A stretch of DNA of 32,000 nt. It comes from Akkermansia muciniphila ATCC BAA-835. Lineage in GTDB: Bacteria > Verrucomicrobiota > Verrucomicrobiia > Verrucomicrobiales > Akkermansiaceae. Below, piece after piece: positions 1-32,000 of this stretch. The notes below the pieces were generated by a model. That model saw only the letters and a program-made list of their open reading frames with translations. It was not told the origin of the DNA and did not search any database. Each line of letters opens with the position of its first letter. Within the stretch, counting starts at the first letter, position 1. The DNA lies in contig NC_010655.1 in NCBI RefSeq assembly GCF_000020225.1, forward strand, positions 2,550,001-2,582,000, read 5' to 3'. The position numbers and the translations under genes are program-made.

Positions 1-306
1 AAGCTGCTCATTATTACCGCGGATCTCCACGACATCCGCTGGGAGGAAGAAAGGAACGACCTGTACACTAACGCAGGCATCTTTCTGATGAATCTCTGTT
101 ATGCCCTTCATGCCAACAAGGTAGCCCACTGCCTCCTGAACTGGTCCGTATCCCCCTTTCAGGATATCCGGTTGAGGCAGCTGGTTTCCATTCCCGACCA
201 TGAAAGCATCATCTGCATTCTTGCCTGCGGTGATTGCCCGGAAAACTTCAGATTAGCGCCTTCGCCTCGTAAACCTGTCAGCCGGATATTAACCGTACAC
301 CGGTAA
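1..306 (+). CDS. Nitroreductase-fold protein, C-terminal fragment (5' end outside window)
   Basis: Frame 1 is open from nt 1 to the TAA at 304-306; the listed 88..306 ORF is only its internal-Met part. The translation KLLIITADLH...NAGIFLMNLCYALHANKVAHCLL...IPDHESIICILACGDCPE resembles the C-terminal segment of NAD(P)H nitroreductase-family proteins. This is recognition by eye; no search was run. Confidence 0.55.
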   Translation, partial: KLLIITADLHDIRWEEERNDLYTNAGIFLMNLCYALHANKVAHCLLNWSVSPFQDIRLRQLVSIPDHESIICILACGDCPENFRLAPSPRKPVSRILTVHR

Positions 307-480
307 TTTCACCTGTGTTCACAGCATACAATTCCCTCTATCCGGTTACGCTGTAATTTTCATTTTCCCAGCTCTTTCATCTGAGCGATTTGTTGAAGAT
401 TAAAAGCCAGAATCTTTTGAGGATCTTACAGCAACGCTATTCCGCATAATTCCGTTCATTTATCTGCAATCCTGATCAAT

Positions 481-2529
481 ATGAAGCAAATCACTTCACT
501 CAGAGGCCTCGCGATTATTCTGATCATCCTTTTCCACCTCAATCCGGAGCATTTCCCCTACGGCTACTTCGGCGTTGAAGTGTTTCTGGTGATTTCCGGC
601 TACCTGCTCATGAAGTCCCTCCAGAAACAGCAAATGCAAATCCGTCTCGGGGAATTTGCCCGTAAAAAAGTCTTAAGACTTTTTACCCCGGTTGCCGTCA
701 TCGTCCCGCTCACTCTTCTGGCTGGCATGTTCCTTCTGGACTATACGGACCTGGCGACAGCCAGTTCCACAGGCGGATATACGCTGATAGGCGCCGCAAA
801 CAGGTTCCTGGCCGTCATCCAGTCCGACTATTTCGCGCAGGATTCTTCCGGCAATCCGTTCCTTCACATGTGGTACCTGGCGGTGACGGTGCAGATTTAT
901 CTTTTGTTCGCGGGGGGATGCGTCCTGTACCGTTACCTTCCCAAACGGGCGGCCGCCTCTCTTTTCTGGATCGCCGGCATCGGGTCCTTTCTCTGGGCCT
1001 ATTCCTATCCCATTCACAACCTGTTGCAGGAAATCGGCCTGCCCGTCTGGGAGCAGGTCCGCCCCACTTCCCATTACATGACGCTGCCCCGTTTGTGGGA
1101 GGTTTGCGCGGGGATTTTGTTAGCAATATACCCCCCCCCCTTAAGTTCAACATGTTGCGAAAACAACAAGAAAAACGCTCTCCTCTTCCTCCTTGGAATG
1201 TTATGCATCCTCGTACCTGCCCTTTCCCGCGGAAAGGATGTCTCCCTCTGCTCGGCGGCCGTAGTTTTGGGGACATGCCTGGTGATCCGGTATGCGGAAT
1301 CCGGCAGGCTAGCCCACTGGTTCAACAATAAACTTCTGCTGTGGATTGGAGGAATCTCGTTCTCCCTTTACCTGGTGCATATGCCCCTCATCGCGTTCTA
1401 TCATTCGTGGTTTCTCCATGCTCCCGGATGGCCCGGAATGCTTGCCATCGGAGCGGCGTCCGCAGTCCTGGGAGGTCTCCTGTACCTTGCAGTAGAGAAA
1501 AAGCGCATGAAGATGAAATGGTTTATCCCCTTGTACCTTTTCGCGTTGCTTCTATGCGTTGCAGGAAGGCAGACGGAAGGATTCCGGAACTACATCAACA
1601 AGGAAATCAACTCCATTTCCAGCCCCCAGCTGCATGGCGCATCGGAAATCAAATCTCCTGAAGCCGCCCGGGGATTTGATAAGGAAGCCATCAAATTCAA
1701 TAACAACATCTTTGCCTTCGTCAGCAGAGCCGATTTCAAAGGAAGTGCGGAACCCGGCCTGCTGCAGCTGGGTTCCCCTGCCGAAGCTCCATCCATAGTC
1801 CTGCTGGGGGACAGCCACGCCTCTGCGGCCTTTTGCGGATTGGACGCAGCATGCAGGGAACTGGATATCTCCGGGATTTACGTTTCTTCCGTCATTTCCC
1901 CGTTCTGGAACAGGGAATTGCCCGCGCTGCCGTTTGATGCAAGCTACTATTGCGACGAGAAAAAAATAAAGGCCCTCATGGCATGGCTGAACGTCCACCC
2001 GGAAATCAGCCATGTGGTGATAGCCCAGCACTGGAGCACCCGTTACGACAGTAAAAATGTAATGGACTGGAAGCTGAAGCCGCTTCCCTCCGGAGAACCT
2101 GCCTATTCAGATTCTCTCCGTGCGTTTATCTCCGAACTGCGGGCGATGGGCAAGCAAGTCATCCTGTTGGCCCCCACTCCGCTCATCAAGCAAAATGATG
2201 TGGCCAAATACATCAGGAACCTCATACGCAGGGGGGAAACGGGAAAAGGCCTGGAAAGCCTTACCTGCACGCGGCAAAAATACAGGGAAGATCATGCCGC
2301 CGTGCTTCCCATCCTTGACCGTCTTGAACAGGAAGGGATCTGCACCGTCCTGCGCATACTTCCCTATATACCGGAAGACAGGCCGTTCAACGCCTATGAA
2401 CACGGGGAAATCCTGTACAAGGATAGCGACCACATGTCCAGCAAAGGCTCCATCAAACTCTTCCAGCACCTGAAACCCCAGTTAAAGGAAGCGCTACAAA
2501 AAGAATCCACGGCATCACCAGGTTCATAA
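481..2529 (+). CDS. Membrane O-acyltransferase: acyltransferase-3 (OafA/YrhL-like) multi-TM domain fused to a C-terminal SGNH/GDSL domain
   Basis: 682-aa ORF starting at ATG. The N-terminus LRGLAIILIILFHL...GYFGVEVFLVISGYLL is the typical AT3-family opening with an invariant His region, followed by many hydrophobic helices. The C-terminal soluble part carries a GDS(H) block I (VLLGDSHASA) and a distal DSDHMS (DxxH-like) block typical of SGNH extensions of OafA-type O-acetyltransferases. Confidence 0.85.
   Translation: MKQITSLRGLAIILIILFHLNPEHFPYGYFGVEVFLVISGYLLMKSLQKQQMQIRLGEFARKKVLRLFTPVAVIVPLTLLAGMFLLDYTDLATASSTGGYTLIGAANRFLAVIQSDYFAQDSSGNPFLHMWYLAVTVQIYLLFAGGCVLYRYLPKRAAASLFWIAGIGSFLWAYSYPIHNLLQEIGLPVWEQVRPTSHYMTLPRLWEVCAGILLAIYPPPLSSTCCENNKKNALLFLLGMLCILVPALSRGKDVSLCSAAVVLGTCLVIRYAESGRLAHWFNNKLLLWIGGISFSLYLVHMPLIAFYHSWFLHAPGWPGMLAIGAASAVLGGLLYLAVEKKRMKMKWFIPLYLFALLLCVAGRQTEGFRNYINKEINSISSPQLHGASEIKSPEAARGFDKEAIKFNNNIFAFVSRADFKGSAEPGLLQLGSPAEAPSIVLLGDSHASAAFCGLDAACRELDISGIYVSSVISPFWNRELPALPFDASYYCDEKKIKALMAWLNVHPEISHVVIAQHWSTRYDSKNVMDWKLKPLPSGEPAYSDSLRAFISELRAMGKQVILLAPTPLIKQNDVAKYIRNLIRRGETGKGLESLTCTRQKYREDHAAVLPILDRLEQEGICTVLRILPYIPEDRPFNAYEHGEILYKDSDHMSSKGSIKLFQHLKPQLKEALQKESTASPGS
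1131..1140 (+). repeat. C10 homopolymeric tract inside the acyltransferase CDS (encodes Y-PPP)
   Basis: Read directly: ...gcaatata cccccccccc ttaagttc. It is in frame as tac ccc ccc ccc tta. Losing one C gives tac ccc ccc cct TAA, an immediate stop. Gaining one C shifts into the frame of the listed 870..1331 ORF, which stops at 1331. Confidence 0.95.
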
Positions 2530-2767
2530 AATCCGTAGCCGTGAACACGTCTGCCGCAGCTCCGGCAGGGAAACATTTAAATAAAACCGGCTTTTGTGGA
2601 AGCTATAGAGTTTTCTTTGGGAAAAAAATGCCCTTGCATGATGAATAATGCGCCAAATGTTTAACACTTTTTGTCATACATTGAACATATCTTTCCGTTT
2701 CTTTTCTGGTATTGAAGATACACTTGCTAAAAATAAAAATATTGTTATTGTATTTTCCCCTCTAATT

Positions 2768-3682
2768 ATGCAACATAAAACCATTATTGCGACATGTGCG
2801 GCCATGGCCGCTTTTTCCGGCATGGCTACTGCCGATATCCAGCTCCCCCTGGATGTTTTAAACGCCAATAACGGCGGCAAGACATTCTCCGCCCAGCTGG
2901 GAGCAGGCTACGCTACCAAATACATCAGCCGCGGTCTGGCTTTCCAGAATTCCGCAAGTGATCATGTCATTCCCCTGGAAGCCGTCGGCGCCTATCAATT
3001 GAACAATCAATATTCCCTGATAGGCGGATTAAAATATCAGTGGATGACGGATAATGGTCTGGAACACAATGATTCCGGCATTTGCGACGAAGGCTCGGCC
3101 ATTTTAGGCGTCAGCCGCAAATTCGGAAAATCCACTGTCGCGGCTCTGAGTTACCAGTTTGTCCACGGCGGTATCCCCGGAAGTTTCAACATCCACAATA
3201 CAGGCAACAACTCCGGCTTCCCTGCTTTCAGCCACAATAGGCCGGAAGAACACAGCTTCGTTCTGGACATTCACCATGACTTCGGCAAAGGGCTGGAAAA
3301 CTTCTTCTGGGACTGCCGCGTACAATATACGTTCCGCTGGATGACTGGCTGGTGGTTCACCAATACGCTGGGGTACAAGTATGACGTCAACAAATCCACC
3401 TCCGTCATCGTGGCGGGCACCTGGAACGCCACTGCCGGCTATTTTGACAGCAATTCCCTGAACGCCAATGGAACCCAGGGCATTTCCCTGACGGTTTCCG
3501 CCCCTGTCAAGGCCACGAAAGACCTGACCGTGACTCCGTTCGTGGGTACGGTCTGGCTCGGCAACGGCGGCCTGGCGGCCAACCACCGCGGCGCTTCCGC
3601 CCGTTTCCCCTACAGGGAGCCCTCCAAGGTTTACCGCAATTTCACCTTCGTCGCCGGGGTAGGAGTTGCCTACACCTTCTAA
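2768..3682 (+). CDS. Secreted outer-membrane beta-barrel-like protein (unknown function)
   Basis: The internal ATG at 2768 begins a signal peptide (MQHKTIIATCAAMAAFSGMATA/DIQ). The sequence is Gly/Tyr/Asn-rich with alternating patterns and ends ...VGVAYTF, the aromatic terminal residue typical of OMP beta-barrels. The upstream 2648 start adds a non-signal, AT-rich-encoded extension and is rejected. Confidence 0.7.
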   Translation: MQHKTIIATCAAMAAFSGMATADIQLPLDVLNANNGGKTFSAQLGAGYATKYISRGLAFQNSASDHVIPLEAVGAYQLNNQYSLIGGLKYQWMTDNGLEHNDSGICDEGSAILGVSRKFGKSTVAALSYQFVHGGIPGSFNIHNTGNNSGFPAFSHNRPEEHSFVLDIHHDFGKGLENFFWDCRVQYTFRWMTGWWFTNTLGYKYDVNKSTSVIVAGTWNATAGYFDSNSLNANGTQGISLTVSAPVKATKDLTVTPFVGTVWLGNGGLAANHRGASARFPYREPSKVYRNFTFVAGVGVAYTF

Positions 3683-3712
3683 CAATCTGACTGTCATTCA
3701 CTCAACCAACGC

Positions 3713-3753
3713 AAGCTCCGGCATGTGCCATCAATCATGCCGGAGCTTTTCTT
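3713..3753 (+). terminator. Rho-independent terminator after the OMP gene
   Basis: Perfect 13-bp stem: aagctccggcatg (3713-3725) pairs with catgccggagctt (3736-3748). The loop is 10 nt and the stem is followed by a T-rich run (ttttctt). It lies 31 nt after the stop codon. Confidence 0.75.
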
Positions 3754-3761
3754 AACTCCCC

Positions 3762-4910
3762 ATGCCCCTGTCCGCCGTTTTCCACACTTCCTCCCTTCAG
3801 AAGCAAGTGGCCGCCCTGAGCGACGCATTCGCCATCGCAGGAGAATTCCTCCATTGCGACGTCATTAACAGCGGCCATATCAACATGACCTTCCGGGCCA
3901 CCTACAGGAAGCCGGACGGCACCACCCGCCGCTACATCTTCCAGCGCGTGAACGATGCCGTGTTCCCATGCCCCAGGGATGTCATGCACAACGTGGAAAA
4001 GGTGACCAACCATATCCGCTGGAAAATGTTCCGGGTGCTGAAAACGCCCTTCCGCCAGACGCTGAACCTGTACTCCGCGCGGGGCGGCCGCAAATACCTG
4101 GAAATTCCCGGTTCCGGCTTCTGGCGCTGCTACAACTGCATAGAAAACACCCACACGTTCGACGTAGCGGACCATCCCCGCCAGGCTTACGAAGCAGCCC
4201 GCGCTTTCGGCGCTTTCCAACAGCTCCTGTGTGACATGAATCCGGAGGACATCCATGAAACCATTCCGTTCTTCCACCATACCCGCAGGCGCTTTGACCA
4301 TTTGGAAAAAGCCGCGGCAGCAGACTCCCACGGACGTCTGAATACCTGCCGCAAGGAGCTGGACTTCATCCGCCGCCGTGAACGTTATGTGGACGTGCTG
4401 CTGGATCTCCAGGAACGGGGGGAGCTCCCCGTCAGAATCGTCCACAACGACACGAAAATCAACAACGTGATGCTGGACAGGGAGACGGACAAGGCTGTCT
4501 GCGTCATTGACCTGGACACCGTCATGCCCGGGAGCGTCCTGTACGACTTCGGAGACATGGTGCGCACCATGACCTCCCCTGCGGCGGAAGATGAAGAAAA
4601 TCTGGATAAAACCTTCCTGCGCATGCCCATGTTCGAGGCCGTCGTCAAGGGATACCTGGAGGCCTCCAGAGAATTCATCACGCCGCAGGAAGTCTCCAAA
4701 CTCGCTTTTTCCGGTCTGCTTATCACGCTGGAAACGGGAATCCGCTTCCTGACGGACTACCTGGAAGGGGACGTTTATTTCAAAACGAAAAAAGAACGGC
4801 ACAATCTGCACCGTGCCCGCACCCAGCTCAGGCTGGTGGAAAGCATGGAAGAGCAAATGCCTGAAATGGAAGAATGCGTCCGGAAATGCTTCCAGACTGT
4901 TAACGGCTGA
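3762..4910 (+). CDS. nahK: N-acetylhexosamine 1-kinase-like phosphotransferase (APH/NahK family)
   Basis: The 382-aa protein shows long collinear similarity, from memory, to Bifidobacterium NahK/LnpB. Examples: RIVHNDTKINNVMLD...VIDLDTVMPGSVLYDFGDM versus VTHNDTKLNNILMD...IIDLDTIMPGSMLFDFGDS, and RFLTDYLEGDVYFKTK...HNL..ARTQLRLVESME versus RFLADYLEGDIYFATK...HNL..TRTQIKLVQEME. Confidence 0.88.
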   Translation: MPLSAVFHTSSLQKQVAALSDAFAIAGEFLHCDVINSGHINMTFRATYRKPDGTTRRYIFQRVNDAVFPCPRDVMHNVEKVTNHIRWKMFRVLKTPFRQTLNLYSARGGRKYLEIPGSGFWRCYNCIENTHTFDVADHPRQAYEAARAFGAFQQLLCDMNPEDIHETIPFFHHTRRRFDHLEKAAAADSHGRLNTCRKELDFIRRRERYVDVLLDLQERGELPVRIVHNDTKINNVMLDRETDKAVCVIDLDTVMPGSVLYDFGDMVRTMTSPAAEDEENLDKTFLRMPMFEAVVKGYLEASREFITPQEVSKLAFSGLLITLETGIRFLTDYLEGDVYFKTKKERHNLHRARTQLRLVESMEEQMPEMEECVRKCFQTVNG

Positions 4911-4980
4911 GAGGGCATGACCGGCATTACCCCAATTTTATGATAGTACCGGAACGCGGGCTGGTGCTATACTGCGAGGC

Positions 4981-5400
4981 ATGTTAAAAAATATTTCTCC
5001 CCTCATCAGCCCTTCCCTGCTGAAAATTCTTGCGGAAATGGGGCATGGCGACGAAATCGTCTTTTCAGACGCCCACTTCCCCGGCCATACCTTCAACCCT
5101 ACGGTGCTGAGGGCGGACGGCCTGGGGGCGGATGCCCTGCTGGCTGCCGTCATTCCCCTCTTCGAACTGGATGCCTACGCAACGCCCGTCATCATGATGG
5201 CCCCGGTTCCGGGGGACTCTCTGGACCCTGCGGTGGAAGCCAAATACCGCAAGGCGCTGAACTATGACGGGGAAATTGAGCAAATGGAGCGCTACGCTTT
5301 TTATGAACGGGCCAAAAAGGCCTATGCCGTCGTCATTACCGGGGAAACGGCCAAATACGGCAACATCATCCTGAAAAAAGGCGTTACCCCTCTTTCCTGA
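4981..5400 (+). CDS. fucU: L-fucose mutarotase (RbsD/FucU family)
   Basis: The 139-aa protein [36 protein letters not shown]...IPLFELD...[31 protein letters not shown] is near-collinear with E. coli FucU ([36 protein letters not shown]...). Confidence 0.93.
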
Positions 5401-5425
5401 CCATTGGCCGCCAGACAAACCTTCC

Positions 5426-6628
5426 ATGCAGTACGATTTTGACGAAGTAATTGAGCGACGCGGCACCGGAGCCCTGAAATATGAAGCGCTGCTTCCCCGC
5501 TGGGGCCGGGACGACCTGATTCCCCTGTGGGTGGCGGACATGGACTTCAGGACGCCCCCCTTCATCATGGAAGCTATCCGCCGCCGCTGCGAGCACGAAA
5601 TCCTGGGATATACCGTCAAGCCCCGCGCTTTCTTTGAAGCCATCAGGGACTGGGTGGACCGACGCCACGGGTGGAAGGTGAACGCCTCGGAAATAGGCTT
5701 CGCTCCGGGCATTGTTCCCGGCATTTCCAGCGCCATCCAATGCTTTACGGAACCGGGGGACAAAATCATGATCCAGCCTCCGGTGTACCACCCCTTTGCC
5801 ATGATCATCCGGGAAAACGGCCGGGAAATCGTCAACAATCCCCTCATTCTGGAAAACGGCCGCTACCGCATGGACTTCAACCACATGCAGGAAGCCGTGC
5901 GTGGCTGCCGCATGTTCATCCTGTGCAATCCCCACAACCCCGGAGGCCGCGTATGGAGTCCGGAGGAATTGCGCCGCGTGGCTGAAATCTGTACGGCAAA
6001 CGGCACGCTGGTCGTTTCTGATGAAATCCATGCGGATCTGACCCTTCCCGGCCACAGGCACACCGTATTCGCCACTGTTTCCGAACAGGCCCGCATGAAC
6101 TCCGTCACCTACATGGCGCCCAGCAAGACCTTCAACGTGCCCGGCCTGGGCAGTTCCTACGTGATTTGCCAGAATCCGGACCTGTTCGCGAAATACCAGG
6201 ACTTTGTCAGCGGCAGGGAGCTTGCGGAAGGGCACGTTTTCGCGTACGACGGGCTCATCAGCGCCTATTCAGGCCCGGAAGGGGAGGAATGGCTGGCCCA
6301 GGCGCTGGACTACATTCAGGAAAACATCCGCTTCATTGACGCGGAACTGCGCCGCCGCATGCCAAAAATTAAAACCATCATGCCGGATGCCTCCTACCTA
6401 GTATTTCTGGACTGCCGGGAAATGAACCTTTCCCAGAAGGAACTGGTGGAATTTTTTGTGGACGGAGCGCGCCTGGCTCTCAACGACGGTTCCATCTTCG
6501 GCAAGGAAGGGGAAGGCTTCATGCGCCTGAACGCGGGCTGTCCCCGCTCCATCCTGGAACGGGCGCTCAGCCAGCTGGAGGAAGCCTATGAAAACCGCGG
6601 CTTCCGGCAACAACAATCACAAAATTAA
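5426..6628 (+). CDS. MalY/PatB-type PLP-dependent C-S lyase (cystathionine beta-lyase-like aminotransferase class I/II)
   Basis: The 400-aa protein has the typical family opening YDFDEVIERRGTGALKYE, plus ...WVADMDF..P..I and ...ILCNPHNPGGRVW..EEL and SKTFN (PLP-lysine motif). It starts 25 nt after fucU, so it is probably co-transcribed. Confidence 0.88.
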   Translation: MQYDFDEVIERRGTGALKYEALLPRWGRDDLIPLWVADMDFRTPPFIMEAIRRRCEHEILGYTVKPRAFFEAIRDWVDRRHGWKVNASEIGFAPGIVPGISSAIQCFTEPGDKIMIQPPVYHPFAMIIRENGREIVNNPLILENGRYRMDFNHMQEAVRGCRMFILCNPHNPGGRVWSPEELRRVAEICTANGTLVVSDEIHADLTLPGHRHTVFATVSEQARMNSVTYMAPSKTFNVPGLGSSYVICQNPDLFAKYQDFVSGRELAEGHVFAYDGLISAYSGPEGEEWLAQALDYIQENIRFIDAELRRRMPKIKTIMPDASYLVFLDCREMNLSQKELVEFFVDGARLALNDGSIFGKEGEGFMRLNAGCPRSILERALSQLEEAYENRGFRQQQSQN

Positions 6629-6900
6629 AGACACGCATCACGCTCCCCGGCAATGGAATTCATTTCCGGAACCATGTATTGGGGAAATTTTCCCGGAGAC
6701 ATCCAGCCCCGCCGTATTTTCTCCTGTTGAGTCCCTTGCGGAGAACGCTGCGGCGCGGTGGAAAGGGAATATCTGAACAACCCCTTCCGCCGTTTCGCCC
6801 GCGGCCCCCCCTTACTCTCCCATCCCATGCTGAAAAACACGCCCGAGATGCCGCCATGACTTTGCTTGCAAAACGGCAGGAAAGGAGTATCGTCCCCCGC

Positions 6901-8508
6901 ATGTACTATATCACCACGGCCATTGACTACACCAACGGACCGCCCCACATCGGGCACGCTTATGAAAAAGTCCTGGCGGACGTCCTCGCGCGCTGGCACC
7001 GGATGAAGGGGGAGGAAGTCTATTTCCTGACCGGGGTGGACCAGCATGGGCAGAAAGTGCAGCAGACGGCGGAAAAGCTGGGCATTACGCCGCAGGAGCA
7101 TGTCAACAATATCACAGGGCAATTCCTGGCGTTGTGGGACCGACTGGGCATCAGCAATGACGGATGGGCCTCCACGACGGATCCGCGCCACAAGGCCTGC
7201 GTGCAGAAAATCCTGACGGACCTGAAGGACAAGGGGCAGCTTTACAAAAAATCCTACAAGGGATTCTACTCCGTGCGCCAGGAACAGTTCCTGACGGACA
7301 AGGAACGGGACGCGGAAGGCAACTTCGGCCCGGAATGGGGGGAAGTGGTGGAACTGGAGGAAGAAAACTGGTATTTCCGCCTGACCGACCATGTGGAATG
7401 GATGAAGCAATTCGTGGAAAAGAGCAGTGATTTTGTCCTTCCGTCCTTCCGCAAGGCGGAAGTGCTCAACGCCATTGACTTTGACTCGGACCTCTGCATT
7501 TCCCGCCCCAAGAGCCGCCTTTCCTGGGGAATCGAATTCCCGTTCGACCCCGAATTCGTCACCTACGTCTGGTTTGACGCCCTGATCAACTACATTTCCT
7601 TCGCCGGCTACCTGGCGGAGCCGGACAGCGGCCTGCCGGAATTCTCCAAACTCTGGCCCGCAGACTGCGAAGTCATCGGCAAAGACATCCTGGTGCCCGC
7701 CCACGGCGTGTACTGGCCCGCCATGCTGCATGCCATGGGCTTTTCCGACGAGGAAATGCCCACCCTGCTCGTGCACGGCTGGTGGAACATCAACGGGGAA
7801 AAAATGTCCAAGTCCATCGGCAACGTGGTGGACCCCAACCTGCTGGCGGAACAATTCGGCCCGGAACCTGTGCGCTATTACCTGGTGCGGGACATCACCA
7901 CCGGGAAGGACGCCAACTTTGACGCGGACCGCTTGGTCATGCTGTACAATACGGAGCTGGCCAACGACCTCGGCAACCTGTGCAACCGCTCCATCAACAT
8001 GACGCGCCGCTATTGCGACTCCGTTATCTCCGGAGCGGAGGCATATGATGACGAAGCCTCCAAAGCCCTGCGCTCCACCATGGACCAGGCCGTCACCCTG
8101 TTTTCCAAATACATGGACGACAACATGGCCTCCGATGCCCTGGCGGCCCTGAACGCCCAGGTTTCCGCCTGTAACGCGTACATTGAGCAGCAGCAGCCCT
8201 GGCAGCTGGCCAAGGATGAAGCCTCCGCCCCGCGCCTCCGCTGCGTGCTGCGCCATTTGCTGGAATGCTGCGCCCAAACGGGCTATCTCATCGGCTGCGT
8301 CCTCCCTGACGCCTCCGCCCGCATTCTGGGCCAGCTCAACGCCGGGGATCTGTTCCGGGGCCTTACGCCGGCCGCGCTGAAGTGGGGAATCCTCCCCGCA
8401 GGGCACCGCATCAATGATCCCGCCCCCGTTTTTCCCCGCATTCTTTCGGAAGAGGAAAAGGCCAAACTGGCTGAAAAAGCGGCCAGGGCGGCAAAAAAAC
8501 AAGGCTGA
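6901..8508 (+). CDS. metG: Methionine--tRNA ligase
   Basis: Starting at ATG 6901 gives MYYITTAIDYTNGPPHIGHAYE (HIGH motif), and KMSKS is present (GEKMSKSIGN). The listed 6679 start adds a Pro/Arg-rich extension with no homology and is rejected. GGAAAGGAG lies upstream of 6901. Confidence 0.95.
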   Translation: MYYITTAIDYTNGPPHIGHAYEKVLADVLARWHRMKGEEVYFLTGVDQHGQKVQQTAEKLGITPQEHVNNITGQFLALWDRLGISNDGWASTTDPRHKACVQKILTDLKDKGQLYKKSYKGFYSVRQEQFLTDKERDAEGNFGPEWGEVVELEEENWYFRLTDHVEWMKQFVEKSSDFVLPSFRKAEVLNAIDFDSDLCISRPKSRLSWGIEFPFDPEFVTYVWFDALINYISFAGYLAEPDSGLPEFSKLWPADCEVIGKDILVPAHGVYWPAMLHAMGFSDEEMPTLLVHGWWNINGEKMSKSIGNVVDPNLLAEQFGPEPVRYYLVRDITTGKDANFDADRLVMLYNTELANDLGNLCNRSINMTRRYCDSVISGAEAYDDEASKALRSTMDQAVTLFSKYMDDNMASDALAALNAQVSACNAYIEQQQPWQLAKDEASAPRLRCVLRHLLECCAQTGYLIGCVLPDASARILGQLNAGDLFRGLTPAALKWGILPAGHRINDPAPVFPRILSEEEKAKLAEKAARAAKKQG

Positions 8509-8513
8509 TTCCC

Positions 8514-10115
8514 GTGAATTCCCCCGCATCCTTCGTCAAATCCCTGCTGGCCCAATGCTGCCTGGGCGGCATTTGCGAGTGGGTGGTCTGCCCCGGCGCG
8601 CGCAACATGGCGCTGCTCCAGGTGCTGGCTGCCGCGGAGGATCTGGTGAAATGGACTCACTTTGACGAACGGTCCGCCGCCTTCTTTGCGCTGGGCCGCA
8701 TTCAGGATATAGGGCTGCCCGTGGCCGTGGTCACTACCTCCGGAACGGCGGCGGCGGAACTGCTCCCCGCCGTGGTGGAGGCCTACTACCAGCGCCGCCC
8801 CCTGCTCCTGCTCACGGCGGACCGTCCGGCGGCCTGCCGGGGTTCCGCCGCTCCCCAGGCCATCGAACAGGCGGATCTGTTCGGCATTTACGCACCCACG
8901 ATTGACCTGGAAACGCCGGAAAGCCTGCCGGAAGACATTCTGCAAGACTGGGATTACGCCTCACCCCTCCATATCAACGTGTGCCTGCCGGATCCGGACC
9001 CTGCCTGGAACCCCGGCAGCTGCGACCTTTACCCGGCGGAACCTCCGGAGGAAAACGGATTCCGGGGCTCCCTGGCAGAACTGGCCCGGGCCCTGCGCTT
9101 CAAATCGCGCGGCGGGCTGGTGGTCATGATCGGCGGCCTGGACCCCACGGAACAAGCCCCGGCCCGGTGGCTGGCCAACGAACTGAAAGCCCCCGTGGTG
9201 GCGGACGCCACCTCCGGACTCCGGGAAGAGCTGGCCCATCTGGCTCTGACGGACGCAGACGCCCTGCTGAGGGAACACCCGCCCGCCGTCCTGCTCAGAT
9301 TAGGGGACGTGCCCGTGGCCCGCTTCTGGCGCGACCTGGAGGACATTCCAGCCACGGAAGTCTTCTCCGTCACCCGCACCGGCTTCTCCGGGCTGGCCCG
9401 CCCCTCCTCCGTCGTAACCGGAGACCTGGAAGCCATTCTGCATGCGCTGGGGGATATAGATACCGTGGGCGACGTCAACGGCCTGCGCGCCATGAACAAA
9501 CGCAGGAAAGCCCTGATGGAGGAACTGCTCATCACCTGCCCGGAAAGCGAACAGGCCATGGTGCGCTCCTTCTCCTGCTTTGCCGCGGACGGAGACTGCA
9601 TTTACCTGGGCAACTCCATGCCCGTGCGGTACTGGAACAGCTTCGCCCAGACGTCCATCCCCACGGAAAACGTCCGCGCCAACCGGGGCACCAACGGCAT
9701 TGACGGGCAAATCTCCGGTTTTCTGGGGGTCTCCGCCCGGTGTTCCCGCTCCTGGGCTCTCGTGGGCGACCTGACCGCCATGTATGATTCCAATGCCCTG
9801 GCACTCCTTCCCCAACTGGACAGGGGGACCCGCGTCCTCGGCGTCATCAACAACGGCGGAGGGGGCATCTTCCGCACCCTCCCGGGAGCAGACGGCCAGC
9901 CGGAAACCATGAGGAAGCTGCTTGTACAACCCCACGCCCATTCCTTCAAAGCCATTGCGGAACAATGGGGAATGCGCTACCTGACCATCCGCACGGCGGA
10001 GGACTTCGACCAGCTTGATTCCCTGGAGGAAAACAGCCAGACGCTTGTAGAGCTCATCCCGGACAGGGAGCAGACGGAACAGATCCGCCTCCGGCTGGCC
10101 AACGCCCAGGTGTAA
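8514..10115 (+). CDS. menD: 2-succinyl-5-enolpyruvyl-6-hydroxy-3-cyclohexene-1-carboxylate (SEPHCHC) synthase
   Basis: GTG start 5 nt after the metG stop. The 533-aa ThDP enzyme has a MenD-like N-terminus (...VCPGARNMALL...FDERSAAFFALG...TSGTAAAELLPAVVEA...PLLLLTADRP) and a C-terminal ThDP-binding GDL...NNGGGGIF motif. Confidence 0.88.
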   Translation: MNSPASFVKSLLAQCCLGGICEWVVCPGARNMALLQVLAAAEDLVKWTHFDERSAAFFALGRIQDIGLPVAVVTTSGTAAAELLPAVVEAYYQRRPLLLLTADRPAACRGSAAPQAIEQADLFGIYAPTIDLETPESLPEDILQDWDYASPLHINVCLPDPDPAWNPGSCDLYPAEPPEENGFRGSLAELARALRFKSRGGLVVMIGGLDPTEQAPARWLANELKAPVVADATSGLREELAHLALTDADALLREHPPAVLLRLGDVPVARFWRDLEDIPATEVFSVTRTGFSGLARPSSVVTGDLEAILHALGDIDTVGDVNGLRAMNKRRKALMEELLITCPESEQAMVRSFSCFAADGDCIYLGNSMPVRYWNSFAQTSIPTENVRANRGTNGIDGQISGFLGVSARCSRSWALVGDLTAMYDSNALALLPQLDRGTRVLGVINNGGGGIFRTLPGADGQPETMRKLLVQPHAHSFKAIAEQWGMRYLTIRTAEDFDQLDSLEENSQTLVELIPDREQTEQIRLRLANAQV

Positions 10116-10245
10116 ACATGCCTTCACCAAAAACGAAAGGAAGCCGGCCTTTTGCCCGGCCATATCCTGCGATTCCTTCCAAATGGATTGAAAATGCCAG
10201 ATAAAAATAACATTTCCTGCATCTAACCATAGGGAAATTTCTTTC

Positions 10246-10273
10246 TTGCCAGACGAAGGGAAGAGACTACATT
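10246..10273 (+). promoter_or_regulatory. Candidate sigma70-type promoter for the riboswitch leader
   Basis: TTGCCA (10246-10251), 16-nt spacer, TACATT (10268-10273), in an AT-rich stretch just upstream of the riboswitch. This is a pattern match only. Confidence 0.3.
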
Positions 10274-10289
10274 AACGGCGATTCATGAA

Positions 10290-10480
10290 AAATGAATCTC
10301 CATTGGGACGACGGCGGGAGCCGTCAGGAAATAGATGGGGAATCCGGTTAGAATCCGGAGCAGTTCCGCTACTGTAATTCTTCCACAGGAAGATAAGCCA
10401 GAATACCAGCCTGATGGATGCCTATGCATATGGCGGGAAACCATTTGATAGACCATGTTCACCAGAATCATATCCGCTTT
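10290..10480 (+). promoter_or_regulatory. Cobalamin (B12) riboswitch; boundaries approximate
   Basis: The + strand core GGGGAATCCGGTTAGAATCCGGAGCAGTTCCGCTACTGTAA (10337-10377) matches the conserved cobalamin-riboswitch core GGGAA..GGTGAGAATCC...GC.G..CCGC.ACTGTAA. AAGCCAGAATACCAGCC (10395-10411) matches the B12 box (AGYCMGGAGACCKGCC). An upstream GACGGC-GGGA-GCCGTC hairpin is present. The element lies in a 557-nt intergenic leader upstream of the 10673 CDS. Confidence 0.75.
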
Positions 10481-10672
10481 GGATAAGGAGCGCCCCATTC
10501 ACGGCGTCCTCTGTTATTTCCGGTTCCATGTCTCAACCGGACTTTCCTGTTTCCGGTATCCCCCTGAATGAATGGAACCTTCCCATCCGGCGGTCTCGCA
10601 ACCGCCAATGGCAAGCCTTTTTTCTGGAAACCGGTGCATGGGCTGTGCGTCAACACAAAGTCCATACGAAAC

Positions 10673-11392
10673 ATGATGAGTAAAAAACAACTGCTATTAC
10701 TGCTGCCGGCCCTGTTTGCGGCCATTTCAACCCTTCCTGCAAATGCGGCCCACATCCTTACGGGAGGAGGAACCGGAGCTGTAAATGCCAGCGGTACAGG
10801 CATCTCCATGCAACTGAACCAGGGCTTTACTTCTGATACTGCCCTGCCCGGAGCCGTGAACCTCGACTCCATACAGCTCAAGCTGACGGACAACCGGTTT
10901 ACCGCGGACTTCACATCCGGCAGCCTTACCATGGTGGTATTCACCAAACCGGCGTCGGACAGCGCGGACTGGACGGTCGTCGGGCAATCCCGCACGGAAG
11001 AAAACCTCTCCGTGAATATCGGCTCCTACACCGACGTCGAATTTACCTTCAGCAACCTCCTTCTGAACACATCGCAGGAATACGTCTTCGCCTTCGTTTC
11101 TGACGCCGCCATGCTGGGCAGGCTGACAATAGGCACGAGCCTTCAGGCGGAAGAGGGAGCTGACTCCCCATTCAGCGTAGACAACGGATTTGCCTACGCC
11201 TCCATGCAGTCAACAGCCTTTTACAGCGGGGCTCCCGTCATACTCTACTACAATACGGGCAACGAAACGAGCATGTACTTCCCGAACATGATCGTTACCG
11301 TCACCGACCCCGAAAGCGTCCCCGAACCGGCTTCATGCCTGCTTGTCACGCTGTCGTGCGCGGGCCTGCTCGTCTCACGCAGAAGAAGATAA
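10673..11392 (+). CDS. PEP-CTERM-anchored secreted protein of unknown function (riboswitch-controlled)
   Basis: Starting at ATG 10673 gives a signal peptide (MMSKKQLLLLLPALFAAISTLPANA). The C-terminus VPEPASCLLVTLSCAGLLVSRRRR is a canonical PEP-CTERM sorting signal (PEP motif, TM helix, Arg cluster). The middle part, about 190 aa, has no motif I recognise. The 10568 start is in frame but lies in the leader. Confidence 0.85.
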   Translation: MMSKKQLLLLLPALFAAISTLPANAAHILTGGGTGAVNASGTGISMQLNQGFTSDTALPGAVNLDSIQLKLTDNRFTADFTSGSLTMVVFTKPASDSADWTVVGQSRTEENLSVNIGSYTDVEFTFSNLLLNTSQEYVFAFVSDAAMLGRLTIGTSLQAEEGADSPFSVDNGFAYASMQSTAFYSGAPVILYYNTGNETSMYFPNMIVTVTDPESVPEPASCLLVTLSCAGLLVSRRRR

Positions 11393-11420
11393 CCTCGAAC
11401 CGCCAAACTACTGGAATATC

Positions 11421-11485
11421 CGGTACGGCTACGGCCTTCTGCGATTTTCCCAACTGCCTTTCGCGCGGAGGGAAAAGCCGTACCG
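11421..11485 (+). other. Composite 19-bp stem-loop (possible terminator, sRNA or REP-like element)
   Basis: The outer stem is a perfect 10 bp: cggtacggct (11421-11430) pairs with agccgtaccg (11476-11485). The inner stem is 9 bp: ccttctgcg (11435-11443) pairs with cgcggaggg (11464-11472), including 2 G-U pairs. No U-tract follows. The 9-mer ccggtacgg recurs at 11598-11606. Confidence 0.4.
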
Positions 11486-12142
11486 AGTCATTGGGCATTC
11501 CGCCCATCCCCCAACGCAGGCTCAGGGCCTTCACCTGGCAGAGCTGGCTGCCCCAACCGTCTTCCGAACCTCGACCTCCCTTGCATAGGGCTGCAAACCG
11601 GTACGGAACTTCAGCCCCCGGTGTTCCCTATCATGTGGGCACAGCGTACGTTTTCATTCACTCTCGCAGCATTCAAGCGCGGTTGAAAAAACAGGACTTC
11701 TTTCTGTCCAGAACTCCAACCCGGCATGCCAGCAGGGAAGAACCGTGGCCGGACTTATCGTAAAACAGGTATCAGAATTCCACCTTCTCCACATCCTCAT
11801 TAATTTGCAGAAAAGGATGTTCTCCGCCGGATCACGGTCGCAATCCTCCAACTTCCGGGAAACGGCCTCCTCCCACCGTTCTCCCGGCATTTTTTCTCAT
11901 CGGCAGAAAGTCCGCCGGGACTGCGGAAACAGCCCAGACGAATGATGCACAAACAACCAAAGCCGCATGCAACAGGGCAGTGCCATGAAACAGCATGTCC
12001 GCCTTAATATTCATACGGCAGGAAGCACCGGGCCGCCCTCCCCTTTTTTCCGCCTCCAGAGGCATTTGACGCAGTCTCCCCCCCTTGCCATTAAATACGT
12101 TCCTGCACGGCATGAGGTTGCCGGCCTTCCGCCGGAAACCAG

Positions 12143-13453
12143 TTAAAGATAGCTGCGCACCACGCCGGAGACGCGTTCACGAGCCGCGGCAATGCGCTTG
12201 CGCAATTCCAGCGTGTAGGCTTCCATATCCCGGATGGGGGACTGGGCCACCCCGGAAATCATGGCCGCCTGGGCTACCGCCGGGCACTCCCATTCAATAA
12301 TGCGGGGATCAATGGGCTTGGGAATCACGTAGTCGATGCCGAAGCTGAGCGGGGCTCCCCCGTAAAGGTCAATCACTTCCTGGGGGACGGGCTCCTTCGC
12401 CAGATCGGCCAGGGCGCGGGCGGCGGCAATCTTCATCTGTTCATTGATGACGGAAGCGCGCACATCCAGGGCGGCACGGAAAATAAAGGGGAAACAGGAA
12501 ACATTGTTCACCTGGTTGGGCCAGTCGGAACGGCCGGACCCCATAATGCAGTCAGGCCGCGCTTTTTTAGCATCCTGATACGTAATTTCCGGGTCCGGAT
12601 TCGCACAGGCGAAAATGATGGGGGAAGGAGCCATGAGCTTCACCATGTCCTGCGTGAGCAGTCCCTTGGTGGACAGCCCCAGGAACACGTCCGCTCCGGT
12701 AAGGGCCTCCTCCAGGGAGCAGTCTTCCGACTGGGAGAACTGCGCTTTCGTGGCATGAAGATCAATGCGTCCGGTATGAATCAGCCCCTTGGAATCAAAC
12801 ATGTAGATATGTTCGCGACGCACCCCTAACGTCATGTAGAACTTGGCGCAGGAAATGCCGGCAGCGCCGGCCCCCACGACGACAACCTTCATATCCTCCA
12901 GCTTGCGGCCCGTCAACTCCGCGGCGTTCAGCAGGGCGGCGCCGGAAATCACGGCCGTGCCATGCTGGTCGTCATGAAACACGGGAATATTCATCTCCTC
13001 CCGCAGGCGTTCTTCCACCATGAAGCATTCCGGAGCCTTGATGTCCTCCAGATTGATGGCGCCGAAAGTGGGTTCCATGGTCTTGATCGTCTCAATCAGC
13101 TTTTCCGGTTCCTTCACGTTCAGCTCAATGTCAAAAACGTCAATATCCGCGAACACCTTGAACAGAACGCCCTTGCCCTCCATCACCGGCTTGGAGGCAT
13201 CCGGACCGATATTGCCCAGTCCCAGAACGGCGGTGCCGTTGGTGATTACGCCCACCAGATTGGAGCGACCAGTGTACAGGGCGCTTTGAGAAGGATCCTC
13301 TTTAATGCGGAGGCAGGGCTCGGCCACGCCCGGGGAATAGGCAAGAGTCAGATCCCGTTGTGAAAAGCAGGGCTTGCAGGGCAGCGTTTCCACCTTGCCG
13401 GGGCGGGGCTGGGAATGGTACTGCAAGGCATCTAATCTAATATCGGAACTCAT
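12143..13453 (-). CDS. NAD(P)-dependent malic enzyme (short form, no PTA domain)
   Basis: Starting at ATG 13453 gives MSSDIRLDALQYHSQPRPGKVETLPCKPC...DLTLAYSPGVA...VITNGTAVLGLGNIGP...PVMEGKG.LFK..A.IDVFDIE...FGAINLEDIKAPECF...HDDQHGTAVISGAALLNA...VVVGAGAAG, the textbook MaeB/YtsJ-type layout. The longer listed ORF (to 14056) runs across the divergent promoter region and into the neighbouring gene, so it is rejected. Confidence 0.93.
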   Translation of the reverse strand: MSSDIRLDALQYHSQPRPGKVETLPCKPCFSQRDLTLAYSPGVAEPCLRIKEDPSQSALYTGRSNLVGVITNGTAVLGLGNIGPDASKPVMEGKGVLFKVFADIDVFDIELNVKEPEKLIETIKTMEPTFGAINLEDIKAPECFMVEERLREEMNIPVFHDDQHGTAVISGAALLNAAELTGRKLEDMKVVVVGAGAAGISCAKFYMTLGVRREHIYMFDSKGLIHTGRIDLHATKAQFSQSEDCSLEEALTGADVFLGLSTKGLLTQDMVKLMAPSPIIFACANPDPEITYQDAKKARPDCIMGSGRSDWPNQVNNVSCFPFIFRAALDVRASVINEQMKIAAARALADLAKEPVPQEVIDLYGGAPLSFGIDYVIPKPIDPRIIEWECPAVAQAAMISGVAQSPIRDMEAYTLELRKRIAAARERVSGVVRSYL

Positions 13454-13621
13454 GATTGTAATGAAAAAACAGAAAATCGAGCCTTGCTTGCACCACAGAA
13501 CAGACATGCATTCAAGTAAATAATCAATTAATTGCGTCACACGCTCCGGAAAAGGAAAACCTCTTTTTACATTGATAGAGTCCCCCGGGTATGCTAGTAG
13601 GTAGCCGATAATTAACCGCCT

Positions 13622-16600
13622 GTGACCATGGAACATACTCCACCCCTGCCTTCCGGATTTAATATCAACGGCTATCTTATTCAATCCCTGAAACAGACGG
13701 CCCCTCTCTGCCATGTTTATTACGTTTCGGATGCCAACCATGTTCCATACCTGCTCCGCGAATTCTGCCCCCAGGGGCTCGCTGTGCGCGACCCGGAAAG
13801 CGGAAAACTGCGTTATCCGGAAAACACGGATATTGAACGGGAAGTTCTTCCGCTGAAAAATGACTTCGAAGCCCAGTTCCGAACCGGTTCCCTGTGGGAA
13901 ATTTCCGCCCTGGGCACCCTGTACCTGGCTTATGCCATTCCCGGCAGCCATGCCGCAGCGGAGCCTCCTCCCGGTCCGGTCATCCCCCCGGCGGAGCCCC
14001 TCCGGAGCGATCAACGGCCGCTGTCCACTCCCGGAACCGGGGCGGCGCCCGTCCATGCGGGTTCCCTTCCCCAGCCTCGGAAAAAGAAAAACTCCGTTGG
14101 CCTATGGCTCCTTACCCTGCTCCTGCTGGGAGGCGCATGCGGAACTTATTATTACACCCAGACAACTTCGGAAAAATCCGTCTCTCTGCAGGAACCGGCC
14201 GTCCCCCAATCCGGCAGGGAAAAGAAGAAAGCTGCCAAACCGGAAAAGAAAGCCGTACTGCCCGCCGTAAAGGCGGAAACCCCTCCGGAACAGAAAAACG
14301 CCGTGCCCGCCTCCCCGTCCGGAGACGTGGAACAGCCGAAAAAAACACCGCCGCCTATTTCCTCCGGAGAAAGGAACGGAAACGCCCCGGACATTTTAAA
14401 GAATGAATCCGCCGCCTCCCCTGCTCAGACTGCCGGAGAATCCGATGTCCCGGCCCATGACGCTGCAGACGGAAAACAGCCGGAACCGGAAAATTCCGCC
14501 AACCGGAAGGAAGCACAGGCGGCACAATCTGCCGTCACCCCTGTTCTTGAAACGCGTCTACGGGGAAAAGCCTCCAGGCAAACCACCAATATGGGAGACG
14601 TCAACTCCTATGTGAGGAAATTCGCCAAGCCCATGACGCTGAACCAGTGGAAAAAGCAATACGCCAACCTGTACACAAGCTGGTTCGGCAATTCCGAGGA
14701 AGTAGCCAAAGGCTGGATCACCACCTTCGGCCCCCTGGGATTCCGAGCCCGCGGTTTGGACGCCTCCTGGCCGGACACGAACTTCCGCGGCTTCTTCCCC
14801 AAGACCATGCTGGATCCCAACGGGGAACCCGTGGCGAACCTCTACACGGTCACCCAGGTGATTGAGGGTTCCCCCGCTGAAAAATACATCAAGGAAGGAG
14901 ATCTGATCCTGGGCATTGACGGACACCCCTTCAAAACGTCTCAAAGCCTGGACGTGCTTTACGGCCCTTATCAGCACCAAAACAGGCGCGGCCTGGACAT
15001 GCACGCGGGCCTACTGGTGGACAAGGCGGAAGGAGCCGGAAAAATAACCCTGAATATTATTCCCGCGGAAAGCGTGGAAAAAATCCAGGGCATCCAGCCT
15101 CTCTGGAAAGAAGTTTTACGGGAGGAACGGGCCCAAAAGCCCGTCTCCCTTTCCATTCCGGTAAAGGGCGGCCAGCAGGTGCGCCTGCGCGTGGATGACG
15201 GCGGCAACGGCATTGGCAGCGACGGTTTTGAATGGTCTGGCCTGAGGCTGGAAGGTCCCGGCGGAACCGTTCCGCTGACCCGGGCCCTGCAATACACCGT
15301 AGGTTACGGGGAGGCCAAGTATGACCCCAAAAGCAGCGTATGGCAGGCCCACGCCGTCTCTTCCCTGGTTTTTGACATCCCCAGGGGAGACTGGGAACTC
15401 AAAGGGACAGGAACCCCCAGGTGGTCTGCCTCCGTTGGCGTGACCGTACAGGTGGGAGGCTCCTCCACTCTGCCGGACGCCGTGAAGAAATACGTAAAAA
15501 ATGTCACCTTTAAAATACCCCAGCTGGGCTCCTATGCCCTCGGCTTCCCCAAAAACTGCGCCAAGAGCAAGGCGGTTGTCCACATGATGAGTGAATGGCT
15601 GGCGGCCCAGCAGCGCGAGGACGGTTCCTGGGAACGTCCGGGCGGCTACTGCGGCAACCATTATGATACGGGCTGGGCCGGGCTGGCCCTGATGGCCACG
15701 GGCAACCCTAAATATGACCCCGTCATTAAAAAGGCGGCGCACTACATCGCCTTCTCCGGCTCCCAGTGCTGGTGGGCCGTCCCCCAGGCATCCGCAGGTA
15801 TTTTTCTGTGTGAATACTGGCTGCGCTACCGGGACAACTCCGTTCTCCCAGCCATCCGCAACGGCGTGCAGCGCATGAAAAACGAAGTCCTTTACGGGGA
15901 CTTCGTCACCGGCCACGGCATTCACCCGGGCTACCGGGGAACAGGCGTCAGCATTGGCGGCTCCCACATGTGCCTGTTCCTGGCGCTGGCCAGCAAAACC
16001 CCGGCGCGCACGGAAGACGATGTGCTGGACAAAATGATGGATCATGCCCAGTCCATCTGCCCCACCGGCATGGGGCCCTACGGCCGCATGACGGAAACCT
16101 TCACCTTTGAACCCAACCGCGAATGCGGGGGAACCTACTCCGGCCGCCATGGCCCGTACTACATTGCTTCCCTCATCTGCGGCGGCCCGGAACTGTACAC
16201 CAAAAACAGCCGCATCATGTACGGTGAAGGCCCCATCGGCGGCTGTGACCAGGGCCACTCCTCCGAGACGCTCTCCATCATGTGGGCCCTTCCCGCCTAC
16301 TGGCGAACCAATCCGGAAGTATATTACAAAAACATGGAGGCTTTTCGATGGAAACTGACGCTGTTGCGCCCCTTTGACGGCGGCATGATGCAGAACCCCA
16401 ACCGCCTGGAACTGATGACGGCGGATCCCGTCATCGGCACCTACATCCGCACCAGCATCTGGATCACGGCCCTCTGCGCGGAACGCCGGAACCTGGCAAT
16501 CACGGGCAAGCCGGAATTTCAGGCAAAGACATTCCGGAAGGTGCCCCCTATCATCGATACGGAATCCCGCTTCCTGAATACCTACGTGCGCAACTGGTCC

Positions 16601-18004
16601 ATGGTAAATGCGGCGCTTGGGGCCAAGGCGCCCGCCTCCCTGAAATCCGCCATCCGGGAACTGAAAAACATTCCTGTGGAACAAGGCTGCCGCTTTAAGC
16701 TTATCAATGTCGTCAACAACCGCGCCCTCCCCATCGCCAAGGCTATCATGGAAATTCCCGGGGTGGACCAGCTCACCAAGGCCACCTGCGCGGAAATGGT
16801 TCTGGGCATGGATGTGCGCATTTTCTTTGAACCCAAGCGCAAGGACGATAACCCCCAACCCGGGGAATATTCTTTAACCGTGGATGTCCAGCAGCCGCTG
16901 GGCGGCCGCGCCCTGGGGCTTCACCGCGACAAGGAACTGGAAGGAAAAGCCAATTCCGCCTACAAATATGACTTTGCCGGCACGGTGCAATTCAGCGACA
17001 CGACCACCTTCTCCCCCATGGAAACCATTTCCTGGACGCCCAATTCCAAATTCGGCGGACAGTGGAACGTTTACTCCTATAAAAAGGAACTCAGCGGTCC
17101 CACCCAGCCGGGCGTGCAGAAAATGAACGCCAAAATCAAATGGCGCGTCAATGACCTGGATGTGGAATACGACCGCCCCATCGCCGTGGGCGGCTTTGAA
17201 GTGGGATGCCCGGAAAAAGCCCTTTCAGTCACCAACTGCAACCATCTGTGGGTGCCGGGCATCCTGATCCGGGACCACGGCAACTGGGGATGCTCCTTCC
17301 ATCTGCCGGACGGAACCTACATTTCCGCGGCCTCCCAGGGCAACCAGATAGAGGTGTACGACAAAACGGACAAAAAGAAGGAAACAACCTGGGTTTCCCC
17401 GAATGACTCCTGCCTGACTCAAGGTTCCCGTTGCCTGTTCCGCGTTTCTACGGACTGGCACGGCCTGGAATGCCGCGTGCGTGAACTGAAACTGCTGGGC
17501 AGTTCCACGGAGGAAGTCGCGGACTATAAGCTGAAAGCCTCTACCGGAGGCCGTGTGGATACGGCCAAACTACTGGACAGGGACGCTACCACCGTTGAAG
17601 AACTGGACGCGTCCCCCTCGGAAGACGAGCCCCTGGTGCTGGAACTCACCCTGAAATCCCCTGCCGCCCTGCGCGCCGTGGACATCAAGATTGAAAAGGG
17701 CAACAACCGTTTAGTCATTGAAGCCAACAAAGGCGGCAAGTGGATTCCTATTCACTGGGGCTCCCTGGGGGCCTCTACTGCCGGCGTCAGCGATGCTCAG
17801 AAAGCCATGTACGCGAATGAACCGGAAGTACTGCGCATGCTCCAGCTTCCGGGCAATGGATTTATCAAATGCATGCGGACGTTTGACCCTGTCACCACCA
17901 ACAGGCTGCGCATCAAGCTCTTCCAGAAGGGCGGAAAAGTCCGCCTTGCGGAACTGCACGTGTACAAGGCAAACGCCGTCAGAAATATGGCTCTCCAGTC
18001 TTAA
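13622..18004 (+). CDS. Giant single-pass membrane protein with an N-terminal cytoplasmic module shared with the 21886 gene
   Basis: 1460-aa ORF with a GTG start at 13622; the alternative ATG is at 13628. The order is: conserved N-module (aa 1-105), Pro-rich linker, KKK plus TM helix (VGLWLLTLLLLGGACGTYYY, about nt 14096-14152), a long K/P/E/A low-complexity spacer, then the ectodomains. These are a PDZ-like segment (VTQVIEGSPAEKYIKEGDLILGIDGHPF), an NPCBM-like segment (RLRVDDGGNGIGSDGFEWSGLRLEG), a squalene-cyclase/prenyltransferase-like QW repeat (WLAAQQREDGSWE, then GWAGLAL), and a C-terminal discoidin-like segment (LLDRDATT...LRAVDIKIE...GGKWIPI...TNRLRIKL...LAELHVY). Confidence 0.9.
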   Translation: MTMEHTPPLPSGFNINGYLIQSLKQTAPLCHVYYVSDANHVPYLLREFCPQGLAVRDPESGKLRYPENTDIEREVLPLKNDFEAQFRTGSLWEISALGTLYLAYAIPGSHAAAEPPPGPVIPPAEPLRSDQRPLSTPGTGAAPVHAGSLPQPRKKKNSVGLWLLTLLLLGGACGTYYYTQTTSEKSVSLQEPAVPQSGREKKKAAKPEKKAVLPAVKAETPPEQKNAVPASPSGDVEQPKKTPPPISSGERNGNAPDILKNESAASPAQTAGESDVPAHDAADGKQPEPENSANRKEAQAAQSAVTPVLETRLRGKASRQTTNMGDVNSYVRKFAKPMTLNQWKKQYANLYTSWFGNSEEVAKGWITTFGPLGFRARGLDASWPDTNFRGFFPKTMLDPNGEPVANLYTVTQVIEGSPAEKYIKEGDLILGIDGHPFKTSQSLDVLYGPYQHQNRRGLDMHAGLLVDKAEGAGKITLNIIPAESVEKIQGIQPLWKEVLREERAQKPVSLSIPVKGGQQVRLRVDDGGNGIGSDGFEWSGLRLEGPGGTVPLTRALQYTVGYGEAKYDPKSSVWQAHAVSSLVFDIPRGDWELKGTGTPRWSASVGVTVQVGGSSTLPDAVKKYVKNVTFKIPQLGSYALGFPKNCAKSKAVVHMMSEWLAAQQREDGSWERPGGYCGNHYDTGWAGLALMATGNPKYDPVIKKAAHYIAFSGSQCWWAVPQASAGIFLCEYWLRYRDNSVLPAIRNGVQRMKNEVLYGDFVTGHGIHPGYRGTGVSIGGSHMCLFLALASKTPARTEDDVLDKMMDHAQSICPTGMGPYGRMTETFTFEPNRECGGTYSGRHGPYYIASLICGGPELYTKNSRIMYGEGPIGGCDQGHSSETLSIMWALPAYWRTNPEVYYKNMEAFRWKLTLLRPFDGGMMQNPNRLELMTADPVIGTYIRTSIWITALCAERRNLAITGKPEFQAKTFRKVPPIIDTESRFLNTYVRNWSMVNAALGAKAPASLKSAIRELKNIPVEQGCRFKLINVVNNRALPIAKAIMEIPGVDQLTKATCAEMVLGMDVRIFFEPKRKDDNPQPGEYSLTVDVQQPLGGRALGLHRDKELEGKANSAYKYDFAGTVQFSDTTTFSPMETISWTPNSKFGGQWNVYSYKKELSGPTQPGVQKMNAKIKWRVNDLDVEYDRPIAVGGFEVGCPEKALSVTNCNHLWVPGILIRDHGNWGCSFHLPDGTYISAASQGNQIEVYDKTDKKKETTWVSPNDSCLTQGSRCLFRVSTDWHGLECRVRELKLLGSSTEEVADYKLKASTGGRVDTAKLLDRDATTVEELDASPSEDEPLVLELTLKSPAALRAVDIKIEKGNNRLVIEANKGGKWIPIHWGSLGASTAGVSDAQKAMYANEPEVLRMLQLPGNGFIKCMRTFDPVTTNRLRIKLFQKGGKVRLAELHVYKANAVRNMALQS

Positions 18005-18169
18005 ACGGCTTTCACCTGCGGCCTGGAATAACAAAAAAAACTTGTGATGAGGAAATCCCGGCAGGGGCGCCAATCGCCGTGTCCCTGCTGGAAAAACCGG
18101 ACATACCATTTTTAAGGAGGGAGGAAATTCCCTGCTCCATGCCGGGGCGGCCAGCCAACTTCTTGTCTA

Positions 18170-18198
18170 TTGACACCAAGCCGCGCCTCCCCTATATT
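18170..18198 (+). promoter_or_regulatory. Near-consensus sigma70-type promoter for the GH16 gene (implies a leaderless or near-leaderless mRNA)
   Basis: TTGACA (18170-18175), 17-nt spacer, TATATT (18193-18198). The ATG of the GH16 CDS is at 18207, only 9 nt after the -10 hexamer. Confidence 0.45.
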
Positions 18199-18206
18199 TC
18201 CTTATT

Positions 18207-19166
18207 ATGTTCATCAGGACAACGCTCCTTTTTCCTATTCTTTTTCTCTCACTTTCAGGATCCTCCGTCATGGCGGCAACCCCTTGGGTTTCTGACAGGA
18301 ACTGGGAACTCGTTTTTGAAGACAATTTTGACGGCTCATCGCTGAACGCACACAACTGGAGCCGCATTGATTACGTAGGCTATAATGCCCCGGACTGGCG
18401 CAAGTACCAATCCCGGGACGAAAGCCTTGTGGAATTCCGGGAAAAGGACGGCAACTCCGCCATGACCCTGTGGGGAAAATACGGGGACTACACCACCCAA
18501 ACCAACCAGACTGCCCCAGCCAGGACATACGCCTGCGGAGGGGTATATTCCCTGAAAACCTTCTCCTTCCAATATGGATACGTAGAAGTCCGCGCCAGAT
18601 TCGACTGTGTGCAGGGCGTCTGGCCGGCCATCTGGATGATGCCCAAATCCGACAGCATCGGCTGGCCTGTCGGAGGGGAAATTGACATCATGGAACACCT
18701 GAATTACGAAGGCCGTGTTTACCAGACAATCCACTGGTCGCAAAACGGCGTTCCCAACCAGGATAACTCCCAGGGGGTCACCCCCGGTTGGAACGATGGT
18801 GCCGAAAAAGCAAACTGGCATACCTACGGGATGGAATGGACGGAAGAAGGCATCACCTTTTATGTGGATGGAAAAGCAACCGGTTCATTCAAAAAGCCCA
18901 ATAACGCAAACTGGCCCTTTGACAAGGACGGAAACGAATTCTACCTGATCATCGACCAGCAGATTGGAGGCAGCTGGGTGGAAAACGCAGGAGTTAATAA
19001 GGGAATCGACCAAAATACGCTGGCCAATTCCGGAGCCGCATTCGACATCGATTATGTCAAAGTCTATTCCTCAAGCATCTACAACCACCTCGTTCCGGAA
19101 CCCGCTGTGGCTTCGCTGGGCCTGTTGGGAATGGCCTTGCTGGCGGCTCGCCGCAAAAGAAACTGA
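18207..19166 (+). CDS. Glycoside hydrolase family 16 enzyme with signal peptide and PEP-CTERM anchor
   Basis: Signal peptide MFIRTTLLFPILFLSLSGSSVMA. The GH16 catalytic motif is GGEIDIMEH (E-x-D-x-x-E), with W..IWMMP upstream. The C-terminus is VPEPAVASLGLLGMALLAARRKRN (PEP-CTERM). Confidence 0.9.
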   Translation: MFIRTTLLFPILFLSLSGSSVMAATPWVSDRNWELVFEDNFDGSSLNAHNWSRIDYVGYNAPDWRKYQSRDESLVEFREKDGNSAMTLWGKYGDYTTQTNQTAPARTYACGGVYSLKTFSFQYGYVEVRARFDCVQGVWPAIWMMPKSDSIGWPVGGEIDIMEHLNYEGRVYQTIHWSQNGVPNQDNSQGVTPGWNDGAEKANWHTYGMEWTEEGITFYVDGKATGSFKKPNNANWPFDKDGNEFYLIIDQQIGGSWVENAGVNKGIDQNTLANSGAAFDIDYVKVYSSSIYNHLVPEPAVASLGLLGMALLAARRKRN

Positions 19167-19268
19167 TTGCCCACACACCTTTTCCTTTTGTTCCTCCCTG
19201 CCGCGGGAATAAATCTTCCGGGACATTCCCGGCATATTCTCAGGCAAAAACCGTCATTGGCACCTGCC

Positions 19269-20330
19269 TCAATATTTCTGGACTGGGGATGAAGGCAGTT
19301 TTTCTCTTCCGTCCTCTTCCAGGCGGCATAGAGCCTCCGCACGGCGGAGGCAGGAATCCCACAGGGAAGCCTTTTCCGGAAACGGGAAACACAGGGAGTC
19401 GCTCAGCTTTTCCACCCGTTTGAAAGAATCCCACCGGTCATAGGCGTTCAAACTTTCCTGGCGGGAAGCCAACCCATCCAGCCAGGGAAGAGGGTCATGG
19501 CAAATCAGGGGAAGATCGCATCCGGCCTTCAGGGACAGGAAGGCGGCGTCATCCGGTGAATACTGCGTCGTAATCGCCCCCATGCACAAATCATCCGTAA
19601 ACACCACGCCCCGGAAACCGAGGCGGTCACGCAGAAGCCCCCTGATCACCCGTTCAGACAAGGTGGCGGGATAATCGGGATCAATCTGAGGCAGCATGAT
19701 ATGGGCGGACATGATGGAGGACAATGCCGGACACAGAGCCAGAAAAGGCAGCAGATCCGTCTTGAACAGCTCCCGTTCATCCAGGCCGATCACGGGAAGG
19801 CTGAAATGGGGATCCGCCAGGGCACGCCCCATGCCGGGAAAATGTTTGCCGCAGCTCTGCACGCCTCCCCGGCGCAGGTTGGAGGCATAAACGCCGCCGC
19901 GTGAAATAACGTCCTGCGCATTGTCTCCCCAGCAGCGGCCGGGCAGCGCGTTGGCTGCGGACGGATCATGGCAAATATCCAGCACCGGGGCAAAATTCAG
20001 GTTCACCCCCAGGTAGCGGAGAGCTAAAGCCGTCACCGCGCCCAGTTCCACGATGCCGCCAACCGAACCGAGCCGGGCCAGCGAAGCCGGGGAGGGCAAA
20101 TTCAAGCCCAGGGAAGCGGTGCGAACCACCCGCCCCCCCTCCTGATCCACGGCAATGACAGGATGGTGGAGGCAAAGTTTCCGCAGCGACTCCGTCAGAC
20201 CGCGCACCTGCTCCACGGAATCAATATTCCTGGAAAACAGAATGAATCCGGCCGGCTGCAAACGCCGGATGGCAGCCTCCTCCTCCGCGCCCACTTCATG
20301 GCCGCTTATGCCGATCAGGGCAGGGAGCAT
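19269..20330 (-). CDS. nagZ: Glycoside hydrolase family 3 beta-N-acetylhexosaminidase (NagZ-like, no signal peptide)
   Basis: Starting at ATG 20330 gives MLPALIGISGHEV..EE...L.P.GFILFSRNI...AVDQEGGRV.R...NFAPVLD...KHFPGMG....DPH..LP, the GH3 N-terminal domain signature. It begins 13 nt after the pyrE stop. The longer listed start (20486) would overlap pyrE. Confidence 0.82.
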   Translation of the reverse strand: MLPALIGISGHEVGAEEEAAIRRLQPAGFILFSRNIDSVEQVRGLTESLRKLCLHHPVIAVDQEGGRVVRTASLGLNLPSPASLARLGSVGGIVELGAVTALALRYLGVNLNFAPVLDICHDPSAANALPGRCWGDNAQDVISRGGVYASNLRRGGVQSCGKHFPGMGRALADPHFSLPVIGLDERELFKTDLLPFLALCPALSSIMSAHIMLPQIDPDYPATLSERVIRGLLRDRLGFRGVVFTDDLCMGAITTQYSPDDAAFLSLKAGCDLPLICHDPLPWLDGLASRQESLNAYDRWDSFKRVEKLSDSLCFPFPEKASLWDSCLRRAEALCRLEEDGREKLPSSPVQKY

Positions 20331-20343
20331 GGACGAAAAAAGA

Positions 20344-20913
20344 TTAATGGCCCAACAAGGAAGTCCTGGTGTACAGCGGGTAAACGGGAATGCCGCGTTC
20401 CTCAATCGCCTGGCGTCCGCCTTCCTCTCGGTCCAGCAGCACCAGGGCGGCGGCAACCCTGCCCCCTTCCGCCTCAATGGCATCAATAGCCTTCAGCGTA
20501 GAGCCTCCCGTCGTGATAACGTCATCCACCACGACCACGGTATCCCCGGCCTGGAAATTGCCTTCAATACGGCGGCCGCGGCCATGGTCCTTCGGTTCTT
20601 TGCGCACGGTGAACACCTGAAGCGTCTTTTCCGCCCCTTCCAGAGCGCTGGTCATGCCGACGGCCAGGGAAATAGGGTCCGCCCCCATGGTCATGCCGCC
20701 GATGGCCGCCACCTCCGGGAAACGGGGCAAAATATCCTCCTTCACCAGCTTCCAGCCCAGAGCGCCCACCAGAGTGGCTCCTACGGGGTCCAGGGCTGTC
20801 ATGCGGCAGTCCACATACAAATCGGACACCTTGCCGGAAGCCAGTGTAAAAGTTCCCGTACGCACGGATTTTTCCAAAAGAATGCTTTTAAGAAGATCGT
20901 ATTGTTCGCTCAT
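20344..20913 (-). CDS. pyrE: Orotate phosphoribosyltransferase
   Basis: Starting at ATG 20913 gives MSEQYDLLKSILLEKSVRTGTFTLASGKVSDLYVDCR... and the PRPP-binding motif VVVVDDVITTGGST. Confidence 0.94.
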   Translation of the reverse strand: MSEQYDLLKSILLEKSVRTGTFTLASGKVSDLYVDCRMTALDPVGATLVGALGWKLVKEDILPRFPEVAAIGGMTMGADPISLAVGMTSALEGAEKTLQVFTVRKEPKDHGRGRRIEGNFQAGDTVVVVDDVITTGGSTLKAIDAIEAEGGRVAAALVLLDREEGGRQAIEERGIPVYPLYTRTSLLGH

Positions 20914-20992
20914 GAAAATAGGGATGAATGAAATGGTTCGCCGTGTATAACAGATACCCCCGGAATAAGCAACGGATAACAGCATGCAAATC

Positions 20993-21021
20993 TTGACAAA
21001 AAGGAGGACAGGCCCCATAAC
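20993..21021 (+). promoter_or_regulatory. Candidate sigma70-type promoter for the L,D-transpeptidase gene
   Basis: TTGACA (20993-20998), 17-nt spacer, CATAAC (21016-21021). The ATG is at 21045. This is a pattern match only. Confidence 0.3.
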
Positions 21022-21044
21022 CTGCCTGACATTTTCCCGTTCCC

Positions 21045-21692
21045 ATGAAATCCGGCATACTGGCGTTAGTTTCTATCAGTTCCGCTCTTGTTTCCTGCAT
21101 ATCGTACGAGAGGCCCCCGCTGTTTGACCAAATCACCGGAAAAATTCAGGGAATGTCCGGACGGGACGATTATCTGTCCGGGGTGGGCGCCACCTCAGGC
21201 GTCAACACGGATCTGCCTCCGGAAGCCCGTCTGGGCCAGGGATATTGGGATCTGCCGGCGGGCACCCAGGGGGAAAAGCACATCATCATTGACCTCAAGC
21301 AGCAGAAAGTCTTCTACTACGTGGGAACCACGCTCGTGGGCGTTTCCCCCATGTCTTCCGGCAAGGAAGGCTACGGCACTCCCAGGGGAACATACAAAAT
21401 CATCCAGAAAGACGCCAACTACAAATCCGGCACATACGGCGTTCTGCGCAGCAAATCCACCGGAGCCGTCGTCAACGGAGATTACAACGCCAGGGCTGGC
21501 GGAGCGCCGGCAGGAACCTACTTCGACCCCGCCCCCATGCCTTACTGGATGCGGATTACGGGAGGCTACGGCATGCATGTGGGTTTTGTCACCGGATATC
21601 CGGTCAGCCACGGCTGCGTGCGCCTGCCGGAGGACATGGCCAAGACATTCTTTGAACACACCCCCATCGGCACCAAGGTCACCATCCGTTAG
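21045..21692 (+). CDS. YkuD-family L,D-transpeptidase lipoprotein
   Basis: Lipobox-like signal (LALVSISSALVSC) and the YkuD catalytic motif ...GYGMHVGFVTGYPVSHGCVRLPEDMAKTFF (HGC.R). Confidence 0.9.
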   Translation: MKSGILALVSISSALVSCISYERPPLFDQITGKIQGMSGRDDYLSGVGATSGVNTDLPPEARLGQGYWDLPAGTQGEKHIIIDLKQQKVFYYVGTTLVGVSPMSSGKEGYGTPRGTYKIIQKDANYKSGTYGVLRSKSTGAVVNGDYNARAGGAPAGTYFDPAPMPYWMRITGGYGMHVGFVTGYPVSHGCVRLPEDMAKTFFEHTPIGTKVTIR

Positions 21693-21827
21693 CCGTTTCC
21701 TGCGCGGCATTGCGCCGCAGAAATGCCACACTTTCCGGAAACCGGCGTGTTTCGTATTCCCGCCGTCCGGAAGCGTTCCGTGCTGATAACTGCTCCCGTT
21801 TCATGGCGCAGCTTCCTCACTCCGGCA

Positions 21828-21856
21828 TTGACAAACGGCTCCGAACCTTTTTGAAT
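21828..21856 (+). promoter_or_regulatory. Candidate sigma70-type promoter for the 21886 giant gene
   Basis: TTGACA (21828-21833), 17-nt spacer, TTGAAT (21851-21856), with overlapping GAATAT/AATATA alternatives. The ATG is at 21886. Confidence 0.3.
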
Positions 21857-21885
21857 ATACGGGATCTTTGACCTCTTGATTCGTC

Positions 21886-24795
21886 ATGACAATCCCTCCT
21901 CCCCCTGCCCTGCCGCCCCATTTCAACATAGGCGGCTACAAAATCACGGCGCTTGTAGAAAGCGGTCCGGACTATCATCTGTACCAGGCTCTTTCCCCGG
22001 AAGGCCATGCCGTCCTGATACGCGAATTCTGCCCCCGGGGCCTCGTTACGCGTGACCTGGCCAGCGGAGAACTGGCTGTCTCTCCGGAAAATGAATCCCA
22101 ATTCGCCCAGGCCCGGGAAGCTTTTGAAACCCAATACGCAGCCAATGCAGAAGGCAAGCTGAGGGGATTCGGCACCGTGCTCTTCCTTTACCCGCTTTCT
22201 CCGGCGCAGCCCCAGCCGGCTGCAGCGCATGCCCAGGCTCTCCGCCCCGCAAAAAAACCGCAGCAACCGCAACTGCGGAAACCCGTAGTCGGCGCCGCCA
22301 TCCCCGGAACGCCGCTGCCGCGGGTAAAGCACTCCGGAGGGTTTCCGGTCATCCCGGTCATTGTGACCGGGATGCTCGCCCTCTTCGGATTTCTGGGCTA
22401 CCAGATACTCAAGGATAAAGAAGAACCCGTCGCTAAAGCCGTTACCGTGCCCGTACCGGCTCCGCCCAAACCCAAACCCAAGCCCGCTCCGCCAAAACCG
22501 GAGCCCGTGGTGGTCACTCCTGAACCGGAACCCGTGGTGGTCGCTCCCGAACCGGAACCGGAGCCTGAACCGGAGCCGCCTGCTCCCGACCTTTCCCCCT
22601 CCCCGGAAGTCATTGCCATGGAAAAGGCTTTACGGGAGGAAGCTATCGCGTCCAAAGGGAAATTTTCTGAAAAACTGTTGAATAAATATCCCCATTACGC
22701 GGAAGCCTACGTACGGGATTACGTGAAAAAACGCGGAGGCAGTTTTTCTCCGGATTTTGAAAAATGGCTGAAAAACACGAAAAACAATCGTGAAGTCTTC
22801 GCCATGTTCTTCCCGCCGGACCCCAGCGTCGCCACCAATGTGGCTTTCATGATTGATGAACTGGGGCTGGAAACAACGGAAAAATATGACCAGCTCGTTC
22901 TGGCGTTCGCAGTAGGACGCCGCGAATTCGGCATGGGAGCCTTCGACCTTACCCATCAGGGCCGTTACGTTGATGCCCTGGGCAAGCTGAATGATCTGAG
23001 ATCCTCCGGAGTCATGCCTCCGCCAGCGGACCTGTACTGCGCCGGGAAACCGCCCGTCAACTGGTATGGGAACGCCCCCCGCACCGTGGATGAGGAATGC
23101 TACAAAAAGGTGGAAGCCTATCTGGACCGCAAAAAAATTACCCCCAAGCAGGCCTGGCTCAGGAAATACCCCACCGTCTCGGAAATTGGGGACTCCGCCA
23201 TTACGGAAGACAACCTGGCCGGCTTTCTGCACGAATACATGTACCGCCACGGCCAGCTGAGGCGCAAGAGGGATCCCTTCCCCACTCCGGTGGAATTCTT
23301 TTCCTACCTGGTGGATAAATATGAACATTGCGGTGATTTGCGCGACGTGGACCGCAAGCGTGTGGAATGGACCGGCGTCTCCCTGGAAGGAACGCCCTGG
23401 CCGGCCATGATGGCCCTTTCGGAAACGCGCCCTCTGCGTGAGTGCGACAGCGTGTGGGAACGCTACATGGGCCAGCGGGGCCCGACCCGCCTGTGGCTGT
23501 ACGGCCCCTACCGGGCGGATGACGATAAGGAACCGCCCATCCTGTTCAGCTTTGACCCGGATCCGGAATGGTCCAGGGAATCCAATGAACGCAAGCTCCA
23601 TGAAGGCGGCGTGTGCGGCACCATGTCCCTTATCTCCCGCAATTCCCAGATCGCGCGCGGCATTCCCGCCGCCCCCGCCGGGCAGCCTGGCCACGGCAAC
23701 CTGATGACCACCCATTTCACCGGCAACGGCTGCTGGCTGAGCGTGGGACAAAGTGTGGACACCCTGAAAGCCACCACGGGATTCTGGTACTTCCGGGATT
23801 CCAACGCACCGCGCACTGGCAATGCGGAATACCAGTCTGGACTGGCCCTGTCCATGAATATCGACTATGAAAAGTTCATCGACAGCCGATTCGCCATGAA
23901 CATTTACAAACTGGCGGCCACCGGCTCCTCCACGGAAGAGACGGCCGACCCTTCCGCCACGCTCCCCAAGGAATTCACGCAGACCGCCATGAGGACCGTG
24001 CTCAAGGCCAACCCGTTCTACACGGAAGCCTGGTACACGCTCTTCAAGCAGGAACCCCAGGACCTCATGGGAGCCACCAAGATGGTGGATGAAGTGAGGG
24101 AGGCCCTGCCGGACGGCATGGGCATCAGAAAACTCTGGAAAACGCGCAAATACGTTTCCTCCGTAGGCCGCGGCGACAAAAACGGCAAGGACATGCTGGC
24201 CAACCATGCCAGGGAATACGTCAATGTGCTCTGCTCCGTGATTCTGGAAAATGCCCTGAAACAGGAATATGACTATAAGACCTTCCAGTGGGCCGAACTC
24301 ATGTCCTGGCTCAAGTCTGAATCCAAACGCAACTCCTACCCGGAGCCTCAGGCCGCCTATCAGATAGCGTATGCCAAGGCCCAGGGCACGGACAGGCTCA
24401 AAAGAACCGTAGACAGGGGATTCAAGAAAGCCCTCAATTTCTACCGGGACGACAGCAACGCCCTGAAGGAACCCAAGGATGTGGATCAGGAGGAAATGTC
24501 CTTTTCCCTGGCCGCCCTGTGCCAGGCCCTGCCCAAGGAAGAACTGATCCCCTGGATGAAAAACATGCTGGACACCTGTCCGGACGGGTTCAAATACAAG
24601 CCCAAAAATAAGAAGGAAACGAAAATCCACCCCTTCTACGACGCCCTGACGAAAAACTACATGTCTCTGGCTGACGGTTCGGAAAAATCCCGCGTCAAGT
24701 CGGAAATGAAAGAGGCTTCCGACAGAATTCTGGAGCTTTCCCAGGACAAGAAAGGCGATGGGAATGGGTCCTCCGGACGCCGCCGGAGACGCTGA
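21886..24795 (+). CDS. Large single-pass membrane protein carrying the same N-terminal cytoplasmic module as the 13622 gene
   Basis: 969-aa ORF. The N-module (aa 1-105) is collinear with the 13622 protein. A TM helix follows (FPVIPVIVTGMLALFGFLGYQIL), then a PKPKPKP / PEPVVV(T/A)PE x2 / (PE)4 linker, then an ectodomain of about 730 aa. That ectodomain contains GGVCGTMSLISRNSQIARGIPAAPAGQPGHGNL...SVD, a transglutaminase-like Cys-His-Asp spacing with C577, H603 and D625. The tail is basic (GRRRRR). Confidence 0.9.
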   Translation: MTIPPPPALPPHFNIGGYKITALVESGPDYHLYQALSPEGHAVLIREFCPRGLVTRDLASGELAVSPENESQFAQAREAFETQYAANAEGKLRGFGTVLFLYPLSPAQPQPAAAHAQALRPAKKPQQPQLRKPVVGAAIPGTPLPRVKHSGGFPVIPVIVTGMLALFGFLGYQILKDKEEPVAKAVTVPVPAPPKPKPKPAPPKPEPVVVTPEPEPVVVAPEPEPEPEPEPPAPDLSPSPEVIAMEKALREEAIASKGKFSEKLLNKYPHYAEAYVRDYVKKRGGSFSPDFEKWLKNTKNNREVFAMFFPPDPSVATNVAFMIDELGLETTEKYDQLVLAFAVGRREFGMGAFDLTHQGRYVDALGKLNDLRSSGVMPPPADLYCAGKPPVNWYGNAPRTVDEECYKKVEAYLDRKKITPKQAWLRKYPTVSEIGDSAITEDNLAGFLHEYMYRHGQLRRKRDPFPTPVEFFSYLVDKYEHCGDLRDVDRKRVEWTGVSLEGTPWPAMMALSETRPLRECDSVWERYMGQRGPTRLWLYGPYRADDDKEPPILFSFDPDPEWSRESNERKLHEGGVCGTMSLISRNSQIARGIPAAPAGQPGHGNLMTTHFTGNGCWLSVGQSVDTLKATTGFWYFRDSNAPRTGNAEYQSGLALSMNIDYEKFIDSRFAMNIYKLAATGSSTEETADPSATLPKEFTQTAMRTVLKANPFYTEAWYTLFKQEPQDLMGATKMVDEVREALPDGMGIRKLWKTRKYVSSVGRGDKNGKDMLANHAREYVNVLCSVILENALKQEYDYKTFQWAELMSWLKSESKRNSYPEPQAAYQIAYAKAQGTDRLKRTVDRGFKKALNFYRDDSNALKEPKDVDQEEMSFSLAALCQALPKEELIPWMKNMLDTCPDGFKYKPKNKKETKIHPFYDALTKNYMSLADGSEKSRVKSEMKEASDRILELSQDKKGDGNGSSGRRRRR
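22465..22578 (+). repeat. In-frame tandem repeats encoding a Pro-Lys / Pro-Glu linker
   Basis: (ccc aaa/aag)x3 at 22465-22485. Two imperfect 27-nt units follow: ccggagcccgtggtggtcactcctgaa (22498-22524) and ccggaacccgtggtggtcgctcccgaa (22525-22551). Then (ccg gaa/gag)x4 at 22552-22578. Confidence 0.9.
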
Positions 24796-24807
24796 TTCCC
24801 CGCTTCC

Positions 24808-25917
24808 GTGCACCTCTACGTCCACATTCCTTTCTGCCACCGTATTTGCCCGTACTGCGCTTTCTTCAAGCACACGCCGGCCTCCACGGACATGAAATCA
24901 TTCATCCGTGCTCTGGGCAGGGAGGCGGAATCCCGCGCAGCCGCTCTGGCCACAAACCGCGGAGGGGAAACGGCTACGCTTTATTTTGGCGGGGGTACTC
25001 CCTCCATGCTCTCGGACACGCATCTGGGGCATTTTATGGAAACCCTGGATCGTCTCGTGCCCGTGGACAAACTGGACGAATTCTCCTTTGAGGCCAACCC
25101 CGCCACCTTTACGGAAAAAAAAGTGCGCTTTTGGCGCAGCCTGGGCATGACACGTGTCTCCCTGGGCGTGCAGTCCCTGGATTCCGGCATCCTGCATCTG
25201 CTGGGGCGCGAACATACCCCGGCCCAGGCTCTGCACTCCGTGGAAATGCTGAAAAATGCGGGAATGCCCCATATCAACATGGATCTCATGTTCGCCATTC
25301 CGGGGCAAACCCTCTCCATATGGGAAGCCACCCTGAAGGAAGCTGTCCGCGCCGGAACGGACCATATCTCCGCCTACAACCTCACCTATGAAGAAGACAC
25401 GGAATTCTTCCGGAGCCTGCTGAGGGGAGAGAAAAGGCAGGATCCGGACGAAGACGCCGCCTTTTTTGAACTGGCGGAACACATGCTGGAGGCGGCAGGC
25501 TTGCGCCACTATGAAACCTCCAACTACGCCCGGGAGGGCTGCATCTCCCCCCACAACATGGCCTACTGGAAGGGAGAGGACTATGTGGGCATAGGGCCTG
25601 GCGCGGTCAGCACCATCAACGGCATACGGTACTCCAACACGCGGGATACGGACGCCTACATACGCAGCACGCTGGAAAACGGCCTCCCCCTTTCCGAACA
25701 GGAACCCGTCACCGAGGAAGACTACCGCTTGGAACGCATTGCCCTGATGCTCCGGACGGATGAAGGATTGCCGCTGAAATACATTCTGCCGGAATCCCGT
25801 CCTCTGCTGGAACAATACCGGGAACTGGGCTTGGCGGACATTTCCCCGGAACAAAGGTTCATCCTGAAAGGCCGCGGACGCCTGCTCGTGGACGCCATCG
25901 CAGCGGAACTGTGCTGA
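24808..25917 (+). CDS. hemW: Radical SAM HemN-like protein (heme chaperone HemW / coproporphyrinogen III oxidase-like)
   Basis: GTG start 12 nt after the upstream stop. The N-terminus (M)HLYVHIPFCHRICPYCAFF carries the CxxxCxxC radical-SAM cluster motif in the HemN/HemW context, followed by GGGTPS and ...SAYNLTYEE.T.F. Confidence 0.88.
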   Translation: MHLYVHIPFCHRICPYCAFFKHTPASTDMKSFIRALGREAESRAAALATNRGGETATLYFGGGTPSMLSDTHLGHFMETLDRLVPVDKLDEFSFEANPATFTEKKVRFWRSLGMTRVSLGVQSLDSGILHLLGREHTPAQALHSVEMLKNAGMPHINMDLMFAIPGQTLSIWEATLKEAVRAGTDHISAYNLTYEEDTEFFRSLLRGEKRQDPDEDAAFFELAEHMLEAAGLRHYETSNYAREGCISPHNMAYWKGEDYVGIGPGAVSTINGIRYSNTRDTDAYIRSTLENGLPLSEQEPVTEEDYRLERIALMLRTDEGLPLKYILPESRPLLEQYRELGLADISPEQRFILKGRGRLLVDAIAAELC

Positions 25918-26037
25918 CGGATAGTTTTTCCGCCTCAGAGATCAGCAGTCTGCGGAATCCGGTGCGAACCGGACACTGGAATAAGCGGGCATGGGCTACT
26001 TTGTTCCCTGATTTTCAATATCCAAGGAGCATCCCGC

Positions 26038-26058
26038 AAAAAAAAGATACCGGTATCT
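26038..26058 (-). terminator. Candidate rho-independent terminator read on the minus strand
   Basis: Palindrome agataccggtatct (26045-26058) is flanked by A8 on the + strand (26038-26045), which reads as a hairpin followed by U8 on the minus strand. It is about 155 nt downstream of the 26213 stop. The stem is short (5-6 bp), so confidence is moderate. Confidence 0.4.
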
Positions 26059-26212
26059 GCGTATTCGGATGTTGTTTTTTCATCCCGGCTCTTTGGGAAA
26101 GGGATTTCTTTTTGTGACCGTACGGCTCTCTGCAAAAAGATTCCATGCAACAGGAATTTCAGCAAGGGGCGCTTCACAAAAACAATACTTCACGCCGGCA
26201 ACACCCACGTAT

Positions 26213-26992
26213 CTAATCAATTTGGAACTGGCGTGCCATTTTTTTCAACCACCAGTCCCGGTGCCTCATCTCGTCCCGGCTGCGTTCCAGTTCCCGAAGC
26301 TCGCTGCCCCGCATCCCTCCCTTCATGTAGCGTTCATCCAGCTTGCGCGCCTCCGCACGGGTATCTTTCCGCAGAGCTTTGTAAAACTGGGCCCCCGTCA
26401 CCAGCCCGCCGGCTGCACCGCTCCGACCCACCAGGTTCATGTAAAGTTTCTTCAGCCTGTTGTAATCCTCCACCACCTGGTTATATTTCAAAGCGGCGTA
26501 CTGGTAACGCTCCTTCCAGTCCTCCGGCCCCGGATTGACCAGACGGTCATCCAGAGAACCGGGAACCGGCGCGGAAGACGGGGATGCCAGTCCTCCGGAG
26601 GATAATGGCGTAAGCGGCGGAGGCTGGGGAACGGGCTTGCGGCTTGTCTTGGGAATACCGCCGACCGTCACGGAAAGGGGGGAGCGTTCCTCCAGCAGAG
26701 CGTCCATGCGTGCCTGTTCCAACGTTTCCCGCAGATGGGCACGTTCTTTCTGCAGGGACGCGTTCAAGTCGCGTTCTTCTGAAAGCGACTGCTTCAGCGA
26801 CCGCATGCCGCCGGACATTTCCGAGTAAACCAGCGCATAAGCCCCGATGCACCCCAGCAGAAAGCCCAGGCCCAGCATGATGCCCCTTTCTCGCCACGGT
26901 CCAGGACTGCGTTCCGGAGCCGGTTCCGGAATGTCCGGTTCCGGCTCATGGGAAACAGTCAGGTAATGTTCCAGAGGGCCCTCGTCAGGCAT
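26213..26992 (-). CDS. Hypothetical single-pass membrane protein with coiled-coil and Pro-rich segments
   Basis: 259-aa ORF with ATG at 26992, 36 nt downstream of the serS stop on the same strand. It has an acidic/Pro N-terminus, a TM helix (IMLGLGFLLGCIGAYALVY), a heptad-like charged stretch (SLKQSLSEERDLNASLQKERAHLRETLEQARMDALLEE), a Pro-rich linker and a basic helical C-terminal domain. No recognisable family. Confidence 0.72.
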   Translation of the reverse strand: MPDEGPLEHYLTVSHEPEPDIPEPAPERSPGPWRERGIMLGLGFLLGCIGAYALVYSEMSGGMRSLKQSLSEERDLNASLQKERAHLRETLEQARMDALLEERSPLSVTVGGIPKTSRKPVPQPPPLTPLSSGGLASPSSAPVPGSLDDRLVNPGPEDWKERYQYAALKYNQVVEDYNRLKKLYMNLVGRSGAAGGLVTGAQFYKALRKDTRAEARKLDERYMKGGMRGSELRELERSRDEMRHRDWWLKKMARQFQID

Positions 26993-27028
26993 GGGCTGAT
27001 TCAGGGTTGGGACGGGAAAAACGCAGGT

Positions 27029-28309
27029 TCAAGCCTGTTCAGGACGGATGCAGTCCGCGCCGAAATACGGCACAAGCGCCTCCGGAATCCGGATGGAGCC
27101 GTCCGGCTGCTGGTAAGTTTCCAGAAGGGCCACATACAGCCGCGGCAGAGCCGTGCCGGAACCGTTCAGGGTGTGGCAGAACTGGTTCTTGCCGTCGGCA
27201 TCCTTGTAACGCAGGCGCATGCGGCGCGCCTGGTAGTCCGTAAAGCAGGAACAGGAAGAAACTTCCAGATACTGCCCCTGTCCCGGAGCCCATACTTCAA
27301 TATCATACGTCTTGGCGGAGGAAAAACCGAGGTCTCCCGTGCAGAGCTCAATCACCCGGTAATGCAGCCCCAGTTTTTGAAGGATGGATTCCGCATGGCT
27401 GCGGAGCACTTCCAGCTCCCGGAAGGAGTCTTCCGGCTTTAAAATCTGCACCAGTTCCACCTTGTCAAACTGGTGGACGCGGATCATACCGCGGTTGATG
27501 CGGCCGGCGCTTCCGGCTTCCCGGCGGAAGCAGGGCGTGTACGCGGCCATCTTGATGGGCAGGTCGCTTTCCTGTAAAATGGTATCCCGGTACAGGTTGG
27601 TGACCGGCACTTCCGCCGTAGGAATCAGGAACATCTGCTGGTCTTCCGTGCCGTACATGTCTTCCTCAAATTTAGGAAGCTGGCCGGTGCCTTCCATGCA
27701 CTCCCTTTTCACCACAAAAGGAACGCCCACTTCCTGATAACCGTTTTCCACGGTCTGCGTATTCAGCAGGAAGTTGATCAGGGCACGTTCCAGACGGGCG
27801 CCCGCCCCACGGTACACCACAAAACCGGAGCCCGTAATCCGTGCTCCGTCTTCAAAGGAAATCATGCCCAGATTCGCGGCCAGTTCCACATGGTCCTTCG
27901 GGTTTTCAATAGCGGGCTTTTCTCCCCAAAGCTTGATTTCCGGGTTGGCCGTTTCATCCGCACCCACGGGGCATTCCAGGTGCGGCAGGTTGGGAATGTT
28001 CATCAGCAGGGAGGTGAGCTGGGCTGCATTTTCCTCCGCGACACGGTCCAGTTCCCGGATGCGGTCCCCGATTTCGCGCACGCGCGCTTCAATGGAGGAA
28101 GTGTCTTCCCCTTTCTTCTTGAGCATGCCGATCTGCTTGGAGGTGGCATTGCGCTCGGACTGCAGGGCCTGCTTTTCCGTCTCGGCATTGCGGCGCGCTT
28201 CATCGCAGGCCAGAACGTCATCAACAAGCTTCCACGCGTCGCCGCTGCGGGGCTTTAGCCGCGCTTTCACTTCTTCCGGATTTTCTCGTATTACACGGAT
28301 GTCGAGCAT
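27029..28309 (-). CDS. serS: Serine--tRNA ligase
   Basis: Starting at ATG 28309 gives MLDIRVIRENPEEVKARL... (coiled-coil tRNA-binding arm). Class II motifs are present (...YTPCFRREAGS.G...RG.IRVHQF.KVE..., ...SSCS.C.DYQARR..., ...HTLNGSG.A..R). The listed 887-aa ORF is an upstream extension antisense to the dehydrogenase gene. Confidence 0.95.
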   Translation of the reverse strand: MLDIRVIRENPEEVKARLKPRSGDAWKLVDDVLACDEARRNAETEKQALQSERNATSKQIGMLKKKGEDTSSIEARVREIGDRIRELDRVAEENAAQLTSLLMNIPNLPHLECPVGADETANPEIKLWGEKPAIENPKDHVELAANLGMISFEDGARITGSGFVVYRGAGARLERALINFLLNTQTVENGYQEVGVPFVVKRECMEGTGQLPKFEEDMYGTEDQQMFLIPTAEVPVTNLYRDTILQESDLPIKMAAYTPCFRREAGSAGRINRGMIRVHQFDKVELVQILKPEDSFRELEVLRSHAESILQKLGLHYRVIELCTGDLGFSSAKTYDIEVWAPGQGQYLEVSSCSCFTDYQARRMRLRYKDADGKNQFCHTLNGSGTALPRLYVALLETYQQPDGSIRIPEALVPYFGADCIRPEQA

Positions 28310-28669
28310 AACGCGCACAGCTTGCACTCCATCCCCCCGCCACGCAAGCCAAATGAACGGCCTTCCATGGAAAAACGTTACCCTTTCACGGAAAAACGCT
28401 GCGCGCAGAGGCATGCTTTCCCGAATGCCGCCCCTTTCCGGAAACTGCCGTTTTTCCCGTGTCAGACAATGATTTTTTTCCTTCTCAGGAAAACCGTACA
28501 GCAGGAGGACCGGACTCTCCATGTTTCCGGGAATCATGGACATCCGGCGCCAGGGTGCATTACAGGAAGGACCGGGAAGGAACTTCCCCCCGGTTCCAAC
28601 AGGCGGAGTTCCTTTCATCACTATTTGTTCTTGAAGAATCCGGGCGGCAAAGGATAGTGTAAGGGCATC

Positions 28670-29791
28670 ATGCAACAAACCGCACGCGCCGCTGTCCTGA
28701 CAGCACCAAAGACATTTGAAATCCGTGAATATCCCATTCCCGCCATCGGAGACGATGAAATGCTGATCAAGGTGGAAGCCTGCGGCGTTTGCGGAACGGA
28801 CGGCCACGAATACAACCGGGACCCCTTCGGCCTCTGCCCCGTGGTCCTGGGCCATGAAGGCACCGGGGAAATCGTCGCCATGGGCAGGAATATCACTAAA
28901 GACACCGCCGGAAATCCCGTAGCGCTGGGGGACAAGATCGTCACCTGCATCATTCCCTGCGGCACCTGTGACGCCTGCCTGAATACTCCGGCCCGCACCA
29001 ACCTGTGCGAAAATGTGGGCGTGTATGGCCTGATGCCTGACGACGACGTGCATCTGAACGGCTACTTCGGGGAGTACCTCGTCATCCGCAAGGGCTCCAC
29101 ATTTTTCAATGTTTCCGGCATGACGCTGGACCAGCGCATTCTGGTGGAACCCGCCGCAGTGGTGGTCCATTCCCTGGAACGCGCCAAGTCCACCGGGCTC
29201 CTCAAGTTCAATTCTGTGGTTCTCGTGCAGGGCTGCGGCCCCATCGGCCTTCTTCAAATCGCCACGCTGCGCACGCTGGGCATTGAAACCATCATCGCTG
29301 TGGACGGCAATGACTCCCGCCTGGAACTGGCCAGGGAAATGGGAGCCTCCCGCACGTATAACTTCACCCGGTACGCGGATCTGAACGAACTGCTGGATGC
29401 CGTGAAAAAGGACAACGGCGGCCGCCTGGCGGACTTCGTCTTTCAGTGCACGGGCGTAGGCAAGGCCGGGGCCAACGCCTGGAAGTTCGTGAAGCGCGGC
29501 GGCGGCCTGTGCGAAGTGGGCTTTTTCATGGATGGAGGGGAAAGCGTTATCAACCACCATTACGACCTCTGCAACAAGGAGGTAACCGCCGTAGGCTCCT
29601 GGGTGTACTCCCCGCAGGACTACCCGACCACATTCGACTTTCTGAAGCGAGCCTACGGCATCGGCCTGCCGCTGACCAAGCTGATCTCCCACCGCTTCAA
29701 GCTGGATGAAATCGCGGAAGCCCTGGAAACCAACGTCCAGATGAAAGGCATCAAGATTGCCGTCATTTGTAATTGCAGTAAAAATATATAA
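28670..29791 (+). CDS. Zn-dependent medium-chain dehydrogenase/reductase (alcohol/polyol dehydrogenase family)
   Basis: Catalytic-zinc signatures VEACGVCGTDGHEY and GHEGTGEIV. A structural-zinc Cys cluster (CIIPCGTCDACL...C) and a Rossmann motif VLVQGCGPIGL are present. The last roughly 9 codons (ICNCSKNI*) are encoded by AT-rich DNA continuous with the downstream islet. Confidence 0.9.
   Translation: MQQTARAAVLTAPKTFEIREYPIPAIGDDEMLIKVEACGVCGTDGHEYNRDPFGLCPVVLGHEGTGEIVAMGRNITKDTAGNPVALGDKIVTCIIPCGTCDACLNTPARTNLCENVGVYGLMPDDDVHLNGYFGEYLVIRKGSTFFNVSGMTLDQRILVEPAAVVVHSLERAKSTGLLKFNSVVLVQGCGPIGLLQIATLRTLGIETIIAVDGNDSRLELAREMGASRTYNFTRYADLNELLDAVKKDNGGRLADFVFQCTGVGKAGANAWKFVKRGGGLCEVGFFMDGGESVINHHYDLCNKEVTAVGSWVYSPQDYPTTFDFLKRAYGIGLPLTKLISHRFKLDEIAEALETNVQMKGIKIAVICNCSKNI
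29779..29790 (+). repeat. Left copy of 12-nt direct repeat TAAAAATATATA flanking the AT-rich islet
   Basis: Read directly: taaaaatatata at 29779-29790, overlapping the last codons of the dehydrogenase CDS. An identical copy is at 30543-30554. The AT-rich context raises the chance-match probability. Confidence 0.5.
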
Positions 29792-29833
29792 GTAAAAAAT
29801 AACTCCATAAGATAATCCATGGAAAATATTTTT

Positions 29834-30475
29834 CTATTTATGTTGCTTTTTCCCTTTATTTAAAAATATCAAATAAAAAATAACAAGAACCAAACAAATC
29901 ATAATCACTGTAATTGTTAAAATGTATGATTCTTTAAAAAATCTAAACAAACGAGGTAAAAATGGTATAATAAATCCAAACAAAGCCGATACTCCTCCTA
30001 ACATGAGGCTAACATTCAAATGAAAAGACTCATCCAATAGATCCTCTAAATCATTTAAATCTAATGATTTTATACTACATCGAGCCTTTTTCACTTTTTC
30101 CATATACAAACTTAAATCTTCTAAATATTTCTGCTTTTGATCACCAGAAACATAAACATTACCTATTATTTCTTTTATTAATTCTTCACAGACCACAACC
30201 ACATCATACAATTCCTCCTTTTTCACAGAAAATTCACGGGCTGCAGCAGAAATAATAGCGTTAACTATTTGATAATCCGGCAATCCTTTATCTACCACAT
30301 ATGCTTTTAAAAAATCAATAACTTGTTTATTAGCACTATGTACTGAATTGATATAATTCCTCTTATCCTTCCTTTGCAAAAGCCATCTTGTTACATAAAA
30401 TACTATAAATCCGCTAATAATCCCTCCCCCTATCCCAGAGGTCCAAGGGTTTTCTAAAAAAGATTGCACATCCAT
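29834..30475 (-). CDS. Orphan 3-TM membrane protein encoded in the AT-rich islet
   Basis: The ORF is open from the TTG at 30484, and the first ATG is at 30475 (MDVQSFLENPW...). It has an N-terminal TM (GIGGGIISGFIVFYVTRWLL), a charged soluble region of about 130 aa, two C-terminal TMs (VSLMLGGVSALFGFIIPFL and ILTITVIMICLVLVIFYLIFL) and a Lys-rich tail. Codon usage (AAA/AAT/ATT/TTA) is unlike every other gene in the window. No motif recognised. Confidence 0.7.
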   Translation of the reverse strand: MDVQSFLENPWTSGIGGGIISGFIVFYVTRWLLQRKDKRNYINSVHSANKQVIDFLKAYVVDKGLPDYQIVNAIISAAAREFSVKKEELYDVVVVCEELIKEIIGNVYVSGDQKQKYLEDLSLYMEKVKKARCSIKSLDLNDLEDLLDESFHLNVSLMLGGVSALFGFIIPFLPRLFRFFKESYILTITVIMICLVLVIFYLIFLNKGKKQHK

Positions 30476-30542
30476 ATCTTTCAAGGAAAGGTCAGATAAT
30501 AAAAAATGTCAACAAGTATTTTCCAAATACCAAATTTTTGTA

Positions 30543-30554
30543 TAAAAATATATA
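30543..30554 (+). repeat. Right copy of 12-nt direct repeat TAAAAATATATA flanking the AT-rich islet
   Basis: Read directly: taaaaatatata at 30543-30554, 8 nt from the aguB stop codon (30562-30564). Confidence 0.5.
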
Positions 30555-30561
30555 GGATACA

Positions 30562-31419
30562 TTACTTTCCCCACCGTTCCGTGATGCCGCCGTAGGAGTC
30601 AATGCGGCGGTCACGGAAAAAGGGCCAGATGCGGCGGTGGTCTTCCAATGCGTCCAGGTCAAGGTCCGCGTACAGGATGGCTTCATCGCTGACGGGAGCC
30701 TTCGCCACAATCTGGCCATAGTAGTCCGCCACAAAGGACTGCCCCCAGAATTCGCTTTCCCCTTCCGTCCCCACCCGGTTGACGGCGCAGACATAGCAGC
30801 CGTTGGCCACGGCATGGCCGCGCTGCACGGTTTCCCACGCGCAGTGCTGCTGTTCCCCCAGCAGGGGCTTTTCCTCCGGCAGCCAGCCGATGGCCGTGGG
30901 GTAAAAAATGATTTCCGCCCCCTGCATGGCCGTCAGGCGCGCGGCTTCCGGGTACCACTGGTCCCAGCAGATGAGCACGCCGATGCGGCCGAATTTGGTG
31001 TCGAACGCCTTATAGCCCAGGTCGCCGGGGGTGAAGTAGAATTTTTCTTCAAACCCGGGATCCTGCGGAATATGCATCTTGCGGTACATGCCCAGGAACG
31101 AACCGTCCGCATCCACCACCCAGGCGGTATTGTGGTAAAGCCCGGTGGCGCGCTTTTCAAAGCCGGAGGCAACAATCACCACGCCCAGTTCCGCCGCCAG
31201 TTTCCTGTGGGCTTCCGTCAATTCCCCGGGAACAGGTTCCGCCAAGTCGAATAAATCGCATTCCTCCGTCCTGCAAAAGTATTCCGTGGTAAAAAGTTCC
31301 TGGGTGCAGACAATCTGCGCGCCGTTGGCGGCGGCTTCACGGATGGCGGATTCCGTCTTTTCCTTGTTCACGGAAGGCCGGGCATCTGCGGACAGTTGAA
31401 TGAGTGCAATTTTCGGCAT
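30562..31419 (-). CDS. aguB: N-carbamoylputrescine amidase (nitrilase/CN-hydrolase superfamily)
   Basis: The 285-aa protein has long collinear similarity, from memory, to plant and bacterial N-carbamoylputrescine amidases. Shared stretches: QELF...YFC, YRKMHIPQDPGFEEKFYFTPGD.G...F.T.FG.IGV.ICWDQWYPEAAR....QGAEI.FYPTAIG, and WGQSF.....G.I. The catalytic Cys lies in ICWDQW. Confidence 0.9.
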   Translation of the reverse strand: MPKIALIQLSADARPSVNKEKTESAIREAAANGAQIVCTQELFTTEYFCRTEECDLFDLAEPVPGELTEAHRKLAAELGVVIVASGFEKRATGLYHNTAWVVDADGSFLGMYRKMHIPQDPGFEEKFYFTPGDLGYKAFDTKFGRIGVLICWDQWYPEAARLTAMQGAEIIFYPTAIGWLPEEKPLLGEQQHCAWETVQRGHAVANGCYVCAVNRVGTEGESEFWGQSFVADYYGQIVAKAPVSDEAILYADLDLDALEDHRRIWPFFRDRRIDSYGGITERWGK

Positions 31420-31522
31420 GCCCCTTCCTTACCCCGTTTCCCTTCCCATTCCAAGCAGGGAAAATGAACGCGGCGCGATTATTTGGTGGAAAACGGCCCG
31501 GAAAGTGCTATGAAATTGCAAT

Positions 31523-32000
31523 ATGGAACCCGTCACCCCCACTCTGCCCGACGACGACGTAGCCGCCATTGACCGGCTCGGCGCCATTTACAAGGAGCTT
31601 TCCTCGGAATTGAGCAAAATGATCATTGGCCAGCAACGCGTCGTGGAGCTGCTGAGCATCGCCCTGTTTTCCCGCGGGCATGCCCTCCTGATGGGAGTTC
31701 CGGGCCTGGCGAAGACGCTGCTGGTCAGTTCCGTGGCAAAAACGCTGGACCTTAGTTTCAACCGCATCCAGTTCACGCCGGACCTGATGCCCGCGGACAT
31801 TACCGGCACGGACATCATCCAGGATGATTCCGCCGGCGGCAAGCGCCAGTTCGAGTTCATCAGGGGGCCCGTGTTCGCCAACATCGTGCTGGCGGACGAA
31901 ATCAACCGCGCCCCCGCCAAAACCCAGTCCGCCCTGCTGGAGGCCATGCAGGAGCGCCGCGTCACCGTCATGGGCCGCACCTTCACCCTGCTCCCCCCCT
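31523..32000 (+). CDS. MoxR-family AAA+ ATPase, N-terminal part (3' end outside window)
   Basis: This gene is not in the ORF track because no stop is reached. From ATG 31523 the frame is open to the window end and reads [68 protein letters not shown]...[18 protein letters not shown]...[35 protein letters not shown]. That is Walker A, Walker B and the MoxR signature. Confidence 0.9.

Follow-up and report, generated by a model that had tools for sequence, protein, structure and literature searches.

A cobalamin riboswitch aptamer lies upstream of Amuc_2105, a gene of Akkermansia muciniphila ATCC BAA-835 whose small product is predicted to be exported and carries a PEP-CTERM sorting signal, and it is highly probable that this aptamer belongs to a working B12 riboswitch that controls the gene. 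The locus was analyzed within a 32-kb window, the whole stretch of DNA under study, and all coordinates are positions in that window. The aptamer and its immediate surroundings comprise the following features:

10280..10298 (+), perfect 7-bp hairpin GAUUCAU-GAAAA-AUGAAUC at the 5' end of the leader, from sequence inspection
10288..10428 (+), cobalamin riboswitch aptamer, compact form, from the RF00174 match and conservation in 26 of 26 loci
10395..10411 (+), B12 box AAGCCAGAAUACCAGCC, aligned to the B12-box columns of RF00174
10430..10444 (+), hairpin AUGG-CGGGAAA-CCAU directly 3' of P1, invariant in six loci

The RF00174 covariance model matched the plus strand at 10288-10428 with a score of 46.3 bits, above the gathering threshold of 31.5 bits (E = 9.5e-09, computed over the whole window), and the match spanned model positions 1-189 of 189. 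The initial annotation had placed a riboswitch core at 10337-10377 and a B12 box at 10395-10411, and both were recovered at exactly these positions. The plus-strand core contains GGGGAA and CCGG, and GGGGAA and GCUACUGUAA were placed in the core columns of RF00174 with high posterior probability. The B12 box, AAGCCAGAAUACCAGCC, has three mismatches to the consensus AGCCAGGAGACCuGCC and is invariant in the orthologues. At the P6 peripheral extension, the aptamer has 10 nt in place of 62 consensus positions, and this compact form would be expected to prefer corrinoids with small upper ligands. It resembles the compact class-II-like forms of RF00174 in its GGGAA junction, GCUACUG motif, and B12 box. 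The env8 hydroxocobalamin riboswitch is one such compact class-II-like form, and the Amuc_2105 aptamer resembles env8-type riboswitches in lacking the large P6 extension and in lying in the 5' leader of a same-strand gene. Judged from its sequence, the element at 10288-10428 is a genuine cobalamin riboswitch aptamer that is predicted to bind its ligand.

A hairpin lies at either end of the aptamer. The one at 10280-10298 overlaps the first bases of the Rfam match, is present in every predicted fold, and has a stem that is invariant in all orthologues and a loop whose length differs by 1 nt; it may serve as a 5' stabilizer or an operator. The hairpin at 10430-10444 may be a P13/L13-like partner of loop L5 (UUCCG, 10364-10368). 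Its sole complementarity to L5 is 4 bp (GGAA/UUCC), with no variation in the six loci.

Whether orthologues keep the riboswitch had been raised alongside the initial annotation. The riboswitch and an Amuc_2105 orthologue occur together in all 26 orthologous Akkermansia loci with enough upstream sequence to be counted, at protein identities of 72-100%, and the orthologue aptamers score 43.8-53.2 bits against RF00174. Aptamer identity is 95-100% across species in which coding DNA identity is 80-92%; in the most distant orthologue, the aptamer is 95% and the coding sequence 79.5% identical, with a dS of 0.52-0.71. Covariation consists of a single compensatory change from G-C to A-U in P2, all other aptamer pairs being invariant among these near-identical Akkermansia sequences. 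Scans of genomes and metagenomes returned close Akkermansia relatives only and added no diversity for covariation.

This conservation bears on the possibility that the aptamer is a relic that has lost ligand binding or regulation, with Amuc_2105 expressed or silent irrespective of B12. Such decay would fit an RF00174 score that is modest for the family, the three B12-box mismatches, the lack of a canonical terminator in a simple scan, a protein never detected by proteomics (PMC4960237), and a gene that is frameshifted in one sublineage. However, the aptamer has diverged by 5%, compared with a synonymous divergence of 0.5-0.7 in flanking genes. The pair is retained in 26 of 26 loci with a compensatory change in P2, and even in the sublineage with the frameshifted gene the leader is 98.4% intact. 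We regard a relic as very improbable.

The gene controlled by the riboswitch and the region beyond it contain the following features:

10676..11392 (238 aa) or 10673..11392 (239 aa) (+), Amuc_2105 coding sequence, PEP-CTERM sorting domain-containing protein
10673..10747 (+), signal peptide MMSKKQLLLLLPALFAAISTLPANA, from inspection of the translation
11315..11389 (+), PEP-CTERM sorting signal (VPEP, hydrophobic helix, RRRR), from TIGR02595
11531..11996 (-), remnant of a decayed convergent gene with no known domain, from tblastn with the intact orthologues of loci L004 and L005

No same-strand gene other than Amuc_2105 lies downstream of the riboswitch, as the initial annotation had it, and by gene order the riboswitch heads a monocistronic unit whose sole product is Amuc_2105. 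The convergent malic enzyme gene described there was also found, at 12143-13453 of the minus strand (PF00390 and PF03949). The 750 nt between the two genes (11393-12142), which had been taken as empty, instead carry what frameshifts and internal deletion have left of a convergent gene of ~367 aa. The tblastn matches cover the first 27 residues and, spread over three different frames, residues 266-368 at the C terminus; between them, ~615 bp have been lost. This remnant is outside the riboswitch unit. As had been claimed, no transporter gene adjoins Amuc_2105: the 32-kb window contains no btuB, btuFCD, cob, or other transporter genes, and the neighboring genes encode MetG, MenD, malic enzyme, a DUF6288 protein, GH16, and GH3. 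The locus DNA matched nothing in a plasmid search.

In other Akkermansia species, the convergent gene is intact (329-369 aa) and ends ~140 nt past the PEP-CTERM gene, so read-through of the riboswitch unit would be antisense to it. The riboswitch could thus mainly govern an RNA output, either antisense read-through into the convergent gene or a trans-acting leader RNA, and its link to Amuc_2105 would be secondary. RNAs controlled by B12 riboswitches include AspocR, Rli55 (Listeria), and EutX (Enterococcus), and the Amuc_2105 leader is long (~395 nt) with a conserved post-aptamer part. In A. muciniphila, however, the riboswitch and Amuc_2105 are conserved even though only a remnant of the convergent gene is left; moreover, Amuc_2105 is under purifying selection and follows the leader in 26 of 26 loci. 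An RNA as the main output is quite improbable.

We then consider how a riboswitch acting on Amuc_2105 itself might do so. The leader contains the following features:

10246..10273 (+), promoter-like site TTGCCA-16 nt-TACATT, from a consensus scan and conservation
10429..10560 (+), conserved post-aptamer leader with several small hairpins, from identity to orthologues
10574..10623 (+), terminator-like element consisting of a stem-loop (10574-10617) and U6 (10618-10623), from the local fold
10634..10667 (+), conserved hairpin just 5' of the start codon, from RNAalifold

The intergenic distance from the menD stop codon (10115) to the ATG at 10673 is 557 nt, the length initially given for the leader, but the transcribed leader is probably ~395 nt long, starting from the TTGCCA-16-TACATT site at 10246-10273 with a predicted transcription start near 10280. 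Neither promoter-like hexamer varies among six orthologous Akkermansia loci, and the region around them is 90-93% identical, compared with 54-87% for the intergenic DNA upstream. Since chance alone would yield one such site in the scanned region, it was assigned on the strength of its position and conservation. Past the aptamer, the RNA at 10429-10560 is 83.5-94.7% identical to its orthologues, whereas identity over the next 65 nt is 47-83%. The fold z-score of this post-aptamer leader is only -1.3, and its substitutions and indels show no coding pattern. Two leader open reading frames, 10414-10683 (89 codons) and 10430-10486 (18 codons), were rejected; among orthologues the leader varies in length by 2 or 4 nt, and the changes are nonsynonymous or frameshifting.

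The GGCGGU/ACCGCC hairpin and T6 noted at the outset both exist, within a longer terminator-like stem-loop at 10574-10617 whose U6 lies at 10618-10623. The stem-loop is 44 nt long and imperfect, with GGCGGU/ACCGCC as its inner stem and a local fold energy of -18.2 kcal/mol, and the 3' end of the element is 52 nt upstream of the start codon. All orthologues have a stem-loop at the homologous position despite 47% identity, and in 4 pairs both partners have changed. Four lineages have a U-tract of U5-U6; that of loci L004 and L001 is degenerate. A simple terminator scan flagged nothing at U6, because the internal loops of the stem-loop fall outside the scan rules. The predicted structure makes it plausible that the stem-loop and U6 form an intrinsic terminator and are the candidate expression platform, and we consider the chances that transcription terminates at 10618-10623 to be evenly balanced.

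In ligand-free minimum free energy (MFE) folds of the window, L007, and L005 sequences, the aptamer core pairs with the 5' arm of the terminator-like stem-loop. Thermodynamic modeling did not find a consistent switch across species. As to sequestration of the ribosome-binding site, the unpaired probability around the start codon did not differ consistently between the free and the aptamer-locked states across six orthologues. The leader from aptamer to start codon, at 247 nt, is unusually long compared with known cobalamin riboswitches, and the start codon is so far from the post-P1 hairpin that L5-L13 pairing could not mask the ribosome-binding site in its usual form. The hairpin at 10634-10667 lies in a region that is 78-94% identical, and its RNAalifold pairs vary only from G-C to G-U.

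In the explanation we favor, a compact class-II-like cobalamin riboswitch with its own promoter would act as an OFF switch in the ~395-nt leader of a one-gene Amuc_2105 mRNA. With corrinoid bound, the purine-rich core AGAUGGGGAA (10333-10342) would be held within the aptamer; the stem-loop and U6 (10574-10623) would then form, and transcription would stop ~50 nt upstream of the start codon. When corrinoids are scarce, the core would be able to base-pair with stretches of the leader that are rich in pyrimidines, among them the 5' arm of the stem-loop. Read-through would then follow, and Amuc_2105 would be made and exported to the cell envelope.

Amuc_2105 of A. muciniphila ATCC BAA-835, a host that agrees with the Verrucomicrobiota affiliation first proposed, is an exact match to ACD05914.1 / UniProt B2UPN6, which as deposited has an extra N-terminal extension. 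Public annotations contain gene models extended at the N terminus (274, 287, and 295 aa); these were rejected, as the extension is unconserved and carries indels. The 239-aa plus-strand open reading frame that had been reported at 10673-11392 is present, but translation probably starts at the second ATG (10676), giving 238 aa, since the first is replaced by ATC in one orthologue. The signal peptide, identified by inspection, has a KK n-region, a 15-residue hydrophobic core, and an ANA-A site, and is conserved in orthologues; its cleavage site is of the ANA/A type, and the lipobox cysteine is absent. The predicted mature protein spans residues 26-212. The tail reads VPEP-ASCLLVTLSCAGLLV-SRRRR and scores 18.2 bits against TIGR02595 (PEP_CTERM; cutoff, 16) and 15.5 bits against Pfam PF07589, under its cutoff of 20.7. 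The signal peptide and PEP-CTERM tail of the initial annotation are thereby borne out. With a dN/dS of 0.22-0.34, the reading frame behaves as that of a protein under purifying selection. In one natural sublineage, a 14-nt deletion (frameshift) removes the PEP-CTERM tail, so the anchored form is dispensable in some strains.

Ottman et al. (2016) listed 23 PEP-CTERM proteins in A. muciniphila, Amuc_2105 included, and the genome is reported to have an EpsH-like exosortase gene (PMC4960237); the 32-kb window contains no exosortase gene. Like other A. muciniphila PEP-CTERM proteins, Amuc_2105 has a signal peptide, a PEP-CTERM signal, and no annotated domain. Amuc_2105 went undetected in every proteome fraction (PMC4960237, Table S4), which would fit repression in media possibly containing B12 but is no positive evidence for it.

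Searches of Pfam and NCBIfam with Amuc_2105 (E ≤ 1) found the PEP-CTERM tail and no other domain, corrinoid-binding or otherwise; the description of the protein as one with no placeable motif holds for both databases. An exhaustive HMM search found no relatives beyond a very small family of short PEP-CTERM proteins, and Amuc_2105 itself was found only in Akkermansia, from human-gut and unlabeled metagenomes. Two AlphaFold2 runs modeled it as a beta-sandwich with pLDDT values of 55 and 58. The structural comparison suggested with the initial annotation gave nothing related to B12: at this model confidence, Foldseek against the PDB returned no match at E ≤ 0.001 and no B12 binder in the top 50, and the closest matches, weak and insignificant, were adhesin repeat domains, C2 domains, and carbohydrate-binding-type sandwiches. 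A PDB profile search gave chance-level TolC matches only.

No cobalamin riboswitch was found upstream of the distant homologues P0016 and P0019 (21-23% identity), which suggests that the B12 link is a lineage-specific acquisition and not a family property. The homologues P0015 and P0068 were left out of this comparison because their contigs are too short upstream, and including distant homologues made the alignment too divergent to be scanned for patterns. Compared with the other Akkermansia PEP-CTERM proteins examined, Amuc_2105 shows similarity only in the C-terminal tail. The one other Akkermansia PEP-CTERM gene whose upstream region was scanned, P0069 (L012/L013), has no riboswitch there.

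Cobalamin riboswitches almost always gate B12 transport, synthesis, salvage, or B12-independent isozymes, and the Bacteroides surface B12 binders BtuG and BtuH belong to cobalamin-riboswitch regulons. The Amuc_2105 riboswitch differs from known ones in that its target is a lone PEP-CTERM gene and not a gene of these classes. A. muciniphila MucT does not make B12 de novo and needs external corrinoids for MetH and methylmalonyl-CoA mutase (PMC5945754; PMC10881866; PMC7733943). Amuc_2105 shares with BtuG and BtuH, which are exported, riboswitch-controlled, corrinoid-binding surface proteins (PMC10881866, plus general knowledge), predicted export to the surface, a cobalamin riboswitch, and a B12-auxotrophic gut host. 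In contrast to BtuG and BtuH, which are lipoproteins, its anchor would be of the PEP-CTERM/exosortase type; it has no sequence similarity or fold match to them (models of pLDDT 55-58), it does not adjoin a BtuB transporter gene, and its corrinoid binding is hypothetical.

We propose that Amuc_2105 is a secreted beta-sandwich protein, sorted via the PEP-CTERM/exosortase pathway, that would most probably help this B12 auxotroph to acquire corrinoids, by capturing them or raising their local concentration for a transporter whose gene lies elsewhere. Predicted sorting to the cell surface under a B12 riboswitch makes it a good, though unproven, candidate for a new kind of B12-capture factor; the reported exosortase, the B12 auxotrophy, and the habitual content of cobalamin-riboswitch regulons also speak for the explanation. 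Of the interpretation first offered, the riboswitch, the monocistronic unit, and the anchored orphan protein stand; for corrinoid capture, sequence and fold searches gave no B12 binder. We consider a direct role in corrinoid capture less likely than not. It is doubtful that Amuc_2105 founds a new Akkermansia-specific family of exosortase-sorted corrinoid binders, with a fold unrelated to BtuG, BtuH, and BtuF and expressed only under corrinoid scarcity. The explanation as a whole, from a compact OFF riboswitch with a terminator to an exported protein that aids corrinoid acquisition, has in our view slightly less than an even chance of being correct. Weighed against it were the lack of similarity to corrinoid binders, the lack of B12 genes in the window, the homologues P0016 and P0019 without a riboswitch, the lack of proteome detection, the tail-deletion sublineage, the degenerate U-tracts, the inconsistent modeling, and the B12-box mismatches.

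The pair of riboswitch and gene, kept by selection across Akkermansia species, points to one small orphan protein in a widely studied, health-associated gut bacterium that remodels the corrinoids it takes up, and the locus is a solid lead rather than a demonstrated new system. If Amuc_2105 binds corrinoids, B12-capture proteins would gain a new structural class, and a PEP-CTERM protein of A. muciniphila would for the first time have an assigned function; if it also founds a new family, a B12-auxotrophic bacterium of the mucus layer would have its own B12-capture device. If it does not bind them, this would be a rare cobalamin riboswitch used as a signal for cell-surface remodeling. Literature searches found no paper text on the locus and no account of corrinoid capture at the A. 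muciniphila cell surface, and Amuc_2105 is not listed in the transcriptome supplements of the A. caccae co-culture.

Alternatively, B12 could be an environmental cue, reporting community density or luminal versus mucus location, that switches a surface, adhesion, or matrix protein with no part in corrinoid handling. To our knowledge, cobalamin riboswitches on genes outside B12 metabolism are very rare, and an adhesin role has no support from fold matches that are insignificant and models of low confidence. The matches closest to Amuc_2105 are nonetheless adhesin repeat, C2, and carbohydrate-binding-type sandwiches, other members of its small PEP-CTERM beta-sandwich family have no B12 riboswitch, and B12 genes are absent from its neighborhood in the 32-kb window. 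In addition, A. muciniphila PEP-CTERM proteins vary with growth condition (Ottman et al., PMC4960237), and c-di-GMP signaling riboswitches target PEP-CTERM genes in Methylophaga (PMC12530212). We consider a purely signaling use of B12 unlikely. The arrangement in Methylophaga nitratireducenticrescens GP59 is similar to that of Amuc_2105 in that a riboswitch lies directly upstream of a single PEP-CTERM gene (PMC12530212). The two differ in ligand and class, c-di-GMP there and cobalamin at Amuc_2105, and in setting: the GP59 genes lie within an exopolysaccharide cluster, whereas the neighbors of Amuc_2105 are housekeeping genes (metG, menD, and malic enzyme).

A scan of the whole window, repeated on 10100-10800, returned a single above-threshold Rfam match, the cobalamin riboswitch RF00174, at 10288-10428 on the + strand. 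Its score of 46.3 bits exceeds the gathering score of 31.5 (E = 9.5e-09), and the match spans 189 of 189 model positions. The initial annotation was correct in placing a cobalamin riboswitch ahead of a PEP-CTERM gene, and its coordinates for the B12 box and core match ours exactly. In the P6 peripheral extension, 10 nt stand in for 62 consensus positions, so the aptamer is of the compact type, which is characteristic of class-II cobalamin riboswitches. The features discussed here are as follows.

10246-10273, + strand: sigma-70-like site TTGCCA-16-TACATT just upstream of the aptamer (consensus scan)
10337-10377, + strand: GGGGAA/CCGG core (sequence)
10395-10411, + strand: B12 box, AAGCCAGAAUACCAGCC (sequence)
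10430-10444, + strand: invariant hairpin AUGG-CGGGAAA-CCAU directly after P1
10574-10617, + strand: imperfect 44-nt stem-loop, preceded by an A-rich tract (local folding)
10618-10623, + strand: U6 tract abutting the stem-loop
11531-11996, - strand: pseudogene, the remains of a ~367-aa convergent gene lacking known domains (tblastn)

The next + strand ORF (10673-11392) encodes 239 aa, with a signal-peptide-like segment at the N-terminus and a VPEP-hydrophobic-RRRR tail at the C-terminus. An exact-sequence look-up identified it as Amuc_2105 of Akkermansia muciniphila ATCC BAA-835 (ACD05914.1, UniProt B2UPN6), downstream of metG (Amuc_2103) and menD (Amuc_2104). The original record calls it hypothetical, and newer NCBI records of the 239-aa form read 'PEP-CTERM sorting domain-containing protein'. 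As initially described, it carries a PEP-CTERM tail and no other placeable motif: TIGR02595 (PEP_CTERM) passes its cut-off (18.2 vs 16), PF07589 falls below its own (15.5 vs 20.7), and searches of Pfam and NCBIfam detected no further domain. The true start is probably 10676, because in the orthologue at locus L007 the first of the two adjacent ATGs reads ATC. Longer public models (274-295 aa; P0001-P0003), the original 274-aa Amuc_2105 among them, are over-extended: they start 35-56 codons too early (window 10568-10672), and the added part is unconserved and contains indels. An 89-codon ORF (10414-10683, +) was considered as a coupling uORF. Its start lies within aptamer helix P1, in the 3' strand, and it ends 8 nt past the first ATG (10673) and 5 nt past the start codon at 10676, and was rejected since its frame is lost in orthologues (leaders of 247, 245, and 243 nt).

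We compared orthologues sharing 72-100% protein identity, drawn from Akkermansia MAGs and metagenome contigs (those labeled are from human gut). The gene order metG, menD, riboswitch, PEP-CTERM gene is shared, and the riboswitch is kept in all 26 orthologous loci with enough upstream sequence (RF00174, 43.8-53.2 bits). Between the window and the most distant orthologous locus, L001, identity is 95% in the aptamer, 83.5% in the post-aptamer leader (10429-10560), only 47% over the next 65 nt, and 78% in the final 50 nt before the start. The coding sequences are 79.5% (Amuc_2105) and 80.4% (menD) identical, with synonymous divergences of 0.52 and 0.71, respectively. Given this divergence, the aptamer is under strong constraint. 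Covariation consists of one compensatory G-C to A-U pair in P2, the remaining pairs being invariant. The protein is under purifying selection (dN/dS of 0.22-0.34 vs 0.12-0.16 for menD). The riboswitch upstream of Amuc_2105 is almost certainly functional. By chance alone, the scanned region should hold one sigma-70-like site; both hexamers of the site found are invariant among orthologues. A perfect 7-bp inverted repeat (GATTCAT-GAAAA-ATGAATC; 10280-10298, +) coincides with the predicted transcription start. It has a stem that is invariant in all orthologues and a loop of variable length, and could be a 5' stabilizing hairpin or a protein operator.

The ggcggt/accgcc hairpin and T6 noted initially are present, the hairpin forming the inner part of the 44-nt stem-loop. 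The local fold is -18.2 kcal/mol, and 52 nt separate the end of the element from the start codon. All orthologues have a stem-loop at the homologous position despite low identity there, with both sides changed in four pairs; four lineages keep a U-tract of U5-U6, and in two it is degenerate. Transcripts ending at the U-tract were folded without ligand (minimum free energy). In the window and in orthologous loci L007 and L005, the aptamer core AGAUGGGGAA then pairs with the stem-loop's 5' arm, and in L004 and L001 it pairs instead with other pyrimidine-rich leader segments. These long-range thermodynamic predictions fit a terminator/antiterminator OFF switch. Start-region sequestration was also looked for, with no consistent signal. 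L5 (UUCCG) may have a P13/L13-like partner in the hairpin at 10430-10444; their complementarity is limited to 4 bp and shows no variation.

Downstream, the convergent ORF at 12143-13453 is malic enzyme, as proposed. The intervening 750 nt (11393-12142), initially described as empty, hold the remnant of a second convergent gene. This gene is intact at the same position in other Akkermansia species (329-369 aa, no known domain; L001 8922-10031, L004 8862-9965, L005 8862-9851). In the window, tblastn recovers its C-terminal 100 residues across three frames and its first 27 residues, with ~615 bp of the middle deleted. Because only convergent sequence follows, Amuc_2105 is the sole gene that the riboswitch can control in cis, as first thought. 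Nor does the 32-kb window contain any B12 transport or biosynthesis gene, consistent with the absence of an adjacent transporter noted earlier. A single orphan PEP-CTERM protein is an unusual target for a cobalamin riboswitch. In L001, from the most divergent Akkermansia species, the stretch 10387-13656 between this locus and the malic-enzyme gene encodes a further PEP-CTERM protein (259 aa) and a 794-aa SASA (sialate O-acetylesterase-like) protein, both absent from the window.

Among 5.8 billion proteins, a word-indexed search retrieved nothing outside the Akkermansia orthologues. Exhaustive HMM searching of 1.84 billion representatives gave 12 matches. Six are distant relatives over their full length (E = 5e-14 to 4e-4; 21-28% identity), and all six combine a signal peptide with a ~180-aa beta-rich domain and a PEP-CTERM tail. 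The cobalamin riboswitch is absent upstream of both relatives with readable upstream DNA, P0016 and P0019; the contigs of two others were too short upstream. P0016 adjoins an Abi-like (Abi_alpha) gene and a tRNA (L008 1-2900) and P0019 a phage-type integrase gene (L009 550-2600); such genes are typical of mobile elements, which suggests that this small family moves horizontally. In other Akkermansia PEP-CTERM proteins, resemblance to Amuc_2105 is limited to the tail, and the one whose upstream DNA was scanned (P0069) lacks the riboswitch. These absences place acquisition of the B12 link inside the Akkermansia lineage; the family as a whole does not share it. The class is thus known and its target atypical and lineage specific; in the literature searched, we found no report of this pairing, no paper linking PEP-CTERM genes to cobalamin riboswitches, and no mention of Amuc_2105. 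The nearest precedent for riboswitch-controlled PEP-CTERM genes is Methylophaga, where c-di-GMP riboswitches lie upstream of them (PMC12530212).

De novo B12 synthesis is absent from A. muciniphila MucT, which uses CbiR to remodel corrinoids and depends on B12 for MetH and methylmalonyl-CoA mutase (PMC5945754, PMC7733943, PMC10881866). Given this auxotrophy and the regulatory logic, corrinoid capture, as initially proposed, is the most economical functional hypothesis for Amuc_2105, though one held with low confidence. It is nearly as likely that B12 serves as a signal for surface remodeling. Two AlphaFold2 runs gave low-confidence beta-sandwich models (pLDDT 55.3 and 58.3; pTM 0.60 and 0.63). 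With these models, Foldseek found no match in the PDB at E ≤ 0.001 and no corrinoid binder among the top matches, the best (TM < 0.35) being adhesin repeats, C2 domains, viral jelly rolls, and carbohydrate-binding-type sandwiches. Profile searching of PDB sequences yielded nothing above chance level. A likeness to BtuG, BtuH, or BtuF is therefore not supported, although models this weak leave room for one at the fold level. The papers found describe no Akkermansia counterpart of BtuG. The riboswitch and Amuc_2105 form a well-defined, readily testable lead in an important organism.

Ottman et al. (2016; PMC4960237) reported 23 A. muciniphila PEP-CTERM proteins, Amuc_2105 included, and an EpsH-like exosortase gene; Amuc_2105 was undetected in every fraction under mucin or glucose growth. 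At least 21 contigs, from several different sequencing runs, carry a 14-nt deletion (CGTTACCGTCACCG; window 11293-11306; loci L040-L042). The resulting frameshift falls immediately ahead of the PEP-CTERM signal and yields a 358-aa read-through product (P0007); the riboswitch leader of this sublineage is 98.4% identical to that of the window. The anchored form is thus not indispensable; these strains may release the protein, or their gene may be in decay.

Elsewhere in the window, a 1460-aa protein (13622-18004, +) with DUF6288, PDZ, and a weak NPCBM match overlaps an over-extended malic-enzyme ORF on the opposite strand. Its place in the gene order makes it probably Amuc_2107, one of the proteins that Ottman et al. 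measured in outer-membrane fractions (PMC4960237). An 887-aa ORF (27029-29692, -) has seryl-tRNA synthetase domains confined to residues 462-860; its N-terminal 460 residues may be a mechanical ORF-call artifact or a separate gene.

Follow-up and report, generated by a model that had tools for sequence, protein, structure and literature searches.

Dead kinase domains attached to membrane-spanning segments are known from the MviN/MurJ pseudokinase (ActPs3) and from EssB/YukC of type VIIb systems, in which the VAIK Lys is substituted and the domain serves dimerisation or scaffolding, not catalysis (PMC12599244, bioRxiv 10.1101/2020.05.09.085852). Dimerisation through the N-lobe has been reported for the kinase PknB and for the MviN pseudokinase (PMC6213207, PMC12599244). 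The seven catalogued families of bacterial pseudokinases (ActPs1-3, CP1, DYD, DLHK and GLW) are all two-lobed, and the single-lobed modules described below fall outside each of them. Neither the bacterial STK atlas (bioRxiv 10.1101/2025.01.12.632604) nor the review texts hold an N-lobe-only, truncated, Akkermansia or Verrucomicrobia entry, and a literature search for an N-lobe-only kinase domain returned only papers on the "N-lobes" of calmodulin and transferrin.

Domains that very probably consist of the N-lobe of a Hanks-type Ser/Thr kinase alone, autonomous and catalytically dead, are carried by two proteins encoded in the window, the 32,000-nucleotide stretch of the Akkermansia muciniphila ATCC BAA-835 genome analysed here. 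Both genes lie on the + strand: paralogue A is the ORF at 13622 (1460 aa; ACD05916, presumably Amuc_2107) and paralogue B the ORF at 21886 (969 aa; ACD05921.1, presumably Amuc_2112). The residues of A are counted here from GTG 13622, and because the GenBank start is ATG 13628 (1458 aa, ACD05916.1) the numbering may move by 2. In A, the module (13622..13936, +), delimited by BLASTP, profile searches, hhalign, AF2/Foldseek and dN/dS, is followed by a Pro-rich linker (13937..14095, +; translation and dN/dS) that ends in the basic patch PRKKK and stands in the place of the kinase hinge and C-lobe. A single TM helix comes next (14096..14155, +; residues 159-178, VGLWLLTLLLLGGACGTYYY), and then the remaining part of the protein (14156..18004, +), which starts with a low-complexity linker. 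The layout of B is the same: a module (21886..22200, +; BLASTP, AF2, Foldseek, dN/dS), a Pro/Gln/Lys-rich linker with basic residues (LRKP...RVKH; 22201..22350, +; translation, AF2 pLDDT < 50), a single TM helix (22351..22413, +; AF2 helix at 156-176, hydropathy peak at 150-176, dN/dS) and a C-terminal part (22414..24795, +). This order of module, Pro-rich linker, basic residues and one TM helix had been proposed for both proteins by an earlier, sequence-only reading of the window. It suggests that the N-lobe is cytoplasmic and the C-terminal part outside the inner membrane. For A, such an N-in topology is further suggested by the lack of an N-terminal signal peptide and by the basic residues on the N-terminal side of the TM helix.

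The two modules are clearly related to each other. They share 38 of 105 residues (36%) with 4 gap positions (BLASTP E 1e-15), and their Smith-Waterman score of 162 lies far above that of 2000 shuffled sequences (26.6 +/- 4.7, best 51), giving Z = 28.7; the significant pairwise alignment expected by the sequence-only reading was thereby obtained. The blocks it had listed are present in both translations (LP..FNI.GY.I..L....P..H.Y, RD..SG.L, FE.Q and GT..(L/F).Y), with REFCP at residues 46-50 in each. The alignment had been described as gapless over most of its length; B has one additional residue in the SG.L..PEN block. Similarly, the statement that everything downstream is unrelated is right for nearly all of the sequence, except for one stretch of about 100 aa in the ectodomains, where A and B match marginally (BLASTP E 6e-4; hhalign probability 21%).

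In sequence searches, the kinase origin of the modules is visible to profiles alone. Single module sequences found no match in Pfam (E <= 1), NCBIfam or PDB sequences, neither protein reached the gathering score of Pfam Pkinase (PF00069), which gave no match even at E <= 1, and a word-indexed protein search returned near-identical fragments only. These empty searches would fit a likeness to kinases that arose by convergence or is simulated by short motifs, a reading that is essentially refuted by independent and strong lines of evidence. An exhaustive hmmsearch of 1.84 billion representative proteins with a profile of the two modules gave 51 matches; besides Akkermansia-type orthologues these included genuine Hanks kinases, the weaker matches (E 4e-12 to 1e-3) being two-lobed Pfam-Pkinase proteins aligned over the N-terminal ~100 residues of the kinase domain. 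Comparison of an N-lobe-only profile with a kinase profile in hhalign gave a probability of 98.9% (E 3.9e-17), module columns 6-104 corresponding to kinase columns 13-122, and the profile search of the PDB had the PpkA kinase as its sole significant match (E 5e-6). Structure prediction agrees with this. The AF2 model of A (pLDDT 86.5) contains β1-β3, αC and β4-β5, the independent model of B (module pLDDT 75-87) has the same topology, and both show the five-stranded antiparallel sheet with an αC helix that characterises a kinase N-lobe. In Foldseek, PpkA ranked first for A (5x1r, TM 0.76), ahead of other kinases, and again for B; the leading matches for the modules (PpkA, PknI, DYRK1A, CLK1 and PknB) are all kinases. 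The elements in A are β1 (18-26), β2 (30-36), β3 (42-48, LLREF), a hairpin in the β3-αC insert, αC (71-86, with Phe82), β4 (92-96) and β5 (99-105); those in B are β1 (18-26), β2 (30-36), β3 (42-48, VLIREF), the hairpin (54-56/63-65), αC (67-84), β4 (90-94) and β5 (97-103). The chain leaves the kinase fold at the hinge, immediately after β5 (about residue 105).

The sequence relationship also points to a particular subfamily. Its signature comprises an LP.G extension before β1, [KR]E[FYN]xP after β3, a conserved Arg 6 residues later, the αC Phe and GT.Y.V in β5. In the modules, L9, P10, R46, E47, F48, P50, R56, F82, G98 and T99 occupy the positions at which the kinases have their invariant L, P, K, E, R, F and T. 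The N-terminal "LP.G" extension, being specific to this subfamily and shared by the modules, is a further argument against convergence. The motif on which the sequence-only reading had relied, Y.I...LG.GGFG.VY...VAIKE(F/Y)xP...A.R, does exist and is the hallmark of the subfamily, which includes PpkA, two further proteins (P0072 and P0078) and kinases from Akkermansia sp.; the parent subfamily is PpkA-like, with the signature LP.G..Y.I...GGFG.Y...[IV]KE[FYN]xP...R.

Of the features needed for catalysis little is left. The Gly-rich loop GxGxxG is absent, LKQTAPLC (A) and LVESGPDY (B) being aligned to LGQGGFGI of kinases, and the VAIK Lys of β3 is replaced by Arg46 in 10 of the 11 N-lobe-only sequences, with P0051 alone keeping Lys; both losses had been anticipated. 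So had the loss of the whole C-lobe: motif scans and the AF2 models reveal no HRD catalytic loop, DFG or activation loop after β5 in A or B, where the Pro-rich linker and TM helix follow instead. The proposed αC Glu did not survive the comparison, however. With the RF-Phe and K-E pair defined as in bioRxiv 10.1101/2025.01.12.632604, the conserved acid of the modules, the Glu of FE.Q, sits at αC Phe+1, where as Glu83 it might form a salt bridge with Arg46, whereas the catalytic Glu belongs at Phe+3. In the MAFFT alignments, A and B both have Gln at that position (Phe82+3) while other N-lobe-only members carry Ile, Leu, Ser, Lys, Met or Arg, and in the hhalign register the position is deleted, meaning that the αC Glu has been lost as well. 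Without a Gly-rich loop, β3 Lys, αC Glu or C-lobe, and with a shortened αC-β4 segment, the module cannot be a kinase and is predicted to be incapable of productive ATP binding and of any phosphorylation.

A remnant of the nucleotide pocket could nevertheless be imagined to act as a sensor of a nucleotide or other metabolite, with Arg in the place of Lys. Binding of non-canonical ligands has been suggested for some pseudokinases with a Lys-to-Arg change in VAIK (bioRxiv 10.1101/2025.01.12.632604), and Arg46 and Glu47 are almost invariant in the modules. However, half of such a pocket (hinge, C-lobe, catalytic loop and DFG) is gone together with the Gly-rich loop, and the adenine-contacting Ala position of VAIK differs from member to member (Leu, Val, Lys, Gln or Glu), a variability that speaks against conservation of a pocket. 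Small-ligand sensing is thus regarded as very improbable.

The module family is restricted to the Akkermansia lineage; the comparison of related loci reached Akkermansia only, and spread beyond the Akkermansiaceae was judged from the search of representative proteins. The A and B genes are both found in five other Akkermansia/Akkermansiaceae genomes, in four of them on one contig and 7-12 kb apart, and the sequence clusters of the two window proteins hold 1859 and 2107 members. At least four architectures follow the N-lobe-only module, so that the idea of swappable ectodomains is borne out in part. Of the best two-lobed relatives (38-50 bits), most have no HRD-Asp and/or DFG-Asp or have no β3 Lys, and intact kinases score no more than 36 bits. 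One of the two-lobed relatives, P0063 (MDO5470037.1, "protein kinase [Akkermansia sp.]"), has LIREHAP, with the same Arg. The likely history is one in which catalytic death would have come first, followed by loss of the C-lobe, and then by duplication in an ancestor of Akkermansia and the joining of the copies to different ectodomains.

Intact kinases of the same subfamily, carrying the same N-lobe signature, occur in some Akkermansia sp. genomes (MAGs), at times in tandem arrays. This leaves room for a role of the module as a kinase-directed regulator, pairing with the N-lobe of a two-lobed kinase of its own subfamily as activator or decoy and thereby coupling the ectodomains to Ser/Thr phosphorylation; N-lobe to N-lobe dimerisation does activate PknB-type kinases (PMC6213207). 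Both the pairing and the coupling are nonetheless considered improbable. The kinases form clusters of 1-12 members, whereas those of the window proteins have about 2000, and the best 120 matches include no kinase from a large cluster, for which reason A. muciniphila proper probably lacks them, and the modules are conserved regardless of such kinases. In the species itself, a Ser/Thr kinase has been reported in one strain only on a foreign 40-kb island, which the type strain does not have (PMC9415379). In one related locus (L016) the B orthologue has a Pkinase gene at a distance of 5 kb, but this gene belongs to another subfamily (VALKVL), and its proximity is probably coincidental.

Both modules are under purifying selection, with dN/dS of 0.07 in A and 0.20 in B. 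In A, the module (0.074) is close to the ectodomain (0.09) and the linkers are at 0.21-0.32 (0.23 for 13937..14095); in B the TM helix is at 0.033, and the module evolves no more slowly than the linkers of the same protein. The neighbouring genes are those of two mucin-glycan hydrolases, a GH16 (Amuc_2108) and an adjacent GH3 (presumably Amuc_2109), of an L,D-transpeptidase (Amuc_2111) and of HemW. No conserved signalling gene was found near the modules, nor were T6SS, FHA or PP2C genes. A functional tie to the neighbouring radical-SAM gene was discarded, this gene being HemW, a housekeeping heme chaperone; its adjacency is conserved, which probably reflects synteny. Paralogue A is expressed: membrane fractions contained Amuc_2107 with log10 LFQ values of 8.2-8.8 (PMC4960237 supplement), and the literature search found no mention of Amuc_2107 or Amuc_2112 in paper texts.

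These data bear directly on whether the module is just an inert relic or topology determinant, a stably folded cytoplasmic cap with no interaction function that would do no more than hold a signal-anchor in its N-in orientation or lend the protein stability. The absence of signalling neighbours would fit this, as would the nature of the conserved positions: module invariants L9, P10, Y33, E47, R56, F82 and T99 are invariants of full kinases too and belong to the fold core common to kinases, with no module-specific invariant surface residue besides Arg46. Conservation may therefore reflect fold stability and not a special binding surface. On the other hand, the dN/dS of the A module equals that of the enzymatic ectodomain and is 3-4 times below that of the adjacent linkers, which is more constraint than a spacer needs, and the module has outlasted an old duplication (36% identity) and been kept in at least four architectures. 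Inertness is consequently held to be unlikely, if less so than a kinase-directed role.

In the ectodomain of A, DUF6288 (Pfam PF19805) covers residues 622-963 (E 3.6e-36; 125.6 bits, the gathering score being 26.3), preceded by PDZ-like (~residues 409-445) and NPCBM-like (497-543) regions that both score under the curated Pfam cut-offs. The extracytoplasmic part of B consists of a PKPEP-type linker, a core without annotation and C-terminal helical repeats. The core has an invariant GGVCGTM...QPGHGN motif (Cys577, His603) and obtained no identity from a profile search of the PDB, from Pfam on six orthologues or from NCBIfam; its AF2 model (residues 458-646) has a pLDDT below 50, which makes Foldseek matches outside the N-lobe meaningless. 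A transglutaminase-like assignment was rejected, as it relied on a weak Pfam match of P0060 (E 0.002, under the cut-off) and a BLASTP match of E 0.003. The latter falls around the GG[VI]C motif.

Overall, the explanation we favour, and think somewhat better than even, is that an N-lobe-only dead kinase domain acts as a cytoplasmic protein-interaction module. How it would interact can be proposed only tentatively, cytoplasmic dimerisation or docking being the mechanism put forward. N-lobe surfaces would be used as they are by kinases and pseudokinases for dimerisation, the module self-associating, A pairing with B, or a cytoplasmic partner docking, and such contacts would give the module a part in organising the periplasmic domains or in reporting on them. 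In the back-to-back interface of PknB, the segment after αC contributes. Relative to kinases the modules have a deletion of ~10 residues after αC, and a PknB-type back-to-back interface may therefore not exist in them. The fuller proposal, an autonomous half-kinase domain that dimerises or docks as a switch independent of phosphorylation and links periplasmic envelope or mucin-related domains to cytoplasmic partners, is still more doubtful. Whatever its function, the N-lobe alone persists under purifying selection, a domain in its own right joined to various extracytoplasmic regions. It is absent from Pfam and NCBIfam annotation and could become a family model, and it offers a first way into the structure and evolution of two core, abundant and uncharacterised envelope proteins of a medically important species.

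Among known systems, the PpkA-type kinases (T6SS kinase PpkA, PDB 5hnv/5x1r) are the closest. They share with the modules the LP.G extension, KE[FY]xP...R, the β3-αC insert, the αC Phe and the GT.Y.V β5, and many members of the PpkA-like subfamily have the same N-in, single-TM topology, whereas the modules differ in lacking the Gly-rich loop, the catalytic Lys (Arg), the αC Glu, 10 aa after αC and the C-lobe. P0063, which contains Sel1 repeats, has Arg at β3 and an N-in TM architecture; together with P0062 (a PASTA protein) and the third domain of P0059 it resembles the modules in having β3 Lys changed to Arg or Ser and/or the HRD-Asp and DFG-Asp lost, but all three keep a complete though degenerate C-lobe. 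The MviN/MurJ pseudokinase and EssB/YukC likewise combine a cytoplasmic dead kinase, a TM segment and an extracytoplasmic domain, yet belong to another family and retain both lobes. Compared with these, the modules offer a minimal system for the non-catalytic surfaces of the N-lobe. In eukaryotes, the KIND domain (SPIRE, PTPN13, very-KIND) is a kinase C-lobe alone that serves as a non-catalytic interaction module. The two have in common that half of a kinase fold is used without catalysis, but KIND is the opposite half and its origin is unrelated. If the fuller proposal of a half-kinase switch is true, the module would be the N-lobe counterpart of KIND, and half a kinase fold would be both stable and selectable in bacteria.

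Paralogue A (ORF 13622-18004) and paralogue B (ORF 21886-24795), both single-pass membrane proteins encoded on the plus strand, begin with a common module of about 105 residues, which is very probably a non-catalytic kinase N-lobe. The two N-termini aligned with 38/105 identities and 4 gap positions (BLASTP E 1e-15), and in a shuffling test of pairwise significance their local alignment scored 162 against 26.6 ± 4.7 for 2000 shuffles (Z = 28.7). The common motifs described in the sequence-only reading were recovered in the translations, with REFCP at residues 46-50 of both proteins, as was the Pro-rich linker followed by basic residues and a single hydrophobic helix behind each module (residues 159-178 in A; 156-176 in B, from its AlphaFold model).

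Searched as a single sequence, the module had no match in Pfam, NCBIfam or PDB, and it falls below the Pfam threshold for Pkinase, which on this measure places it outside that family. A profile of both modules and close variants, searched exhaustively against 1.84 billion representative proteins, gave 51 matches. The strong ones were orthologues and other N-lobe-only proteins (types of 1463 aa and 920-1010 aa, P0060 of 849 aa, P0053 of 295 aa and P0051 of 220 aa); the weaker ones (E 4e-12 to 1e-3) were two-lobed proteins with significant Pfam Pkinase domains, in which the module covers the first ~100 kinase-domain residues with the motif '...LP.G...Y.I...[IV]KEFFP.G...RD...'. The profile built from 11 N-lobe-only sequences alone had one significant match in PDB, the T6SS kinase PpkA (5hnv, E 5e-6), over LPSG...GGFGIVY...IAIKEYMP..LAKR, and hhalign placed its module columns 6-104 on columns 13-122 of a profile of 12 kinases (probability 98.9%, E 3.9e-17). 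The AlphaFold2 model of module A (7-sequence alignment, mean pLDDT 86.5) has the element order of a kinase N-lobe (β18-26, β30-36, β42-48, helix 71-86, β92-96, β99-105), and Foldseek against PDB returned PpkA first (TM 0.76, E 3e-4), then PknI, DYRK1A, TTBK1, PknB and CLK1. A separate full-length model of B shows the same topology at residues 18-103 (pLDDT 75-87), its top two PDB matches being PpkA over 108 columns. Profile and structure searches thus bear out the proposed N-lobe in both paralogues, and a non-homologous look-alike is essentially excluded.

The kinase alignments also agree with the losses that had been proposed, namely those of the Gly-rich loop, the catalytic Lys (changed to Arg) and the C-lobe. 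Where kinases have the loop LGQGGFGI, A has LKQTAPLC and B has LVESGPDY. Of the 11 N-lobe-only sequences, 10 carry Arg46 in place of the β3 Lys, and the VAIK Ala that contacts adenine is replaced by Leu, Val, Lys, Gln or Glu. The idea that the Glu of 'FE.Q' is a retained αC Glu did not hold. The αC Glu is defined as lying three residues past the Phe of the 'RF' motif (bioRxiv 10.1101/2025.01.12.632604), which is retained as Phe82, so that the 'FE.Q' Glu, at Phe+1, is not the catalytic one; the catalytic position holds Gln in A and B and Ile, Leu, Ser, Lys, Met or Arg in other members, or is deleted in the hhalign register. About ten residues behind αC (the L..L.HPNIV segment) are deleted as well, the fold stops at the hinge (…GTLYLAYAIPG) with disordered, Pro-rich sequence beyond it, and HRD, DFG and activation loop were not found in A or B. 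The module is therefore kinase-homologous, yet meets no catalytic criterion.

Scored over all gathered proteins, an HMM of the N-lobe-only sequences left a clear gap between these (116-141 bits) and two-lobed proteins (at most 50 bits). The best of the latter, at 38-50 bits, are mostly degenerate: P0062 (HQG/GFS), P0064, P0061, P0065 (DIG), the third domain of P0059 (Lys to Ser, HGS) and P0063 (LIREHAP, HHG, RFG), annotated 'protein kinase [Akkermansia sp.]'. At most 36 bits were reached by kinases in which VAIK, HRD and DFG are all intact. This ranking by score, not a tree, suggests that catalytic death preceded loss of the C-lobe. Akkermansia sp. MAGs contain kinases of the subfamily that are intact (GQGGFGITYLA…VVIKENxP…HRDIKP.N…DFG), some in tandem arrays, in clusters of only 1-12 members. 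Tandem arrays of intact, membrane-anchored KE[NF]xP kinases were seen on the Akkermansia-type metagenome contigs L017 (8350-15737, three Pkinase genes in ~7.4 kb) and L018 (905-2326, 10408-11628), and some of these kinases have ankyrin, Sel1 or DUF805 tails. Rarer Akkermansia lineages have an expanded subfamily, unlike A. muciniphila. Another kinase-like fold in the window, that of an APH-family (aminoglycoside/choline-kinase-like) phosphotransferase (3762-4910), showed no relation to the module.

The window has a G+C content of 56.6%. By exact-sequence look-up, A (ACD05916.1, GenBank 'DUF6288/PDZ domain-containing protein'), B (ACD05921.1, 969 aa, 'hypothetical protein'), a GH16 (18207-19166, ACD05917) and an L,D-transpeptidase (ACD05920) are identical to Akkermansia muciniphila ATCC BAA-835 proteins; the latter two genes and a minus-strand GH3 gene lie between A and B. 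Since the literature gives the GH16 as Amuc_2108 and the L,D-transpeptidase as Amuc_2111, and accession numbers run consecutively, A and B are almost certainly Amuc_2107 and Amuc_2112. The C-terminus of the GH16 carries a PEP-CTERM-like sorting motif (Pfam E 4.8e-4, just under cut-off). The start of A is ambiguous, GTG 13622 being the first start past a stop and ATG 13628 the GenBank choice (1458 aa); 1472-aa forms in other strains carry an extra MLTGSRIITCHVT leader, which a stop codon closes in the window. On the minus strand, a mechanically called ORF of 637 aa (12143-14056) encodes malic enzyme. Because residue 220 is the first that its Pfam domain covers, the true start probably lies around 13400-13440, and what is upstream of it, antisense to the sequence that encodes the module, is probably not translated; 13440-13621 would in that case form a divergent promoter region. 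Similarly, the seryl-tRNA synthetase ORF (27029-29692, minus strand, called 887 aa) has Pfam domains from residue 462, its long N-terminal extension being probably an ORF-call artefact or an unannotated fusion. HemW, a radical-SAM heme chaperone (24808-25917), follows B after 13 nt and neighbours B orthologues at two distant loci (L014 13061-13969, L016 12970-13884), probably as conserved synteny, not a functional link.

Beyond the module, the two proteins had been considered unrelated, and their downstream parts do differ: that of A matches DUF6288 strongly, and PDZ and NPCBM weakly, in Pfam, and that of B had no match in Pfam (orthologues included), NCBIfam or a profile search of PDB. One stretch of about 100 residues is marginally similar, A 774-868 (15941-16225, DUF6288 region) against B 496-592 (23371-23661), with 27% over 100 aa (BLASTP E 6e-4; hhalign probability 21%, E 0.001), so the ectodomains may not be entirely unrelated. 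In B (23371-23703, residues ~496-606), a GGVCGTM (Cys577) ... QPGHGN (His603) pair is invariant in six orthologues; the GGVCGTM region aligns weakly with the EGGICM region of P0060 (residues 505-564, BLASTP E 0.003), which has a sub-threshold Pfam Transglut_core match (E 0.002). The core of B, encoded beside an L,D-transpeptidase gene, may be transglutaminase-like or a cysteine peptidase, AF2 confidence there being <50.

The module is kept, not decaying. Between the window and four Akkermansia species for A, or five for B, dN/dS was 0.074 and 0.20 respectively in the module, 0.23 and 0.17 in the pre-TM linker, 0.21 and 0.033 in the TM helix, 0.32 and 0.15 in the post-TM linker, and 0.09 and 0.10 in the ectodomain. 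Both genes occur in five other Akkermansia or Akkermansiaceae genomes, in four of them 7-12 kb apart on one contig, and their modules are only 36% identical, therefore the duplication is old. A and B belong to the core gene set of a heavily sampled species, their clusters at 90% identity holding 1859 and 2107 sequences, and Amuc_2107 protein was detected in sarkosyl membrane fractions (log10 LFQ 8.2-8.8; PMC4960237 supplement).

An N-in topology is predicted for both proteins because a signal peptide is absent, the TM helix has basic residues on its N-terminal side and related membrane kinases are arranged alike. The best-supported mechanism, possible rather than probable, is that of a cytoplasmic protein-protein interaction module, because kinases and pseudokinases such as PknB and the MviN pseudokinase are known to use their N-lobes as surfaces for dimerisation and allostery (PMC6213207, PMC12599244). 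The module would homodimerise, pair A with B or dock a cytoplasmic partner, and these contacts would organise or report on the periplasmic domains. As caveats, its invariant residues are fold-core residues common to kinases, and its αC-β4 segment is shortened. Regulation of genuine kinases by the module is a weakened alternative, since indirect evidence suggests that A. muciniphila proper probably lacks a kinase of the same subfamily: the intact ones form those small clusters, and a Ser/Thr kinase noted in one strain was confined to a foreign island that the type strain lacks (PMC9415379). The dN/dS of 0.07 in module A likewise weakens the view of the module as nothing more than a cap for stability or topology, and half of the pocket that a ligand sensor would use is missing.

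The kinase N-lobe idea is thus confirmed. The module represents a real, unannotated, lineage-restricted and narrow family; neither the 2025 atlas nor a review of bacterial STKs and pseudokinases contains an N-lobe-only family or an Akkermansia case, and literature phrase searches for N-lobe-only kinase domains gave nothing relevant. A mirror-image precedent is the eukaryotic KIND domain, which consists of a C-lobe only. The module is related most closely to PpkA-like kinases and next to the two-lobed pseudokinases that belong to the same subfamily, whereas its closest functional analogues are the membrane-tethered bacterial pseudokinases of the MviN/MurJ domain and EssB/YukC, which keep both lobes where A and B have the N-lobe alone.

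What the first reader, a model, noticed from the sequence alone, without database searches (positions are those of the whole stretch)
29762..30561. 0.8-kb AT-rich islet with flanking 12-nt direct repeats encoding a single orphan 3-TM protein
Seen: G+C collapses to 22-27% in counted lines, against 63% in the flank. The collapse begins at the 3' end of the dehydrogenase gene and ends 8 nt before the aguB stop. TAAAAATATATA occurs at both edges (29779-29790 and 30543-30554). The only gene (29834-30475, minus strand) has alien codon usage, one N-terminal and two C-terminal TM helices, and a charged helical middle. It has no recognisable domain and no mobility gene nearby. Known: small low-GC single-gene inserts between convergent core genes are typical of horizontally acquired accessory cargo. 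Such cargo is often phage-defence, abortive-infection or exclusion membrane effectors. Inference: this is a candidate stand-alone membrane effector, or some other niche factor, of foreign origin. The direct repeat may be an insertion scar or a chance match in AT-rich DNA.
Basis: partly seen in the sequence, partly recalled or inferred. Interest (0 to 1): 0.65.

Follow-up and report, generated by a model that had tools for sequence, protein, structure and literature searches.

The report
Old foreign membrane-protein gene in Akkermansia
The AT-rich patch is real and holds one working gene for a three-pass membrane protein that an ancestor of Akkermansia muciniphila took up long ago. The protein is not an orphan: it belongs to a large unnamed family common in mobile and phage-defence regions of gut Clostridia, and its function is untested.

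Summary
The sequence observation holds. G+C is 0.25-0.33 across 29762-30561 against about 0.6 in the flanks. There is one ORF (29834-30475, minus strand, 213 aa) and an exact 12-mer near each edge.

1. The protein is not an orphan. It belongs to an unnamed family of 210-260 aa proteins, with at least 870 clusters at 50% identity. Named members are mostly gut Clostridia.
2. The 12-mers are not an insertion scar. Two other Akkermansia lineages carry the same islet with the same boundaries but lack the repeat.
3. The insert is old and fixed, not strain cargo. It lies between aguB and the dehydrogenase in all three sampled lineages. The exact protein occurs in 1356 blocks of the assembly index. 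dN/dS is about 0.1 in the conserved domain. The gene (AMUC_RS11300, assigned by gene order) appears in published RNA-seq.

Foreign origin is supported. Relatives sit as cargo in conjugative elements, as inserted genes in phage genomes, and beside SIR2, TIR, reverse transcriptase, McrBC, AbiE and restriction-modification genes.

The predicted protein has an outside N-terminus, a glycine-zipper helix, a cytoplasmic four-helix domain, a helical hairpin and a basic tail. It has no structural or family match. A phage- or element-exclusion role is my preferred guess, at about 35%.

The parts
29762..30561 (.). AT-rich islet as reported. The foreign DNA proper runs from the dehydrogenase stop and terminator region to the base before the aguB stop codon.
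   Evidence: G+C is 0.245-0.33 against about 0.6 in the flanks. The same boundaries are seen in L006, L124 and L107.
29834..30475 (-). Coding sequence of 213 aa. By gene order it is AMUC_RS11300 (gene2254, WP_042448455.1, 'hypothetical protein') of A. muciniphila MucT.
   Evidence: ORF. The N-terminus aligns with homologues. dN/dS is 0.22-0.28 overall and 0.09-0.12 in codons 1-130. The exact protein is in 1356 index blocks. It is listed in an RNA-seq table.
30377..30445 (-). First membrane helix (about residues 11-33) with the glycine-zipper motif W-x2-GIGGGIISG. The N-terminus is predicted to lie outside.
   Evidence: W11, G18 and S21 are invariant in A1, and W11 and S21 also in the 64-sequence A2; G14, G18 and G22 are at least 90% conserved. 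The 15 residues after this helix carry a mean net charge of +2.4 across 213 members. There is a weak sub-threshold resemblance to the second helix of the P21 holin S.
30026..30376 (-). Predicted cytoplasmic helical domain (about residues 34-150), the best-conserved part. It carries the family signature: A48, N49, L56, Y59, G64, P66, R80, C96, E98, L99, I100, N106, Y108, V109, S110, K114.
   Evidence: Alignments A1 and A2. The AlphaFold model has pLDDT 89-97 over residues 11-130, with helices 10-63, 68-81, 92-105 and 111-143. dN/dS is about 0.1.
29855..30019 (-). C-terminal hairpin of two membrane helices (about residues 153-207), followed by a basic tail (NKGKKQHK). This part evolves fast.
   Evidence: Hydropathy segments at 155-173 and 185-203. 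Model helices at 149-179 and 184-211. dN/dS is about 0.55, and DNA identity to L006 is 62-69%.
29794..29834 (.). Hairpin flanked by an A-run and a T-run. It looks like a two-way intrinsic terminator between the islet gene and the convergent dehydrogenase gene.
   Evidence: Fold energy is -10.9 kcal/mol with z = -3.0 here. The orthologous hairpins score -29.5 (L006) and -22.5 (L107), and the stem sequence differs between them while pairing is kept.
30476..30561 (-). 86-nt AT-rich spacer between the aguB stop and the islet-gene start. It holds a TTGACA (30512 to 30507 on the minus strand) whose first five bases (TTGAC) are identical in all four aligned loci. No terminator was found between aguB and the islet gene.
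   Evidence: Alignment A4. Promoter and terminator scan. That this is a promoter, and that aguB transcripts read through, are both inferences.
29779..29790 (+). Copy 1 of the 12-mer TAAAAATATATA. It overlaps the last codons and the stop codon of the dehydrogenase gene.
   Evidence: The corresponding sequence in L006 and L107 differs.
30543..30554 (+). Copy 2 of the 12-mer, ending 8 nt before the aguB stop codon.
   Evidence: It lies next to a 16-nt gap in the window sequence relative to L006 and L124 (L107 also has sequence there). The 12-mer is absent from L006-L011 by exact search, and the aligned L107 and L124 sequences differ at that position.
29774..29791 (+). Five extra codons (CSKNI) plus the stop at the 3' end of the dehydrogenase gene, encoded by AT-rich DNA.
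   Evidence: The window protein is 373 aa. L006 has 368 aa and ends ...AVICD followed by TAG, where the window has TGC.
28670..29791 (+). Flanking core gene: zinc-dependent alcohol/threonine-type dehydrogenase. By gene order it is AMUC_RS11295.
   Evidence: Pfam ADH_N and ADH_zinc_N. dN/dS is 0.04-0.06.
30562..31419 (-). Flanking core gene aguB (N-carbamoylputrescine amidase type). It runs in the same direction as the islet gene and lies upstream of it.
   Evidence: CN_hydrolase at 6.6e-61. TIGR03381 at 2.2e-95, which is below that model's own cut-off.

Best explanation
The islet is one anciently acquired gene. It was inserted between the aguB stop codon and the two-way terminator shared with the convergent dehydrogenase gene. 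This happened in an ancestor of the Akkermansia muciniphila species complex, and the gene has since been kept as a functional core gene.

Its product belongs to a large unnamed family of inner-membrane proteins about 240 aa long. The family travels mainly as self-contained cargo: accessory genes in conjugative elements, inserted genes in prophages, and genes in defence islands of gut anaerobes.

Predicted anatomy:
- a short N-terminus outside the cell;
- a glycine-zipper membrane helix;
- a conserved cytoplasmic four-helix domain of about 115 aa carrying the family signature;
- a fast-evolving hairpin of two membrane helices;
- a basic tail in the cytoplasm.

Most likely mechanism (inferred, about 35%): the protein forms oligomers through the glycine-zipper helix. 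Its cytoplasmic domain senses or binds a component of an invading phage or mobile element. The membrane part then either blocks DNA entry or leaks ions, much as a holin does, so that the infection fails.

The 12-nt direct repeats play no part. They arose within the window's own lineage.
For: Shown:
- Composition and ORF.
- Same locus, same boundaries and same low G+C in three lineages.
- The Akkermansia proteins form one group. They are 81-85% identical over the first 130 aa and at most 55% identical to any other member in the 238-sequence alignment, which points to a single acquisition.
- Purifying selection: dN/dS is 0.09-0.12 in the N-terminal 130 codons and about 0.55 in the C-terminal part.
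- The exact protein is in 1356 blocks of the index, and all 24 contigs read show the same locus.
- The gene is present in a differential-expression table of A. muciniphila MucT, with log2FC -0.194 and padj 0.039. The assignment is by gene order.
- Family size and uniform architecture. All named members are called 'hypothetical protein'.
- Topology from charge bias in 213 members: N-terminus -0.4, after helix 1 +2.4, loop between helices 2 and 3 -1.3, tail +3.0.
- A confident all-helical model, mean pLDDT 84.9.

Context of relatives:
- P0031 is followed by SHOCT, SIR2_2, STM3845 and a reverse transcriptase gene.
- P0025 lies between a reverse-transcriptase fragment and a SEFIR/TIR gene.
- P0028 lies directly after McrBC and Eco57I-type genes.
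- P0030 is opposite-strand cargo in a conjugative element with ArdA, TraG, TrbL and CD1107-like genes.
- P0096 lies among transposases, an Eco47II restriction-modification pair and two AbiE pairs.
- Pooled neighbours from 12 further non-redundant metagenome loci include AAA_15 and AAA_21 ATPases (AriA/GajA/PtuA-like), TIR (ThsB-like), Cas1, IS21 and CD1107-like proteins.
- True homologues (hhalign probability 99.7-99.8%) sit in viral contigs. One lies between an HNH/small-terminase gene and a neighbourhood holding the large-terminase gene. Another lies between head and tail genes.
- No partner gene is conserved.

Weak leads towards a holin-like membrane part:
- 15 of 64 members hit the second helix of P21 holin S below threshold.
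- The best viral structure match is a Thermus phage holin at E = 0.06.
Against: - No functional test exists.
- No PADLOC model is matched. The best is KwaA at E = 0.0015 over 36 membrane residues.
- There is no significant structural match in the PDB or BFVD and no PDB sequence relative.
- In Akkermansia the gene has housekeeping neighbours, shows no presence/absence variation, and is invariant within its lineage. That is unusual for defence genes.
- The cytoplasmic domain is the conserved part and the membrane hairpin the variable part. This fits a conserved cellular partner at least as well as an arms race.
- The neighbourhood enrichment was not measured against a background rate.
- No relative was found in 50,697 GenBank phage records or 72,556 plasmids.
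- The link to AMUC_RS11300 rests on gene order, not on sequence.
Confidence: 0.5

Rival explanations
1. The protein is a domesticated membrane protein with a cellular, non-defence role, for example envelope or ion homeostasis, or regulation of a membrane process. It would have been kept because it benefits Akkermansia in the gut. Its cytoplasmic domain would bind a conserved host partner.
For: - It is fixed in all sampled lineages and invariant in 1356 index blocks.
- Purifying selection is strong on the cytoplasmic domain.
- It lies downstream of aguB, with no terminator found between them.
- It is transcribed in culture without phage.
- There is a precedent in another low-G+C Akkermansia membrane gene, stlA, which confers salt tolerance on E. 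coli (PMC3861447).
Against: - Relatives are scattered in mobile and defence contexts rather than in conserved operons.
- The response to ox-bile is very small (-0.19 log2).
- No metabolic or envelope gene is consistently linked to the family.
Confidence: 0.3
2. The protein is an element-maintenance factor: entry or superinfection exclusion for the conjugative element or prophage that carries it. In Akkermansia it would be a leftover from a decayed element.
For: - It sits in an opposite-strand cargo slot between the topoisomerase and CD1107-like genes of a conjugative element. The same slot is seen on three separate contigs for P0030, and two CD1107-like neighbours turn up in the metagenome loci.
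- In viral contigs it occupies positions typical of inserted accessory genes.
- One member has a weak sub-threshold hit to SieB.
Against: - No remnant of an element flanks the Akkermansia gene.
- A leftover gene would not be expected to stay under purifying selection or to be invariant.
- This explanation overlaps with the best one and is hard to separate from it by computation.
Confidence: 0.15
3. This is a recent strain-specific insertion bounded by a 12-nt target-site duplication.
For: An exact 12-mer lies near both edges. Both copies falling within 60 nt of the edges occurs in only 0.24% of shuffles.
Against: - The repeat is absent from the orthologous islets in L006-L011 by exact search, and the aligned L107 and L124 sequences differ at both positions, although the boundaries are the same.
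- Both copies lie at positions where the window's lineage has local indels or substitutions.
- Some 12-mer repeat is expected in 17% of shuffles of this composition.
- There is no transposase, integrase or tRNA.
- The islet is present in every contig examined.
Confidence: 0.03
4. The ORF is a non-functional chance reading frame in AT-rich spacer DNA.
For: There is no family annotation, the codon usage is alien, and no clear ribosome-binding site is seen in the window.
Against: - dN/dS is well below 1.
- There are hundreds of full-length homologues with invariant residues.
- The structure model is confident.
- The gene appears in an RNA-seq table.
Confidence: 0.01

Closest known systems
Prophage 'moron' genes and conjugative-element cargo genes that encode small membrane proteins for superinfection exclusion, such as lambda/P22 SieB-type proteins and HK97 gp15-type inner-membrane proteins (from my own knowledge of the field)
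   Same: It is a single self-contained gene, with what look like its own promoter and terminator. In carriers it lies on the opposite strand or is inserted between modules. It is a small multi-pass inner-membrane protein. One family member gives a weak SieB hit.
   Different: No sequence or fold membership could be shown. The SieB hit is 22.1 bits against a cut-off of 26, in one member only. This family has a conserved cytoplasmic domain of about 115 aa that those proteins are not known to share. In Akkermansia no element remains around the gene.
Pinholin S21 of phage P21 (Pfam PF04971) and holins in general
   Same: It has a glycine-zipper membrane helix followed by a basic stretch, and a highly basic C-terminal tail. 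15 of 64 members hit the second helix of the P21 holin model below threshold. The best viral fold match is a holin, at E = 0.06.
   Different: All scores are below the curated cut-off. The protein is two to three times longer than typical holins and has an extra folded cytoplasmic domain. It is not next to an endolysin, either here or in the viral contigs examined.
Kiwa KwaA and other membrane proteins of known defence systems in PADLOC
   Same: It is a multi-pass membrane protein, and its relatives occur in defence-island surroundings.
   Different: The KwaA hit is E = 0.0015 over 36 residues of one helix. There is no KwaB-like or other conserved partner. It is not a member.
StlA, a low-G+C Akkermansia membrane protein that confers salt tolerance on E. 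coli (Culligan et al. 2013, PMC3861447)
   Same: It is another compositionally foreign gene for a membrane protein of unknown family, in Akkermansia-derived DNA.
   Different: StlA has 257 aa and four predicted membrane helices. It lies in a predicted prophage region at another locus and is rare in metagenomes. The gene studied here is fixed and abundant.

Membership tests
   Alignments A1 and A2 list the invariant residues. Profile hits run from 1e-91 to 1e-38. Three hydrophobic segments are found in 213 of 233 members.
Horizontally acquired genomic islet | Composition deviates strongly from the host genome. | tested here: met
   G+C is 0.285 over the 800 nt against 0.566 for the window. GC3 is 0.24 against 0.6-0.8 in the neighbouring genes.
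Horizontally acquired genomic islet | The gene family is centred in other taxa or on mobile elements. | tested here: met
   Named hits are Clostridia. Carriers include a conjugative element, viral contigs and defence islands.
Horizontally acquired genomic islet | Presence/absence polymorphism, or an empty site in close relatives. | tested here: not met
   The islet is present in every A. muciniphila-complex contig examined. More distant relatives have neither the aguB-dehydrogenase junction nor the gene beside either flank, so no empty site exists in the data.
Transposable or integrative insertion with target-site duplication | Direct repeats at the boundaries that are shared by all copies of the insert, plus a transposase, an integrase or a tRNA target. 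| tested here: not met
   The 12-mer occurs only in the window's lineage. No mobility gene or tRNA is present.
Kiwa (KwaA/KwaB) | A significant KwaA model hit and an adjacent KwaB gene. | tested here: not met
   The KwaA hit is E = 0.0015 and 16.8 bits over residues 177-212 only. The neighbours are aguB and a dehydrogenase gene.
Holin (P21 S type, PF04971) | Score above the Pfam gathering threshold of 26 bits, and a position in a lysis cassette next to an endolysin. | tested here: not met
   There is no hit for the window protein. The two member hits shown individually score about 16 bits; the best E-value among all members is 6.8e-4. No endolysin gene is adjacent.
SieB superinfection exclusion (PF14163) | Score above the gathering threshold of 26 bits. 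| tested here: not met
   Among the ten members scanned individually only P0029 hits SieB, at 22.1 bits, and SieB is not among the 25 most frequent families across the 64 members. The window protein does not hit it.
Any solved or predicted-viral fold | Foldseek E <= 1e-3 with TM-score above 0.5. | tested here: not met
   The best PDB match has E = 0.4 and query TM-score 0.22. The best BFVD match has E = 0.06 and query TM-score 0.29.
Anti-phage defence gene (functional class) | Protection against phage when expressed, or a statistically tested enrichment next to known defence genes. | not testable with these tools
   Only an uncontrolled neighbourhood survey was possible. 5 of 7 annotated contexts have defence or mobile-element hallmarks.

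The most novel reading that the evidence does not exclude
The gene could be the Akkermansia representative of an uncharacterised, widespread, single-gene family (at least 870 clusters) of holin-like membrane proteins. They would carry their own cytoplasmic sensing domain and protect cells against phage or incoming DNA. The family would spread on conjugative elements and prophages of gut anaerobes, and would have been captured as a fixed core gene in a therapeutically important commensal.
Probability: 0.25. Interest if true: 0.6.

Novelty: new member of a known kind. Interest (0 to 1): 0.35.

Why it matters
A. muciniphila is under development as a live biotherapeutic. Fixed genes of foreign origin and unknown function are relevant to its phage resistance, to DNA uptake (and so to how easily it can be engineered), and to strain stability.

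More broadly, the work defines a large, unannotated and structurally unmatched membrane-protein family. The family is repeatedly found in defence islands, conjugative-element cargo slots and phage genomes of gut Clostridia. This makes it a reasonable candidate for defence or exclusion screens.

If the gene turns out to be an ordinary domesticated membrane protein, the finding is a routine case of old gene transfer.

Tried and rejected
- **Family libraries.** Pfam, NCBIfam, PADLOC and PHROGs scans of the protein gave nothing above threshold. Scanning all 64 aligned members gave only sub-threshold, membrane-helix-driven hits to DUF2207_C, P21 holin, DUF6773 and SieB. I treat these as leads only.
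- **Structure and PDB.** Foldseek against the PDB and BFVD, and a profile search of PDB sequences, gave no significant match.
- **Conserved partner gene.** The small genes downstream in L012 and L019 are unrelated to each other, and the other neighbours differ between loci.
- **Empty site.**
  - The nearest Akkermansia genomes it returned (AguB 80%) have different gene order, and none of the 80 loci has the dehydrogenase or the islet protein near aguB.
  - The 86%-identical dehydrogenase (L165) also sits in a different context.
- **Direction of base changes (amelioration test).** With three lineages, AT>GC changes number 108 and GC>AT changes 39 in the islet gene. This would fit slow drift towards host composition. 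However, parsimony is biased towards 'common to rare' changes in skewed sequences, and the GC-rich flanks show the mirror-image excess. I count the result as inconclusive.
- **Isolate phages and plasmids.** DNA and protein searches found no match with either the Akkermansia protein or a central family member.
- **RNA features.** An Rfam scan over 28500-31500 and a tRNA scan of the whole window found nothing.
- **Literature.**
  - stlA looked promising but is a different gene.
  - The transposon-library paper (Davey et al. 2023) and the Ottman et al. 2017 omics paper are not held.
  - No paper mentions the guessed old locus tags Amuc_2116-2121.
  - Two further expression papers had no usable supplement.
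Full report
**1. The observation**

- In 200-nt windows, G+C falls from 0.59-0.66 to 0.245-0.33 between about 29700 and 30500, then returns to about 0.61 by 30600.
- The 800-nt segment has 28.5% G+C, against 56.6% for the whole window.
- It lies between a zinc-dependent dehydrogenase gene (28670-29791, +) and an aguB-type amidase gene (30562-31419, -).
- Its one substantial ORF is 29834-30475 on the minus strand, with GC3 of 0.24.
- TAAAAATATATA occurs exactly twice in 32 kb, at 29779-29790 and 30543-30554.
- No Pfam, NCBIfam, PADLOC or PHROGs family passes threshold.
- No tRNA or Rfam match is nearby.

**2. Where the window comes from**

- The exact AguB protein is encoded on complete Akkermansia muciniphila chromosomes of 2.66 Mb.
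- Window 481-2529 has the same length and offset as amuc_2098, the last gene of the cps1 capsule locus. A published table gives its coordinates as 2,550,481-2,552,529 (PMC13343947).
- That ORF contains the (C)10 tract reported for Amuc_2098 in the genome paper (PMC3048395). The tract is at 1131-1140.
- The window is therefore about 2,550,001-2,582,000 of the type-strain genome.
- In a published RNA-seq table, AMUC_RS11295 is 'threonine dehydrogenase' and AMUC_RS11320 is peptidyl-tRNA hydrolase.
- The gene order found here is dehydrogenase, islet gene, aguB, MoxR, DUF58, Pth. By that order the islet gene is AMUC_RS11300 (gene2254, WP_042448455.1, 'hypothetical protein').
- That entry is listed with log2FC -0.194 and padj 0.039 under ox-bile (PMC7671984).
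- A significant call on so small a change implies a well-covered transcript. The gene assignment rests on order, not on sequence.

**3. The protein is not an orphan**

- A single-sequence search found 41 relatives.
- A profile search found 237 clusters at 90% identity.
- An exhaustive HMMER scan of 1.84 billion representatives found 870 at E <= 1e-3 and 328 at E <= 1e-30.
- Nearly all are 210-260 aa and match over their full length.
- Every named one is called 'hypothetical protein'. They come from Akkermansia, Lachnospiraceae, Oscillospiraceae, Dysosmobacter, Anaerovoracaceae and Paraclostridium.
- The alignments define a signature:
  - an N-terminal helix N-x-W-x2-GIGGGIISG;
  - then A48, N49, L56, Y59, G64, P66, R80, C96, E98, L99, I100, N106, Y108, V109, S110 and K114 (invariant in the 21-sequence A1; twelve of these columns stay invariant and most of the rest stay above 90% in the 64-sequence A2);
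  - then a variable C-terminal part with two hydrophobic helices.

**4. Anatomy of the protein**

- AlphaFold2 with 64 sequences gives an all-helical model with mean pLDDT 84.9. pLDDT is 89-97 over residues 11-130. Helices lie at 10-63, 68-81, 92-105, 111-143, 149-179 and 184-211.
- Of 233 family members, 213 have three Kyte-Doolittle hydrophobic segments.
- Mean net charge is -0.4 before helix 1, +2.4 in the 15 residues after it, -1.3 in the loop between helices 2 and 3, and +3.0 in the tail. The tail has 7.6 Lys+Arg on average.
- By the positive-inside rule, the N-terminus is outside, the conserved domain of about 115 residues is cytoplasmic, the short loop is outside and the basic tail is inside.
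- Foldseek finds nothing significant. The best PDB match has E = 0.4. The best viral match is a Thermus phage holin at E = 0.06 with TM-score 0.29.
- A profile search of PDB sequences also finds nothing.
- Sub-threshold Pfam hits across members come from the membrane helices. Helix 1 plus its basic stretch aligns with the second helix of P21 holin S in 15 of 64 members. The C-terminal hairpin gives DUF2207_C, DUF6773 and, once, SieB. These are leads, not memberships.

**5. History in Akkermansia**

- Proteins 67%, 65% and 59% identical to the window's protein are encoded at the same place in other Akkermansia lineages. That place is downstream of aguB and convergent with the dehydrogenase gene (L006-L011, L124, L107).
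- Flanking DNA is about 93% identical. The islet is 80-89% identical over the N-terminal domain and 62-69% over the C-terminal part.
- The low G+C (27-31%) is the same in all lineages.
- Boundary alignments show that the AT-rich DNA starts right after the aguB stop codon and ends at the dehydrogenase stop codon in every lineage.
- The Akkermansia proteins are 81-85% identical to each other over the first 130 residues. They are at most 55% identical to any other member of the 238-sequence alignment.
- One acquisition before these lineages split is therefore the simplest account. The donor cannot be named.

dN/dS against L006 and L107:

| Gene or part | dN/dS (L006 / L107) | dS (L006 / L107) |
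|---|---|---|
| aguB | 0.05 / 0.06 | 0.304 / 0.297 |
| Dehydrogenase | 0.04 / 0.06 | 0.291 / 0.349 |
| Islet gene, whole | 0.28 / 0.22 | 0.71 / 1.22 |
| Islet gene, codons 1-130 | 0.12 / 0.09 | 0.65 / 1.22 |
| Islet gene, remainder | 0.55 / 0.56 | 0.83 / 1.23 |

- The gene is thus a constrained coding sequence that evolves faster than its neighbours.
- Within the window's own lineage it is essentially invariant. The exact 213-aa sequence is indexed in 1356 blocks of the assembly collection, against 990 for the exact AguB. All 24 contigs read show the same locus.
- Beyond the complex, gene order is different.
  - Akkermansia genomes with 80% AguB identity have another gene after aguB.
  - None of the 80 aguB loci has the dehydrogenase or the islet protein nearby.
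  - A relative with an 86%-identical dehydrogenase has it between Ham1 and an aldose epimerase gene.
- The junction itself is therefore specific to the complex, and no empty site could be found.

**6. The direct repeat**

- In first-order Markov shuffles of the islet, a 12-nt direct repeat appears somewhere in 17% of trials. One with both copies within 60 nt of the edges appears in 0.24%.
- The decisive test is comparative. An exact search finds the 12-mer in neither orientation in L006-L011, and the aligned L107 and L124 sequences differ at those positions.
- The copy near aguB lies beside a 16-nt gap in the window sequence relative to L006 and L124; L107 also has sequence there.
- The copy near the dehydrogenase gene replaces GGTAGCTTTAC (L006) and GGTATTTTTAA (L107).
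- In the same stretch, the window's dehydrogenase has TGC where L006 has the stop codon TAG. This adds five codons (CSKNI) of AT-rich sequence.
- The repeat is a local accident of low-complexity DNA, not a scar.

**7. Signals around the gene**

- All three lineages have a hairpin between the islet-gene stop and the dehydrogenase stop, flanked by an A-run and a T-run.
- Fold energies are -29.5 kcal/mol in L006, -22.5 in L107 and -10.9 (z = -3.0) in the window, where it spans 29794-29834. The stem sequence differs between lineages while pairing is kept.
- It looks like a two-way terminator.
- aguB and the islet gene point the same way, and no terminator-like site was found between them.
- The foreign gene therefore sits between aguB and that terminator. 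It may be transcribed both from aguB and from its own upstream region, where the first five bases of a TTGACA (30512 to 30507, minus strand) are identical in all four aligned loci. These last points are inferences.

**8. What relatives are doing**

Seven look-ups returned annotated neighbours:

- P0031 lies after smpB and is followed by SHOCT, SIR2_2, STM3845 and a reverse transcriptase gene.
- P0025 lies between HTH genes plus a reverse-transcriptase fragment and a SEFIR/TIR gene.
- P0028 lies directly after methyltransferase, Eco57I, AAA_5 and McrBC genes, and before an FRG gene.
- P0030 is on the opposite strand inside a conjugative element with ArdA, TraG, TrbL, topoisomerase and CD1107-like genes.
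- P0096 lies among transposases, an Eco47II restriction-modification pair and two AbiE pairs.
- P0080 lies near a MazE/PemK pair but is otherwise among metabolic genes.
- P0018 is on a short, uninformative contig.

So five of seven contexts carry clear defence or mobile-element hallmarks. Further evidence:

- Twelve more non-redundant metagenome loci gave 79 pooled neighbours. They included:
  - four AAA_15 and three AAA_21 ATPases;
  - PADLOC hits to AriA, GajA, PtuA and Old;
  - two TIR proteins (ThsB-like);
  - Cas1 and a C5 methylase;
  - IS21 and other transposases;
  - two CD1107-like proteins.
- Nine IMG/VR contigs carry more distant but true homologues, with hhalign probability 99.7-99.8%.
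  - In L116 the gene sits after an HNH/small-terminase gene, with an unknown 108-aa gene and then the large-terminase gene downstream.
  - In L111 it sits between head protease/capsid genes and a tail assembly gene.
  - In L112 it sits beside a DNA methyltransferase gene.
  - In L113 an anti-repressor-type regulator gene lies about 600 nt downstream, after a small unannotated ORF.
- No partner gene is conserved.
- No relative was found in GenBank isolate phages or in PLSDB plasmids.
- I had no background rate, so the enrichment is suggestive rather than tested.

**9. Interpretation**

- With high confidence (about 0.85), the islet is an old, single-gene horizontal acquisition. It has become a fixed, expressed and selectively maintained gene of the A. 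muciniphila complex. It encodes a member of a large unnamed membrane-protein family that otherwise travels as self-contained cargo.
- The mechanism is much less certain. I prefer an exclusion or abortive-infection role, at about 0.35. In this model:
  - the glycine-zipper helix drives oligomerisation;
  - the conserved cytoplasmic domain senses or binds an invader or host component;
  - the membrane part blocks DNA entry or leaks ions like a holin.
- Points against this:
  - the fixation and invariance in Akkermansia;
  - the housekeeping neighbours;
  - the fact that the cytoplasmic domain, not the membrane part, is conserved.
- These points fit a domesticated cellular role about as well (about 0.3).
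- A pure element-maintenance role is a third option (about 0.15).
- A recent insertion with target-site duplication, and a spurious ORF, are both rejected.

**10. Novelty and score**

- A foreign single-gene islet in a gut bacterium is a known kind of feature, and the gene is already annotated as hypothetical.
- What is new is the delineation of the family, its topology and signature, its mobile and defence contexts, and its history in Akkermansia.
- I rate this a new member of a known kind, with interest 0.35.
- The most novel reading still open is a widespread new single-gene holin-like defence or exclusion family domesticated in Akkermansia. I give it a probability of about 0.25 and an interest of about 0.6 if true.

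Noticed in passing
window 481-2529 (+), C-tract at 1131-1140: This ORF matches amuc_2098, the acyltransferase that closes the cps1 capsule locus. It carries the (C)10 homopolymer that the genome paper flagged as a possible slipped-strand phase-variation site (PMC13343947, PMC3048395).
   Followed up: partly
window 29774-29791 (+): The dehydrogenase gene reads five codons (CSKNI) further than in lineage L006. The ancestral stop position has TGC here and TAG there, so the C-terminus is encoded by the AT-rich DNA. A 368-aa version that is otherwise 100% identical is the representative of a large cluster (P0286, 1107 members), so this may vary between strains.
   Followed up: partly
window 29794-29834; L006 about 6697-6736; L107 6763-6800: A two-way terminator-like hairpin lies between the convergent islet gene and dehydrogenase gene. 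The stem sequence differs between lineages while pairing is preserved. The hairpin is much weaker in the window's lineage (-10.9 against -29.5 and -22.5 kcal/mol).
   Followed up: yes
L121 5739-6398: In one metagenome strain of the window's lineage, an IS1595-family transposase gene lies about 0.9 kb beyond the dehydrogenase gene, where other strains have seryl-tRNA synthetase.
   Followed up: no
P0006 (ENA contig of 2.7 kb): A 328-aa predicted protein with peptidase M16 domains is 100% identical to 55% of the islet protein. It is probably a chimeric contig or gene call, but it could be a rearrangement in some strain.
   Followed up: no
window 29834-30475 compared with the flanks: Synonymous divergence between lineages is two to four times higher in the islet gene (dS 0.71-1.22) than in aguB or the dehydrogenase gene (about 0.3). 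The cause could be a locally higher mutation rate, weaker codon constraint, older alleles, or a method artefact in very AT-rich codons. It is unexplained.
   Followed up: partly
L012 6804-7145 and L019 7810-8160: Two Clostridial homologues are each followed by a small gene (113 and 116 aa) on the same strand. The two small proteins are unrelated to each other and have no Pfam match.
   Followed up: yes
L110 (64% G+C) and L112 (57% G+C): Distant family members also occur on high-G+C viral contigs. The family is therefore not confined to low-G+C hosts, even though the Akkermansia copy is AT-rich.
   Followed up: no
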